A stretch of 56,748 nucleotides of DNA from Thermoplasmatales archaeon SW_10_69_26 (GTDB lineage Archaea; Thermoplasmatota; SW-10-69-26), in the NCBI GenBank assembly GCA_003009755.1, contig PXUB01000041.1:1-56748 (forward strand), given 5' to 3'. Below the pieces are notes generated by a model. The model did not search any database. It was given only the letters and a program-made list of their open reading frames with translations, and was not told where the DNA came from. This document shows positions 1 through 56,748 of the stretch, one piece after another; positions within the stretch are counted from its first letter, which is position 1, and the number at the start of each line of letters is the position of its first letter. Made by a program: the position numbers and the translations under genes.

Positions 1-256
1 CGTGGTCGACGAGGTCGGCCGTCCACTGGTGCAACAGGGCCCGCGTGGGGACGACGACCAGCGCGCGCTGGTTGCCGGCGCGGGCCCACTCGATCGCGCC
101 CAACCCGACCAGCGTCTTGCCGGTCCCGGTCGCCATGTGCGCGATGCCGCGCCCGCCGCGGTCCACGAACGACCGCAGCGCCTTGCGCTGGTAGGGCCGC
201 AGCCCGAGCTCGGTCTCGATCCGGGCTAGGGCCGTCTGTGGCGGCTCCTCGTGCAC
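1..256 (-). CDS. Superfamily 2 DEAD/DEAH-box helicase (XPB/Rad25/SSL2-like), N-terminal part, runs off the window edge
   Basis: Not in ORF track. Manual translation of the minus strand from GTG at 256: VHEEPPQTALARIETELGLRPYQRKALRSFVDRGGRGIAHMATGTGKTLVGLGAIEWARAGNQRALVVVPTRALLHQW. Shows LRPYQ Q-motif, Walker A ATGTGKT and motif Ia VVPTRAL. Confidence 0.85.
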   Translation of the reverse strand, partial: MHEEPPQTALARIETELGLRPYQRKALRSFVDRGGRGIAHMATGTGKTLVGLGAIEWARAGNQRALVVVPTRALLHQWTADLVDH

Positions 257-332
257 CTTGCGCGCCGGCACGCCAGGGCCATCTCCCGTGGGGCTTATCA
301 GGGCATCGGACCCTGCCGAAGTCCCCCCGGGA

Positions 333-1907
333 CTACGAGGCGGTTACGCCGTAGAGCCGGTCGGCGTCGCCTCGGTTGCTGTTGGACTGGAGGAACCCGA
401 GCTCGTCGATCTCCTCCGAGTGCGGGCCCTGGTAGTCGAGCACGTAGAGCCCGTTGCGCGCATCGACGACGTAGATCAGGCCGTCCTGGACGACGGGGTA
501 GCTCCACATCGCGACCTTGTAGGGGCCCTGGGTGCCCGGCGGGTACTCCTGCGTCACGGCAGGGATCGGTCGGGGCCGGAAGTTGCCCACCTGCTCGGGG
601 GCGGTCGGGTCCGTGGTGTCGACGACGACGAGGCCGCCCGCGAACCAGCTGTTGACGGCCAGGTGCTCGGTGACCAGGGGCGTGTGCGACGAGAACGTCG
701 TCGTGTTCGAAGCCAGCGGACCCTCCGCCGACTCACAGAAGGCCTCCGTGTTCTCCGCCGTCTTGAACGAGGAGAGCACCTCGGGATCGGCGGGGTCCGT
801 CACGTCGATGGCTCTGGCCCACGTCCAGGGGCAGCCGACCGTCAGCCGCTCGAACCCGGCGATCGTCGGGATCTTGGCGTACTCACCGAAGGACTCGTCC
901 GTCGTCCAGACGACGTCCCGGCCGGGGACCTTGAGTGCGCTGTGGGCCCCGGGACCCGACCAGTCAGCCCGGTTCTCGACAGGCGTGACCAGCCCCATCT
1001 CGGGATCGAGCACCCCAGCGGCCACCTCGCTCGTGTCGAGGACCAGGAACCCGCCCTCCCAGTGCGCCAGGTACGCGCGCTGACCATCGGGGTGCACGGA
1101 GAGCGAGTGCAACCAGTGAGGGATCGGCTCCTCGGGTTCCCAGTCCGCGATCTCGACGACATCACCGCCGTCGGGGACCTCGGAGACGTCGGCGACCACG
1201 ATGTCCGCCTCGCCCCCTTGCATCGATTGGTACAACAGGGCTCGCTGGGGATCAGCGGGATCGATCCACAGGTGGAATTCGTGCGGCTGGGCCCGGGGCA
1301 CGTAGGTCGTCACGTGTTCCGGGTCGGCGGCGTTGTCCCCGGAGACGTCGTAGATCTCGATGTCCGGGGTCGGCGAGGCTCCCTCCGTGTTGTAGCACCC
1401 GTGCGCGACCGCCTCGCACTTCAGATTCATGACGAAGAGGAGCCCCGCGTCCGGCCACACGCGGAGCTCCGGGCTGCTCAACCCGTGCTCGGCCTGGTGC
1501 GGCTGGCCGATCCGGTCGACGACCGTGGGATCGGAGGGGTCACTGACGTCGACCACGAGCACGCCGGCTTTCTCGTGGGTTCCGTCCGCGCGGAAACCCA
1601 CGTAGGCGTGGTCCCCGGAGAGAGCCACGTTCGTGTTCGAGCCCCGGAACTCCAGTGGGGTGTGACCCACGAGTTCGAGGTTCTCGGCCTCCTGCGTCAC
1701 GGGTAGCGCCGGCTTTTCGGCAGCCAGGGGACCGGGCAAGAGAGCCGCGATCGGCTCGTCGGCTTCGGCGTCCAGCGAAGATGGCGTCTCAGTCTGCGTG
1801 GGATCCGGGGGAACGTGGGCCCCTGCCAGCCCAAGCGCCACGACCGCGGCTACGCATCCCAGACCCACAAGGCTCCAGATCCGAGCGTCCCTAGCTCTGC
1901 CTCCCAT
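333..1907 (-). CDS. Secreted LVIVD-repeat beta-propeller protein
   Basis: N-terminal hydrophobic signal; repeated GVLVVDVSDPSDP / GGFLVLDTS / GGLVVVDTTDPTAP motifs; ENLELVGH start of propeller. Confidence 0.8.
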   Translation of the reverse strand: MGGRARDARIWSLVGLGCVAAVVALGLAGAHVPPDPTQTETPSSLDAEADEPIAALLPGPLAAEKPALPVTQEAENLELVGHTPLEFRGSNTNVALSGDHAYVGFRADGTHEKAGVLVVDVSDPSDPTVVDRIGQPHQAEHGLSSPELRVWPDAGLLFVMNLKCEAVAHGCYNTEGASPTPDIEIYDVSGDNAADPEHVTTYVPRAQPHEFHLWIDPADPQRALLYQSMQGGEADIVVADVSEVPDGGDVVEIADWEPEEPIPHWLHSLSVHPDGQRAYLAHWEGGFLVLDTSEVAAGVLDPEMGLVTPVENRADWSGPGAHSALKVPGRDVVWTTDESFGEYAKIPTIAGFERLTVGCPWTWARAIDVTDPADPEVLSSFKTAENTEAFCESAEGPLASNTTTFSSHTPLVTEHLAVNSWFAGGLVVVDTTDPTAPEQVGNFRPRPIPAVTQEYPPGTQGPYKVAMWSYPVVQDGLIYVVDARNGLYVLDYQGPHSEEIDELGFLQSNSNRGDADRLYGVTAS

Positions 1908-1992
1908 CCAGGATCCACTCGGCTCAGACCCTGGGACTATGTCAAGGTTTCGCAGGGAGGGTCTTGGACGGTTCGAGACTCGACCCTCGATC

Positions 1993-2304
1993 CTACCGCT
2001 CGTCGAGCGGGATCCGCCGCTCCCGCCCGCAGGCCTCGCAGACCGTTGTCACCGAACCGCCCTGGATCCGCACGCGGGCCGTCCGGTCCGGGACGAGGTA
2101 GGCCTTGCAGCTTCGGCACACACGCTGCTTGAGCTCGTCGCTGGCTTCCAGCTCGTACCGGGTCGTCAACCGCCAGGCCAGCTCGCCGTAGCGGTCCGCA
2201 TCCGGCAACCGGTCGGCCAGGGCTGCCTCTCGCGCCAGGTCCAACAGCTCGGAGCGGCGCCGGCGGGCGACCTCGGCGTGGGACTTGCGGCAGCGGTCGG
2301 CCAC
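1993..2304 (-). CDS. rnp4: Ribonuclease P protein component 4 (Rpp21)
   Basis: 103 aa; ADRYGELAWRL, KQRVCRSC...LVP...RVR...CEACGRERRIP zinc-ribbon pattern typical of Rpp21. Confidence 0.9.
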   Translation of the reverse strand: MADRCRKSHAEVARRRRSELLDLAREAALADRLPDADRYGELAWRLTTRYELEASDELKQRVCRSCKAYLVPDRTARVRIQGGSVTTVCEACGRERRIPLDER

Positions 2305-2365
2305 GACGGTGGGAGAGGGGTCCGGGGGAAAAACGGTTCGGCGGGGCGACGGCGTTCGCGGACCG

Positions 2366-2690
2366 AGAGCTGCAGGGGTTCGAGACCGGCTTCGGGGCGT
2401 CTTTTGCGCCGGTCTCGAACTTCGGACGAACCCGCCTTCGCCGGTGTTTCTACGGGCGGGTTCGTCCTCGCTCTCGACCGATGCGCGTTGCTGTGCGGGT
2501 ATTGGAACTCGGGAGAAGCATCGGTCGAGAGCCGCGGGGGTTCGAGACCGGCAAGATTCACCGGCCCGTCGGTCTCGAACTTCGCACGAACGCTCATCGG
2601 CTCGGTTGCACGAGCGTTCGTGCTCGCTCTCGAAGAAGCGTGACGCTGTGATTTTAGGAGAGCTGCGGAGAAGGCTTCTTCAAGAGCCGC
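2366..2690 (-). repeat. Tandem array of two ~160-bp three-hairpin modules directly 3' of tRNA-Thr(GGU)
   Basis: Stems (plus coordinates): 2378-2390/2408-2420, 2424-2436/2455-2467, 2470-2484/2518-2532, then 2540-2552/2568-2580, 2584-2595/2612-2623, 2626-2639/2674-2687. Identical linkers TTC and TC between stems. Confidence 0.85.
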
Positions 2691-2756
2691 CCCCGAGATT
2701 TGAACCCGGGACCTCCTCCTTACCAAGGAGGTGCTCTACCACTGAGCCAGGGCGGC
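2685..2756 (-). tRNA. tRNA-Thr(GGU)
   Basis: Reverse complement GCCGCCCTGGCTCAGTGGTAGAGCACCTCC-TTGGTAA-GGAGGAGGTCCCGGGTTCAAATCTCGGGGGCGGCT folds as a cloverleaf; anticodon GGT. Confidence 0.95.
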
Positions 2757-2913
2757 TGAAGTACCGGAGCCATCCAAGGCCCCCTATTAGAGCCTTGCGA
2801 GGGTGGATGGCACGGCCCACCGTGGGAAAGCCCGCCCCCTCAGCTCTCGAACCGTAGTTCCACACCGCCCCTGTGTGAACCCGCAAACGGGCCGGACCCC
2901 TCCCGGGGGATCG

Positions 2914-3846
2914 ATGGGGTCCGCAGGCGAGCGCGACGACAGCCGCCACGCCCTCCTCTCGAAGGCCCGACCGGTCCAGCAGACGAGCGTCGAGGCCTTC
3001 GTCGGCCACCGCCACGAGAGCCGCGATCGCCCCTCTCCGCCGCGCTCGGAGTTCGGCACCTACCAGGTGAAGGAGCTCGAGGTCGACTCGGCGCTCACCG
3101 ATTGCTCGCTGCCGAGCCGCTGCTGGTCTCTGAACCCCTACACCGGGTGCTCGCACGACTGCGCCTACTGCTACGTCCCCGACGTCGCCCACCTCGAACG
3201 CGGCAACTGGGGCGACTACGTTGTGGCCAAGACCAACCTCCCCCGCAAGCTCGAGCACGAGCTCAAGACCAAGCCCCGACGCTCGGTGTTCCTCTCCTCC
3301 GCCACGGACCCCTACCAACCGGCCGAGGATCGCCACCGGATCACCCGCCGGAGCCTCGAGCTGCTCGTCCGCGAGGGATGGCCGGTTCTCATCCTCACCC
3401 GCAGCCCTCTCGTCGAGCGCGACCTCGATCTCCTCACTCAGCTCGAGGACGTCGCCGTCGGGATGTCGATCCCGACGATCGACGACGAGGCGCGCCAGGT
3501 GTTGGAACCGACGGCTCCCCCGATCGAGGGTCGGTTGAACGCGATCAGCGCCCTCGCCGACGCTGGGCTGGAACCGTTCGTCAACGTCGCCCCTGCCTAC
3601 CCCCTCACCAACGGCATCCGACCCGACGAGGTCGCCGAGGCGATCGCCGACGCCGGCGCCGCCGAGGTCTTCCTGAGCCGATGGCGCTACCTCGACGACG
3701 TCGTCCCGGTGCTCGCCGACCGCGTTGACGGATCGATCTACGGGGACTTCGTCGACGCCGTGCAGGACGAGAGCTACTACGACCGGTTGCTCGCCTCCCT
3801 GCAGGGTGCCTTTCGCCGCGCCGGCATCCCGCTGCGCCGGATGTGA
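2914..3846 (+). CDS. Radical SAM protein, SplB/Rv2578c-like (DNA-repair photolyase-related)
   Basis: SLNPYTGCSHDCAYCY (CxxxCxxC), SSATDPYQPAE, ITRRSLE, ILTRSPLVERDLDLL, LEP.APP. Start moved to ATG 2914. Confidence 0.85.
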   Translation: MGSAGERDDSRHALLSKARPVQQTSVEAFVGHRHESRDRPSPPRSEFGTYQVKELEVDSALTDCSLPSRCWSLNPYTGCSHDCAYCYVPDVAHLERGNWGDYVVAKTNLPRKLEHELKTKPRRSVFLSSATDPYQPAEDRHRITRRSLELLVREGWPVLILTRSPLVERDLDLLTQLEDVAVGMSIPTIDDEARQVLEPTAPPIEGRLNAISALADAGLEPFVNVAPAYPLTNGIRPDEVAEAIADAGAAEVFLSRWRYLDDVVPVLADRVDGSIYGDFVDAVQDESYYDRLLASLQGAFRRAGIPLRRM

Positions 3847-3913
3847 CCGATCCCCGGCCCCGGCCGGTGCCCGCAACCGCCAAGTAGGCAGGCTCCCTCG
3901 GGCGACTCGCAGC

Positions 3914-4165
3914 ATGCCGGCAGAGAACGCGGTCCAGGTCTCCGTCAGCTACCACGGCCTCGACCACGACGAGGAGACCGTCGAGGTCGAACCAGGGACC
4001 AGCTTCGACGCGTTCCTGCGCGAGCGCGACATCCACCCCGAGACCGTTCTGGTGTTCCTCGACGGCGACGTCGTGCCCGAGCAGACCGAGATCCCGCCCG
4101 AGACCGACGTGCGGATCTTGCGCATCATCTCGGGTGGGGAAGCCGACAAGCGACCGAAGCGTTGA
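3914..4165 (+). CDS. Ubiquitin-like small archaeal modifier / sulfur carrier (SAMP2/ThiS/MoaD-like) with a C-terminal extension
   Basis: 83 aa; beta-grasp pattern ...HPETVLVFLDGDVVPE...DVRILRIISGG followed by EADKRPKR. Confidence 0.8.
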   Translation: MPAENAVQVSVSYHGLDHDEETVEVEPGTSFDAFLRERDIHPETVLVFLDGDVVPEQTEIPPETDVRILRIISGGEADKRPKR

Positions 4166-4193
4166 TACCCTGGACGCTTTTCGCTGCCTTGCT

Positions 4194-4268
4194 GGTCCCG
4201 TGGTGTAGTCCGGCCAATCATGCCGGCCTTTCGAGCCAGTCACCCGGGTTCAAATCCCGGCGGGACCA
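4194..4268 (+). tRNA. tRNA-Glu(UUC)
   Basis: GGTCCCGTGGTGTAGTCCGGCCAATCATGCCGGC-CTTTCGA-GCCAGTCACCCGGGTTCAAATCCCGGCGGGACCA; archaeal Glu-type D arm, anticodon TTC at 4230-4232. Confidence 0.9.
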
Positions 4269-4377
4269 CTCGCTAACGGCCGGGATTTGAACCGACGGTT
4301 CACGAGCAAGCCCGCAGGGCTTGCGAGCCGTACGAACCGAGCGCAGTGAGGTTCGTGCCCGAATCCCGGCGGGACCA
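4269..4377 (+). mobile_element. 109-bp tRNA-3'-end-associated palindromic mini-element
   Basis: 16-bp direct repeat of the tRNA 3' end (AATCCCGGCGGGACCA at 4253-4268 and 4362-4377); 15-bp inverted copy of the T-arm at 4279-4293; internal hairpins 4306-4324 and 4330-4358. Confidence 0.7.
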
Positions 4378-4513
4378 TGACCTTCTCTTCTTTCCCACAG
4401 CTCCACCGAAGAGAAGGTCATGGGAGCACGCCTCCGAGGTCCGACGCCGGGGAGGCGTGCGAACCTGGAGACCGGCGAGCGACCCCCGAAGAGGTGGAGC
4501 GCCGCCGGTCTCC
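4375..4513 (+). repeat. Three-hairpin module (same architecture as the tRNA-Thr array)
   Basis: Stems 4375-4390/4408-4423, linker GA, 4426-4435/4451-4460, linker GAA(cct), 4467-4477/4503-4513. Confidence 0.75.
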
Positions 4514-4928
4514 CGTCCCGTCGTCTCGCGAGACCTGCACCGTTCACGTCCCTCGCGGTCCGTCCGAGGTGAGGCAAGCACGGCTGCCGTCCCATCCGTT
4601 CGTGCCCGCGAACGGAACCCTGGGCCTGACCCTGAAGCTCTCGATTGCCACGGCGGGCCCTTGGGCCCCGCCGGTCGGGCCGTCTCCCTGCCGCGGACCG
4701 ACGATCGACTCTCCCGATCCTCGTCGCAAGCGGTCCGGCCGGTGCTCATCTCCCGTCGTCTCCCCCTGCCAGCCACCGGCTAGGCCTGTGAGCGGCTTGG
4801 ACCGCATCCCCGACGCTGTCACCATTCCGAAACGCCCTAGGCCGCCGGATATCTTCGCGCCAACGCCTAACGGCGCAACGCTGCTTGCCTCTCTTGGCCC
4901 CCATACGTGGGGAGGCCAGGAGAACACC

Positions 4929-5981
4929 ATGTACCAGGCGAACCCGACCCGCCGTTCCCAACGGATCCAGCAGCCCGGGACGCAGAACCCGATCGCCCAG
5001 CCCAACCAGCCCCAACAGGGCTCCGAGACCGGCCTGGGCACGCAACAGATCCCCCAGATCGGGAACATCGCGGCCCAGCTGGCCGACCTCCAGGCCCGTC
5101 AGTCCTCCCTGGAGGCCCAGCAGGCCAACCAGCCCCAGGCTCAGCCTCAGCCGACGAGCCAGCAGCCGCAGCCGGTCCCGCTGTCCCCCATCGCTCAGCG
5201 GATCTCGCCCACGCTGCAGCCCTCGGCTCCCTCGACCAACCAACAACAGCCGACCCGACAACCGACCCAGCAGCGGACCTCGCCCATCGCCCGACAGCCG
5301 ATGCCGGGCCAGCCGGGTGTTGGCCAAGCCTCGGCACAACCCCCCGGGTTCAGCCAGCGCCCGCAATCGATCGTGGGCATCCCGATGCAAGGCCCCCGAC
5401 CGCAGCGGCGCTCGCCGATGCCCCAAGGCGGCCAGGTCTCCCCGTTCCAGGGCCCCGTGCAGCAAGGGCAACAGCAGCTGTCCCCGTTCCAGCAGGGCAT
5501 GGCCAGCCAGCAGCCGTCGATGCCCCAACCCCCGACCAGCCAGCCCCAGGGTCAGCCCAACGTCCAGCCCGTCGGCGGCCAGGGCGGGTACAGCCAGTTC
5601 GGCCAGGTCCCCGGCGTGAGCGGTCAGGCGATGCAGGGACCCCAGGCCCGCCAACAGGTCACCCGACAGCCGCCGGTCGACATCGTCGACGAGGGCGAGC
5701 ACCTGCTCGTCGAGTTCGAGATCCCCGGGGCTGAGAGGGAGCAGATCGACCTCGTGGGCCACACCAACGCGATCGAGCTGCGCGCCAAGAGCCGCCAGCC
5801 GGCCGAGGGTCGAAACCTCGTCAAAAGCGAGCGCGGCCAGGTCACCTACATGCGGTCCATCCCGCTGGGGATCGACATCGACAACGAGGAGATCGAGGCC
5901 AAGTTCGAGGACGGCATCCTGCGGGTCAAGGCCCCCAAGCGTGACCCCGAAAGCGGTCCCAACCGCGTCGAGGTCCAGTAG
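4929..5981 (+). CDS. Hsp20/alpha-crystallin protein with a long Gln/Pro-rich low-complexity N-terminus
   Basis: C-terminal PPVDIVDEGEHLLVEFEIPG...RSIPL...IEAKFEDGILRVKAPK...RVEVQ. ATG 4929 is preceded by a purine-rich GGAG site. Confidence 0.85.
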   Translation: MYQANPTRRSQRIQQPGTQNPIAQPNQPQQGSETGLGTQQIPQIGNIAAQLADLQARQSSLEAQQANQPQAQPQPTSQQPQPVPLSPIAQRISPTLQPSAPSTNQQQPTRQPTQQRTSPIARQPMPGQPGVGQASAQPPGFSQRPQSIVGIPMQGPRPQRRSPMPQGGQVSPFQGPVQQGQQQLSPFQQGMASQQPSMPQPPTSQPQGQPNVQPVGGQGGYSQFGQVPGVSGQAMQGPQARQQVTRQPPVDIVDEGEHLLVEFEIPGAEREQIDLVGHTNAIELRAKSRQPAEGRNLVKSERGQVTYMRSIPLGIDIDNEEIEAKFEDGILRVKAPKRDPESGPNRVEVQ

Positions 5982-6011
5982 GGCCGCCCGGGAGCCATCG
6001 ACGCCCAACCA

Positions 6012-6052
6012 GCGGGCCGGCGGTCTGCCGGCCCGCCTTCCTCTTCCTCCTT
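6012..6052 (+). terminator. GC hairpin followed by a pyrimidine tract after hsp20
   Basis: GCGGGCCGGC-GGTCT-GCCGGCCCGC then CTTCCTCTTCCTCCTT. Confidence 0.5.
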
Positions 6053-6298
6053 ATCGATCGTGAACCGGGCGAGCGCAGCCCATCCAGACCTACGCACAGC
6101 TAACCCACCCCCGCGTAGAAGAACCCCACGGGGCACGAAGGCAGATCAACCGCCGATGACCCCGCAACCGCCCCGCACCCCACGGGACAATCTCATCTCA
6201 GCCCTCACACGAGCAGGCTGACAACCGGTCCTCTCCCCAGGCCCGCACTGCAGCAAACGTCTCTTGGCCCTCACCACGCGGCACGAGAGAAACGGCCG

Positions 6299-6541
6299 TC
6301 ACGACGAGCCGGGTCCTAGGACACGAGCACGCTGCAGGCATGACGATCGATTCCCAGCCAGCCGACGCGCCTCGGCAAGCTTGCGATCCAATACCCCCAG
6401 ATCGGCACAGTTGCACACCTCTTCCTTCGTCAACAACCCGTACACCAGCTCGCAGGTCTTCCGCCGCGCCACAGCCATCGCCTTGCCATGATGCCCGGTC
6501 TCGGCTCTCCGTGCCTGGTACTTCGCCTTAACCGGCGGCAG
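6299..6541 (-). pseudogene. IS110-family transposase C-terminal fragment
   Basis: Manual translation: LPPVKAKYQARRAETGHHGKAMAVARRKTCELVYGLLTKEEVC...; resembles the IS110 C-terminal Y...GK...A..AVARKL...Y.LL pattern. No start codon. Confidence 0.6.
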
Positions 6542-6627
6542 CCGCGGTGGGCGTGGGAAGGAAGGCCTCAGGCAAGTATCCGACGCGGGCCAGGTCGGCC
6601 GGGATCTCGGCCCTTGCGTTCTATCTC

Positions 6628-6848
6628 TATCCTTCCAACCGCCCCCACGCCGCCGGTGCTTCCGAGCTCAGCCTGCACGGCTTCGCGTCGCCGGCGCTCT
6701 CGCTTTCCACCGGGTCGGCTTGCTCGAGCTCGGCGAGCTGCCGGCTCGCGGTCGCGTTCGCGAGGTCCGTCCTCGCCGCCGCCTGCGGGACCGCGAACGC
6801 GTCGTTGGCGTCGCGCAGCGCGCGAAGCAGCGGGGTCCGCGTGGCGAA
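6628..6848 (-). pseudogene. Degenerate winged-helix HTH fragment
   Basis: Manual translation: TPLLRALRDANDAFAVPQAAARTDLANATASRQLAELEQADPVESESAGDAKPCRLS; HTH-like spacing, no start codon. Confidence 0.35.
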
Positions 6849-7223
6849 CTAAGGTGATCGGATCCGGATCTTCGTTCGACCGACGACAACGAGCGAGCCA
6901 TCAAGGTCGGCTTCGGGCACCTCGTCGAAGAGTCGCTGGAGGGCGTGTTTCGTCTCCTCGGGCGTGGTGGGCCACACTCGCAGGCGGATCACGCCGTGGT
7001 GCTCGCTGACGGGGAAGCTTCGCTGATCGGCGAAGTCCTCGTCGAAGGTGAGGATGACGGATTCCGTCTCCTGCGCGCGGGCGTAGACCTCCTCGTCGCT
7101 TGCTCCTCCGAGGCCGAGTTCGGACGTGTGCTCGACATCCCACTCGGGTTTCGTCTTGCCTAGCCATCGCGCTATGGAGAGGGGTACGTTCTGGTCGACG
7201 AGGATGCGGAGGCTCTCAGGCAC
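6849..7223 (-). CDS. DUF5615 family PIN-like toxin (VapC45-like)
   Basis: RILVDQNVP...LGLGGASDEEV...A......ILTFDEDF...HHGVIRLR; GTG start overlaps the DUF433 stop. Confidence 0.85.
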   Translation of the reverse strand: MPESLRILVDQNVPLSIARWLGKTKPEWDVEHTSELGLGGASDEEVYARAQETESVILTFDEDFADQRSFPVSEHHGVIRLRVWPTTPEETKHALQRLFDEVPEADLDGSLVVVGRTKIRIRSP

Positions 7224-7449
7224 GGGGAACGACCCGGTCTTCGTCGACGACCTCGGAGGCGTAGTCGAGGGCGGCGGAGACGTCCTCGGGCTCGAGTTCG
7301 GGGTACTCCTGGAGGATGCCCTCACGGTCGTAGCCGCCGGCGACCATGCCGAGGATGTTGCGGACCATGATGCGGCTCCCGCGGATCGTGGGCTTGCCCC
7401 CGCAAATCTCGGGGTCTACGACGATGCGGGACTCGTCCCCTCCTGACAT
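7216..7449 (-). CDS. DUF433 antitoxin (VapB45-like)
   Basis: RIVVDPEICGGKPTIRGSRIMV..IL...AGG....ILQEYPELEPEDVSAALDYA, the canonical DUF433 signature. Confidence 0.9.
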   Translation of the reverse strand: MSGGDESRIVVDPEICGGKPTIRGSRIMVRNILGMVAGGYDREGILQEYPELEPEDVSAALDYASEVVDEDRVVPRA

Positions 7450-7989
7450 AGCTTCCAATAGGTTCTTCCTCCTACTTGGTGGCTTGGTACTTGCTCCACG
7501 GCGGCCTGGTACGTGCCGTAAAGCAGGCAAGCGTCGCTTGCGCTTCACGCCTTCAGCTCAAGAATGCCGTTTACCTGCGGGTTGGCGCCTCTGTGTTCTG
7601 AAGGCATTTCCTATGTGATCCATGGGGGTCACCGTCTTCGGGCTTGGGCTTGGGAACAGTCGATCGTGAGGGGCGGTCTCTGAGCGGCTAGAGTTGACCT
7701 AGCAAAGCTTTAGCGCACGTCTTGATGGAAACGGGTATCACCTTCGTGGGCGGACGAGTGCTGGCGGCCTGTGAGAGCTGGACGGTTGATGCCGGTTGAG
7801 ATATGATGGGCCGACGCGGAGCCGTTTCGACACGCCACGCACATAATGCTCATCTCATTCTAGGCCCTCACCCGAAACCACCGAGGGACCTCTGACCCGA
7901 CGAGACGCAGTTGAAATCGACTCGAAGAACAAACGGCGGGTTCGCCGACTTTTCTTTTGATGACAGCGCTTCATCCCGCCAGCCTCGAG

Positions 7990-8133
7990 TACCTCCTCAA
8001 AGAGGTGCGCCTCGAGGTCTTGGTAGCCGGCCTCGTTGTTCGCGATTGAGAAGGTCTCAAGGGTTGTGCCCTCCTCGTCCAAACGGTGTACAGCGCAGTG
8101 GTCTTTCCCGACGTCGATGCCTACGGAGTGGAT
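7990..8133 (-). pseudogene. IS110-family transposase N-terminal (DEDD/RuvC-like) fragment
   Basis: IHSVGIDVGKDHCAVHRLDEEGTTLETFSIANNEAGYQDL. AGGAGG RBS at 8149-8144; the expected start codon reads ATC; similarity ends after about 45 codons. Confidence 0.75.
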
Positions 8134-8139
8134 GGGGGG

Positions 8140-8440
8140 TGTTCCTCCTGTTTCGCGTGGCTTGGCCTGCCAAGGCCACGCGGCACAGGGGATCGCTCCC
8201 GTTTGCCGAGCCCGGTTCACGACGGGGTCGACTTCCCTCGCAAGCGATCGACAGCGACCGGACTGACGAGCCGAGGGTCGGACGGATGGGGAGGAGGTGT
8301 GGGGAGCGGCACGAAGGGTGGTCCTGGATCCCCCATCCGTCCCTCCCGCGTCGGGAACCGCGGGTACTCCCCCCAGCCGCCTCGCCTCGCATCAGGGTTC
8401 AGCCGGACACCTCCGGCACGAACATGCACACTGTTCAACC
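8140..8440 (-). ncRNA. Candidate IS110 left-end non-coding (bridge-RNA-like) region
   Basis: About 300 bp non-coding immediately upstream of the IS110 fragment, with hairpins near 8154-8181, 8227-8252, 8280-8342 (12-bp stem, large interior), 8345-8364 and 8402-8417. Confidence 0.45.
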
Positions 8441-8459
8441 CCGACCTCCCTGAGCCGGT

Positions 8460-10691
8460 GTGCCCGAGCTGGCCGAGCTGGCGCGCCGCCTGCACGAGCA
8501 GGCCCGCGAGCGCGACGAGCGCCGAGCGATCGTCCTCCACGGCGACCGAGCCGCGGGCTACGAGGCCGTCCGCACGATCCTCGAGGCCGCCTCGATCGAT
8601 CCCACGGAGGGGTTGCTCGTCGGCCCGAAACCGATCGAGGACCTGCCGCTTTCGCGCCTGAAGCGCGAGCGATCCCGCGAGGTGCTCGGCACCACGTGGC
8701 CCGTGCTCGCGCTGGATGCCCACGAGTCGCTGGATCCCAACGACATCGGGCGCACGGTCGGCGCCGTCGACGGCGGCGGCCTGTACCTGCTGCTCACCCC
8801 GAACCTGGGCGGCTGGCCGGACCGCAGGGGGGCCTTCGACCGCAGCCTGGCCGTGCCCCCCTACGAAACGTCCGACGTCGCCGGCCGCTTCCGCCGACGT
8901 CTCGTCGAGACGCTGGAGACCGGCGAGGGCATCGCGATCGTCGACGTCGACGCCGACGAGATCCAACGCGACGGTCTCCGCGAAGGCCCCGCGACGAGCG
9001 GGACCTCGGCGCCGTCCGCCCCGGATCGGACGGTGTTCCCGGCCGCGGTCTACGAAGCCTGCCGCACCCGGGACCAGGCCGACACCGTCCACGCGCTGGA
9101 GGGCTTGCTCGATCCCGGCCAGATCGTCGTCGTCGAAGCCGACCGCGGCCGCGGCAAGTCCAGCGCCGCCGGCCTCGCCGTCGGGGGCCTGCTCGAGCGC
9201 GGCGCCGAGGTCCTCGTCACCGCGCCCCGCCGCAGCAACGTCGACGAGGTGTTCGCCCGCGCCCGCGAGGTCGCCGACCAACGGGACCTCGCCACCGACG
9301 AGGAGGGTCACCTGCTGCGAGCCGGCGAAGGCCAGCTCGTCTACCGCCGACCGCTGGACGCGCTCGCGGCGGCCGACGCGGCGGATGCGATCGTCGTGGA
9401 CGAGGCCGCCGGGCTCCCCGTTCACCTGCTCGAACGGTTCCTCGAGCCGCGCACCCCCGTCGTGTTCGCTTCCACCATCCACGGCTACGAGGGCGCCGGC
9501 CGCGGGTTCAGCCTCCGCCTGCAGGACCGCCTCGACGCCAGCCCTCGGCCCGTCCACCGGCTCACGATGCGTCGACCGATCCGCTACGCGGCCGAGGACC
9601 CCCTGGAGGCCTGGTCCTTTCGGGCCCTGCTGCTCGACGCCGAACCGGCTCCCGGCGATGCCATCGACCCCGTCGAGCCCCGCCGGGCCACCTACGAGGC
9701 GCCCTCGGCCGAAAAGCTCCTCGAGGACGAGGCGCTGCTACGCGAGGGCTTCGGTCTGCTCGTGCTCGCCCACTACCGCACGACGCCCTCGGACCTGGCC
9801 CGCTTGCTCGATGCCCCGAACGTCTCGATGCACTGCCTGACCATCGAGGACCACGTCGTCAGCGTCGCCCTCACCGCCCGCGAAGGCGGTCTCGGCGATC
9901 GCATGCGCAAGCGCATGTACGGAGGCGAGCGCGTGCCCGGCAACCTCATCCCCGACCTGCTCACCAGCCAACTGCGCGACCCCGACGCCGGCCGACCGGT
10001 GGGCAAGCGCGTGCTCCGCATCGCGACCCACCCCGACCATCGGCGCCGAGGCTACGCCAGCCGCCTGCTGACCGAGATCGCGTCCGCCGCCGACGTCGAC
10101 TGGCTGGGCACGTCGTATGGCGCCACGCCGGGCCTGCTCGCGTTCTGGGACCAGCTGGGCTACCGCACCGTGCACCTCTCGGCCCGACGCAACCCCACCA
10201 GCGGCGAGCACTCCGCCATCCAGCTCAACCCCCACACCTCCGAGGGCGAGGACCTCACCCAGCGCAGCGAGGCCTGGCTGCTGCGTCGGCTGCCCAGCGT
10301 GCTCGCCGACGCCCTAGACGAGGTCGATCCCGACCTCGTCCGCGCCGCGTTGGCCGGGCTCGCGGAACCGCCGCGCCTCGCCATCGGCGAACGCGAGTGG
10401 CGCCTCGTCGCGGCTGCCGCCTACGGTCCCGGCGTCTACGACATCGGCCCCCGCGCCTTCCGGCAACTGGCCATCCGCCACCTCGTCGACGGCGAGGTGG
10501 ACCTCGACGACCGGGCCGAGCGGCTGCTCGTCACCAAGGTCCTGCAAGCCCGCGAGTGGGAGGAGGTCGCCGAGGAGCTCGGGTTCCAATCCAAGCGCAT
10601 GGCGATGCGCGGCCTGGGCGATGCCTACCAGCCGCTCGTCGACGCCTACGGCGACGATGCGGCCCACGAGGAAGCCGATCGGTTCCGGTGA
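8460..10691 (+). CDS. tmcA: tRNA(Met) cytidine acetyltransferase TmcA / Nat10 homolog
   Basis: GRTVGAVDGGG, ADRGRGKSSAAG, VDEAAG, STIHGYEGAGRGF, PIRYA.EDPLE, HYRTTPSDL, RIATHP..RRRGYAS, SGEHS. Confidence 0.95.
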   Translation: MPELAELARRLHEQARERDERRAIVLHGDRAAGYEAVRTILEAASIDPTEGLLVGPKPIEDLPLSRLKRERSREVLGTTWPVLALDAHESLDPNDIGRTVGAVDGGGLYLLLTPNLGGWPDRRGAFDRSLAVPPYETSDVAGRFRRRLVETLETGEGIAIVDVDADEIQRDGLREGPATSGTSAPSAPDRTVFPAAVYEACRTRDQADTVHALEGLLDPGQIVVVEADRGRGKSSAAGLAVGGLLERGAEVLVTAPRRSNVDEVFARAREVADQRDLATDEEGHLLRAGEGQLVYRRPLDALAAADAADAIVVDEAAGLPVHLLERFLEPRTPVVFASTIHGYEGAGRGFSLRLQDRLDASPRPVHRLTMRRPIRYAAEDPLEAWSFRALLLDAEPAPGDAIDPVEPRRATYEAPSAEKLLEDEALLREGFGLLVLAHYRTTPSDLARLLDAPNVSMHCLTIEDHVVSVALTAREGGLGDRMRKRMYGGERVPGNLIPDLLTSQLRDPDAGRPVGKRVLRIATHPDHRRRGYASRLLTEIASAADVDWLGTSYGATPGLLAFWDQLGYRTVHLSARRNPTSGEHSAIQLNPHTSEGEDLTQRSEAWLLRRLPSVLADALDEVDPDLVRAALAGLAEPPRLAIGEREWRLVAAAAYGPGVYDIGPRAFRQLAIRHLVDGEVDLDDRAERLLVTKVLQAREWEEVAEELGFQSKRMAMRGLGDAYQPLVDAYGDDAAHEEADRFR

Positions 10692-10867
10692 GACCGAGAC
10701 ACACGATGGCGAGCCGAACGGGAACAACCGACCGCTAACGAAGAACGTTTATGTACTGCAGACCCAGTGGCTGAGGCACGGCCGACCCGGGAGGCGACGC
10801 CGGACGGAGGCTGATCGCTATCGACACCAACCACTCGACCGGTTGCGACGACGCTGCAGGCGCGCGC

Positions 10868-13800
10868 GTGCTTGCAATCGTGACCGCCGCGATGCTCGTC
10901 CTCACCTCGATGCCCTACGCGATCTCGGCTCAGACCGAGACCAACCAACCACCGCAGGCGGCCATCACGATCTCGGGCGCCTGCTCGGGCGACGACGTGG
11001 TGCAGTCCGGATCCACCACCGACAAGATCGCACGCGACCTCGACGGCGACGGCCAAGTCTGCGTGGTGCTCGACGGTAGCCAAAGCACCAACGACGACGA
11101 CATCGGCTGCTCGAAGACCGAGGACCGCCCGATCAAGACGTACTACTGGGACAAGAACGACGTCTCGCAGGGCCGCTCGGACCAACCCACCGAGCAACGC
11201 ACCGTCCACATCGCCGGCAACGACACCGTCGACTGGGGCCTCACCGTCGAGGACTGGTGCGGCGAGACGTCCGGTCGAGCGAACGTGTCCGTGGACTACG
11301 TCGCCAACCAGCAGCCGCAGGCCGCCTTCGACGTCGACGTCACCGAGGACACCGACGGCGACGGCGAAGACGCGATCGACGTCGACGCTACCCCGTCCAG
11401 CGATGACGGCTCGATCACGGGCTGGAACTGGTCGATCGCCACCGCCGGCTCCGCCTGCGTCGAGGACACGCAGCAGAGCTTCCAGGCCACGTGCCCGACC
11501 GGCGAGTGGACGATCAGCCTCACCGTGACGGACGACGCCGGCGCCCAGGACACGATCGAGGTCGACAGCAGCGAAGACGATGCCCTGCCGGCGCTGCCGG
11601 CCAACGCGCCGCCGACCGACCCACAGATCACGGGCGTCACCTGCGACAACAGCACCGCCACCGAGCACGGCACCGAGTGCACCGACCCGCTACCGGTCAC
11701 CGTCACCGTCGACGGGGACGGCATGGACGATGAAACCGTGCACAAGTGCCAGTGGAACGCGACCGAGCAGGCCCCCGTCGATTGCACGGCCAGCGAGACC
11801 GACCTGGACGTCACGTGCGCCTGGAGCTACGGCGACGGCGCCGATGCCAAGGTCGACTGCGGCAGCTCGGCCACACACGACTACGAGGCGGAGGACGACC
11901 ACAACCTCACGCTCACGGTCATCGACGAGGCCGGCGCGGAGACCGCGTCGACCGCCAACCAGACGATCACGATCACGGAACCGGCCGCGCCCGAGCCCGA
12001 TCCCCAAACCGACAAGGCCCCCATCACGCTGAAGCAAGAAGGCTTCGACGGCGCCGACGACATCGAGTTCGCCACCGAGGGCCCCTCGCCCAGCAACGAC
12101 ACCTGGTCCACCGACGGCCTAGCCCACTACTCGGCCGCCTGCATGGACGACAAACAGCTCGGCCTCTACGGCGATCGGGACGCCGCCCTCCAGTTCAACG
12201 AGAAGGTCGTCTTCGACGGCTACGTGCTCGTCGACAGCCTGACCGTGCCCGGCGACCAGCTGGCACCGCTGTTCGATCCCGCCGTCAGCCCGGACGACGA
12301 CGCCGGCGGCCCGCGATGCACCTACGACGACACCGCCGGCCAGGGTGAGGCCACCTTCACCGTACCCGCTGACGATCTCAGCTTCAAGGAAGCCGACTGG
12401 AGCCAGCTCGGCGTTTCCTTCACCCACTGGGGCGAGCTCGAGGCCGACCAAGCGAACGAGCCCGACCTCGACGAGGTCTCCGTCGAGATCAAGCCCGCCT
12501 CCACCAGCACGTGGACGACGCTCGACGACTGGGAGACGCTCCCCCAGCAACCCACGCGGGAATCCTTCGAGATCCAGCGGACCGACGCGGACGCCCTCGG
12601 CGAGGACCTCGAGCTTCGGTTCGCGTTCGAGGCCGATCAGGACTTCAACGACCACCGAGGCTGGTTCGTCGACAACGTCGAGGTCACAGGTTCGGACCTG
12701 TGCCCCACCGCGAAGACCAACGTCCCGAGCCTCGTCGACATCGGTCCGGAGCTGAACTCGACCCTCGTCACCTTGGACGCGAGCCCTAGCTACGACCGCC
12801 TAGGCACCATCGAGACGTTCCGCTGGACCGACGCCTCCGGCGATCTGGATGTCACCGGCGAGACGGTGGACGTCCGACTGGACCGAGGCCAGCACGATCT
12901 CACGCTCGACGTCACCGACGACAACGGCTGCTCGGATACGATCAGCTTCACCGTGACCGTCGACCGGTTCCCCGTCGCGGACGCGAGCGTCGACCCCTCG
13001 GTCTCCCAGGTGGACCACGACGGTTCCGGCGACGAGGAGTTCCGTCTCAACGGCTCCGACAGCTTCGACCCCGAGGACGGGGACGTGGCCTGCGAGTGGA
13101 CCGACACCGACGACAACGTCGTGGCCAGCACCTGCGTCGTGAACGTGACGGTCCCCGTGGGGAACGAGACCATCAAGCTCACCGTCAACGACACCGTCGG
13201 CGCCACCGACTCGACGAACCTGACCCTCGAGGTCGCGGCGAACCCGGACCCGACGGCGGCGACCGGGCCCAACCGGACCGTCCGCGACGCCAACCGATCA
13301 GGGGCTACCGAGGTCACGCTGGACGCCTCCGGCAGCTCCGACACCGGTGACGGTGAGATCACGGCGTACGAGTGGTCCGAAAACGGCAAAACGATCGCAA
13401 ACGGGGAGATGGCTGAGGTCAACCTCTCCTCCGCCAGCGCGCCCGGCGAGGACCACAACATCACGCTCACCGTGACCGACAGCGGCGGTGGGAGCGATAC
13501 GGACGTGGTCACCCTCACCGTCGTCGAGAACGAGCTCCCCGAGATGGCCCCGAACATCACCTGTGATCGCCTGACCTGCAATTTCACCGCCAACGCCGAA
13601 GATGACACGGCCGTGGAGCAGTGCACCTGGACCGTCGGCGACCGCGACGAGACTGGGTGCGAGATCACCTGGGACTTCGACGAGCCCGGGAGCTACCAAG
13701 TGAACCTCACCGTGCTCGACGAAGAAGGAGAGACCAACAACACATCGGTGAATCAAGGCTTCGAGACGGTGTTCATCGACAGCTTCGAGGACGGGGGGCT

Positions 13801-14275
13801 CGGCGACTGGAGCCTGGCCTCGACCGGCGAGGGAGAGAACCTGTGGCGGGTCGGTGCCGACTGCGAAACGCCGGGCGACGACCGGGACGGCGACGCCGCG
13901 CTGCAGTTCAACCGAGAAGCGATCTGCGACTACGATTCCGACGAGGTCCCGCAGGGCGCTGTCGAGCGAGCCGTCAACCTCACCGACCGTGAGGAGGCCG
14001 ACCTCACCTTCCGGCACTACTACGAGGTCGAGACGGACTGCTCGGGCTCCTTCGACCAGATGTGGATCAACGTCAGCACCGACGGAGGCGCAACGTGGAA
14101 TACAGTGACCGGCTTCGACTGCCAAGATGGGAACACCGACGGATGGCGGATCATCACCGAGTCCCTGGATCCCTGGGTGGGCGAGGAGGTCACCCTCCGC
14201 TACGCCTTCGACGCCAACGACGGGTTCAGCAACAGCGGCAAGGGTTGGCTCGTCGACCGGATCACCGTCTGGTGA
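10868..14275 (+). CDS. Large secreted acidic PKD-domain protein with two MAM/immune-inhibitor-A-like jelly-roll modules
   Basis: Signal peptide; repeated LDASxS.D..G.I..Y.W...LTVTD..G PKD motifs; LRFAF..D......GWFVDNVEV and LRYAF........GWLVDRITV. Confidence 0.8.
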   Translation: MLAIVTAAMLVLTSMPYAISAQTETNQPPQAAITISGACSGDDVVQSGSTTDKIARDLDGDGQVCVVLDGSQSTNDDDIGCSKTEDRPIKTYYWDKNDVSQGRSDQPTEQRTVHIAGNDTVDWGLTVEDWCGETSGRANVSVDYVANQQPQAAFDVDVTEDTDGDGEDAIDVDATPSSDDGSITGWNWSIATAGSACVEDTQQSFQATCPTGEWTISLTVTDDAGAQDTIEVDSSEDDALPALPANAPPTDPQITGVTCDNSTATEHGTECTDPLPVTVTVDGDGMDDETVHKCQWNATEQAPVDCTASETDLDVTCAWSYGDGADAKVDCGSSATHDYEAEDDHNLTLTVIDEAGAETASTANQTITITEPAAPEPDPQTDKAPITLKQEGFDGADDIEFATEGPSPSNDTWSTDGLAHYSAACMDDKQLGLYGDRDAALQFNEKVVFDGYVLVDSLTVPGDQLAPLFDPAVSPDDDAGGPRCTYDDTAGQGEATFTVPADDLSFKEADWSQLGVSFTHWGELEADQANEPDLDEVSVEIKPASTSTWTTLDDWETLPQQPTRESFEIQRTDADALGEDLELRFAFEADQDFNDHRGWFVDNVEVTGSDLCPTAKTNVPSLVDIGPELNSTLVTLDASPSYDRLGTIETFRWTDASGDLDVTGETVDVRLDRGQHDLTLDVTDDNGCSDTISFTVTVDRFPVADASVDPSVSQVDHDGSGDEEFRLNGSDSFDPEDGDVACEWTDTDDNVVASTCVVNVTVPVGNETIKLTVNDTVGATDSTNLTLEVAANPDPTAATGPNRTVRDANRSGATEVTLDASGSSDTGDGEITAYEWSENGKTIANGEMAEVNLSSASAPGEDHNITLTVTDSGGGSDTDVVTLTVVENELPEMAPNITCDRLTCNFTANAEDDTAVEQCTWTVGDRDETGCEITWDFDEPGSYQVNLTVLDEEGETNNTSVNQGFETVFIDSFEDGGLGDWSLASTGEGENLWRVGADCETPGDDRDGDAALQFNREAICDYDSDEVPQGAVERAVNLTDREEADLTFRHYYEVETDCSGSFDQMWINVSTDGGATWNTVTGFDCQDGNTDGWRIITESLDPWVGEEVTLRYAFDANDGFSNSGKGWLVDRITVW

Positions 14276-14330
14276 GCTAAGCCTCGACCCGGCCGGGGCC
14301 TCTGGGGCCTCGGCCGTTCCGCCGCCTCTC

Positions 14331-14516
14331 TCAGTCCACGGGATCGAACTCGATCTCGTCTTCCTCGTCTGCTGTCTGAGCCTGCATGTAGTGGTCGATC
14401 AAGCGGTTGACCAGCTCGTCGTAGGTCTCTCCCTTGCTACCCAGCGCCTTCAACCGATCGCGGGTGTCCTTCGACAGCGGGATCGTGGTGCGAGACACCG
14501 ACCCCGCGATGCGCAT
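14331..14516 (-). CDS. Small ribbon-helix-helix / antitoxin-like DNA-binding protein
   Basis: TTIPLSKDTRDRLKALGSKGETYDELVNRLID, a common small archaeal RHH-like family. Start uncertain (14516 or 14498). Confidence 0.7.
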   Translation of the reverse strand: MRIAGSVSRTTIPLSKDTRDRLKALGSKGETYDELVNRLIDHYMQAQTADEEDEIEFDPVD

Positions 14517-14589
14517 CCCCGTGTAAAACCGTGGCCACCACTCGTGCAGCTCTCCTGGAGCCCGAGTCCGACGCTCCTTCGGACTTCGA

Positions 14590-14730
14590 TGGAAAGTCGT
14601 TAGTGTTTTCTGGAAAACTTCCATAGGACCTTCCAAAGGGTTTCATAGACGTCATCGAATCCGGCCAAAGAACAAATAAATAGTGTGAATAGTTGATATT
14701 CCTGTGCATAACTCTCAGGAGGAAAGTTTA
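14590..14730. promoter_or_regulatory. AT-rich divergent promoter region
   Basis: Unusually AT-rich (AAAGAACAAATAAATAG, AAAGTTTATG) between the RHH gene and the giant surface protein gene; BRE/TATA-like. Confidence 0.45.
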
Positions 14731-14781
14731 TGGGGCTGCAGTCTCGCTCTCCGTCGCACGTTCAGGGAGCTGATCACGCCG

Positions 14782-17700
14782 ATGCCCCTACCCTCACCTC
14801 GAAACGACGGTCCGCGATCGACGGCGTTCTACGCCCTCCTCGCCATGGCTACCCTCGGCCTCCTGGTCGTGGTAGCTGGCGGGGTCTCCGCCGCGACGAT
14901 CAACGACATCGAATCCTACGCCTGGGCTTCCGACACGGGCGACCACGAGAACACGCTCAACCACGAATGGGTCCCCGTCAGCGAAGGATCGGGCGCCGGG
15001 GAATCTGACCGTGCCATCCCCTCGAAGGGTCTGGCGCTCGTCGCCGTCAACTACACCATCGATGGAGACGCCTCCGAGATCAGCTTCCAGTACCTCGATA
15101 GCGGCGATACGGACGACACCGGGGACGACGAACCGGAGGAGGAGACATTCACGTACAAGTTCGGCGACCAAGAAGCTCCCTTCGACGAAGATGGTGATCG
15201 CGTCCACCGCGCCGCCAATGTCACTTACTTCGGGTCCGATGGCGTCGAGGCCACCACGGACGCAGATGCATGCGACGCTGAGGTCTCGGACCTGAGCGCC
15301 GGCACGAACGGAGGGTATTGCTGGTTCCTGATCGAGCTCCCCGACCCTAGCGAACGAGGAGCCTTCGGCGGCGAAGGGCTCGCCCCTGACACGACGTACA
15401 ACCTCCACGTCGACATCGCCGACAGCACCTCCCCCGCCCAGCAGCCCCAGCGTGGTGAGAACTCCGATCCCGTCGACCTCGCTCCCGTCGAACCCGACAC
15501 TGAGGTCACCAAGGCCGAGTTCGTGAACCCGAACGCACCGGGAGTCATCGAGACGGATCGCAACATCAAGTTCAACATGACGCTGGAGACCCAGAACTCC
15601 AGCGACCCACGAGGCACCGCCGGGGCAGGGAAAGCGAACGAGGGCGACGTCGACGCTTGGGTATGCCTCCCACGCGCCAACATCCTCGACCGCCCCTACA
15701 CCCACTTCAGCGCCTTCACCTCCGCATCGGACGGATGGGACAACCCTCCGACCTGTGACATCTACGACCTTCCTGTCTACGGTGACCGCAGCCGTGGCGA
15801 AACCACGTTCACGCTGGATGCCTACGGGGAGACGCACACCTTCGCGAGCGCGCTCACCCGCACGGACAACGACAGGACGGGCGGCCAGATCAACGACAAC
15901 CGGTCCTACGAGTACCAGTTCCAGCTCACGGAACCGCTACAGACCCCGGGCTCGGACTGGATCGACGAGTTCCAGATGACCGTCATCGTCCGGGACGCAT
16001 ACGGCAACGTCGAGTACCACGAGCTGGACGACGACTACAAGGGACAGAACAACGGGGATCCCGACAACCCGACCGGTCCCGGCGTCTTCAAGGTGGCCGA
16101 GTTCGACATCCGGCCCGACCTCCAGCAAACCTCCGGCGACGACGTCTCCACGTTCGAGGACGAGGACGGCTGCTACCAGCCCGACGACCCCAACAGCGAC
16201 GACAACAACCCGACCAACCCCTGCTTCCGCACGCTGGAGCTCCTACCCCCCTACGACAACATCGAGGTCCCGTTCCTCGTGGAGAACTTCGGCAACGCCG
16301 AGGACGAGGTCTCCCTCTCCACGTCCAACCCCCAAGAGGCGGGCAACCAAGCCTGGGACGTGTCCGTGGCCGACCCCGACGACAACCAGGACCCCAACAG
16401 CCTGACCTACCCGATCGCCGCCGCCCCGTCGTCCTCGCCCGACACCAGCGAGAAGTCTACGCCGAAGGTGATCTTCGATCTGCCGGAGGACGCGGTGGCC
16501 CCGGATAACCGGACGATCGAGGTCGAGGTCGACAGCGATCGAGCGACCAACTCCAACCCCAGCTCTGTGTTCCTCCAAGCCAAGCTGGCTCCCAACCCGC
16601 GCGGCGAGCTTCTGCTCGGCCCAAACGGGACCGAGGAGCGCCGCATAGACACCTCGCCCGACTCCACGACCAGCGTCGACCTCGCCTACGAGAACACCGG
16701 CAACACGGACGGGCCGTTCACCTTCGAGGTGGGCTCCGCCGACAACCGTTGCCGAGGTTTCAACCAGGGCAACGACGCCGAGAAGGTGGACCTCTCGCTC
16801 ATCGACAACGGCGTCGAGGACAACGGCCTGACGATCAGCCCCGGTGAGGACCGGTCGCTCACCGTCGACGTCGACGTAGGCCGCGACGTCCCCACGGGGG
16901 AGTACGAGTGCGATCTCGACGTGACCGACACGAGCGCTGGAGAAGACGTCCCACTGACCCCCCTCGATCCGACGATCGTCGTCGAGGTCACCGGCACCAC
17001 GAACATCGAGTTGCTGCGAACCACGGATGACGCCGACCGTGACGAAGTCAACGTCACAGGTCAACGTATCCACCAGTTCGCCGACCCGGCCGACGGCAAC
17101 CACAGTGTCGTGTTGTACATGGAGAACACCGGCGACGTGGCGCTCGAGCCCGAGCTCGACACCTCCTCGTCCGTGTTCCAGCTGGTCGACGAGAACGACC
17201 TCGATGCCACGTGGAGGGGCGACGTCAACGGCACGATGGACCTCGCCAAAGCCGCCTCCAGCTTCAAGCTCCCGGCCACCGACAATGACGACCGCGAACG
17301 CGTCAAGATCTCGGACATCTTCGAACCCGATGGAGCTCTCAAGTCAGGCGAAGATTTGACCGACGGAGACCAGTGGACTTGCGGGGGCGAAGATGGCGAC
17401 GAGGACAGTGACAGCGACCCTCGCGTCGTCTGCCGCCTCGAGTTCCAACTCGATTACTCTGACGACAACGCGATCATCGGTGACCGTACGGTCTACGACT
17501 TCCGTTGGAACGACCCCAGTCGAGACAGCGATCCCACGAACGCGACCCTGGACCTGGACTTCGGCTACCCGGGCGAGATCGCCACCGACAGCGTCTCCGA
17601 CCGCGTCGTCGGCGCCAACGGTCAAAGCAGCCGCGTCGTCTTCGAGGCCCAGCTCGACGAGGGACGGACGTTTGACGCGGCGCAGGACGCCGGCGACGAC

Positions 17701-20700
17701 TCGATCCGCGCGGACGTGACCGTCCAGCTCAAGAAGTCGGGCGTCAAGCAATGCCAAGAGATGGCGACGGTCACCTCCTCGTCGCTCACGGAGACGACCG
17801 CCCGGTTCCCGGTCAACATCGAGTTCGACACCGGCGCGGACTGCGTGAAACGATCCGGGAACACGTGGACGCTCGACGCCGACACCGGCAGCAAGGCCGT
17901 AATCGACATCACGGTCGAAGACGACCAGGGCGCCGAGCTCCGGCAGTTGACGAACACGACGATCCGCACGACCGGCAACTCGTCCTCAACCTCCCAACCC
18001 ACGACGCCGCGCGACTTCGACCTCGTCCCCTCGCCCGAGATGCCGACCAACGGCTCCCAGTACGCCCGCGTCTCGTTCAGCGACGACGGCGTCTGGAGCG
18101 AGATCCCCAGCGGCGATGACACCCGCCACAAGGACATCCGCCTCAACGACGACGAAGGCGTGGTCGTGTCCCGCGCCAGCGACGGCGAGGACCTGACCCC
18201 GTACACGAGCTGCATGCTCGACGGCGACGCCGCCACGACCGAGAGCTGGACGCGGATCGCCCCCGTCGAGCAGCGTTCGGTCCCGATCAAGGACAACACG
18301 GACTCGATCCGTGCGACCGAAGACATCTCCGGCCTCGTCCTGCAACAAGGCAACAGCGACGAGGCCGTCAGCGTGGGACAGATCGCCCTCTACGGTTGGG
18401 GCGACGGTGACACGTTGGAGTGGAACGAAGGCTGGAACCCCGTGATGCTCCGCCTGGTGGACTCGACCGGGGACCCCGCCCAGCCGCCGACCGCCTCGGG
18501 CGCGCCGAACATCGATCTGACGTTCACGTTCGCGGTCCGCAACAACAGCGGGCTCGCGCATACGTTCGAGCTGTCCACCCAAGACGACTCGATCCCGCTC
18601 GAGCCGATGGGCCAAGGCTACTACCGTGCCGACATCTACCTGCCCACCAAGCTCGCCAACAGCAACGGCGACCTCCCCGACAAGTACGGGAACGAGACCA
18701 ATGAGGTCCCCAAGCTGTCCGACCATCCCAACGACGACAGCGCCAGCGTCGAGTACGAGGCCTGGACGCTCCACGCCGACGTCAACAGCGGAGAGAGCAC
18801 CGCCCGTCAGGACATCTCCGGCGACGCCTACTGGAGCGCCGACGACCTGGGACTGCTGACCGACACCGACGGAGCCGACGCCTTCAACGGCACGATCGGA
18901 ACCAGCGAGATCGCCGACGCCTCGTCCACCGTCCCCCGCTTCCAGACCGACGTCGACCCCTCGCAGGACCGCCACGAGGACACCCGCACGTTCGTCCACA
19001 CGATGCCCCGGTTCCTCGGCGGCCCGCTGAGCGCCGACGGAACTGACTGGGTCACCGGGCCAGGCACCCACCACGTTGGCGTCTTCATGCTCGAAGAGCA
19101 GGACGACGGCCAGCGCAACAGCGAGACGATCGGCGACAACGACACCGCCGCGCCCTACCACGAGCACACCTTCCAGCCCGTGACCGGCGCGGCCGGCAGC
19201 CTGTTCGCCGAGAACCAAGAACGCCGCTCCGTCGACCGGTCCATCTCGCTCAACAGCGACGACAACGCCAACGGGCTCTACAGCGGCATCGTGCGTCTGC
19301 CCGACACGGGCAACAGCGACGACTGGTTCGGCGAGGTCTCCATGCGGGACAGCGCCGGCGACAAGATCACGCCCTCGAGCAAGCCGTTCTTCACGTTCAC
19401 CGTGGAGCCGACGAGGGAAGCCGCCTCCCACGGGATCCCGATGCCCCTGTGCGTGTCGCCGCCTGCCGACGCCAGCCTCGACCGCGGGGACCCGGACGGG
19501 ACGGCCGGCGACTTCGACCTCGACGACCGGCGCAGCACCGTGACGCTCGATCTCCGATCGATCCCGGGCCTTCGCCCGGACCGGTTGGACTTCGCGTTCA
19601 CGCCCGTGCTGGAGTCCGGCGACGACGGCATCCGGATGCTCACCGACGACGACGAGCTGTACCCCGGCAGCACGTTCCACATCCGGGCGCCGGGCCTCGT
19701 CCAGTTGGACGACTCGCTCCTCGACGAGGAGACCGAGTCCGGTCGGGACCTCCGCGTCCGCGTCCCCGTGGACAACCCGCGGGACGTCGGCTCGATCGAA
19801 GCCTGGCTCGAGGACGACGCCGGCAACCAGCTCCGCGGGCCGGTCGAGCTGACCGACGAGGACGGCGACGAGCGCTTCACCGACGATCTGTCGATCCGCA
19901 CCTCCGACGAGGGCAACCGGACCCTCGTCGTCGAGGCCACCGACGCCAGCGGCGGCGTGACCGTGATCGAGCACCCGATCTCGATCGTCCCCAACACCGC
20001 ACCGCAGGTGACCGTCATCTCGCCGACCGGGGACACGCTGGCGATCCCGACCGACGGCACGATCTCCTTCGCCGTCGACGACAGCACCGTCGGCAGTCTC
20101 TCCGAGAGCCAACTACGCGACCAGATCACCGTCGAGCGTGCCACCGGTGACGCCGACCTCGACGGCGACGAGCTCGCCCAAGACAACATCACCGTGACCG
20201 GCATCGACTCCCGCGTCGAGACGAACGCCAGCGAGACGATCACGGTGAACATCACCGAGGAAGGCCAACCGGCGAGCGGCACCGTGTACGTGAACGTCTC
20301 TGGCGAGGAGCAGTTCAACGCCACGCTCACCGACGGGGAAGCCAGCGGCGAGGTCTCGTTCCCCGACGCGGCCGGCACCGAGCAGCTCACCGTCGAGGTC
20401 AACGGCACCGACGGGCCCAACACCTCCTTCGACGTGGAGGTCGTCGAGGCCTCCGAAGGCGACTTCTCGGAGGTGTCCGCTTCCAAGGTGGACTACACCT
20501 TCGATGGCACGACCGTCGAGGTCGACGTCTCGCCCGAGGTGGCCGACGGCGTCAGCGAGGTCGAGGCGCGGTTGACCGCGAACCTCACCAACGAACCCGT
20601 CGTCACCCAAGCCGTCACCGTGCAGATCGACGACGACGCCCCCTCGCTGACCGTCACCGTCGACGACGAGCAAGCCGGCTCGGGCACGGTCGTGGTCGGG

Positions 20701-21963
20701 CCGAGCTCGACCGTCTCCGCGACCGCCAGCGACGACCTCACCGGGGTCACCAGCTTGTCGATCGAGGGCATCCGCGACGGCGCAAGCACCGGCTCGGTGT
20801 CCGTCTCCTCGACGTCGGCGCAAGCCACGCTGCAGGAGCTGGGCATCGAATCCGGCGGTTCGGCGGCCGTCCTGGTCACCGCCGAGGACGCCGCTGGCAA
20901 CGAAGAAAGCCGCAACCTGACCGTGCAGCTCGATACCGAGCCCCCGACGGTCGGCCAACCCAGCGTCGAGGCCGCCGGCTCCTCGCTGCAGGTCACCGTC
21001 GACGTCACCGACAACAACGCCGTCTCCGACGTCCGCCTGTTCACCAAGTCGCCAGGTGACTCGACGTTCACCGACCGGGCGATGAGCTCGGCCGGCGGGT
21101 CCACCTACGAGGCCCAGGTGTCCGATCCCGGTGGCTCGGGCATCTTCGAGTACTTCGTCCGCGCCAGCGACGAGGTGAACAACCGCGCCTCGGAGGGTTC
21201 ACGGAACACGCCCTCGACCTTCGACCTGGGGAGCGTGGATCTCGACAACGCGGCTCCCGCCGTGGAGATCACCGCCCCCGAGGAGGGCGCCGTCGTGCAG
21301 GGCTCGATCGACATGACGTTCTCCGTCGAGGACCCCGAAGGCGACCAGGTCACCGTGAACGCGATCCAGGTCGAGCACGCCGGCGGCACCGACTCCGTCG
21401 ACGCCGGCATCTTGGGCACCGCGCTGGACGTGCCCGCCGAGGAGACCGTCTCCGTGGACACGACCGCCTTCGGCAACGGACCCGCGACGCTGACCGTCGA
21501 GGTCACCGACGCCGAGAACACGGTCGAGGCCAACGTCTCGGTCGAGGTGGACAACCCCACGCAGACCGGCGGATGCGAGCGCACGATCGACCTCGACGAG
21601 GATCAGGAAGCCAGCTTCGGCGACATGGCCGGCGAGACGATCTGCGTGCAGGCCGACCCGGTCGACGAGGCCACCGGCGTCCGCATCGTCCTCGCCCAGG
21701 ACGGTCAGGAGCTGTTCAACGAGACCCGTCCCGTCAGCGAGGACGGCGTCTACGAGCTGCCCGAGCTGGCGAACGGCAACTACGACATCACGCTGACGCA
21801 GTTCGAGGAGACCGAGGACGGCGAGGAACGCAGCGTCGCCACCTCGAGCGCCAGCGTGAGCCTGAGCCCGCCCAAGCCGGTCGCCCGCCTGGTGACCACG
21901 ATCGTGCTCGGGGTCGCCGTCCTCGCCAGCACGGCCTACGCCGCCTTCGGGAGGTGGAGCTGA
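14782..21963 (+). CDS. Giant (~2390 aa) acidic cell-surface glycoprotein with Ig-like/CARDB-type domains and a C-terminal membrane anchor
   Basis: Signal peptide; ENFGNAED/ENTGN motifs; D.AGN, D..PP Ig-like motifs; many N-x-S/T sequons; C-terminal LVTTIVLGVAVLASTAYAAFGRWS. Confidence 0.8.
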   Translation: MPLPSPRNDGPRSTAFYALLAMATLGLLVVVAGGVSAATINDIESYAWASDTGDHENTLNHEWVPVSEGSGAGESDRAIPSKGLALVAVNYTIDGDASEISFQYLDSGDTDDTGDDEPEEETFTYKFGDQEAPFDEDGDRVHRAANVTYFGSDGVEATTDADACDAEVSDLSAGTNGGYCWFLIELPDPSERGAFGGEGLAPDTTYNLHVDIADSTSPAQQPQRGENSDPVDLAPVEPDTEVTKAEFVNPNAPGVIETDRNIKFNMTLETQNSSDPRGTAGAGKANEGDVDAWVCLPRANILDRPYTHFSAFTSASDGWDNPPTCDIYDLPVYGDRSRGETTFTLDAYGETHTFASALTRTDNDRTGGQINDNRSYEYQFQLTEPLQTPGSDWIDEFQMTVIVRDAYGNVEYHELDDDYKGQNNGDPDNPTGPGVFKVAEFDIRPDLQQTSGDDVSTFEDEDGCYQPDDPNSDDNNPTNPCFRTLELLPPYDNIEVPFLVENFGNAEDEVSLSTSNPQEAGNQAWDVSVADPDDNQDPNSLTYPIAAAPSSSPDTSEKSTPKVIFDLPEDAVAPDNRTIEVEVDSDRATNSNPSSVFLQAKLAPNPRGELLLGPNGTEERRIDTSPDSTTSVDLAYENTGNTDGPFTFEVGSADNRCRGFNQGNDAEKVDLSLIDNGVEDNGLTISPGEDRSLTVDVDVGRDVPTGEYECDLDVTDTSAGEDVPLTPLDPTIVVEVTGTTNIELLRTTDDADRDEVNVTGQRIHQFADPADGNHSVVLYMENTGDVALEPELDTSSSVFQLVDENDLDATWRGDVNGTMDLAKAASSFKLPATDNDDRERVKISDIFEPDGALKSGEDLTDGDQWTCGGEDGDEDSDSDPRVVCRLEFQLDYSDDNAIIGDRTVYDFRWNDPSRDSDPTNATLDLDFGYPGEIATDSVSDRVVGANGQSSRVVFEAQLDEGRTFDAAQDAGDDSIRADVTVQLKKSGVKQCQEMATVTSSSLTETTARFPVNIEFDTGADCVKRSGNTWTLDADTGSKAVIDITVEDDQGAELRQLTNTTIRTTGNSSSTSQPTTPRDFDLVPSPEMPTNGSQYARVSFSDDGVWSEIPSGDDTRHKDIRLNDDEGVVVSRASDGEDLTPYTSCMLDGDAATTESWTRIAPVEQRSVPIKDNTDSIRATEDISGLVLQQGNSDEAVSVGQIALYGWGDGDTLEWNEGWNPVMLRLVDSTGDPAQPPTASGAPNIDLTFTFAVRNNSGLAHTFELSTQDDSIPLEPMGQGYYRADIYLPTKLANSNGDLPDKYGNETNEVPKLSDHPNDDSASVEYEAWTLHADVNSGESTARQDISGDAYWSADDLGLLTDTDGADAFNGTIGTSEIADASSTVPRFQTDVDPSQDRHEDTRTFVHTMPRFLGGPLSADGTDWVTGPGTHHVGVFMLEEQDDGQRNSETIGDNDTAAPYHEHTFQPVTGAAGSLFAENQERRSVDRSISLNSDDNANGLYSGIVRLPDTGNSDDWFGEVSMRDSAGDKITPSSKPFFTFTVEPTREAASHGIPMPLCVSPPADASLDRGDPDGTAGDFDLDDRRSTVTLDLRSIPGLRPDRLDFAFTPVLESGDDGIRMLTDDDELYPGSTFHIRAPGLVQLDDSLLDEETESGRDLRVRVPVDNPRDVGSIEAWLEDDAGNQLRGPVELTDEDGDERFTDDLSIRTSDEGNRTLVVEATDASGGVTVIEHPISIVPNTAPQVTVISPTGDTLAIPTDGTISFAVDDSTVGSLSESQLRDQITVERATGDADLDGDELAQDNITVTGIDSRVETNASETITVNITEEGQPASGTVYVNVSGEEQFNATLTDGEASGEVSFPDAAGTEQLTVEVNGTDGPNTSFDVEVVEASEGDFSEVSASKVDYTFDGTTVEVDVSPEVADGVSEVEARLTANLTNEPVVTQAVTVQIDDDAPSLTVTVDDEQAGSGTVVVGPSSTVSATASDDLTGVTSLSIEGIRDGASTGSVSVSSTSAQATLQELGIESGGSAAVLVTAEDAAGNEESRNLTVQLDTEPPTVGQPSVEAAGSSLQVTVDVTDNNAVSDVRLFTKSPGDSTFTDRAMSSAGGSTYEAQVSDPGGSGIFEYFVRASDEVNNRASEGSRNTPSTFDLGSVDLDNAAPAVEITAPEEGAVVQGSIDMTFSVEDPEGDQVTVNAIQVEHAGGTDSVDAGILGTALDVPAEETVSVDTTAFGNGPATLTVEVTDAENTVEANVSVEVDNPTQTGGCERTIDLDEDQEASFGDMAGETICVQADPVDEATGVRIVLAQDGQELFNETRPVSEDGVYELPELANGNYDITLTQFEETEDGEERSVATSSASVSLSPPKPVARLVTTIVLGVAVLASTAYAAFGRWS

Positions 21964-22694
21964 TGGGTGAGATCACCGTCGGCGACCGCGAGATCGACAC
22001 CGACGTCCGTCGCTGGTCGGGCGACGTCCGCCGAGACGCCTCCCTGATCCTCGGCGCCGCGGCCGGCCTGTTCCTGTTGGCCGCCCTCGTGTACTACGCG
22101 CTGAACGCGGCCGGCAGCGGCTGGTTCCTGTGGGTCGCCATCGTCGTCCTGGCCGTCCTGCTGGTCGCCGAAGCCGTCGTCCTCGCCACCGGGATCGCCC
22201 GCGAAGAGGACGTCGGCCCGCCCTGGCTGACCGGCGAAACCCAGGCCGCCAGCGCCACGGCCGAGACCGAGACGGCGGACGAGACCACCGTCGGTGGCCC
22301 CGCCAGCGCGTCCCCCGAGCCCGCCCGCGAGCCCGAGCCGGCCCCGGAGATCGACCTCCAGTGCCCCGAGTGCTCGGAGATGTTCGCCGTCGAGGACACC
22401 GGCGAGCGCCCGCTGGCCACCGAGTGCCCGCACTGTGGCGCCCAAGGCCACGTCAACCTCCCCGAGACCACGGACGAGCCCGACGACCACGACTCGACGG
22501 CCGGCGCTGGCGGAGGGGCCGTCGCCGGGGACCCGCTGGCCGGCCTCGGCGACGACGAGCCCGAGGACGAGGACGTGGAGACGATCTCGCTGGAGTGCCC
22601 GGTCTGTGACACGCAGTTCGACACCGAGGACACCGGCGAGCGCCCGCTGCGCACCGAGTGCCCCGGCTGCGGCCGCTCGGGCAAGCTCGGTTAG
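21963..22694 (+). CDS. Membrane protein with two duplicated CPxC...CPxCG zinc ribbons
   Basis: ATG overlaps the upstream TGA (TGATG); two TM helices; CPECSEMFAVEDTGERPLATECPHCG and CPVCDTQFDTEDTGERPLRTECPGCG. Confidence 0.8.
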   Translation: MGEITVGDREIDTDVRRWSGDVRRDASLILGAAAGLFLLAALVYYALNAAGSGWFLWVAIVVLAVLLVAEAVVLATGIAREEDVGPPWLTGETQAASATAETETADETTVGGPASASPEPAREPEPAPEIDLQCPECSEMFAVEDTGERPLATECPHCGAQGHVNLPETTDEPDDHDSTAGAGGGAVAGDPLAGLGDDEPEDEDVETISLECPVCDTQFDTEDTGERPLRTECPGCGRSGKLG

Positions 22695-22758
22695 GGGGCC
22701 TCGCCGGGGGCTTCGGAGAGCGGTTCCTTGAAGCCCCGGGCCCCGCTTGGGTCCCTGG

Positions 22759-24174
22759 ATGGCTCGCCGGACCAAGATCCTGGCCACGCTGGGCCCGGCC
22801 AGCGAGGACGCGGACACGATCCGGTCCATGGTCGACGCCGGGCTCGACGCCGCCCGGCTGAACTTCAGCCACGGCGAGCCCGAGGACCACCGCCAGCTGG
22901 CCCGTCGCGTCCGACGAGCCGCCGACGAGGTCGCCCGGCCGGTCTCCCTGGTCCAGGATCTGCAAGGCACCAAGATCCGCCTGCGCGAGGTCGCCGAGGG
23001 CGCCCGGTTGCAGGAGGGCCAGACGGTCGACGTGCTGGCCTCCCAAGCGTTGACCACCTCCGACCGTCTCACCGTCGACGACGTCCGCCTCGTCGAGGCG
23101 CTGGAGGACGGCAGCCAACTGCTCCTCGGCGACGGCGACCTCGAGCTCGTCGTCCGCGATGCCGACGCCGATCCACCCCGAGCCGAGGTCCTCGCCGGTG
23201 GCGGCCTCCGCGACCGCATGGGGATCACCGCCCGCGGCGTCGAGCTTCCCGGCGGGTTGACCGAGAAGGATCAAAACGACCTGCTCGTCGGCCGCGACAT
23301 CGGGGTCGACTACGTGGCCACCTCTTTCGTCGGCTCGGCCGCCGACGTCGCCAACGTCCGCGAGTTCCTCGCCGCGAAAGGCGACAAGACGCCGGTGCTG
23401 GCCAAGATCGAGCGCCGCCAGGCCCTCGACAACATCCACGAGATCGCCGACGTCGCCGACGGCATGATGGTCGCCCGCGGCGACCTGGGCCTGGCTTTGG
23501 AACCCCAGCAAGTTCCCGTCGCGCAGAAACGCATCCTGCGCGCCTGCCAGCAGGCGGGCGTGATCTCGATCACGGCGACCCAGATGCTCGAGTCGATGGT
23601 CGAGAACCCGCGCCCGACGCGGGCCGAGACCTCCGACGTCGCGAACGCGATCCTCGACGGCAGCCAGGTCGTCATGCTCTCCGGCGAGACGGCGATCGGG
23701 GCCGACCCGACCCGGGCCGTGGCCACCATGGCCGACATCGCCGAGGCGACCGAGACCGCGATCGGGGACGGCGAGCTCGAGGACGAGGCCTTCGAGGGGG
23801 CCCAACCCGGAGGCTCGCGCGACGACGCGATCGCCAACGCGGCCGTCGTGCTCGCCAACGATCTCGACGCCGACGCGATCGTGACGATGACGACGTCCGG
23901 CTCCACCGCCCTGCGCGTGGCGAAGTTCCGACCGTGGGCCCCCTTGATCGCTGCCACGCCCGACGAGGACACCTACGCCAAGCTCAGCCTCGTCTGGGGC
24001 GTGCGCCCGTTCCTGGTGCCGGAGGCGACGACGCTGGACGACATGGTGTGGGTCGCCGAGGACGCTGCCAAGGCCGTCGGCGACGTCGAACCGGGCGACA
24101 CGATCGTGGTCACGGCCGGCCAGATCGGCGTCCCCGGCACGACGAACCTGCTGCGGGTCGCCCAGGTCCGCTGA
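22759..24174 (+). CDS. pyk: Pyruvate kinase
   Basis: RRTKILATLGPAS, ARLNFSHG, DLQG.KIR, AKIE, MVARGDLG, TATQMLESM, PTRAE.SDVANAILDG, MLSGETA. Confidence 0.97.
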   Translation: MARRTKILATLGPASEDADTIRSMVDAGLDAARLNFSHGEPEDHRQLARRVRRAADEVARPVSLVQDLQGTKIRLREVAEGARLQEGQTVDVLASQALTTSDRLTVDDVRLVEALEDGSQLLLGDGDLELVVRDADADPPRAEVLAGGGLRDRMGITARGVELPGGLTEKDQNDLLVGRDIGVDYVATSFVGSAADVANVREFLAAKGDKTPVLAKIERRQALDNIHEIADVADGMMVARGDLGLALEPQQVPVAQKRILRACQQAGVISITATQMLESMVENPRPTRAETSDVANAILDGSQVVMLSGETAIGADPTRAVATMADIAEATETAIGDGELEDEAFEGAQPGGSRDDAIANAAVVLANDLDADAIVTMTTSGSTALRVAKFRPWAPLIAATPDEDTYAKLSLVWGVRPFLVPEATTLDDMVWVAEDAAKAVGDVEPGDTIVVTAGQIGVPGTTNLLRVAQVR

Positions 24175-24285
24175 GGTCCGCTCTCGTCACGATGACGATG
24201 GCAGCGGAGGCTCAGGGCCGTCCTCGTGCGAAAAACGCATGAGGTACCACGAGCCTGTCCCGCGGTAGGCGGTGACAACGTGGGG

Positions 24286-24459
24286 ATGCTCTACGTGACC
24301 TGCAAAAGGTGCGGCGAGGACTTCGCCACCGGGATCTCGGTCGGGTTCGCCGGCCGGCCGGTGCTCGGCGCCCACACCTACGAGTGCCCGGAGTGCGGGC
24401 ACGAGGACACCTACAAGGGAGACGACTACCACGAGCAACACGCCTCCCAGGAAGCCTGA
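24286..24459 (+). CDS. Small CPxCG-type zinc-finger protein
   Basis: 57 aa: CKRCG...F.T.I........YECPECGHE..Y. Confidence 0.65.
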   Translation: MLYVTCKRCGEDFATGISVGFAGRPVLGAHTYECPECGHEDTYKGDDYHEQHASQEA

Positions 24460-24462
24460 CCC

Positions 24463-25509
24463 CTACGGGCGCGTCCACTGCACCATCAGCCCGCCTTCCG
24501 GGCTGTAGACGATCCCCTGCTTGTTGACGCTGTGCGTCAACCGCACGAACCCCGACAGATCCCGAAGCGTCCACGTGTCCTCATCCTCGGAGAGCGCCTG
24601 CACCAGGTAGGGTGCGTGCGATTCGCCCGGCTCGTCGTCGTAGACGCGGTAGTTCACGCCGTACTTGAACCCCGTCTTCGGGACGAGATCGCTTGCCCGC
24701 AGCCAGCTGTAGGCCGCCAGCGCCGGCTCGGCGTCCTCCTCGTTGACGGCTTGGGTCCGCTGGTCGACGGCCTCGGTGTCCAACGCGTCGCCCTCGGGGC
24801 CGTGCAGGTCCAGGCCCGCCTGGGCGAGGTGGCGGGCTTCCGGCAAGGACAGGTACCGCTGGCCGCCGGACTCGTAGCCGTAACCGGCCTCGGCCAGGCC
24901 GGGGTCCTGGCGCAGGATGGCTCGGCGGCGAAGCAGCAGGGCCTCGCCCTCGTCGGCCACGTCCTCGGCCGCATCGGGGACCTCGCCCGTCACGTGGGCG
25001 TGGTCGATCTCGTAGTAGGTGACGTCGGACTCCTCGTCGACGACAGCCAGCAACGGTTGCCGGCCGAGGGCCTCGGCCTCGGCCACGATCTCGCGCAGGT
25101 GGGCCGGGTCGCCGGGCTCGGCCTCGCCGCGGGGAGCGATCAAGGTGGAGGGCGAGGCGTGGGCGGGGTCGGCCCCGCGCTCGTACCCGTCGAGGAACCG
25201 ATCCTCGCGGGCGTGCACGACGAAGCCCCGCGAGCGGTACTCGCGGTAGACGAGGTGCTGGGTCTCGAAATCCTCCCAGCGCCCGGTGCCCTCCGCGACG
25301 AGCTTGTCCACGGGCACCAGCGCCTGGCTGTCCGCGTCGCGGACGACCAGCCGGTCCTCCTCGACGAGGTAGGCGGCCTCGTGCAGATCCAGCTTGAGCC
25401 CCTCGTAACCGGGCTCGCCGTAGTCGCCTTTGGCTTGCAGTTGGTCGGTGGCCTCGCTGGCCTCGACCAGCACCCGGCCGTCCTCGAGGTACCCGTCGAC
25501 GCTGGCCAC
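24463..25509 (-). CDS. endA: tRNA-splicing endonuclease (two-unit alpha2 type)
   Basis: L.L.EAAYL, F....LVY...R.RG, LAVVDEESDVTYY, KTGFKYG..YRVY, HAPYLV, RLTHSVNK. Confidence 0.92.
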   Translation of the reverse strand: MASVDGYLEDGRVLVEASEATDQLQAKGDYGEPGYEGLKLDLHEAAYLVEEDRLVVRDADSQALVPVDKLVAEGTGRWEDFETQHLVYREYRSRGFVVHAREDRFLDGYERGADPAHASPSTLIAPRGEAEPGDPAHLREIVAEAEALGRQPLLAVVDEESDVTYYEIDHAHVTGEVPDAAEDVADEGEALLLRRRAILRQDPGLAEAGYGYESGGQRYLSLPEARHLAQAGLDLHGPEGDALDTEAVDQRTQAVNEEDAEPALAAYSWLRASDLVPKTGFKYGVNYRVYDDEPGESHAPYLVQALSEDEDTWTLRDLSGFVRLTHSVNKQGIVYSPEGGLMVQWTRP

Positions 25510-25515
25510 CGGCGA

Positions 25516-26319
25516 TCAGGCCCCGCCGGCGTGGTCGACGATCGCCTCGAAGAGGGCCAGCCCGTCGCCGCGAGCCTCGGGGTCCCGGCCTCGCGTCCAG
25601 TCGGGGTGCTGCCAGGCGTGCACCGCCCGGTCGGGGTGCGGCATGATGCCCAGCACGGTCCCGGTCGGGTCCGTCAAGGCGGCAACGTCGCCCGGGGACC
25701 CGTTGGGGTTCCAGGGGTACTCGCTGGAGCCCTCGGGCCCGGTGTAGCGGAAGGCGACCTGGCCGCGGTCCGCCAGCTCGTCCAAGTCCTCGACGCGAGG
25801 CAGCTCCAGGCGGCCTTCGGCGTGGGCGGAGGGGAACACGACCGCGTCCTCGCCCTCGTAGGGCTCCAGGAACGGGCAGTTCGTCTCCGAGGCCTCGAGC
25901 AGCGAGGGCCGGCACTCGTAGTGATCGGAGGCGTTCATCGTCAACGCCGCCTCGGGCTCGGCGGCCTCGTCGCCGTCGTCGCCCGGGAGCAGGCCGAGCT
26001 CGACGAGGACCTGGAACCCGTTGCACACGCCCACGATCGGGCGCTCGTCCTCGTGGAAGGCCTGCAGGGCCTCGCCGGCCTGGGCCTCGAGGCGCGCGGC
26101 GAAGATGGCGCCCGCGCGAACGTAGTCGCCGGCGGAGAAGCCACCGGGGAGGGCGAGCACGTCGTAGTCGAGCAGGTCGACCTGCTGGGTCTCCGGCACG
26201 CGGTCGGTGAGCTGCTTGATGTGCACGTAGGCCGGGTCGCCGCCGGCCTCGGCGAAGGCCCGGTGCATGTCCTGCTCGTTGTTCGTGCCCTCCATCCGCA
26301 GCACGGCGACGCGGGTCAC
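25516..26319 (-). CDS. purQ: Phosphoribosylformylglycinamidine synthase subunit PurQ
   Basis: GTNNE, LPGGFSAGDY.RAG, GVCNGFQVL, AHAEG, NPNGS, MPHPDR. Confidence 0.97.
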   Translation of the reverse strand: MTRVAVLRMEGTNNEQDMHRAFAEAGGDPAYVHIKQLTDRVPETQQVDLLDYDVLALPGGFSAGDYVRAGAIFAARLEAQAGEALQAFHEDERPIVGVCNGFQVLVELGLLPGDDGDEAAEPEAALTMNASDHYECRPSLLEASETNCPFLEPYEGEDAVVFPSAHAEGRLELPRVEDLDELADRGQVAFRYTGPEGSSEYPWNPNGSPGDVAALTDPTGTVLGIMPHPDRAVHAWQHPDWTRGRDPEARGDGLALFEAIVDHAGGA

Positions 26320-28661
26320 GCCTGGTCCCCCCCGAGGCTGCGGGTGAGACCCTCGTGCCAGGCCTCGTAGGCGGTGTCCGGGTCGAGGGCCGCCAGCCGG
26401 TCGCCGCCGTGGTCGAACACGAGATCGCCCTCGCGCGTCTCGCCGATGCGCTGGGCGTGCAGCCCGGCCTCCTCAAGGTCCGTGATCAGCTCGTCGGCCT
26501 CGTCGGTCTCGAGCACCCAGCGGGTCGGCGTCTCGGCGAACATCGCCGCCGCCGGTTCGGGGTGGACCTGGGTGAGGTCCACCTGGAACCCGGTGTCGCC
26601 GCCGAACGCCATCTCGGCCAGCGCGGCGGCCAGGCCGCCCTCGCTGGGGTCGTGCACGGCGCTGACGCGCCCGTCCTCGACGGCGGAGACGACGGCTTCG
26701 ACGCTGCGGGTCAACGCGTCCAGGTCCACGTCGGGGACCTCGCCGCCGGCCTCGCGCGTCTGGCTGTACACCGAGCCGCCGAACTCGGCCGTGGTGCGGC
26801 CGACGACGACGATGTCGCCGCCCTTGAGGTCCGAGGTCGCGGTGTCGCGCACGTCCTCGACGATGCCGACGCCCAACAGGGAGGGCGTGGCGGGGACGGC
26901 GCCGGCGTGGCTCTCGTTGTACAGGGAGACGTTGCCGCTGGCGAAGGGGATCTCGAGCGCGCGAGCGCCCTCGCCCAGCGCCTCGGCCGAGCGTTCCAGC
27001 TTCCACATCCCCTCCGGCTTCTCGGGGTTGGGGAAGTTCAGGCAGTCGGCGATGGCGTCGGGGCGGGCGCCGGCGCAGGCGAGGTTGCGCGCCAGCTCGT
27101 CGATCGCGGCCAGGGATCCGCGGTAGGGATCGATCGCCGTCAGGGCCGGGTTGAGGCCGGCGGCGATCGCCAGGCCCTGCCAGCTGTCCGGCAGGGGCTT
27201 GACGACGGTGGCGTCGGCGTGCCCGTCGCTGTTGAGCTCGCCGACCCACGGCTCGACGACCGTCGAGGCGCGCACCGTGTGATCGTACTGGCGCAAGAGC
27301 GGGGCGCGGCAGGCCACGTTGTCGTGGCCCAGCACCTCGACGAGCGCCTTGTCCCAGGCCTCGGGGGCCCGCGGCGCCGGGCCCGGGTCGGGCTCCTCCG
27401 GCGCTTGGCTGGGGCGGTCGACCTCGGGGCCCTCGTACACGAACTCGGGGCCGAGCTCGAAGATCGGTTCGCCGTGCCAGCGCGCGGTGATCTGCTCGTC
27501 CTCGGTGGCTTCGCCGAGCTCGACGCACTCGACGTCCCACATGTCGAGGATCTCGCGGACGGCGTCGAGGTTCTCGGGGCTGACCGAGATCATCATGCGT
27601 TCCTGGGACTCGGAGACCCAGATCTCCCAGGGACGCATGCCCTCGGCCTTGCAGTGGACCTCGGAGAGCTCGATGTCGGCGCCGACGCCGGCCTCCTCGC
27701 ACATCTCGCCGACGGCGCACGAGAGCCCGCCGCCGCCCAGATCCTTCATGCCCTCCACGAGGTCAGCCTCGATGCACTCCAGGCAGGCGTGCAGCAGCGG
27801 CTCTTTGGTGATCGGGTCGCCCAGCTGGACGGCGGGGACCTGCTCCTCGCTGTCCTCGTCGAGCTCCTGGCTGGCGAACGTGACCCCGTGGATGCCGTCG
27901 CGGCCGGTCTTGCCGCCGGCCAGCAGCCAGACCGAGCCGGGGTCGCCGGAGGCGGACTCGATGATGTTGTCCCTCTCGCCGATGCCGACGCATCCGACGT
28001 TGACCAGGCAGTTGCTGGTGTAGTCCTCGTGGAAGTGGACCGAGCCGGCGAGGTTCGGGATGCCCACGCGGTTGCCGTAGTCGCTGATGCCGGAGACGAC
28101 ACCGTTCGTCAGGTAGACCGGGTGCTTGATGCCGCCGGGCACCTCGTCCTGGGGCGTGTCGGGCGGGCCGAAGTACAGCTGGTCGGCCAGGGCGACCGGC
28201 TGGCAGCCCATGCACGCGATGTCGCGCAGGATGCCGCCCACGCCGGTCGCGGCGCCGCCGTAGGGTTCGATCGCCGAGGGGTGGTTGTGGGACTCGATGC
28301 GCAGCGCGTACACGTGGTCGTCGTCGAACGCGAGCAGGCCGGCGTCCTGGCGGAGCAGGACGTCGTCGTCCTCGATCCCGAACACGTGCTCGCGCAGCAC
28401 CGGGCGGCTCGTCTTGTAGCAGCAGTGCTCGCTCCAGCCCTGGGCCAGCGCCTCGATCTCGATGAGGCGCGGGTTGCGGCCCAGCTGCTCGAAGTGGTCC
28501 TTGATCGCGGCGAGCTCGGCGGGCGCGAACCCCCAGCCGATCTCGTCGCTGGCCTGCTGGACGTCCTCGATCGGCGCCTCCAGCAGGCGCACGGTTTGGA
28601 CCTCACCCTCGTCGTAGGCGTCCGAGCGGACGGGTGCAAGCACCCCGTCCGGGACGGTCAT
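26316..28661 (-). CDS. purL: Phosphoribosylformylglycinamidine synthase subunit PurL
   Basis: WSEHCCYK, ESHNHPSAIEPYGGAATGVGG, TGRDGIHG, DLGGGGL, SESQERM, SGNVSLYN. Confidence 0.97.
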   Translation of the reverse strand: MTVPDGVLAPVRSDAYDEGEVQTVRLLEAPIEDVQQASDEIGWGFAPAELAAIKDHFEQLGRNPRLIEIEALAQGWSEHCCYKTSRPVLREHVFGIEDDDVLLRQDAGLLAFDDDHVYALRIESHNHPSAIEPYGGAATGVGGILRDIACMGCQPVALADQLYFGPPDTPQDEVPGGIKHPVYLTNGVVSGISDYGNRVGIPNLAGSVHFHEDYTSNCLVNVGCVGIGERDNIIESASGDPGSVWLLAGGKTGRDGIHGVTFASQELDEDSEEQVPAVQLGDPITKEPLLHACLECIEADLVEGMKDLGGGGLSCAVGEMCEEAGVGADIELSEVHCKAEGMRPWEIWVSESQERMMISVSPENLDAVREILDMWDVECVELGEATEDEQITARWHGEPIFELGPEFVYEGPEVDRPSQAPEEPDPGPAPRAPEAWDKALVEVLGHDNVACRAPLLRQYDHTVRASTVVEPWVGELNSDGHADATVVKPLPDSWQGLAIAAGLNPALTAIDPYRGSLAAIDELARNLACAGARPDAIADCLNFPNPEKPEGMWKLERSAEALGEGARALEIPFASGNVSLYNESHAGAVPATPSLLGVGIVEDVRDTATSDLKGGDIVVVGRTTAEFGGSVYSQTREAGGEVPDVDLDALTRSVEAVVSAVEDGRVSAVHDPSEGGLAAALAEMAFGGDTGFQVDLTQVHPEPAAAMFAETPTRWVLETDEADELITDLEEAGLHAQRIGETREGDLVFDHGGDRLAALDPDTAYEAWHEGLTRSLGGDQA

Positions 28662-28906
28662 CGCTCGGTCACCTCGATGTCGTAGGTGTTGACCACGGGG
28701 TTGGCCAGCAGTTGGGTGCACATCTCCTCGACCCGCTGGCGGGCCCCGTCGGCGTCGTCGGCGTCGACCTCGAGTTGGAACGTCTTGGCCGAACGGACCG
28801 CCTCGACCTCGTCGAACCCGAGCAAGTGCAGCGCCTTCTGCGTGTTGGCGCCCTCGGGGTCGGCGACGCCTTCCTTGAAGCCCACCTGGACCTCGGCGAG
28901 GAACAT
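28658..28906 (-). CDS. purS: Phosphoribosylformylglycinamidine synthase subunit PurS
   Basis: K.GV.DPEG.....AL..LGF...V...K.F...MC..LLANPV. Confidence 0.95.
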   Translation of the reverse strand: MFLAEVQVGFKEGVADPEGANTQKALHLLGFDEVEAVRSAKTFQLEVDADDADGARQRVEEMCTQLLANPVVNTYDIEVTER

Positions 28907-29000
28907 CTCGCGCCAGCCAACCCCGGGGCGCGTAAAAAGGCTTCGCGGCGTGCCCGCGTGGACGTGAGCGTCCACGCGCCGCGAACGCGCGAGCCCGACC

Positions 29001-29603
29001 CTAGTCCTCGTCCCGCCAGCGGGTGTAGGCTTCGACGGCGAAGGCGCCGACCGCGGTCAGGCTCAGCCCGGCCAGCGCCGGGTCGACGGGGAGGCCATCG
29101 GTTGACCCCTCGCCGGTCGGCGCCGGGGCCTCGTCGTCCCGCGCCGGGCCCCCGCCCTCCGCTGGAGCCGGTCGCTGGGTGGTGCCGGGCGCCCCGGCGG
29201 GGGACCGATCGCCCCGATCGGGGCGGGCAGCCTCCTCGCGGTCCTCGCCGCCCGGTGGGCCGGTCTCGTTGGATGCCTGCCAGGGACGGTCGACGGGCAC
29301 GAGCAGGCCGGTCCCGTTGGCGGCGACGAGCAGCCGCCCTTCGCCCTGGACGGTCAGCGTCGTCACGTTGGTGTACCCACGCCAGGAGCTCGAGCGTTCG
29401 AGGATGCGACCTTCGCCCGAAAGCGGCTCGCCTCCGAGCGTGAGGTTGCCACCGAGGGCGCGGACGTGGATGGCGTCGGGCGAACGCACGCGCAGCTCTC
29501 GACCGTCGCCCTCCGCGGCGTCGTGCACCAGGCTCACCGCTTGCCCGCCGGTCGAGGTGACCACGAGGACCAGCAGGGCTCCCAGCAGCGCGTGAGGCCT
29601 CAG
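29001..29603 (-). CDS. Hypothetical membrane-anchored surface protein
   Basis: 3' part of the 29001-30596 ORF: signal-like ALLGALLVLVVTSTGGQA, sequons, P/G linker, C-terminal TM followed by RWRDED. Probable CTG start overlapping the upstream TGA. Confidence 0.55.
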   Translation of the reverse strand: MRPHALLGALLVLVVTSTGGQAVSLVHDAAEGDGRELRVRSPDAIHVRALGGNLTLGGEPLSGEGRILERSSSWRGYTNVTTLTVQGEGRLLVAANGTGLLVPVDRPWQASNETGPPGGEDREEAARPDRGDRSPAGAPGTTQRPAPAEGGGPARDDEAPAPTGEGSTDGLPVDPALAGLSLTAVGAFAVEAYTRWRDED

Positions 29604-31927
29604 GGGACCACCCCGGCGACCGTGAGCTCGAGCCGAGCCTGGCCGGGCTCGTGAGCCTCCAGCTCGACGGGGAGACCGCGGGTCTGTCCCGGCCCGAGGC
29701 TGAAGCCCAGCGCTCGGCCCTCGGGGACCCACGTGGTCCCGTTCCCGGCCCGGGCGGAGACGTTGGCCTCGGTGGCGAGCTGGATCTGGACCCCCTCGAG
29801 GGCGAGGTTGCCGAGGTTCGTGACGTTCACCTCGACGGTGCGAGGCTCCCCGGCGTCCAGCTGGAGGGCCTCGGGGCCGTCGACGCCGAGGCGCACGATC
29901 TCGCCGACGTGAACGGGGACCTCGTGCACCCGCCCGTCGTCGAGGTGTAGTTGGACCGCGTACCGGCCGGGCGTCGAGCCGGCTGGGACCTGGAGCTTGG
30001 TCAGCCCCTCCTCGGGGCGTTGGATCGACCAATCGGGGTCCCCGGGCCCGGCGAGCTGGACCTGGGAGACGTTCACGGGACCGGTGTTCGGATCGTAGGC
30101 ATCGTGGACGAGCGCGAGCTCGTGCGCCCCGGCGGGATGGACGAGCACGGGCGTCGTCGTCGCCACCCCGTCGAGCACCGGGTGGACGTCGACCTGGGCG
30201 GGTCGCTGGGGGACCGTGCGGGTGAGGGTGGCCGCCGAGGTCGGTGGGGCCTGGCTGGTGTTGAGCGAGGCCTCCACGGTGAGGGTGCTCTGCGCGGGCA
30301 GCTCGGGCAGGTCGGGCCGCCAAGCGCCGGCCTCGGCGAGGGTCTGGTTCGCGATCGAGGTCCCGTTGCGTGCGAGGCGGAGATCGAGGTGGGCCTCGTC
30401 GGGGACGTTGGTCGTCGCCACGTCGACCGGCCAGGGCTCGTGGGCGCGGGGCGGGCCGGCGTCGAGCTGCACCCGGTAGAGCTCGAAGGGGGCCGTCGCG
30501 AGGAGATCGCCGGAGGCAGCCTCGTACACCGACAGACGGTAGTCGCGGAGCTGGGCCTCGCTGGGCGGCTGGACGTGGACCGGCACCCGCGCCCACCCAG
30601 GCCCGATCGTGGCGGGCTCGTCCGCGGGCCAGGTGACCGTGCTCGTCGGCGCGGTGCCGTTGCTGGCGCCCGCGTGGGAACCGATCTCGACCGCGAAGCC
30701 CTCGGCCTCGGCCGACCCGTACCGGGCGCCCTTGTAGACGGTCCAGCTCACGTCGGGTAGGCCCTCGATCGGGCCCGGGTCCATCGGGGTGGAGCCGAAG
30801 TTGGGGTCCTCGATCGTGAGGTTGCCCTGCCAGCCGCGGTCCTCGCGGGTCGTGCGATCGGGGCCGGACAGGGTCGTGGTGGCGGTGCGGTCGGGGACGT
30901 GCACGGTGCGCTTGGTCTGGGCCTCGCCGGCGCGTGCCTGGACTTGGAGGGGGCCCGCGGGGAGGGGGGCGTGGGCGAAGGTGTGCTCGGCGACGCCGTC
31001 ACCGTCGGCGGTCACGATCGTCTCGGCCAGCGGGATCGCCTCGTCGTTGGCTGGGCGTGTGACGGTGACGTTGACGTGGTCGGTGCCGTCGGCTTGGATC
31101 CGCGTCGTGATCGTCTCGCCAGGGGCCTTGTGCTTGCCATCCTCGTTCACCGGGTCCTCGGTCAACGAGAGGCTGGCGTTGGCCCGGTCGACGACGAGAT
31201 CGATCGCCAGCGTGTCGCCATCGGGGGGTTCGGGGACGGTCACCTGCGTGGAACCGTTCCAGGCGTGCACGCGCGGACCGGTGGCCTCGGCCGTGATCGT
31301 ATAGGTTCCGCTGCCTTGCAGGGCCAACAGCTCGCGCGTGGCTGTGGAACCGTCGGCGGTGAGCTGGAGGGGATCGGGCTGGAAGCCGCGGGTCCCGTCG
31401 ACGAGGTGGGCTTCGAGAGCGAGGTCGACCTGGGCCTGGTCGAGGTTCCGCGGGGTCAAGGTGACGTTCAGCGGGAACCGGTAGCCCTCGGCTGTGCCCG
31501 CGGCGAGGCTGCCGGCGAGCTCGTCGGGTTGCACGGTCAACGCGTCGGTCCACGTGTCCGATCGACCCACGGCAGGATCGGCGTGGACCTCGATCGGCCA
31601 CGTTCGAGGCTCGCGGGGCTGGCAATGCAGTTGGGTCCGGGCTCGCCCCGTCGCGGGATCGAGTTGCAGGCGCTTGTCGGCCAGCCGGCAGCCGGCCTCC
31701 TCGCCGGTGGCGAGCTCGAGTTCGACCTCGCCCGGGCCGGGCGCGGGCTCGTCGGCCATTTGGCGTTGCACGGTGAGCGTGGTGGTCTGCTCGGCCCCGG
31801 CCGGCATCGGAGCCAACGGCTCGCCGTCGAGGGACACCTCGAGAGGTGAGGCTTGCTGGGCGGGATCCAGCGCTTGGGAGAGGGCGGGCGCTGCCGTGAG
31901 CGTGAGGACGAGCACGAGGACGCGCAT
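29600..31927 (-). CDS. Secreted multi-Ig-like-domain hypothetical protein
   Basis: Signal peptide MRVLVLVLTLTAAPALSQA; beta-rich domains; C-terminal VNVTNLGN...LGPGQTR CARDB-like motif. Confidence 0.7.
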   Translation of the reverse strand: MRVLVLVLTLTAAPALSQALDPAQQASPLEVSLDGEPLAPMPAGAEQTTTLTVQRQMADEPAPGPGEVELELATGEEAGCRLADKRLQLDPATGRARTQLHCQPREPRTWPIEVHADPAVGRSDTWTDALTVQPDELAGSLAAGTAEGYRFPLNVTLTPRNLDQAQVDLALEAHLVDGTRGFQPDPLQLTADGSTATRELLALQGSGTYTITAEATGPRVHAWNGSTQVTVPEPPDGDTLAIDLVVDRANASLSLTEDPVNEDGKHKAPGETITTRIQADGTDHVNVTVTRPANDEAIPLAETIVTADGDGVAEHTFAHAPLPAGPLQVQARAGEAQTKRTVHVPDRTATTTLSGPDRTTREDRGWQGNLTIEDPNFGSTPMDPGPIEGLPDVSWTVYKGARYGSAEAEGFAVEIGSHAGASNGTAPTSTVTWPADEPATIGPGWARVPVHVQPPSEAQLRDYRLSVYEAASGDLLATAPFELYRVQLDAGPPRAHEPWPVDVATTNVPDEAHLDLRLARNGTSIANQTLAEAGAWRPDLPELPAQSTLTVEASLNTSQAPPTSAATLTRTVPQRPAQVDVHPVLDGVATTTPVLVHPAGAHELALVHDAYDPNTGPVNVSQVQLAGPGDPDWSIQRPEEGLTKLQVPAGSTPGRYAVQLHLDDGRVHEVPVHVGEIVRLGVDGPEALQLDAGEPRTVEVNVTNLGNLALEGVQIQLATEANVSARAGNGTTWVPEGRALGFSLGPGQTRGLPVELEAHEPGQARLELTVAGVVP

Positions 31928-32339
31928 ACCGGCGCGGGCTCGGCGCAGACCATGGGCGTTGTCCGGGCCCAATGTGCCCGGGTCATGCTGCCTGCGGATC
32001 GGCAGATCAGCTGCCGCTGGCGCGCTCGCGCAGCCGGCGTTCGCACTCTGTGGGGCCCCGCGATCGTCGCATCCTGGAGACCGTCGACCAGAGCTTTTCC
32101 GATGGGGAGCTCATCGCCAGGCGTGCCCTCGCGGCGAACCGCCTACCCGTCGACCGTGCTGGAGGACGTGCAGGCCCAAGCCCAGCAGGCCGAGAGCGTG
32201 CTCCAGGAGGCCCTGAACCGGCTCGAGCAGGAGACCGTCGAGGACGTCAACCGCGCCGACGGACTCCCTGGCCGAGGTCGAGGCTCTCGTCGAGGAGATG
32301 CTCGCCGAGGAGTGAACAACCTCGACTGCCCGACGCACG

Positions 32340-32730
32340 GAAGAGGTCGGCGTGCCCGCGTTCCCGATGGTGACGGGGTCCCGCGGCGTGCACGTGCTGG
32401 TGCCCGTCGAACCGGTGACCGAGCGCGAGCACGTCAAGGCCTTCGCGAACCAGCTCGCCGACGTGCTCGTCGGCCGCGACCAGGAGGCCTACACGAGCAC
32501 GCTGGCCAAGGCCGGCCGCGGCCAGCGACTGTTCGTCGACACGCTGTGCAACGCGCGCTCGCAGACGACCATCTGCCCCTAAGCCCACGCGCCAACCCCG
32601 GGCGCTCCCGTCGCGACACCGATCACGCGCGAGGAGCTGGCCGACGAGGACATGCGCCCGGACGCGTTCACGATCGCAACCTTCGCCAAACGGCTCGCCG
32701 AGCCGGACCCGTGGGCCGGTTGGCGGGACG
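32340..32730 (+). pseudogene. LigD-type NHEJ primase-polymerase (PolDom) C-terminal fragment with an internal stop
   Basis: MVTGSRGVHVLVP...KAFA..LA......RLFVD.L.NA..QT.ICP*...PGAPVATPI..EEL....PDAFTI......DPWAG; TAA at 32580-32582 where a Tyr is expected. Confidence 0.8.
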
Positions 32731-33313
32731 AGGCGATCCGGTTGACGGCCCAGCCCAGCTATGTCGCCCGGTCACGGGACGTGGTGGGCCCGGTGCTGGT
32801 GTTCGCGCTCGACCCGGAGACCGCCGGGGAGCTCGAGGGGCGGGCGGGAACCGAGGTCAAGACGTCCTACCGGGACGCCGATCACGACGACGAGGAGACG
32901 ATCGAGGAGCTGGCGGTGCTGGAGGAGATCCTGGTGGATCCCCAGGTCGAGCAGGCGCCTTTCACGCAGCTCGCCTCGAGATCCGTGGGAGAGACCTGTT
33001 CTGCACTCGGTGGCTCCTGCACGCGGCAGGTCGTCGAGTCCTGGATCAGCAAGGCCTCGAACCGGGCCGGGCGGTCGCTCAACTCGCGGCCCCCAAGCTC
33101 GCTGAGCTCGGTGATGCCACGTTACGCACGCTTGGGGGAACGCGACGAGTTCGGGCAGTTTAGCCGACGGTGCCTGGATCCTGACCCTTCGGCAAGAAGG
33201 TGCCTTTAACCTCCGGCCGCCCCCGGATTTATCTGTCAGTCGGTGGACGGACGCTGATGCTGATGGTGGAAAGGGGATTCCGGCGGCTTTGGCGGCCGCC
33301 TCGCGTCGGCGCC

Positions 33314-33712
33314 TCATTCGGACTCTCGCTCCTCGTCGAGGCGAGCGATCAACGCGGCGCCCGTCTCGACCAGTGGAGTGGAATCGTCGACGGACAGCCC
33401 CGGGCCGCCGGCTCCGGGGTAGCGCTCCTCGCGGTAGGCTTGGGTAGCGATCTCGCAAACGCGACGCTGCTGGGAGAGGTGCGCGAGGTGCTCGGCGGCT
33501 TCGTCGAGGAGGTAGCCGAGGTCGTGGGTACGCTCGAGCGTCCAGCCGGTGCTCAACAGGTAGCCCTTCAGCGCCTTCTCGATGGCTTGCTGGAGTTGGG
33601 CCAGGACCACGCGGGCGGGGACATCGCTGGCCATGCTGAGCACGCGGGCCGCCTGGAGGTCCCCGTCGGCTCGCTGGAACCACTCGTCCACGTACTCGGG
33701 GTCAGGCGGCAC
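33314..33712 (-). CDS. HEPN domain protein
   Basis: EWF..A..DL..A, QQAIEKALKGYL, RTHDL..LL, RYP. Confidence 0.9.
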   Translation of the reverse strand: MPPDPEYVDEWFQRADGDLQAARVLSMASDVPARVVLAQLQQAIEKALKGYLLSTGWTLERTHDLGYLLDEAAEHLAHLSQQRRVCEIATQAYREERYPGAGGPGLSVDDSTPLVETGAALIARLDEERESE

Positions 33713-34031
33713 TGAGCCGTCGCCCCCGGTCGAGGATCTCCTCGATGAACGGGTCCCCGATCTCGCGTCGCTCGTCGAGCTCGTCGGGGGTGAGCACGAG
33801 GACGTCGAAGGGGACCCGCTGGCGGTCGCCGGCCAGGAGGTTGCGGAATCGAAGCCAGCGCTCGGTCCCCTCCTCGTCGGTGTGCGCCACGATGAGGAGG
33901 TCTACGTCCGAGTCCTCGTCGGGGCTGCCCCAGGCGTGGGAGCCGTAGAGGATCACGGTCTCGACGTCGGGCTGGTCCGCCAACCTCTGGGCGGCCTCGT
34001 CGAGGAACCGTTGCACCGACGACCGGCTCAT
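33702..34031 (-). CDS. Minimal nucleotidyltransferase (MNT) antitoxin
   Basis: VILYGSHAWG....DSDVDLLIV (GSx10DxD), DVLVLTP.E, F..EI...G; overlaps the HEPN start. Confidence 0.9.
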   Translation of the reverse strand: MSRSSVQRFLDEAAQRLADQPDVETVILYGSHAWGSPDEDSDVDLLIVAHTDEEGTERWLRFRNLLAGDRQRVPFDVLVLTPDELDERREIGDPFIEEILDRGRRLSAA

Positions 34032-34314
34032 CGAATCCGTCGTAGGCGGTCCCGAGACTTAAGGGTGTCTTTCCGTCCGGTATCAGGTGTAGACCGCCAT
34101 CGGGCGGCGGGGATCAGACGTTCTCACACGGCCGCACGTTCCCCTCTTCCCGACCTCGCCCGCCGTCGCTCCCAACCGAGACGACTGAGCCAGCGTGTCC
34201 GCCGTTCCCTGCGGGTCCGCCGTCGCCGCCGTCTTGACCATCCTCGCCGGCTGGGCCCGGGAGAGTGCCGGCCCCGCCGTCAGCTCTCTGCACGATCTGG
34301 GTGGACGCTTAGAG

Positions 34315-34388
34315 AGCCACCGGAGGGATTCGAACCCTCGACCCGCTCCTTACAAGGGAGCTGCTCTCCCGGACTGAGCTACGGTGGC
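34315..34388 (-). tRNA. tRNA-Thr(UGU)
   Basis: Reverse complement GCCACCGTAGCTCAGTCCGGGAGAGCAGCTCC-CTTGTAA-GGAGCGGGTCGAGGGTTCGAATCCCTCCGGTGGCT; anticodon TGT. Confidence 0.95.
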
Positions 34389-34585
34389 GAGGCCCAGCTT
34401 CGCGAAGCAGCGACCCCTATTTGAGGCCGGTGGTCGGGGGTTCGCGGTCAGCGGTAACAGTGCCCCGGTGGGCCGCGGTCCATCGTCCCGGCCCAGAGGC
34501 CGACCGACGCGGGTTGTCGTGTCCTCACGGCTCGTCGGCCGGTCCCGAGTCGCCAGCGCCTGCCAAGGCCCGCCTGGGCGGTCCG

Positions 34586-35392
34586 TCAACGGTCGGGGAC
34601 GCGACCGTCCAGCACGTAGTGGCCCAGCGCGGGGTTGTAGTTCCGCACCTGCACGATCCCGTCGAGCTGGAGGCCATGTTCGTCGGCGAGCTCGCGGGCC
34701 TGCTCCTCGTAGTGATCCATCTCCAGGATGCAGGCCAAATGGACCCGGCCGCCGGGCTCGAGCACGGTGGCGGCTTCCTCGAGGTGGTCACCGCCGGTGT
34801 GGGGGAGGTTCATCACGACGCGGTCGAACGTGGTGTCGAGGGCGGGCACCAACTGGGCGGCGTCGGCGGTCGCCAGCTGCACGCGGTCGGCGACCCTGTT
34901 CGTGTCCGCGTTGGCGCGTGCAAGGTCCACGGCGCGCGGGTTGGCGTCGATGCCGAGCACCTCGGCTCCCTGCTTGGCCAACAGCACCGCATAGGGTCCC
35001 ACGCCGGTGTACATGTCGAGCACGCGCTCGCCCGCTTCGACCTGCTCGCTCACGCGGGCGCGCTCGTGAGCCAGCCGCGGCGAGAAGTAGGTCTGCTGGA
35101 GGTCGACCCGCAGCCGGCAGCCGTTCTCCTTCTGCAGCGTGACGAGATCCCCCCGGCCACCGATGACCTCGAGATCCCGCGTGCGCAGGTCGCCTTGGAC
35201 GCCGCGGTCGACGGCCGCGGTCGCGGCCGGCGGCACGGCTTCCACGAGGGCTCGACCGATCTCGTCGAGGTAGGGCTCGACCTCCTCGGGGAGGCGGACG
35301 ATGACGACGTCGCCCACGACGTCGTAGCCGCGGGGAAGCTGCTCGCGGACGTCGGCGGGGACGTCGGCGTGCTCGCGCCAGGAGGAACCCAT
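34586..35392 (-). CDS. trm5: Trm5/Met10-family tRNA (guanine-37-N1) methyltransferase
   Basis: YDVVGDV, R.LEVIGG, KENGC..RVD....YFSPRL..ER, VLDMY.GVGPYA, DANP.A, DRVVMNLP. Confidence 0.8.
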   Translation of the reverse strand: MGSSWREHADVPADVREQLPRGYDVVGDVVIVRLPEEVEPYLDEIGRALVEAVPPAATAAVDRGVQGDLRTRDLEVIGGRGDLVTLQKENGCRLRVDLQQTYFSPRLAHERARVSEQVEAGERVLDMYTGVGPYAVLLAKQGAEVLGIDANPRAVDLARANADTNRVADRVQLATADAAQLVPALDTTFDRVVMNLPHTGGDHLEEAATVLEPGGRVHLACILEMDHYEEQARELADEHGLQLDGIVQVRNYNPALGHYVLDGRVPDR

Positions 35393-35432
35393 CGCGTCGG
35401 CGTAGCCGAGATGGGCCCTTGAACGGTGGGGT

Positions 35433-35852
35433 CTAGGCCTCGTTCGCGGCGGGCTCGGCCGTGTCCAGCGTCGGGACCCGAGCCAAAAGCACGGTCGCGG
35501 TGACGAGCACGGCGGCCAGCACGCCCGTGACGACCAGGTTGCCGGACAGGTAGGCCGAGAGCGGGATCGAGACCCACAGCAACGCGATCGCGGCCCACTT
35601 GGCCCGCCGTGGGAGGGCTCGGTGCTCCTCCCAGGCCGCAAGCGGGGGCCCGAAGGTGTCGTGCTCGTGCAGCCACTCGTTGAGCCGCGGCGAGCTGCGG
35701 GCGAAGCAGGCCGAGGCCACCAGCAGGAACGGCGTCGTCGGTAACAGAGGCAACACGACGCCGAGGAACCCGATCCCGACGGCGAGCAACCCGACGCCTC
35801 GCAGCACGTAGCGGCGGGTGCGGTCGACGACGTGACAGGAGGCCTCGCTCAC
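35433..35852 (-). CDS. YbaN / DUF454 family membrane protein
   Basis: GIGFLGVVLPLLPTTPFLL.AS.CFARSSPRL..WL..H..FGP....W......P.RAK. Confidence 0.9.
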   Translation of the reverse strand: MSEASCHVVDRTRRYVLRGVGLLAVGIGFLGVVLPLLPTTPFLLVASACFARSSPRLNEWLHEHDTFGPPLAAWEEHRALPRRAKWAAIALLWVSIPLSAYLSGNLVVTGVLAAVLVTATVLLARVPTLDTAEPAANEA

Positions 35853-35965
35853 GGAGGGACGTGAGGCGGCCGCCAGGATAAGCTGACCGCTGGCGGGTCG
35901 ACATGTCCACCCTGGCGGTGAAGGGCGAGCGCGGCGTTTACGTGCGGGGGGTGGATGCCTGGCCG

Positions 35966-36745
35966 ATGAGTAGCTCGGACGAGGGTCGGCTGAGCCTCGT
36001 GGGGCTCGGCCTCGAAGCCGACGGCATCTCTCTCGCGGGCCGGCGCGCCGCCCGCGGTGCCGACCGCGTGTTCCTCGAAGCCTACACCGCCCAAGCCCCC
36101 CAACCGGTGGCCTCGCTGGAGGCGATGGTCGCGGCCGACGTCGAGCCCTTGGACCGGGCTGGCGTCGAGGACGGCGACGTGATCGTCGACGCCGCCCGCG
36201 GCGGGCACGCGGCCCTGCTGGTCGCCGGCGACCCGCTGTCGGCGACCACGCACACCGCCTTGCGGCTGCAGGCCCAGGAGGCGGGCATCGCGGTCGACGT
36301 CCACCATGCCGGCAGCGTGCTCACGGCCGCCGCCGGCGCCCTGGGCCTCAGCCACTACAAGTTCGGGCGGACGACGACCCTCGTCACCCCCCAGGACAGC
36401 TACTTCCCGCAAAGCCCCTACGAGGTCGTTCAGGAGAACAGAGAGCGCGGCCTGCACACGCTCGTGCTGCTCGACGTGCGCGAGGACGGCTCGTTCATGT
36501 CCGCCGCCGAGGGCGCCCGGCTGCTGGCGCGGCTCGAGGACGAGCAAGGCGAGGGCGCGTTGCCGGACGAGCGCGAGGTCGTCGCCATCGCCCGCGCCGG
36601 CCGCGGGGACGAGGCGGCCTGGCGGGGTTCGCTGGCCGCGATCCAGGAGCTCGACGCCGGCGAACCGATGCACTCGCTCGTTGTGCCCGGCGAGCTGAGC
36701 CCGGTGGAGGAGGAGGCGCTGGCGGCGTTCGCCACCGCACCGTAG
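35966..36745 (+). CDS. dph5: Diphthine synthase
   Basis: LSLVGLGL, VFLEAYT, LLVAGDPLSATTH..L, GL..YKFGRTTTL, SPY.....N..RGLHTLVLLD, HSLVVPG. Confidence 0.95.
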   Translation: MSSSDEGRLSLVGLGLEADGISLAGRRAARGADRVFLEAYTAQAPQPVASLEAMVAADVEPLDRAGVEDGDVIVDAARGGHAALLVAGDPLSATTHTALRLQAQEAGIAVDVHHAGSVLTAAAGALGLSHYKFGRTTTLVTPQDSYFPQSPYEVVQENRERGLHTLVLLDVREDGSFMSAAEGARLLARLEDEQGEGALPDEREVVAIARAGRGDEAAWRGSLAAIQELDAGEPMHSLVVPGELSPVEEEALAAFATAP

Positions 36746-36908
36746 TGGGACACGGTGGCACGACAAGGCTTGCGTGGCCCTCGCCGGACGGAGAGGGGGA
36801 AGCGGGCGTGCCCGTCCCCCGGATCGGCGGCTTGGGGCGCCGGATCCGGGCCGAGGCTAACAGGCCCGGGAGGCGAGGGGGAGGGCTCGGTGCCCTCCCC
36901 CGATCGCC

Positions 36909-38096
36909 TCACTGGTCGGCGACGATCCGGATCACGTCGCCGTGCTCGAGCTCGTGGTCGGCCGCGATCGTGCGGCCCTCGCGGGCGTCCTTGGCCTGGA
37001 GGAAGGTCTCGCCGATGTCGGAGTGGATCTGGTAGGCCAGCCCCTCGGCCGTCGTCCCGCGGGGGACGAGCAAGGCGTCGGGGAGGACGTTGCCCTCGCC
37101 GTCGGCGTACTTGGACTCGTCGTCCACGGGGAACACCACGATGCGGTCGAGCACCTCGTAGACGCCGGTTTCGAGCACCGTCTGCACGCCCGTGGATCCG
37201 AACCGGTCGAACACCTGCTCGCGCACGCGCTCGAGCCCACGGCGTTGCCCGTCGGACATCTCGCCGGTGATCTCGAAGCCCTCGTCGCCGGGCTGGTAAT
37301 CGACGAGGCCCTGCTCGCTGGCGCGGCGCAGCGCCAGCTCGGCCTCGGCGCACGTCGGCACCACGGTCTCGTCGACCTCGGCCAGCGCGTCCAGCTCCGC
37401 CTCGGCGATGTCGGCCTTGTTGGCGGCGATCACGATCGGGCGCGCGATGCGGCGCAGCTCGCGCGCGATCTCGACCGGCGCGTCCTCGCCCCACTCGCTG
37501 GGCACGGCACCGTCCAGGCCGGTCTCGCGCAGCGCCTCGACGACCTGGGCCTTCGTCATGCCCATCCCGGAGACGCGGTCGTGCAGGATGTCCTCCACGT
37601 CGTCGCTGCCGGCTTCGACCCGGCGGGCCGCCGAGGACAGGTCGCGCTCGAGGATCGCGGCCAGCCAGTGCTCGATCTCGTCGGCGAGGAAGGCCACGTC
37701 CTCGCGGGGGTCGTGGGTGCCGGCGTCGACGGGTTCGCCCTCGGCGTTCGTCGCGCCGGCCGCGTCCACGACGTGGACCAAGGCCTGGGCGTGGCGGACG
37801 TCGTCGAGGAACTTGTTGCCCAAGCCCTTGCCCTCGTGGGCGCCCGGCACGAGCCCGGCCACGTCGGTCACCTCGACCGGCACCCAGCGGGTCCCGTCCC
37901 GGCAGGGTGCGTTGTTGGGGTCACAGCTGTCGAGCCCGAGCTGGACGTGCGGGCACTCGGTGCGGACGTAGGCCATGCCGCGGTTGGCCTCGATCGTGGT
38001 GAACGGGTAGTTGGCCGACTCGACCGGCGCCATCGTCACGGCGCCGAACAGGGTGGATTTGCCGACGTTGGGCTTGCCGACGAGGCCGAGCTCCAT
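36909..38096 (-). CDS. ychF: Archaeal YchF/Obg-family ATPase/GTPase with a TGS domain
   Basis: GLVGKPNVGKST, ANYPFTTI, DVAGLVPGAH.GKGLGNKFLDD, ANKAD, LPDA.L...G.T...LAY.IHSD. Confidence 0.93.
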   Translation of the reverse strand: MELGLVGKPNVGKSTLFGAVTMAPVESANYPFTTIEANRGMAYVRTECPHVQLGLDSCDPNNAPCRDGTRWVPVEVTDVAGLVPGAHEGKGLGNKFLDDVRHAQALVHVVDAAGATNAEGEPVDAGTHDPREDVAFLADEIEHWLAAILERDLSSAARRVEAGSDDVEDILHDRVSGMGMTKAQVVEALRETGLDGAVPSEWGEDAPVEIARELRRIARPIVIAANKADIAEAELDALAEVDETVVPTCAEAELALRRASEQGLVDYQPGDEGFEITGEMSDGQRRGLERVREQVFDRFGSTGVQTVLETGVYEVLDRIVVFPVDDESKYADGEGNVLPDALLVPRGTTAEGLAYQIHSDIGETFLQAKDAREGRTIAADHELEHGDVIRIVADQ

Positions 38097-38252
38097 CGTG
38101 GCCGAGGCAAGCCAGGGGTCCGGCATAACGGTTCGCGTCGCACCGGCCGGCGGCTCGACGACGCGCGTTGGTGGCGGCCCGGGCGAGCGGTTCGGCCATC
38201 GTCGTAACGGTCACCACCAGGCTCTTGCGTCTGGACCTCGGAGAGGCCGTCG

Positions 38253-38717
38253 ATGGGGCGGCATCGCTGGACAGCGCTCGTCGGGATCGGTGCGGTCTAC
38301 GTCCTCCTGTCGAGCTGGCTCGGCCTCACCGTGACCCCGGCCCTCGAGGGCGAGCCCGTCGGCGAGATGATGACCTTCTTCGTCGACGTCTGGAGCGACA
38401 GCCTCCTCGCGGACGCCGTGTTCGTCGCCGGGACGCTGGCCGCAGGCCTGCTGGCCGTCCAGGTGTACCGCTCGTCCGGGTGGCCGGTCAGTGTCGGCGC
38501 CGCCGCGGTGGCCCACTGGGGGGTCTACGTGGCCAGCTACACGCTGCTGGGCGACGTCCAGCATCCAGACGCCACCACGCTCGGAGACGCCCTCACGTTC
38601 GTCGTACGATGGGGGTGGCCGGGCCTGGCCGCGGCGGGTCTTTTGCCGGCCGTGGCGCTGTGGTGGCTGGACGAGCGCCGGATCCGGCTGGTGTTCGCGG
38701 ACGACCGCCCCAACTAG
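38253..38717 (+). CDS. Hypothetical multi-pass membrane protein
   Basis: 154 aa with about four hydrophobic segments and host-like codon usage. Confidence 0.6.
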   Translation: MGRHRWTALVGIGAVYVLLSSWLGLTVTPALEGEPVGEMMTFFVDVWSDSLLADAVFVAGTLAAGLLAVQVYRSSGWPVSVGAAAVAHWGVYVASYTLLGDVQHPDATTLGDALTFVVRWGWPGLAAAGLLPAVALWWLDERRIRLVFADDRPN

Positions 38718-39053
38718 ACTGCCGGCGATGCTTGGGTTAGGCTCTCGCCGGCCTCAGGCGGTGAAAGCGCGGAGCCGAGACGAAGGTTCGCCCGGATCGA
38801 AGATCCGGGCTCTCGCGAGGATCCGCCCTGACGGGCAGGGATCCTCGCGACATGCCCGGAGGGATCGTCGCAGCCGACCGGCGCCATCTCGTTGTCGTCC
38901 TCCGTCGACAATCCTCGAGGGTTGGTTTCCTCGGGCTCGGCGACCGTGCCACGCTCCTTCGCACGAGCCCTCCGGGCTCGCAGGTTCGGGAGACCGTCCC
39001 CGGTCTCCCGAGACCGGCGCGAGAGCCTAAGCAAAACAAGACCGGCAGTCTAG
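38714..39053. mobile_element. MITE-like element with bipartite terminal inverted repeats and CTAG ends
   Basis: CTAGACTGCCGG at both ends (inverted); second inverted block TTAGGCTCTCGC; several internal perfect hairpins; no credible ORF. Confidence 0.65.
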
Positions 39054-39068
39054 GACAGCCCGAGGCCC

Positions 39069-39992
39069 TCACTCGAGCATCTCGCCGATCGGGTAGACGT
39101 CGTCCTCGAAGTCGCGGACCTTCTGCTCCATCTCGAGGCTGGCGTCGTCGCGGAACCGCACGCCCTCGGGCGCCTTGATCGTGCCCTTGACCTCGGCGCT
39201 GGGCCGCAGGTCGACGCTTTGGGCCTCGATCGTGCCGTGCACGACGACGTTCTCGCCGACGTAGACGTCGTCCCAGGCTTCGATGTCGCCGTGGACCTCG
39301 ACGCCGGGCTCCAGGCGCACGCCGCCTTGCACGCGCAGCGAGCCGTGCAGCTCCGTGGCGCGGCCCAGGCGGGCGTCGTCCTCGGCGCGGAAGTTGCCCA
39401 GCACGCGGCAGTCGGCGCCGACGCGCATGCCGCCGCGGATGTGGCTGTCTTGCAGGCCCAGGCGGGAGCCGTTGGGCACGAACATGAACGTCTCCGAGAT
39501 CTCGAAGGTCTGCTCGGCCTCCTCGAGGTGGTCCAGCATCTGCTCGACCTCCTCGCTGCGGCCCTGCCGCATGAGCTGCATCAGGTAGATGACGACGTAG
39601 ACGACGGTCGGGACGGGGTTGCGGATGTTGATCCAGCCGCGCGCCTCGAAGCCCTCCTCGAGCGTGACCTCGTCGCCGACGTCGAGGTCCTCCATCACCG
39701 ACAGCCGGCCGGTGACGTGCACGCCCTCGCCGAGGTAGGCCGAGCCTTGGGCCTTCACCTCGCCGTCGACGGTGGTGAAGACGTCCATGCGGACGTCCTC
39801 GCCGGCGTGCAGGTCCCCGCGGATGTCGACGCCGTCACCGATGTACATCGACTGCGGGCTCGTGATCCCGTAGTCGATCTGGGTGTGGTCGCCGAGGACC
39901 GTGTCCCCGGTCGTCTCGATCATGTGCTCCAAGAAGTGACTCCCGTCCGGGAGGACGAACGTGCTGCGGTCGAAGACCAAATCGCATCCCAT
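39069..39992 (-). CDS. Polymer-forming cytoskeletal (bactofilin-like) beta-helix protein, duplicated domain
   Basis: Repeated I.GD/V.G.V/V.G.I beta-helix units in two blocks separated by GFEA.GWI.IRNP.P...Y..IYL. Confidence 0.75.
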   Translation of the reverse strand: MGCDLVFDRSTFVLPDGSHFLEHMIETTGDTVLGDHTQIDYGITSPQSMYIGDGVDIRGDLHAGEDVRMDVFTTVDGEVKAQGSAYLGEGVHVTGRLSVMEDLDVGDEVTLEEGFEARGWINIRNPVPTVVYVVIYLMQLMRQGRSEEVEQMLDHLEEAEQTFEISETFMFVPNGSRLGLQDSHIRGGMRVGADCRVLGNFRAEDDARLGRATELHGSLRVQGGVRLEPGVEVHGDIEAWDDVYVGENVVVHGTIEAQSVDLRPSAEVKGTIKAPEGVRFRDDASLEMEQKVRDFEDDVYPIGEMLE

Positions 39993-40290
39993 CCCGGGCC
40001 GGTCGCCCCGGCCCTTGTCCTTCACCTGGTTCGGCGGTATTAGGGCCTTCCGGATTCCGTTCGCCCGGCGGCGGGCCCGTGGACCCGGCGACCGTCGACC
40101 CAGATGGAAACGCTCATCAAGACCGAGCGGCTGCGTGCCGCTGCGCGGGCGCACGCCTGCTTTACTTTTCCAACAGCCTCCCAGCGGGTGGGCGCCCGCG
40201 TATTCCACCTCTTGACGCATCTCGGGTGCGCCAAGCGATGACAGGCGCATTCAACGAACCTTTTATCCTCGGAACGTCGTGACTTGCCCG

Positions 40291-43200
40291 ATGGAGGACC
40301 CGGACGCTGCCCCGAACACCGGCCGCTGGGTGGCCGGGCTCGCGACGCTCGGGGCCCTACTGGCCGGCGCGATCCAGGGCGTCCTGGGCTACTACACCGT
40401 CACCGGGATCAGTTTCGACTGGCTGGAGTGGGACAAACATCCCACGATCGCATCCGACCTGGCTGCCCTCGATCTGGGTCTGTCGACGCTGCTCGTCACC
40501 TTGACGGTCGCCAGCGGCCTGGGCGCGCTGGCGTGGTTCTTGATCAAACGCGGCAAGATCCGCGGCGATCCCGAGGCTCGCGAGCCCGGGGACACGCGGT
40601 CGTGGAGCGAGTTCTCCTTCGTCCAGGTCGCCACCGGCGCCACCGTCGGCGCGCTGTTCGCAGCCGTGATCGCCTTCGTCGGCGCCGAGCTGTTGTCCGG
40701 CGGCGAGCTCGCCGGTCCCCAGTTCTGGTTGACCAAGCTCGTGGCCGGCGTCCTCGTGGTCGGCCTGACGACGGCGACCCTCGTGCGAGCCCTCGCCGAG
40801 AAGGCGGCCCGCGACGAGCTCGTCGTCGGCGACCCGCGGGGCAACGTGATCTCCCGCATCCAGCTGTGGTCCTCCGAGAACGCCGTCACCGTCGTCGTGA
40901 TCGTCACGCTCGTGACCGCCGCCACCGGCTACGGCATCACGATGATCGACACCGATGTCGACGTGGCCGACGTCCTGCCGCGCGGCAACGGCAACACCAC
41001 CGCCGCCAAGAACCTCAGCAGCGAGTTCCAGAGCACCTTCACCCAACAGGTCACCCTCCAGATCGACAAGAACCCCAGCCAGTGCCTGAAGGACAGCCAA
41101 CGCGAGTTACCGAACCGGCCACCGGAGTCGGTGGACTGTGGCAACATCACCGACGAGGTCTACATCCGTGCGATGGACGAGATGTTCCGCCACATCCGGG
41201 ACAACCCCGAGACCCCGGTCGAGTACAACATCGCGCCCTCGTCCTTCTACAAGCTTATCAACTGGACGATCGAAGGTGGCCAGGACGCGCCACGGACCGC
41301 CTTCGCGTTGCCCGCCACCGACGAGGAAGGAGCCCAACGCTACGAGTCGGTCAACGAGACCGTGTGGGCCTCGATCCCCGGATCGGTCACCGCCACGATC
41401 GACCCCAGCTTCGATCAGGCGGCCAGCCTGTTCCTGGTGCCCTCCGACTCGGAGGCGTCCTCGCAGGAGATCGGCCGATCGATGCTGGAGGCGCGGGACG
41501 ACTACGTGGAGGCGGTCGAGAACGGTGAGACCAAGTACACGGTCTGGGACGAGGACAACCCCCCGCTGTTCACCGTCGACGTACCGGTCGCCAACGCCCA
41601 CCAAGCCGAGTTGGCCGAGGAGGACTTCACGACGCTGTTCCCGCTGGTCTTCGGGTTCATCGTCGTCGCCCTGTACTTCTCGTTCCGGAACTTCACCGCG
41701 ATCGGGATCGCCGGCGCCACGCTGGTCAGCTCGACCGCGATCACGTACGGCGCGATGGGCTACATCGGGATCCCGCTCAACACGTTGAACCTGACCGTGT
41801 TACCCCTGATCCTGGGGACCGGGATCGACTTCGCGATCCACCAGGTCACCGAGTTCGCCCACCGCAAACGCGAGGGCCTGTCCGACCAGGAGGCCCTGCG
41901 CAAGTCCGGCGGCTACGCCGGGTTCGCGATGTTCATCGCGGCCGTGACCTCGATCTCGGGCTTGCTCGTGATGACGGTCAGCCCCAGCCTGTTGATGGCC
42001 CAACTGGGCCTGCTGGCCGCGATCGCCATCGCCACCGTCTACCTGCTCACGATCACCTTCATGCCCGCGCTGCTCACCCTGGCGAAGAGCAGCGACGACA
42101 TGGGCCAGAAGTTCGAGGCCTCGGGCATCGTCACCGCGCTCACGCGTGGCTTCTCCGAGAACCGGCTCCTCGTCGGAGCCATGCTCGTCCTGTTGACCGC
42201 CGGCGCCATCGTCGGCACCCAGCAGCTCACGATCGAGGAGTTCGGCGAACCGGCGCAGAACTTCCCCGAAGACGACCCCCTCCGCCAAGAGCACGAGGAG
42301 GGCATCCGCGGGTTCTACGACCTCGACGAGGAGGACGGCGAGGAGCTGAAGACCAACGTCATCGTCTTCCAGGGCGACAACAGCGACCTCCAGGCCCACC
42401 GGTACATCGAGGCCGCCCAAGACGAGATGAGCGAGAAGGACAACCTGCGCATGTCCACCTCGCGCAACCTACCGTTCCTGATGCGGACCTGGATGACGGT
42501 CAAGGACGGCGGGATCGGGGCTGCAGAGCAGATCGGGCGGGATAGCGCCAGCAACTGCCAGCTGCCGACCGGGAACGGGCTGCCATGCGAAAGCAACGAA
42601 CGCGCCGACAACTACCCGCAGACGCGCGAGGAGATCGAGGCCAACCTCGACGCCATGTTCAACTCGCCGCTGGACACGTTCGCCTCCCTGTTCGTGGCCG
42701 AGCCCCAGTACAACATCTCGACGATGACGTTGGCCACGACGACGGGCGACTTCAACGACGCCGAGGCCGCCTGGGACGACGTGTGGACCTCGATGGACGC
42801 CGTCGAGGACCAGCGCCCCAACGATCTCGAGCCCGCCTTCGTCGGCAACACCGCGCTGAACTACCTGTTCATCACCGAAGAGCTGCCCTGGCTGTCCTAC
42901 CTGGGCATCGTGAGCGGCCTCGTGTTGGCCTTCCTCACCGCCATCTTCACCAAGAACACGCGCGCGACCGCCGCCGTGATGACGACGATGGGGTTGACCG
43001 GGATCTGGTGGCTGGGCGTGTTACCCGCCTTCGACATCGGGCTGGCGATCACGCTGATGTTGCCGGCCGTGTTCATCACCTCGATCGGGGCCGACTACGC
43101 CATCCACATGGCGTGGAACCTGATCAAGAACCCCGACAGAGAGGAGGTGTACGGCGTCGTCGGGAAGGCGGTGCTGTTCTCCGCCATCACCGACATCGGC

Positions 43201-43410
43201 GCCTTCGCCATCTTCACGCAGACCCAGAACGTCGCGGCCAGCGAGGCGATGGTCGCCACCGTGCTGGCGATCGCCGTCATGTTCGTCGTCACGATCATGA
43301 CGATGCCGCTGTTCTACCCGAACGAGCCGGCGGAGGCCGACGAGCCGGAGACCAAGGAGGCGCCGCCCTCACCGGCTCCGGGCCAAGGCAAGGTCGTCGA
43401 GGCGAACTGA
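40291..43410 (+). CDS. RND superfamily / MMPL-type transporter
   Basis: Two repeats of TM, large extracytoplasmic loop, then TM cluster; LILGTGIDFAIH and SIGADYAIH motifs; extra N-terminal TM helices. Confidence 0.88.
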   Translation: MEDPDAAPNTGRWVAGLATLGALLAGAIQGVLGYYTVTGISFDWLEWDKHPTIASDLAALDLGLSTLLVTLTVASGLGALAWFLIKRGKIRGDPEAREPGDTRSWSEFSFVQVATGATVGALFAAVIAFVGAELLSGGELAGPQFWLTKLVAGVLVVGLTTATLVRALAEKAARDELVVGDPRGNVISRIQLWSSENAVTVVVIVTLVTAATGYGITMIDTDVDVADVLPRGNGNTTAAKNLSSEFQSTFTQQVTLQIDKNPSQCLKDSQRELPNRPPESVDCGNITDEVYIRAMDEMFRHIRDNPETPVEYNIAPSSFYKLINWTIEGGQDAPRTAFALPATDEEGAQRYESVNETVWASIPGSVTATIDPSFDQAASLFLVPSDSEASSQEIGRSMLEARDDYVEAVENGETKYTVWDEDNPPLFTVDVPVANAHQAELAEEDFTTLFPLVFGFIVVALYFSFRNFTAIGIAGATLVSSTAITYGAMGYIGIPLNTLNLTVLPLILGTGIDFAIHQVTEFAHRKREGLSDQEALRKSGGYAGFAMFIAAVTSISGLLVMTVSPSLLMAQLGLLAAIAIATVYLLTITFMPALLTLAKSSDDMGQKFEASGIVTALTRGFSENRLLVGAMLVLLTAGAIVGTQQLTIEEFGEPAQNFPEDDPLRQEHEEGIRGFYDLDEEDGEELKTNVIVFQGDNSDLQAHRYIEAAQDEMSEKDNLRMSTSRNLPFLMRTWMTVKDGGIGAAEQIGRDSASNCQLPTGNGLPCESNERADNYPQTREEIEANLDAMFNSPLDTFASLFVAEPQYNISTMTLATTTGDFNDAEAAWDDVWTSMDAVEDQRPNDLEPAFVGNTALNYLFITEELPWLSYLGIVSGLVLAFLTAIFTKNTRATAAVMTTMGLTGIWWLGVLPAFDIGLAITLMLPAVFITSIGADYAIHMAWNLIKNPDREEVYGVVGKAVLFSAITDIGAFAIFTQTQNVAASEAMVATVLAIAVMFVVTIMTMPLFYPNEPAEADEPETKEAPPSPAPGQGKVVEAN

Positions 43411-43413
43411 CGG

Positions 43414-44661
43414 CTACTCCCGTTTCTTCGTCCGGTCCGAGAGGTCCAAAAGCGTGTGCAGGAAGTCCCCGCCCTGCAGGCGACCGAGGAACCCGTGCGG
43501 GCAAGCACGCTCGTGGTAGGCGCTCACGTCGTCGTCCACGATGCCCGGCGCGTCCACGATCACCGGCACCGGATCGCCGCTGTGGCTTTTCCGAGCGCAC
43601 GGGGTCGCGTGATCGCCGGTGAGGCCCAGCACGAGGTCCCGGAGATCCAGCAGCGGTTCCAGCGCCTGGTCGATGTCCTCGATGGCTTCCCGTTTGGCGG
43701 GGAAATCGCCGTTCTCGCCGCAGATGTCCGGCGCCTTGATGTGCAGGTAGACGAGGTCGTTGTCGGGCAGCCCGTCGAGCGCGCGGGTGACCTTGGCGTC
43801 CATGTCGGTGTCCAAGCCACCGGTGGCGCCCGCGACGTCGGCCAGCTCCATCCCGACGTAGTTCGCGATGCCGCGGTAGGCGTTGCCGCCCGCGACCGCC
43901 AGGCCCTCGATCCCGAAGCGCTCTTGCAGCGTGGGGCCGCGCTCGACGGGGCCCAAGCCGCGGGTCACGACGCCGTCGACCGGGAGCTCGCCACGCTCGG
44001 AGCGGTCCTCGTTCACCGGGTGATCGGCCAGCACGTCCTGGGCTCGGTCGACGACCTCCTGGACGCGCTTGGCCATGCGGCGGGCTTCGCCCTCGTCGGC
44101 CGTGGCCTCGGCCGGCGTGATCGGCTCGCCGACCTCGCCGGGATCGGTGTCGGCGACCTCGGGCGAGCCGTCGTCGAACACGAGCACGAACCGGTAAGCC
44201 ATGCGCGGATGGTAGCGGGTCTGCACGTCGCCCGGCAGCGCCTGCTCGATGTCGTCGACGATGCGCTGGGCCTCCTCGTGGTCCTGGGGGGTCGGGAACC
44301 GGCCGGCTCGGCGGTCCTCGACCGTGCCGTCCTCGGCCAGCGTCACGAAGTTCGCCCGCGCCGCCACGCGGCCCTGGGCGGGCTCGATGCCGAGACCGAG
44401 AGCCTCGATGCAGCCCCGGGAGGGCGAGACGGTCGTCTCGGCGAGGGGGTCGTAGCCGAACAGGCCCAGGTGGCCGGTGTTCGAGCCCGGCACGATACCG
44501 GGGGCCAGCGGGTCGACGAGGCCGGTCGCGCCGCGCGTCGCCAGCTCGTCCAGGGTCGGCGTCTGGGCGGCCTGCAGCGGGGTCGAGCCGCCGTGGTCGG
44601 GGTGGGCTCGGTCGCCGACGCCGTCGAGGATCACCGCTAGGAGGGGAGGCTTGGCCATCAC
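43414..44661 (-). CDS. apgM: 2,3-bisphosphoglycerate-independent phosphoglycerate mutase (archaeal ApgM type)
   Basis: ILDGVGD, TPLQAA.TP.LD.LA, PGS.TGHL.LFGYDP, RG.IEALG, DRRAGR, TGDHATP...K.HSGDPVP. Confidence 0.93.
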   Translation of the reverse strand: MMAKPPLLAVILDGVGDRAHPDHGGSTPLQAAQTPTLDELATRGATGLVDPLAPGIVPGSNTGHLGLFGYDPLAETTVSPSRGCIEALGLGIEPAQGRVAARANFVTLAEDGTVEDRRAGRFPTPQDHEEAQRIVDDIEQALPGDVQTRYHPRMAYRFVLVFDDGSPEVADTDPGEVGEPITPAEATADEGEARRMAKRVQEVVDRAQDVLADHPVNEDRSERGELPVDGVVTRGLGPVERGPTLQERFGIEGLAVAGGNAYRGIANYVGMELADVAGATGGLDTDMDAKVTRALDGLPDNDLVYLHIKAPDICGENGDFPAKREAIEDIDQALEPLLDLRDLVLGLTGDHATPCARKSHSGDPVPVIVDAPGIVDDDVSAYHERACPHGFLGRLQGGDFLHTLLDLSDRTKKRE

Positions 44662-44741
44662 GTCCCCGCAGGACGCCCCAGGGTTTCAACCTCATGCCTC
44701 GCCGCTTCGCGGTCGGCTGGGACCCGGTCGGCCGCGATCGG

Positions 44742-45527
44742 TTACAATCCGCCGACGACGGACAGCCAGGCGGCGACGGCGAAGCTGCCCGAGGCGATGC
44801 CGAGGAAGTTGACCTCCTCCTTGGTGAGGATGCCGCGCACCTCGAACAACGCGCCGAGCAGGGAGTCCATCTGGCACCCGATGAAGCCGGCGGTGGTCGC
44901 GGCGGCCAGGCTGGTCACGGTGAGCGGGACCCCCCCGGGCGGGGCCGACCAGGTGAAGGACAGGGACAACAGCACGATCCCGATCGCGGCGACGAGCAGC
45001 GAGCCGGCGAGCGCGGCGATCTGGCCGGCCAGCGAGACGCCGCCGTCGGTGCCCGGTGGCACGGGTTTGCCGGTCGTGATGAGCACGGTCTTCTCCGACA
45101 AGCCACCGAACTCGCTGGCGAAGGTGTCGGCGGCGGCCGCGGCGACGCTGCCCACGAACAGCAGGCTCGAGGCGCCGGCCCCCAGCCAGGCGTCGATCGG
45201 GTCTTGAGCCAGCGCGATCAAGGTCGGCACGAGCCCGTTGGCGAGCACGTTGCGCGTCCGGCGGACGCCCTCGCGAGCTTCGCCGGTGCCGCGGGCCGCC
45301 TTCTCCTCGTACCGGGTCCGCGTCGCGATCCCCGCCAGGACGAGCAGGGACATCAACAAGAGCAGCCAGAAGATGTTCGTCGTGACGATGATCGTGGTGC
45401 CGAGCACGAACGCGGCGAAGGCGCCGCTGGCGTTGAGCAAGCGTTTGCGGTTGGCGGCGACGGCCAACACGCCCACGGCGAGGACCTGGATGGCCCCCAG
45501 CGGGCTATCCAGGGGGTTCACCACCAT
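44742..45527 (-). CDS. DUF92 / TMEM19 family membrane protein
   Basis: R...NVLANG, AAAAADTFASE.G, LITT.K.VPPGTDGGVSL.G, G...DSLLGA, NF. Confidence 0.9.
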   Translation of the reverse strand: MVVNPLDSPLGAIQVLAVGVLAVAANRKRLLNASGAFAAFVLGTTIIVTTNIFWLLLLMSLLVLAGIATRTRYEEKAARGTGEAREGVRRTRNVLANGLVPTLIALAQDPIDAWLGAGASSLLFVGSVAAAAADTFASEFGGLSEKTVLITTGKPVPPGTDGGVSLAGQIAALAGSLLVAAIGIVLLSLSFTWSAPPGGVPLTVTSLAAATTAGFIGCQMDSLLGALFEVRGILTKEEVNFLGIASGSFAVAAWLSVVGGL

Positions 45528-45551
45528 CGCGGGCGCCTCCCGCGGTCGAGT

Positions 45552-46382
45552 TCAGCCTTCGAGCTCGTCGGAGACGTCGTCGACGAGGTCCTCGTCGACC
45601 TCTTCCGCCTCGTCTTCGTTCTCGGCGGCCTCTTCGGTCTCCTCGCCCTCGTCGGTCTCCTCGGCTTCCTCGGGCTCTTCGGCCGGTTCGTCCTCGTCGA
45701 CGTCCTCGGCCTCGTCGGCCTCTTCGGTTTCCTCGTCTTCCTCGTCCTCGGGCGGGGCGAAGACGTCGAGGGTCTCGGTGGCGTCCTCGGGCTCGCTGAC
45801 GACCTCGCTCTTGCGGACCTCCACCCGCTTGAGCGGCAGGATCAGGCGCGCCTGCTCGTAGATCTCCTTGGCGACGTCACCCTCGAGCACGTTGAGCACG
45901 AGGTCGCTGAAGTCCGTGTTGGATGCCTCCTCGCAGACCTCGCGAGCCCGCTTGCGGATCTCCTTCCGTTGGGCTTCCTGGGTGCGGCGCTCGGAGACGA
46001 TCATCGGCTTGAGGCGGACGGTGAAGCCGTCCGACGTGGTGACGTCGTGGACGACGTCGATCTTGGAGTGGCTTCGTCGGACCAGCCGTCGCACGTAGTC
46101 GGAGGTCAGGTCGTGCCCGTCGAAGGTGGTGACGGCGTCGGTGCCGCGCGTGCCACGGATCCGGAAGTAGCATTTGACGTGCTGCTTCGAGAAGTCCCCC
46201 GTGACGTCCTGGAGCGTGGCCTCAGCCACCCGGTCCTCGAGCTTCTCCTCCTCGTCGGCGAGGGTTTCCCCGATCTCGGCATCGTTGAAGATCGCGGGAG
46301 CTCGGATGGTGTACCACTGCTTCTCCTGCCATTTATCCGCCGACGTTCGGGCAGCCTGGCGGGCAGATCGCTTCTTCGCCAT
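45552..46382 (-). CDS. rps3ae: 30S ribosomal protein S3Ae (eS1) with a long acidic C-terminal tail
   Basis: DKW..K.WY.I.AP..F....IGET, R..E.TL.D.TGD, F.GH.LT.DY.R.LVRR..SKID, I.PL.RVEVRKS. Confidence 0.95.
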   Translation of the reverse strand: MAKKRSARQAARTSADKWQEKQWYTIRAPAIFNDAEIGETLADEEEKLEDRVAEATLQDVTGDFSKQHVKCYFRIRGTRGTDAVTTFDGHDLTSDYVRRLVRRSHSKIDVVHDVTTSDGFTVRLKPMIVSERRTQEAQRKEIRKRAREVCEEASNTDFSDLVLNVLEGDVAKEIYEQARLILPLKRVEVRKSEVVSEPEDATETLDVFAPPEDEEDEETEEADEAEDVDEDEPAEEPEEAEETDEGEETEEAAENEDEAEEVDEDLVDDVSDELEG

Positions 46383-46564
46383 GGGGAACACTTCCTCGAA
46401 GTTGGTCGGCCTACAGACGACCGCCTATGTCAAAGCGACCGATGGCCGCAGGCCGGTGCACTCGAACCCGGCATATCAATGTTCGGGGCCTGGACGGGCG
46501 TGCGCGGTTGGCGACGGACTCGGCCGCGTGAAGGCTTTTCACCCCCGACGGAGGTCGCCGGGGT

Positions 46565-49006
46565 ATGGAGGCTGCATCCTCGTCCACGCTGGCGGCGGCG
46601 TTGGCGTTGCTCATGGTGGCCGTCCCCCTCGCCAACGCGACGGCCGCGAACGCCGACCCCACGGGAACCGCGCTCGACGCCACGGAACCGACGTTCGTCT
46701 CCGAACCGTTGCCCCGCGGGGACGTGGAGCCCACCGGCGAGGTCACGTTCACCCCGCCGGCGCCGATCGCCGTCGACGGCTCACTCCACGACTGGCAGGG
46801 CCAAGCCACCCGGTTGGGCGGGACCACGGTGCTCGACGCCGGCGAGCTCGTCTACCAGGGGTTCGCCTTCGACGACCACGGCGCCGACGACGGCAAGGAC
46901 GCCGAGCGCCTCGAGACGCTGGGCCCCGCCTACGAGGCCAACCGGCGCACCGAGCGTATCGAAGCCCTCGCCCAGGCCGCCGACGAGCAGTTCGGCGCCC
47001 CCGATCCGACCGACGGCGTGCTCGTCAGCCCCGCACACTACGGCAACGCCGATCTACCGGGGGACCGCCAAGGCCACGCCGACCTGCTCGAGACCCGCCT
47101 GACCGCCCGCGAGGAGACCGCCTACATCGCCGCCCGCACCGCCAGCATGACCGACCCCGGCGCGCTCGCGCTGCTCGTGCTCGCCGACACCGAGCCCGGC
47201 CCGACCGACGAGGCCCGCGCGGTCCCCTTCGACAGCGGGATCACCACCACGGAGGCCGACCGAGCCCTCCTCGTCACGGCCGAGGGCGTCTGGCAGGCCG
47301 ACCTCGCCGAGGGCACGACCCAGCCGCTCGCCAGCGTCGACGTCGCCGTCGACGCGTCGGGGTACGCCAACGCGATCGAGGCCGCCCTCCCGCTCCAGGC
47401 GATCGCTGCCGACGCCGACGGTGAAAGCGAGCTCGCCCTCGCGGTCGGAGCCGGCCTCCACGCCGGCGACGGGACGCTGGTCGACGTCGCCACCGGCGAG
47501 GCCGAAGCCAACGTCGTGGACGTCGCCTTCCGCCACGAGGACCACGTCTCCAACTGGATGGACCGCGACCAGGCGCTCAGCCTGCTCGAAGGCGACATGG
47601 ACACCTTCGCCCGCGTCCCCGTCCAGGACCTCCAGACCGGCAAGTCTCTGGCCTGGCAACCGACGCCCGGCTACCACGAACGCCTGTTCGAGAGCTCGAC
47701 CAACATCTCGCAGGAGTCCGACCGTGAGGGGCTGGTCCAGCACTACGGCCTGTACCTGCCCAGCGACTGGGAGCCCGGAGAGGAGCACCCGTTGACGTTC
47801 TGGCTGCACTGGCGGGGCGGCACCGCGCACCAGGCGGCCGCGTGGACGCCGCGCGCGGTCGAGCAGCTCGGCGAGGAGCGCGAGCCCTCGAACGTCGTCG
47901 TCAGTCCCCGCGGGCGCGGCACGTCCACTTGGTACGCCGGCGCCGGCCACCTCGACGTGCTGCAGGTCTACGAGGACGTGCACGAGACGCTGGCGATCGA
48001 CGAGGACCGACGCTACCTGTCCGGGTACTCGATGGGCGGCTACGGCTCCTACCTCTTCGGCCTGCTGTACCCCGACCAGTTCGCCGCCGCCTACCCGATC
48101 AGCGGCGCGATGACGATCGGCCTCTGGGCGGGCATCACGGAGTACGGGACCGACACGCAGGGCGCCAACGGCGGCGACGGCAACCTCGAGAACACCCACC
48201 GCCTCGTCGAGAACGCCCGCAACCTCCCCTACGTCATCCACCACGGGACCAACGACGAGCTCGTGCCCGTCACCGGCGTCCAGCGCATGGCGGCGACGTT
48301 CGCCGACCACGGCTACGAGTACCGCTTCTACCGCTTCCCCGGCTACGAGCACTTCACGCAAGCCATCGTCGACCAGTGGACCGAGGGCGCCGACTACCTC
48401 GACCGGCACGTCCGGGACCAGACCCCGCCCGAGGTGACGTACAAGCGCGTGCCCGCGCTCGAGACCGCGATCGAGACGCTCAACCAGCGCGAGGCCGACA
48501 TCGACCTCGACACCGACGGCGCCTACTGGGTCGACGACGTCCAGCTGCGAGCGGTCGACACCACCGATCCGACCGTGCACGGCCAGGTCGACGCCCGCAG
48601 CCACGCGATCCCCAACCGCGCGGTGACCACGCCCGAAGCCGGCGCCGCCAGCCCCTCTCACGACACGCCCTACGTCATGGACGGACTAGCGCACACGCCG
48701 GCCCCCTGCGAGACCGACGTCGTCTGCCCGCTCGTCGATCCCGTCGCCAACCGGCTCACCGTCGACCTCGCCAACGTGGCCTCCGCCAGCGTGCACGCCG
48801 AGGACGCCCGGTTGGACACAACTGATACCCCGCTCGCGGTCGAGCTCGCGACCGACGGGTCGGCCACGCTCACGCTCGCCGGCGACTGGACCTGCACGGA
48901 CGGGCAACACGACAGCCCCGCGAACGTCGCGCTCACCGTGGAGCCCGACGCTGTCACGATCGACGCCACGCAGGCCGGCAGCTACACGGTGCACGTCTGC
49001 GTCTAA
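46565..49006 (+). CDS. Secreted alpha/beta-hydrolase (prolyl oligopeptidase/esterase-like) with an N-terminal DOMON-like sugar-binding region
   Basis: Signal peptide; Y.LYLP, F.LH, ID.DRRYLSGYSMGGYG nucleophile elbow, HG.NDELVP, YEH. Confidence 0.8.
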   Translation: MEAASSSTLAAALALLMVAVPLANATAANADPTGTALDATEPTFVSEPLPRGDVEPTGEVTFTPPAPIAVDGSLHDWQGQATRLGGTTVLDAGELVYQGFAFDDHGADDGKDAERLETLGPAYEANRRTERIEALAQAADEQFGAPDPTDGVLVSPAHYGNADLPGDRQGHADLLETRLTAREETAYIAARTASMTDPGALALLVLADTEPGPTDEARAVPFDSGITTTEADRALLVTAEGVWQADLAEGTTQPLASVDVAVDASGYANAIEAALPLQAIAADADGESELALAVGAGLHAGDGTLVDVATGEAEANVVDVAFRHEDHVSNWMDRDQALSLLEGDMDTFARVPVQDLQTGKSLAWQPTPGYHERLFESSTNISQESDREGLVQHYGLYLPSDWEPGEEHPLTFWLHWRGGTAHQAAAWTPRAVEQLGEEREPSNVVVSPRGRGTSTWYAGAGHLDVLQVYEDVHETLAIDEDRRYLSGYSMGGYGSYLFGLLYPDQFAAAYPISGAMTIGLWAGITEYGTDTQGANGGDGNLENTHRLVENARNLPYVIHHGTNDELVPVTGVQRMAATFADHGYEYRFYRFPGYEHFTQAIVDQWTEGADYLDRHVRDQTPPEVTYKRVPALETAIETLNQREADIDLDTDGAYWVDDVQLRAVDTTDPTVHGQVDARSHAIPNRAVTTPEAGAASPSHDTPYVMDGLAHTPAPCETDVVCPLVDPVANRLTVDLANVASASVHAEDARLDTTDTPLAVELATDGSATLTLAGDWTCTDGQHDSPANVALTVEPDAVTIDATQAGSYTVHVCV

Positions 49007-49165
49007 CCATCACGCTGCCGTGGCCATCGCGACGATCCAACAGCGCCCAAGGTTGACGGCGCTGGGCCCTGGGTCGCTGCCGAGGGGGGGGTTGAGTTGG
49101 TACCGCAGACGTTTGTCGTCCCCCTCGGCAGGCGGAGAGGGCCCTCGAGAGACAGGGCTGCCGGG

Positions 49166-49432
49166 TTACTCGTCTGCGGTCGGGTCGTCGAAACGGTCGG
49201 CATGCATGGCGAGCCCGGCCACGAGGCCGAGCGCGACCAGCGATGGCGGGAGGCTCCAGTGGATCGGCGCGCCGGCGATGTCGAGGCTGACGAGGCCGAG
49301 CGCGAGCGCGCCGAGCCAGCGGACGGGCGCGACGTTCAGGCCGATCTGGCCCAACCACGCCACGAGGGCGATCGCCACCCAGGCCAGCAGCCCGGCGGCG
49401 AGCGCCCCGCCGATGACCGCACAGCTGCTCAT
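49166..49432 (-). CDS. Small membrane protein (similar to the second half of haloarchaeal DUF5794-type proteins)
   Basis: 88 aa, three TM segments; VRWLGALALGLV.LDIA resembles IRYFGALALGVV.VEIA in the upstream ORF; ATGA overlap. Confidence 0.55.
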   Translation of the reverse strand: MSSCAVIGGALAAGLLAWVAIALVAWLGQIGLNVAPVRWLGALALGLVSLDIAGAPIHWSLPPSLVALGLVAGLAMHADRFDDPTADE

Positions 49433-49956
49433 AGCAGGATCTCCACCAGGATGCCCACCGCGACGAGCGCACCCGGCAAGGGCACGCCGTGCGGGAGGGT
49501 GAGCGATCGCTTGCTGGCGATCTCGACGGCGACCACACCCAGCGCGAGCGCACCGAAGTAGCGGATGTGCTCGATCGTGGCGACCTGCGCGAACGCGACC
49601 CCCAGGCCGGCGGCGGCCACGTTCGCCAGGATCGACAGCACCGCGGTCGCGGTGAACACCCGACGGTCGTGGGCCTGGGCGAAACTAACCTCGTCGAGCG
49701 CGGTCACGAAGGCGCCGACGCCAGCCACGACCGTCAACGCGACCGTGACGACGACGCCCGGGGAAGCCAGCAGCCCTTCGGCGGCCAGCATCGAGACCTG
49801 CCCCGTGGCGGCGCCGAGGGTGGTCATCAGGAACAGTCGCGAGGACACCGCTTTCCGGGCCAGCGTTCCCATCCGGTCGACGGTGGGGAAGCTGGGGGCG
49901 GCATCTTGGCGATCGTCGCGACGTACCTGAGGCTGGCTGGTCTGTTCCGTTTGCAT
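49429..49956 (-). CDS. Membrane protein (similar to the first half of DUF5794-type proteins)
   Basis: Multiple TM segments. Family resemblance is from recall only. Confidence 0.55.
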   Translation of the reverse strand: MQTEQTSQPQVRRDDRQDAAPSFPTVDRMGTLARKAVSSRLFLMTTLGAATGQVSMLAAEGLLASPGVVVTVALTVVAGVGAFVTALDEVSFAQAHDRRVFTATAVLSILANVAAAGLGVAFAQVATIEHIRYFGALALGVVAVEIASKRSLTLPHGVPLPGALVAVGILVEILL

Positions 49957-50198
49957 CGGGGTCACCTGGGGACCGCGGGCCGAACCCGCGAACCTACGAG
50001 GCGACCCCGTCCGATCGTCCAACGGACGGGGCTCCTCGCGTACCGAAGAAGGGCATCGTGTCAACCCCGTGGCTGCCTTTCACGGAGCGAAGGGCAGCAC
50101 AGGCGGTCGACAGGGCTGACACAGCCGAACAGACGACGGAAGCGAACTTAACGTTTGCTGTTGCCTCCAAGGACGGCCAGGAGCGTCGATGCCTTCTT

Positions 50199-50502
50199 GA
50201 CCGCACCAGCGACTACGGGCCCCAGTGCACGGAGGACACCGGCGGGTTCTCCCTCGAGACGTCTTTCACCCACAGTTGGCAGGAGGCCTGCGAGGGCGAC
50301 ACGATCGTGACCGGCTACACCTTCGAGGTCGGCAACGCGGCCGGCGCGCTCGGCGGCGGTGACATCTTCCCCGGTCTTCGAGCCGCAGGACTCCCCCTTC
50401 GACTTCGGTGACGGCACCCACACCTGAATCGACTCCGATCCCTTCGACAACGACACCGACCGCAACTCCGACGAGTCCAGCGCCCCGCCCACGGGCGAGT
50501 GA
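50199..50502 (+). pseudogene. Truncated, frameshifted paralog of the 3' end of the 51888-54290 surface-protein gene
   Basis: R.SDYGPQC.EDTGGFSLE.SFTH...GDTIVTGYTFE...SSAPPTGE*; +1 frameshift near 50373 and TGA in place of TGG near 50425; also retains a similar pyrimidine terminator tract. Confidence 0.9.
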
Positions 50503-50621
50503 CCGCGGGCCAACCCTAGAGGGCTTTTCCCTCTTCCTCTTCTTTTGGTTATAGCATTCGGCTTAGATAAACGAATAACTTATTTAGGTGAGAGTTGTCA
50601 TTCTGATTCGGAGGTCGAACC

Positions 50622-50858
50622 ATAAACGCGAAGTCGATACTTGCCACGGCTGGACTGAGCCTGATCATCCTCGGTTTCTTCGCAGGCTCTGCGACAGCAG
50701 CTGAATCAGGAACCTTTGAGGCGGGAGATGGCTCAGAACAATTGACGGTTGCGACATGCGCTGCTGGAGACGAGCTTTGCGGTTGTGTTTCCACCTCTTG
50801 GGCTTGTGGTGAGAACTCGTGCCTTGCCGCAATTTTCGGTCAGGGGTTCGCTTGTTAG
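50622..50858 (+). CDS. Small secreted six-cysteine peptide (microhalocin/defensin-like candidate); start codon reads ATA
   Basis: Not in ORF track. (I/M)NAKSILATAGLSLIILGFFAGSATA-AESGTFEAGDGSEQLTVATCAAGDELCGCVSTSWACGENSCLAAIFGQGFAC*. GGAGGT RBS 6 nt upstream; AT-rich promoter-like region 50550-50590. Confidence 0.6.
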   Translation: MNAKSILATAGLSLIILGFFAGSATAAESGTFEAGDGSEQLTVATCAAGDELCGCVSTSWACGENSCLAAIFGQGFAC

Positions 50859-50929
50859 GGGTCTGAGGGATACAATAACCTGACTTCTATCTGCGCGGAA
50901 CCTTGCCTATCATCCTAAAACGTGCATTA

Positions 50930-51748
50930 CCTTGTCAGGTCCCCCTTCCCACCGCTGGCATGTTCAGCGGGTGGACGGGGCCTGGTTGAACAGCCACGCG
51001 AACCCTTCCGCCCACGCCTGCCCCTCCTCAGCGGAGGTGTTCACCGGCCAGTGTCTGCGGAACGGGCCGATGCGGTCCTTGAGCAACCCGATCCAGGTTT
51101 CCACGGTGTTGCGGACACCGCCGCTGGTTACCTGCCAGTCCAGGCTCAGCGCGGTCAACGGCCAAGGATACCATACGCCGCGGTCCACATGGATACCGGC
51201 CGGTTGTCGCACCGGGCCGACACGCCCTTCACGAAGCCCATCGCCTCCACGCTGCTGCGGCCCGGACTGGCCTCGACATGGACGAGTTGCTCGATATCAG
51301 GGTCGATGGCAGCCGAGAGGAACAGCTCGGTGAGGTGATCGCCCGCGTCCTTGTCGCACTTCTCCGACCATTCGGACCGGGGTTGCTCGATGTGGAGGCT
51401 GGGTTCGTCGATGACGAGGCGTTCGTGGCGTTGGATGGATCGCTGGCGGAACAAGGGACTCGCGCGGCGGTACCAAGCGCTGATCGGGTTGTGCGTGACC
51501 GGTTCAGCAAGCAGCGACACGAGTTGGCTGGTTCTCCGGCAACTGCGGCTCGCGTGGTGCAGCAAAGGCCTAGCGCGCGGGTTTCGGGTTGCTTGCGGTC
51601 GCGGTCGAAAAGGTCTTCTTGGGTGAGGCGCTGGGTGAGCTTGCCGAGCAGTGCGTCGTTTCGGTGGAACTTAACGGGCCCTGCTCGGCGTTCTTCCTCG
51701 TTGTTGTGGTTCGTGTTCGGTTGGAGGCCGCGCTTAACTAGACAGCCC
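50930..51748 (-). mobile_element. Degenerate IS6-family insertion sequence (frameshifted DDE transposase)
   Basis: Fragments in three frames: F.RDR...E.RALG; S.RRT......TH..IS.W, VIDE, AAID; VDRG.WY.W.L, RN.VE.W..LLK.R...F. End GGGCTGTCTAGTT (51748-51736) resembles haloarchaeal IS6 TIRs; the other end is degenerate. Confidence 0.8.
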
Positions 51749-51887
51749 GGCCTCAACGGACGACCAAGGGTTGAAACGTCGATGTCCGAATCCCGCCACC
51801 ACGAACCGTTGGGAGGTCACCCAGTCCAGAGCTTCGATCTGTGAGGCTCGGGGCTGGGCGAGCCCGATACGGTTGCGGAGGCATACC

Positions 51888-54290
51888 ATGGGACGCCAAC
51901 GTCTTGCCATCATCATCGCGTTCGTCACGATCGTGGGCGGGATCCCCGCCGTCGGAGCTGAACACCTGAGCGTCGGGTACGAGGACGCGCCCGGCGTCGC
52001 TCCCGACGAGGCTCCGGAGGACAAGTCGGTGGACGCCGACGCCTACGACCGGGGGACCAAGACCGAGTGCTTCGCGTCGAACGGCTCCTCGGCCGACGAG
52101 ATCCAGGAGTCCCGCGACGCCGACCCCTTCTGCGGGGAGCTCCGCTACCAGGACGATAACGAGCTCGCCCAGGAGAGCCCGAAGGATCAGACGTTCCTCT
52201 CGGACGAGATCGGGACCTTCGACGTGCGCGCAACGCGAAGCTACATGCTCGCGCACGAGGCTCGCCTTATCCACCAGGACGAGCAAGTGGGCGCCTGCCA
52301 GCCCTTCTGCGAGGACAACCTGGCCGGGCAGCTCGCCTGGGAAGCCGTCCACACGGCCGGCTCCGAGGCTGGTCTCACGGACAACGCTGGTGATGCGGAC
52401 GACAAGGAGCGCGAGGACCGCCTGCAGATCTACGGCGCCGACATCCACACGCCGACGGCCCGGTACGCGCTGCAGGAGGCCGGCACGCACGAGATGGACG
52501 GCTGGTTGATCCCGGGCACCACGCGCTCCTTCGTCGCCTTCCTCGAGGACGGTGAGGGCGACCCGATCGGCGAAGACCGGCTCTCGACGATGGTCGGGGA
52601 TGCCGACCTTCCGCAGGGCGCGATCCCCAGCATCTGTGGCTGGACCCCGGGTCGTGACTTCGGCGGCACAGGCGACGCCGCCACCTGCGAGGTCGAGTTC
52701 GAGTTCGAGGGCAACCGGGAGCAACGCAGCGACTTCAAGGGCGGCTACAACGACAAGTGTGCCTCTGCAGGGTACGTGTGCGGGGCCAGTGCCGGCGGCG
52801 CCTGGTACGCCAACTTCGACCTTCTTGCGCCGTTCGCCACAACGGACTATGTCAAATGGCACTGGGTCGTTGCTCCGACGCTACCTGAGTGCGGGGTGCA
52901 GGAGCCTGGCTTCCAAACGGAGACCGACACCCAGCAGCCGTTCTTGGCCCACGATGTCGACGTGTACACGCCCGCGACGGCGCTGGCCAACTCCGAGGAC
53001 GCCCGCAACTCCCCGGTCGTCGCCGACACGGCCCTGGAGGTCGGCACTACGCAGGCTGAGGAGGTGCTCGAAGACGGGATCGACGCGCTTCCGGACACGC
53101 CCGTGGACGACCCGCTCCCCGAGGACACCCCGGCCGACGAGGTCTCGACGTCGGCCTTCCTCAAGGGTGACCGCGTCGAGCCCAACGCAGCGCCCGATGC
53201 GAATCCACTCGAGGACACGAGCCAGAGCCTGCTCCCCGACGAGGACCTGACTCGATCGGTCGACGACCCCTGCGAACAGCTGCAGGGCTCCGAGACCGAG
53301 GACACGATCGACCCCTGGGTCGACCTCATCGACGGTGAAACGGTCGAAGAGGCGACGACTGGCGTCCAGGAGCTCGCCGAAACAGAGACCGGCGTGTCAT
53401 CCCAAACACCCGGGCTCTACGGCGATGAAGCTCCGAGCCACGACGATGACAACCATCCCGGCCCGGAGATCTACCACACCTCGGGCAACGTCGGCATGTT
53501 CACCGACAAGGACGACGACGGGGCCTACGACACGCTCCCCGGCGACACCGTCACCTTCAGCGGCTCGAAGCTGGATTCGGCCCAGATCGAGGAGGTCGGC
53601 GCCTACCCGATGATCTGGGACGTTCGCGTCCAGGAGACACAGGACGGGTTCGAGCTCGACGAGGGCGCCTCCGGTTGCCAGGTCAACGGTATCCCGCTGA
53701 CGAAGGGTGCCGCCCAGGCCGGCTACGGCGGGGAGACGGGCCTGTTCCAGGCCGTCTACCTGCAGGAGCCGACCGTCGTCTTGGACGACGCCTCTGGCGA
53801 GGCGACCCCTTACGTTGAGGGCAACAACATCTACCTCTTCCTCAGCAACAGCGCCCGCACGATGTACGACTCGGACACCGACACGGAGCTCGACGGCCAG
53901 ATCGACTCGGTGCTCGCCGAGCTTTCCGCGTACGCGAAGGGCCAGGTCGGCACCGCGCCTGATGTCGTCAGACCCGGCGACGAATTCGGCCGCTCCTCGG
54001 ACTACGGCCCGCAGTGCATCGAGGACACTGGCGGCTTCTCGCTGGAGCTGTCCTTCACGCACACCTGCCAGGTCGACTGCTCCGGGGACACGATCGTGAC
54101 CGGCTACACCTTCGAGGCCGACCGCCCTGAGGGCACGATCGGCGGCGGTGACCTCTTGCCCGTCTTCGAGCCGCAGAACGAGGGCTACGACTTCGGTGAA
54201 GGCACCCACACCTGGATCGACGTCGATCCCTTCGACAACGACTCCGACCGCAACGCCGACGGGTCCAGCGCCCCGCCCACGGGCGAGTAG
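51888..54290 (+). CDS. Secreted acidic, cysteine-containing hypothetical surface protein (800 aa)
   Basis: GGAGG RBS; signal MGRQRLAIIIAFVTIVGGIPAVGA; D/E-rich with paired Cys; no family recognised. Confidence 0.8.
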   Translation: MGRQRLAIIIAFVTIVGGIPAVGAEHLSVGYEDAPGVAPDEAPEDKSVDADAYDRGTKTECFASNGSSADEIQESRDADPFCGELRYQDDNELAQESPKDQTFLSDEIGTFDVRATRSYMLAHEARLIHQDEQVGACQPFCEDNLAGQLAWEAVHTAGSEAGLTDNAGDADDKEREDRLQIYGADIHTPTARYALQEAGTHEMDGWLIPGTTRSFVAFLEDGEGDPIGEDRLSTMVGDADLPQGAIPSICGWTPGRDFGGTGDAATCEVEFEFEGNREQRSDFKGGYNDKCASAGYVCGASAGGAWYANFDLLAPFATTDYVKWHWVVAPTLPECGVQEPGFQTETDTQQPFLAHDVDVYTPATALANSEDARNSPVVADTALEVGTTQAEEVLEDGIDALPDTPVDDPLPEDTPADEVSTSAFLKGDRVEPNAAPDANPLEDTSQSLLPDEDLTRSVDDPCEQLQGSETEDTIDPWVDLIDGETVEEATTGVQELAETETGVSSQTPGLYGDEAPSHDDDNHPGPEIYHTSGNVGMFTDKDDDGAYDTLPGDTVTFSGSKLDSAQIEEVGAYPMIWDVRVQETQDGFELDEGASGCQVNGIPLTKGAAQAGYGGETGLFQAVYLQEPTVVLDDASGEATPYVEGNNIYLFLSNSARTMYDSDTDTELDGQIDSVLAELSAYAKGQVGTAPDVVRPGDEFGRSSDYGPQCIEDTGGFSLELSFTHTCQVDCSGDTIVTGYTFEADRPEGTIGGGDLLPVFEPQNEGYDFGEGTHTWIDVDPFDNDSDRNADGSSAPPTGE

Positions 54291-54308
54291 GTCCGAGCCA
54301 CCCACCTA

Positions 54309-54347
54309 GGGGCCCCGAGGGCCCCCTTTCCCTCCTCCTATCTTTTT
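54309..54347 (+). terminator. Hairpin plus pyrimidine/T tract
   Basis: GGGGCCC-CGA-GGGCCCC then CTTTCCCTCCTCCTATCTTTTT. Confidence 0.55.
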
Positions 54348-54357
54348 ATCCTACGAG

Positions 54358-55872
54358 GTGTTGACAGCGACGGTGTTCGACAAGGTCCTCATCGCGAACC
54401 GCGGCGAGATCGCGGTTCGCGTCATCCACGCCTGCCGCGAGATCGGTGTCTCGACGGTCGCCGTGTACTCGGAAGCCGACGAGGACGCGCCCTTCACCCG
54501 CCTGGCGGACGAGGCGGTTCCGATCGGCGGAATGTCCCCGGCCGACTCTTACCTCGACCAACAGGCGATCATCGACGCCGCCGAGGACACGGGCGCCGAA
54601 GCCATCCACCCGGGCTACGGGTTCCTCTCCGAGAACCCGACCTTCTCCCGGGACGTCACCGACGCAGGCCTCACGTTCGTGGGCCCCTCCGCGGACGCCA
54701 TGGAGGCCATCGGCGACAAGGTCCAAGCCCGCGAGACGGCTCAAGAGGTCGGCGTCCCGACCAGCCCTGGAAGCGAAGGCGGCGTCGCCGATCCCAAGGA
54801 GGCCGAGAAGATCGCCCGCGAGATCGGGTTCCCGGTCCTGTTCAAGGCCGCCGCCGGCGGCGGGGGGATGGGCATGCGCCGCGTGGACGACCCCGACGAG
54901 CTGCGCCCGGCCTTCGAGGAGGCCAGCCAGCAGGCCGAAAGCGCCTTCGGCGACGGCCGCCTGTTCGTCGAGAAGTTCCACGAGCGGCCGCGCCACATCG
55001 AGATCCAGCTCGTCGGCACCGAGGACGGAGCCATCCACTTCGGCGAGCGCGAGTGCTCGATCCAGCGCCGCTACCAGAAGCTCGTCGAGGAGGCCCCCAG
55101 CCCGGCCGTCGACGCCGAGCTGCGCGAGGAGATGGGCCAAGCCGCCTGCCGCCTGGCCGACCAGGTCGGCTACCAGAACGCCGGCACCGCCGAGTTCCTG
55201 CTCACCGAGGAGGGCTTCTACTTCAACGAGGTCAACGCCCGCCTGCAGGTCGAGCACACCGTGACCGAGATGGTCACCGGCATCGATCTCGTCAAAACCC
55301 AACTGCGCGTGGCCGCCGGCGACGATCCCGAAGTCAGCCAGGACGAGGTCGGCTTCCGCGGGCACTCGCTCGAGCTGCGCATCAACGCCGAGGACCCGCT
55401 GCGCGACTTCGCGCCCAACCCGGGCACGCTGTCCGCCTACGAGGAGCCCGAGGCCCCCTTCGTCCGCGTCGACAGCGGCATCGAGGCCGGCGGCGCCATC
55501 CGGCAAGAGTACGACTCGCTGATCGCCAAGCTCATCACCTGGGGCCGCGACCGCGAGGAGTCCCGCGCCCGTGCCCTCAACGCCCTGCGCGGGTTCGAGG
55601 TGGACGGCGTCCCGACCACGATCCCCTTCCACGTCGCCGTGCTCCAAGAGGAGAACTTCGTGAACGGGAACCTCACCACGAACTACCTCGACGAGGTGCC
55701 CGTCCTCGACGAGGTGCAAGGCAAGGCCGACGACGAACAACGACGGAGGGGTGCGCGCGTGGCCGCGATCGCCGCCGCCCTCGAGCAGACCGGCGGCCTG
55801 TACGCCGTCGCCCAACAACGACCGCTCGAAGGGGCCGAGCCGGCCACCTGGACCCAGGAGGGTCACCGATGA
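54358..55872 (+). CDS. accC: Biotin carboxylase subunit of acetyl/propionyl-CoA carboxylase
   Basis: KVLIANRGEIA.R, IHPGYGFLSEN, KAAAGGGG.GMR, RHIEIQ, RECSIQRRYQK, EVNARLQVEH.VTE, RINAEDP, YDSLIAKLI. Confidence 0.95.
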   Translation: MLTATVFDKVLIANRGEIAVRVIHACREIGVSTVAVYSEADEDAPFTRLADEAVPIGGMSPADSYLDQQAIIDAAEDTGAEAIHPGYGFLSENPTFSRDVTDAGLTFVGPSADAMEAIGDKVQARETAQEVGVPTSPGSEGGVADPKEAEKIAREIGFPVLFKAAAGGGGMGMRRVDDPDELRPAFEEASQQAESAFGDGRLFVEKFHERPRHIEIQLVGTEDGAIHFGERECSIQRRYQKLVEEAPSPAVDAELREEMGQAACRLADQVGYQNAGTAEFLLTEEGFYFNEVNARLQVEHTVTEMVTGIDLVKTQLRVAAGDDPEVSQDEVGFRGHSLELRINAEDPLRDFAPNPGTLSAYEEPEAPFVRVDSGIEAGGAIRQEYDSLIAKLITWGRDREESRARALNALRGFEVDGVPTTIPFHVAVLQEENFVNGNLTTNYLDEVPVLDEVQGKADDEQRRRGARVAAIAAALEQTGGLYAVAQQRPLEGAEPATWTQEGHR

Positions 55873-56342
55873 ACGTGACGCTCGTGCTCGACGGCGAGAC
55901 CTACGACGTCGACGTCGAAGCCACCGACGAGGGCACCTACAGCGTCCAGGTCGGCTCCGAACCCTTCGAGGTCACCCTCGCCGAGGAGGGCGAGGGCGTG
56001 GTCTGCTCCGTGGACGACGTCCGGCACGAGATCCTCCGCCGCGGCCGCTCGCTCGTCGTCGACGGCGAACCGGTCGACGTCGGCGTCCGCGAGCTCGCCC
56101 AAGCCAGCATGGGCGCCGGGGCCGGGGCTGGCGGCGAGGTCACACCCCCGATGCCGGGCGAGATCGTCGAGATCCTCGTCGACGAGGGCGACCAGGTGCA
56201 AGCCGGCGACAACCTGCTCGTCCTCGAAGCGATGAAGATGCAGAACGAGATCACGGCCCCCGGCGACGCGACCGTGGAGGAGATCCTCGTCGACGAGGGC
56301 CAGGCCGTCGAAGCCGAGGACGTCTTGATCGGGCTCGGCTGA
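55869..56342 (+). CDS. Biotin carboxyl carrier protein
   Basis: V..PMPG.I..I.V..GD.V..G..L..LEAMKMQNEI.AP; ATGA overlap with the biotin carboxylase. Confidence 0.93.
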   Translation: MNVTLVLDGETYDVDVEATDEGTYSVQVGSEPFEVTLAEEGEGVVCSVDDVRHEILRRGRSLVVDGEPVDVGVRELAQASMGAGAGAGGEVTPPMPGEIVEILVDEGDQVQAGDNLLVLEAMKMQNEITAPGDATVEEILVDEGQAVEAEDVLIGLG

Positions 56343-56411
56343 TCACGCCGACGCCGAGTCGGGACGCGCCAGGCGACTCGTCGATCTCGAGACCCGGCGT
56401 CCCTCCGCCCA

Positions 56412-56748
56412 TCGGGGGAGTCAGGTGGGCTCGTGGTCATCCGAGCATCGGGCCGGGCGGTGGGTGTCGGCCAGCGATGCTCGGACTTCGTACGAACCTC
56501 GCGAGGCTCGGTTCGTACTCGTTCGGGACGGCGGAGCCGGAAGGCGAAACCTCGGAAGCCTCTGGCTCGGCGGTCGTTCAGTGGAGGCTGGCCGGGCCTG
56601 CCAGTTCGGAAGACGTGTTCCTCGTTCGGATCTGGACTCGGGGGAGTCAGGCGGGCTTGTGGTTATCCGAGCATCGGGCCGGGCGGTGGGTGTCGGCCAG
56701 CGATGCTCGGACTTCGTACGAACCTCGCGGGGCTCGGTTCGTACTCGT
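56412..56748. repeat. Tandem 226-bp hairpin-rich repeat (second copy cut by the window edge)
   Basis: 56412-56522 recurs at 56638-56748 with 4 substitutions; stems 56440-56450/56475-56485 and 56490-56498/56510-56518 joined by CTTC. Confidence 0.9.

Follow-up and report, generated by a model that had tools for sequence, protein, structure and literature searches.

Two tandem three-hairpin cassettes follow the 3′ end of tRNA-Thr(GGU) in the genome of an uncultured salt-rock archaeon (2.82 Mb in 49 contigs, 69% G+C). They belong to a family of gene-end modules in which the 5′ arm of the first hairpin, hairpin C, is the upstream gene's own end, i.e. the 3′ end of a tRNA or the last codons and stop of a protein gene. 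The cassettes are best read as DNA elements and not as a dedicated tRNA-linked RNA. The window, by which we mean the whole stretch of DNA that was analysed, comprises the first 56,748 bases of one contig (C41), and its DNA is also present in halite metagenome runs.

Read in the direction of the tRNA, the 320 bases past tRNA-Thr are composed of two units. In each unit, stems C, B and A follow in this order, with the linkers GA(G) after C and (C)GAA after B, and the unit closes with a repeat of the last 8 bases of the tRNA (Table 1). The six stems are 11–15 bp long; five of them are perfect, and the sixth contains one mismatch. Blocks of direct repeats recur in the two units with spacings of 162, 160 and 156 bp. 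Stem C of the proximal unit extends to position 2687, with the last 3–4 bases of tRNA-Thr used in its foot. An initial annotation, made from the sequence alone, had described two tandem three-hairpin units of ∼160 bp at this tRNA end, with short GA and GAA linkers, a first stem C that overlaps the tRNA, and 8-bp echoes of the tRNA end at 2683, 2528 and 2366. The stems, spacings, linkers and overlap were all recovered, and the echoes proved identical at 2683 and 2528, with one change at 2366. Folded as RNA, the 333-nt stretch that contains the array has an energy of −168.4 kcal/mol versus −122.5 ± 5.2 kcal/mol for 100 dinucleotide shuffles (z −8.9; 0/100 shuffles as good), and the corresponding DNA fold has a z of −6.9.

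Table 1. Coordinates of the cassettes, their stems and the neighboring genes in the window
Feature	Positions	Strand	Details
RNase P protein Rpr2/Rpp21, downstream gene	1993-2304	minus	Pfam PF04032, E 6.7e-10; same neighbor in G001
T5 run, likely tRNA terminator	2329-2333	minus	A5 on + strand; now displaced behind both cassettes
Distal cassette (unit 2)	2364-2527	minus	R1 match 2377-2471, E 4.6e-9
Echo after unit 2	2366-2373	minus	one change versus the 8-mer; ancestral tRNA flank next
Stem A, distal unit	2378-2390/2408-2420		13 bp, 100%
Stem B, distal unit	2424-2436/2455-2467		13 bp, 100%
Stem C, distal unit	2470-2484/2518-2532		15 bp, 100%
Proximal cassette (unit 1)	2528-2683	minus	R1 match 2539-2627, E 9e-10
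Echo at unit 1/unit 2 boundary	2528-2535	minus	identical 8-mer; site of X2 joint
Stem A, proximal unit	2540-2550/2570-2580		11 bp, 100%
Stem B, proximal unit	2584-2595/2612-2623		12 bp, 100%
Stem C, proximal unit	2626-2639/2674-2687		14 bp, 93%; lone mismatch is U-G in tRNA direction
tRNA 3′-end 8-mer, original of the echo	2683-2690	minus	
tRNA-Thr(GGU)	2684-2756	minus	ARAGORN; Rfam RF00005 2685-2756, 67.6 bits; last bases are the foot of the first hairpin
tRNA-Glu(UUC)	4194-4269	plus	ARAGORN, Rfam
Second kind of cassette, behind tRNA-Glu	4270-4377	plus	inverted copy of tRNA 3′ part and two hairpins
Three-hairpin module, same family	4375-4513	plus	R1 match 4422-4517
Family member, B and A hairpins	56445-56522	minus	R1 match, E 1e-5
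Family member, cut by window end and assembly gap (Ns)	56671-56748	minus	R1 match, E 7.3e-6

The flank that lies behind the array was compared with that of a relative from another genus of the same family (G001), in which no hairpins are present and a short flank containing a T5 run separates tRNA-Thr from the Rpr2/Rpp21 gene. The DNA beyond the echo at 2366–2373 resembles the immediate tRNA-Thr flank of this cassette-free genome, and the GAACCGTTTTT context around the T5 run is also found there, 14 nt past tRNA-Thr. Because the G001-type flank and the T5 run come after the last echo, the two units sit between tRNA-Thr and the old flank, and the location of the T5 run behind the array means that the cassettes are probably transcribed within the tRNA trailer. 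Two further relatives (G002 and G003) each carry one module at tRNA-Thr, with the same linkers and with stems that are unrelated to those of the window units; the 3′ arm of this module finishes in the complement of their own tRNA end. When the locus was searched as DNA against 40 relatives, the tRNA part alone was matched, and the units had no sequence-level orthologues. A search for a donor within the host genome found a near-identical copy of neither unit, the best matches being 83% over 64 nt and 89% over 35 nt. For a gene that neighbors the array, the closest relative among named archaea is a Thermoplasmatota MAG (51% identity).

Further cassettes are present elsewhere in the window. The one behind tRNA-Glu(UUC) is of a second kind: its inverted copy of the tRNA is 15 nt long and located at +9, and it ends in a 16-nt direct copy (4362–4377) of tRNA bases 4253–4268, with a start-to-start distance of 109. 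The first stem of the adjoining three-hairpin module begins in the last 3 bases of this duplicated tRNA-Glu end. The stretches 4375–4513 and 56412–56748, which had been named as additional units, both match the covariance model of the family (R1, described below). Rfam at gathering score returned three tRNAs alone over the whole window, and at E ≤ 10 over 2200–4700 it returned, besides the tRNAs, chance microRNA matches of no credibility, in keeping with the initial statement that the structure was not recognised as a named family.

The size of the family was estimated in two ways. A scan for perfect stems with neighboring stems, joined by GA and GAA/GGA linkers, identified 31 strict three-hairpin modules in the genome versus 0, 0 and 1 in three dinucleotide-shuffled genomes, and perfect stems of ≥12 bp numbered 192 versus 32–38 in shuffled genomes. 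In an alignment of 28 B–A cores, the linker bases and a C-G/G-C foot are invariant. In the foot of hairpin B, G-N-A/C-C-G ... C-G-T/G-N-C, no base is left unpaired, and hairpin A, which follows the GAA/GGAT linker, is of the GAGACC type or of the GCGAGCATCG type. Modelling the units and scanning the genome had been suggested at the outset; the resulting covariance model R1, built from the 28-copy core alignment, yielded at least 64 matches at E ≤ 1e-3, a lower bound from a search in which 150 of ∼10,000 candidates were scored. The cassettes form about 45 arrays in the genome.

The copies sit downstream of genes and are co-oriented with the upstream gene. Gene context was taken from a crude ORF caller (1773 ORFs chosen by GC3), and the tRNA set comprised the 43 of 57 ARAGORN calls that passed a T-loop filter. 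Seventeen of the 64 matches are located within 600 nt downstream of a same-strand tRNA, where evenly spread matches would number ∼0.3 by rough arithmetic; they lie behind 12 different tRNAs (12/43), and a single match is antisense beside a tRNA. Between tandem genes, 14 matches are sense and none is antisense. The remainder lie between convergent genes (18 matches), between divergent genes (5), inside crude ORFs (3) and at contig edges (6). For the 39 matches that had not been used in training, informative contexts gave 17 sense (9 + 8) and 1 antisense. tRNA ends are strongly preferred, yet protein gene ends are used too. The proposed tie to tRNA 3′ ends thus holds as an enrichment but not as a restriction, since most of the matches that are not behind tRNAs follow protein genes.

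Both tRNA and protein genes show where the 5′ arm of hairpin C comes from. Inverted copies (≥10 nt) of the last 24 nt of a tRNA are found within 400 nt downstream of 18/43 tRNAs and upstream of 0/43, and direct copies, by the same measure, downstream of 20/43 and upstream of 2/43. The direct copies are typically located 107–135 nt downstream. Copies of tRNA ends elsewhere in the genome were sought as exact 13-mers, and one such displaced copy, 13.4 kb behind tRNA-Phe, itself serves as the 5′ arm of hairpin C in a module. Where hairpin C lies at a protein gene, the stop codon falls within the arm or loop, as seen for AspRS, an Spt5/NusG-like gene, HtpX, the thermosome and a further ORF. In AspRS, the arm is the coding sequence of the conserved FPRDR motif. 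At the AspRS end, stems of 18, 17, 17 and 13 Watson–Crick pairs, which start at the same codon, are formed in the host genome (G000), G005, G002 and G006, respectively, the last of these from another family, and the 3′ arm in each of the four is the complement of the codons present in the same genome. The best stems at this position in five other genomes are only 6–8 pairs long (background), and in one of these five, G008, the AspRS gene has the coding bases seen in G005, with the 3′ arm absent. The end of HtpX forms stems of 18, 18 and 12 pairs in three genomes versus 6–8 in four. The modules are kept at the same gene ends in three genera, with protein identities of 72–83%. As the 3′ arms match each genome's own codons, information flows from the gene to the non-coding arm.

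Contigs of four halite metagenome runs were compared over positions 1800–4800 and revealed strain variation in the number of units. A contig of run X3 with flanks that are 97–98% alike skips 2364–2525 (162 bp; 7 letters fit either side), so one unit is absent. A contig of run X2 skips 2528–2682 (155 bp; 8 letters fit either side), and a third contig jumps from 2680 back to 2364, indicating an additional unit. The cassette behind tRNA-Glu varies as well: 4253–4361 is skipped by a contig of run X2 (109 bp; 16 letters fit either side), and another contig returns from 4377 to 4278. Since the joints lie inside repeats and whole units are missing or extra, each unit is a discrete cassette. The observed strain forms could all be deletions or duplications between repeats, produced by slippage or recombination. 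The initial annotation had also offered an element that inserts serially at tRNA ends; the discreteness of the cassettes, with one unit lacking or extra in other contigs, agrees with this, but their confinement to tRNA ends was not borne out. One whole unit, 138 nt long and with 6 bases of the tRNA-Arg(CCG) end in it, is also present within the array of tRNA-Arg(GCG), 5.7 kb away, with 132/138 identity; hence, units can be copied between arrays.

Among 21 genomes of the class, R1 matches outside the host genome number 10 in G005, 9 in G003 and 3 in G002. No matches were found in G001 and G004, which both belong to genus g2, or among the 15 genomes that represented five other families of the class. 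Gene-end hairpins occur outside the family as well, at AspRS of G006 and in tRNA flanks of G018 and G007, in families without an R1 match, and R1 is therefore family-specific. Judged by AspRS, g2 is the closest genus to that of the window (85% protein identity); as this genus is without any copy, the distribution is all-or-none between close genera. The pattern suggests a trans-acting factor, which our best explanation does not name. Searches for candidate enzymes returned no Y1_Tnp/RAYT (PF01797) in the host genome or in any of the five other family genomes (0/5 in G001–G005), with matches in control genomes; the HUH protein that the initial annotation had suggested looking for was thus not detected in 6/6 family genomes. 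TnpB (PF07282) was absent from the host genome and was matched within the family only in G004, which has no module, and IS110-type genes were found only in the host genome. These genomes are bins with completeness of 95% (G000) and 72–89% (G001–G005) from which IS copies may be missing, so the absence of an enzyme is not proven. No reverse transcriptase of the RVT_1 type was found in the host genome. Reverse transcription of a mature tRNA end was dropped as a source of the copies on this ground, and also because the inverted copies span the T-loop and the repeats made by integrases end at the same base. Three tyrosine-recombinase genes, each of which adjoins a tRNA, belong to integrated elements, and the elements at tRNA-Phe and tRNA-Glu(CUC) leave 14–15-nt copies of the same tRNA part.

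The pairing of the stems bears on whether RNA or DNA has been maintained. Across the 28-copy alignment, pairing in the B helix amounts to 93% versus 68.5% in shuffles, 8 of its 10 pairs change on both sides, and one-sided (G-U type) changes occur in 0/253 cells, although these counts are biased, as the training set was picked for perfect stems. The claim that the stems vary between units and yet remain paired is in this way confirmed. A less biased count, for hairpin B only, comes from the 39 non-training matches, in which 388 pairs comprise 370 Watson–Crick pairs, 8 G-U pairs and 10 other mismatches. In folded oriented arrays, G-U pairs amount to 15/1077 in the sense direction (1.4%) and 19/1093 in the antisense direction (1.7%), and the G-U share in RNAfold structures of the ARAGORN-called tRNAs of the genome is ∼10%. 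With few G-U pairs and no strand bias, there is no trace of the wobble intermediates expected of compensatory RNA evolution. The almost purely Watson–Crick stems, alike on both strands, point to DNA palindromes rather than to an evolving RNA. DNA-level templated copying explains the stem pairing as well as or better than RNA selection, and the initial reading, that the structure is selected as RNA, is not needed.

The explanation that we favor, and which we consider to have about an even chance of being correct, is that the cassettes are lineage-restricted, REP/BIME-like palindromic elements of gene ends, in which template switching makes or perfects the stems and recombination between short repeats gains or loses units. 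Each cassette consists of hairpin C, a GA linker, the family-specific hairpin B, a GAA/GGAT linker and hairpin A, and is closed by a brief direct repeat of the gene end. In hairpin C, the 3′ arm would be made as the reverse complement of the gene end by template switching during replication or repair (snap-back copying), and the stems would be kept perfect by the same process, with the reverse-complement repeat made and the stem repaired in one event. Arrays would grow and shrink through slippage or recombination between direct repeats. The B–A core may reach new gene ends through microhomology-guided template switching, inter-array recombination or some enzyme. Transcripts of the cassettes are probably cut off by tRNA 3′ processing, and a benefit, for example from a protective 3′ structure, is possible. 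Template switching is documented to create reverse-complement repeats that are able to form perfect hairpin stems and to fix the pairing of existing stems (PMC8794818), and it fits the observations made here. In the present case it is inferred from the sequence pattern.

Selection on a transcribed structure at the 3′ trailer or 3′ UTR, in the form of a terminator, an exonuclease barrier, a processing signal or a released small RNA, with the cognate factor lost in genus g2, would account for part of the data. The conserved linkers, the fixed orientation and the use of the same gene ends in three genera look like purifying selection and would fit a function, possibly at the RNA level: the GA and GAA/GGAT linkers are invariant or nearly so, orientation follows the upstream gene in 31 sense versus 1 antisense informative contexts, and the position is kept at the AspRS, HtpX and tRNA-Thr ends of the three genera. 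The T5 run behind the array, the rarity of T4 runs after genes (112/1755 crude gene ends) and the U-G identity of the sole mismatch, in stem C of unit 1, are also as such an RNA would have them. However, G-U pairs show neither enrichment nor a difference between the strands, copy number is uneven across related genera (64, 10, 9, 3, 0 and 0), close strains gain or lack whole units without visible harm, and the pairing of hairpin C would be in competition with that of the acceptor and T arms. A terminator in particular was rejected, as TTTT is found within 60 nt downstream in 1/35 arrays and a perfect hairpin of ≥9 bp near the stop occurs in only 204/1755 crude gene ends, so that it is no general terminator. 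We therefore regard a functional RNA as unlikely, but well worth keeping in mind.

It is likewise doubtful, though far from negligible, that the cassettes represent a previously undescribed, target-templated mobile DNA. Its two-hairpin core would dock on a gene 3′ end by copying the last 9–18 bases in reverse complement, and the copied arm would be kept matched to the drifting gene. The process would depend on a trans-acting factor that three genera possess and that has disappeared from the sister genus. If this were true, such a factor could be a new kind of enzyme, or the reader of a new archaeal 3′-end system.

We consider it quite improbable that the cassettes are inserted by a tyrosine recombinase as folded single strands that mimic a tRNA 3′ end, in the manner of the integron attC or CTX phage hairpin. 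Their layout of direct copy, spacer, inverted copy, hairpin arms and direct copy would suit such a process, as would the one-sided distribution of tRNA-end copies described above (direct in 20/43 and inverted in 18/43 tRNAs downstream, 2/43 and 0 upstream), the three recombinase genes adjoining tRNAs, the 14–15-nt copies of the same tRNA part left by the tRNA-Phe and tRNA-Glu(CUC) elements, and the precise presence or absence of units with joints within repeats. However, a single recombinase site cannot account for cassettes that each bear sequence from the particular tRNA or protein gene they adjoin, and modules are also found on the coding ends of housekeeping genes. The repeat length varies, from 7–8 nt at tRNA-Thr to 16 nt in the tRNA-Glu cassette, and a conserved core such as GTTRRRY, extrahelical bases and cassette ORFs are all missing. 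The cassettes were also considered as att scars, a reading that was rejected because in the genuine integrated element, which spans 13.4 kb at tRNA-Phe, the arm adjoining attR is unlike a module.

Transposase-dependent miniature elements, i.e. REP/REPIN sequences moved by RAYT or PATE-type remnants of IS200/IS605 whose transposase was lost from the bins through poor IS assembly, are very improbable, because although the cassettes are palindromic, intergenic, multi-copy, lineage-restricted and strain-variable like REPs and the Haloquadratum PATEs/SMRs (PMC3119063, PMC3733652), Y1_Tnp is absent from the six family genomes and TnpB is confined to module-free G004, the units run head to tail and do not alternate, one arm of hairpin C is host sequence, and no unpaired GTAG or CGTC tag is present.

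The preferred reading of the cassettes as palindromic DNA elements shaped by template switching has several implications. Its analysis offers a clear natural case for the templated creation and upkeep of hairpins, in which the 3′ arm follows the gene arm across genera. Conservation of structure with variable sequence is often taken as proof of a functional RNA; such a look arises here at the DNA level, which is a caution against calling non-coding RNAs from covariation alone. Small palindromic repeats are well known in bacteria and, to our knowledge, poorly charted in archaea. With ∼45 arrays, strain polymorphism and all-or-none sister genera, the family is a tractable system in which to find the responsible factor. 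For annotation, the cassettes account for the incomplete copies of tRNAs, and for the ‘exploded’ tRNAs, that are encountered in other parts of the genome.

The closest known kinds of element are REP/BIME-type repeats and the transposase-free repeats of Haloquadratum, and the cassettes lack the properties that define them; in the REP, PATE and MITE literature, which was covered in part, no description of archaeal gene-end-templated hairpin modules was found. REP, BIME and REPIN sequences likewise consist of short palindromes, rich in G+C, that form mosaic arrays behind genes and sometimes overlap gene ends, and they are multi-copy, lineage-specific and variable among strains. In contrast, REPs are palindromes of 20–40 bp, and the cassettes are three-hairpin modules of 100–160 bp with one arm formed by the host gene end. 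REPs are moved by RAYT, a Y1 HUH transposase, none of which was found in the six family genomes. REPs within BIMEs alternate in orientation (PMC2817692), whereas the cassettes are all head to tail with their linkers on one strand, and REPs carry an unpaired GTAG/CGTC tag (PMC3733652), whereas the foot of hairpin B is fully paired. The PATEs and SMR-A (∼110 bp) of Haloquadratum walsbyi are archaeal, transposase-free palindromic repeats that are strain-variable and piled together (PMC3119063), as the cassettes are. The palindromes of PATEs have relatives in the termini of IS605-type transposons, which the Haloquadratum genome carries (PMC3119063) and none of which was found here, a comparison made by description. 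PATEs and SMRs are also stated there to show no target duplication (PMC3119063), whereas the units described here have direct copies of the gene end at their borders (7–8 nt at tRNA-Thr, 16 nt at tRNA-Glu and 14–19 nt at other single-unit tRNA sites). MITEs carry transposon-like terminal inverted repeats and a target duplication of constant length; in the units, terminal inverted repeats spanning the whole unit were not seen, and the length of the flanking repeats varies.

Two site-specific systems share part of the architecture. Integron attC sites and the folded attP of CTX phage also keep a structure while the sequence varies, lie at a gene 3′ end in a fixed orientation, and add units serially and lose them singly. 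However, the cassettes have no integron integrase context, cassette ORFs, core triplet or extrahelical bases, and it is housekeeping genes and tRNAs that carry the sites. Integrative elements that target tRNAs, such as the 13.4-kb element at tRNA-Phe, are likewise flanked by direct repeats of tRNA sequence, namely of the 3′ portion that runs from the T arm through to the discriminator. The units described here differ in their size of 110–160 bp, in the lack of an integrase, in their presence at protein-gene ends and in the short tRNA-Thr echo of 7–8 nt. For the stems themselves, the nearest likeness is to template-switch hairpins (Monttinen and Loytynoja 2022, PMC8794818), which involve reverse-complement copies of neighboring sequence, perfect stems made in one event and multi-base ‘compensatory’ changes, in agreement with the 3′ arms seen here, which reproduce coding bases with no G-U intermediates. 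The cases treated there are single stems within RNA genes (PMC8794818), whereas here hairpin C is coupled to a two-hairpin module at no fewer than 64 gene ends, and an added spreading step is therefore needed.

Behind tRNA-Glu(UUC) lies a unit whose layout differs from that of the three-hairpin gene-end cassettes (hairpins C, B and A). It opens with a spacer, after which the T-loop/T-stem part of the tRNA recurs in inverted orientation over 15 nt. A small GAAC...GTTC hairpin and two further hairpins come next, and the unit closes with 16 nt that directly repeat the tRNA end. The same type of layout was also observed behind approximately 14 further tRNAs of the source genome, and the tRNA-Glu(UUC) unit is precisely absent in one contig from the halite metagenomes. 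The second tRNA-Thr of the window (UGU) is an internal contrast to the cassette-bearing tRNA-Thr(GGU), as the DNA behind it contains no module, no echo of at least 10 nt and no match to R1, the covariance model built from 28 B-A cores of the cassette family.

Features in the window and on other contigs (C1, C19) of the source genome
Feature	Location	Strand	Size
Unit of different layout behind tRNA-Glu(UUC)	window 4253-4378		109 bp
tRNA-Thr(UGU)	window 34314-34388	minus	
At least two additional cassette family members	window 56445-56748	minus	
Integrated element with tyrosine recombinase at tRNA-Phe	C19:58919-72700		13.4 kb
Integrated element with tyrosine recombinase at tRNA-Glu(CUC)	C1:107700-123009		

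The 5′ arm of stem A in the distal cassette behind tRNA-Thr(GGU) (window 2378-2390) differs by one mismatch in 13 bases from the T-loop/T-stem stretch of tRNA-Phe (C19). A-type hairpins may have descended from palindromes formed on tRNA ends. At both tRNA-Phe and tRNA-Glu(CUC), older hairpin modules are displaced to the far end of the integrated element, and the tRNA-Glu(CUC) end is copied at +8.5, +8.8 and +15.2 kb.

The family members at the end of the window have a unit size of ∼226 bp and form an array that reaches an assembly gap (Ns) just beyond the window end, and the array is probably longer than its assembled length. A tandem repeat with a period of 9/18/45 is located at 45613-45749 (TRF score up to 146). 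T4 runs within 80 nt past the gene end are rare across the whole genome (112 of 1755 crude gene ends).

A partial, weak match to an IS110-type DEDD transposase is located at window 8005-8124 on the minus strand (E 2.5e-6, under the cut-off), and there are two full matches, both close to contig ends (on C3 and C2). Palindromic repeats are targets of IS110 relatives.
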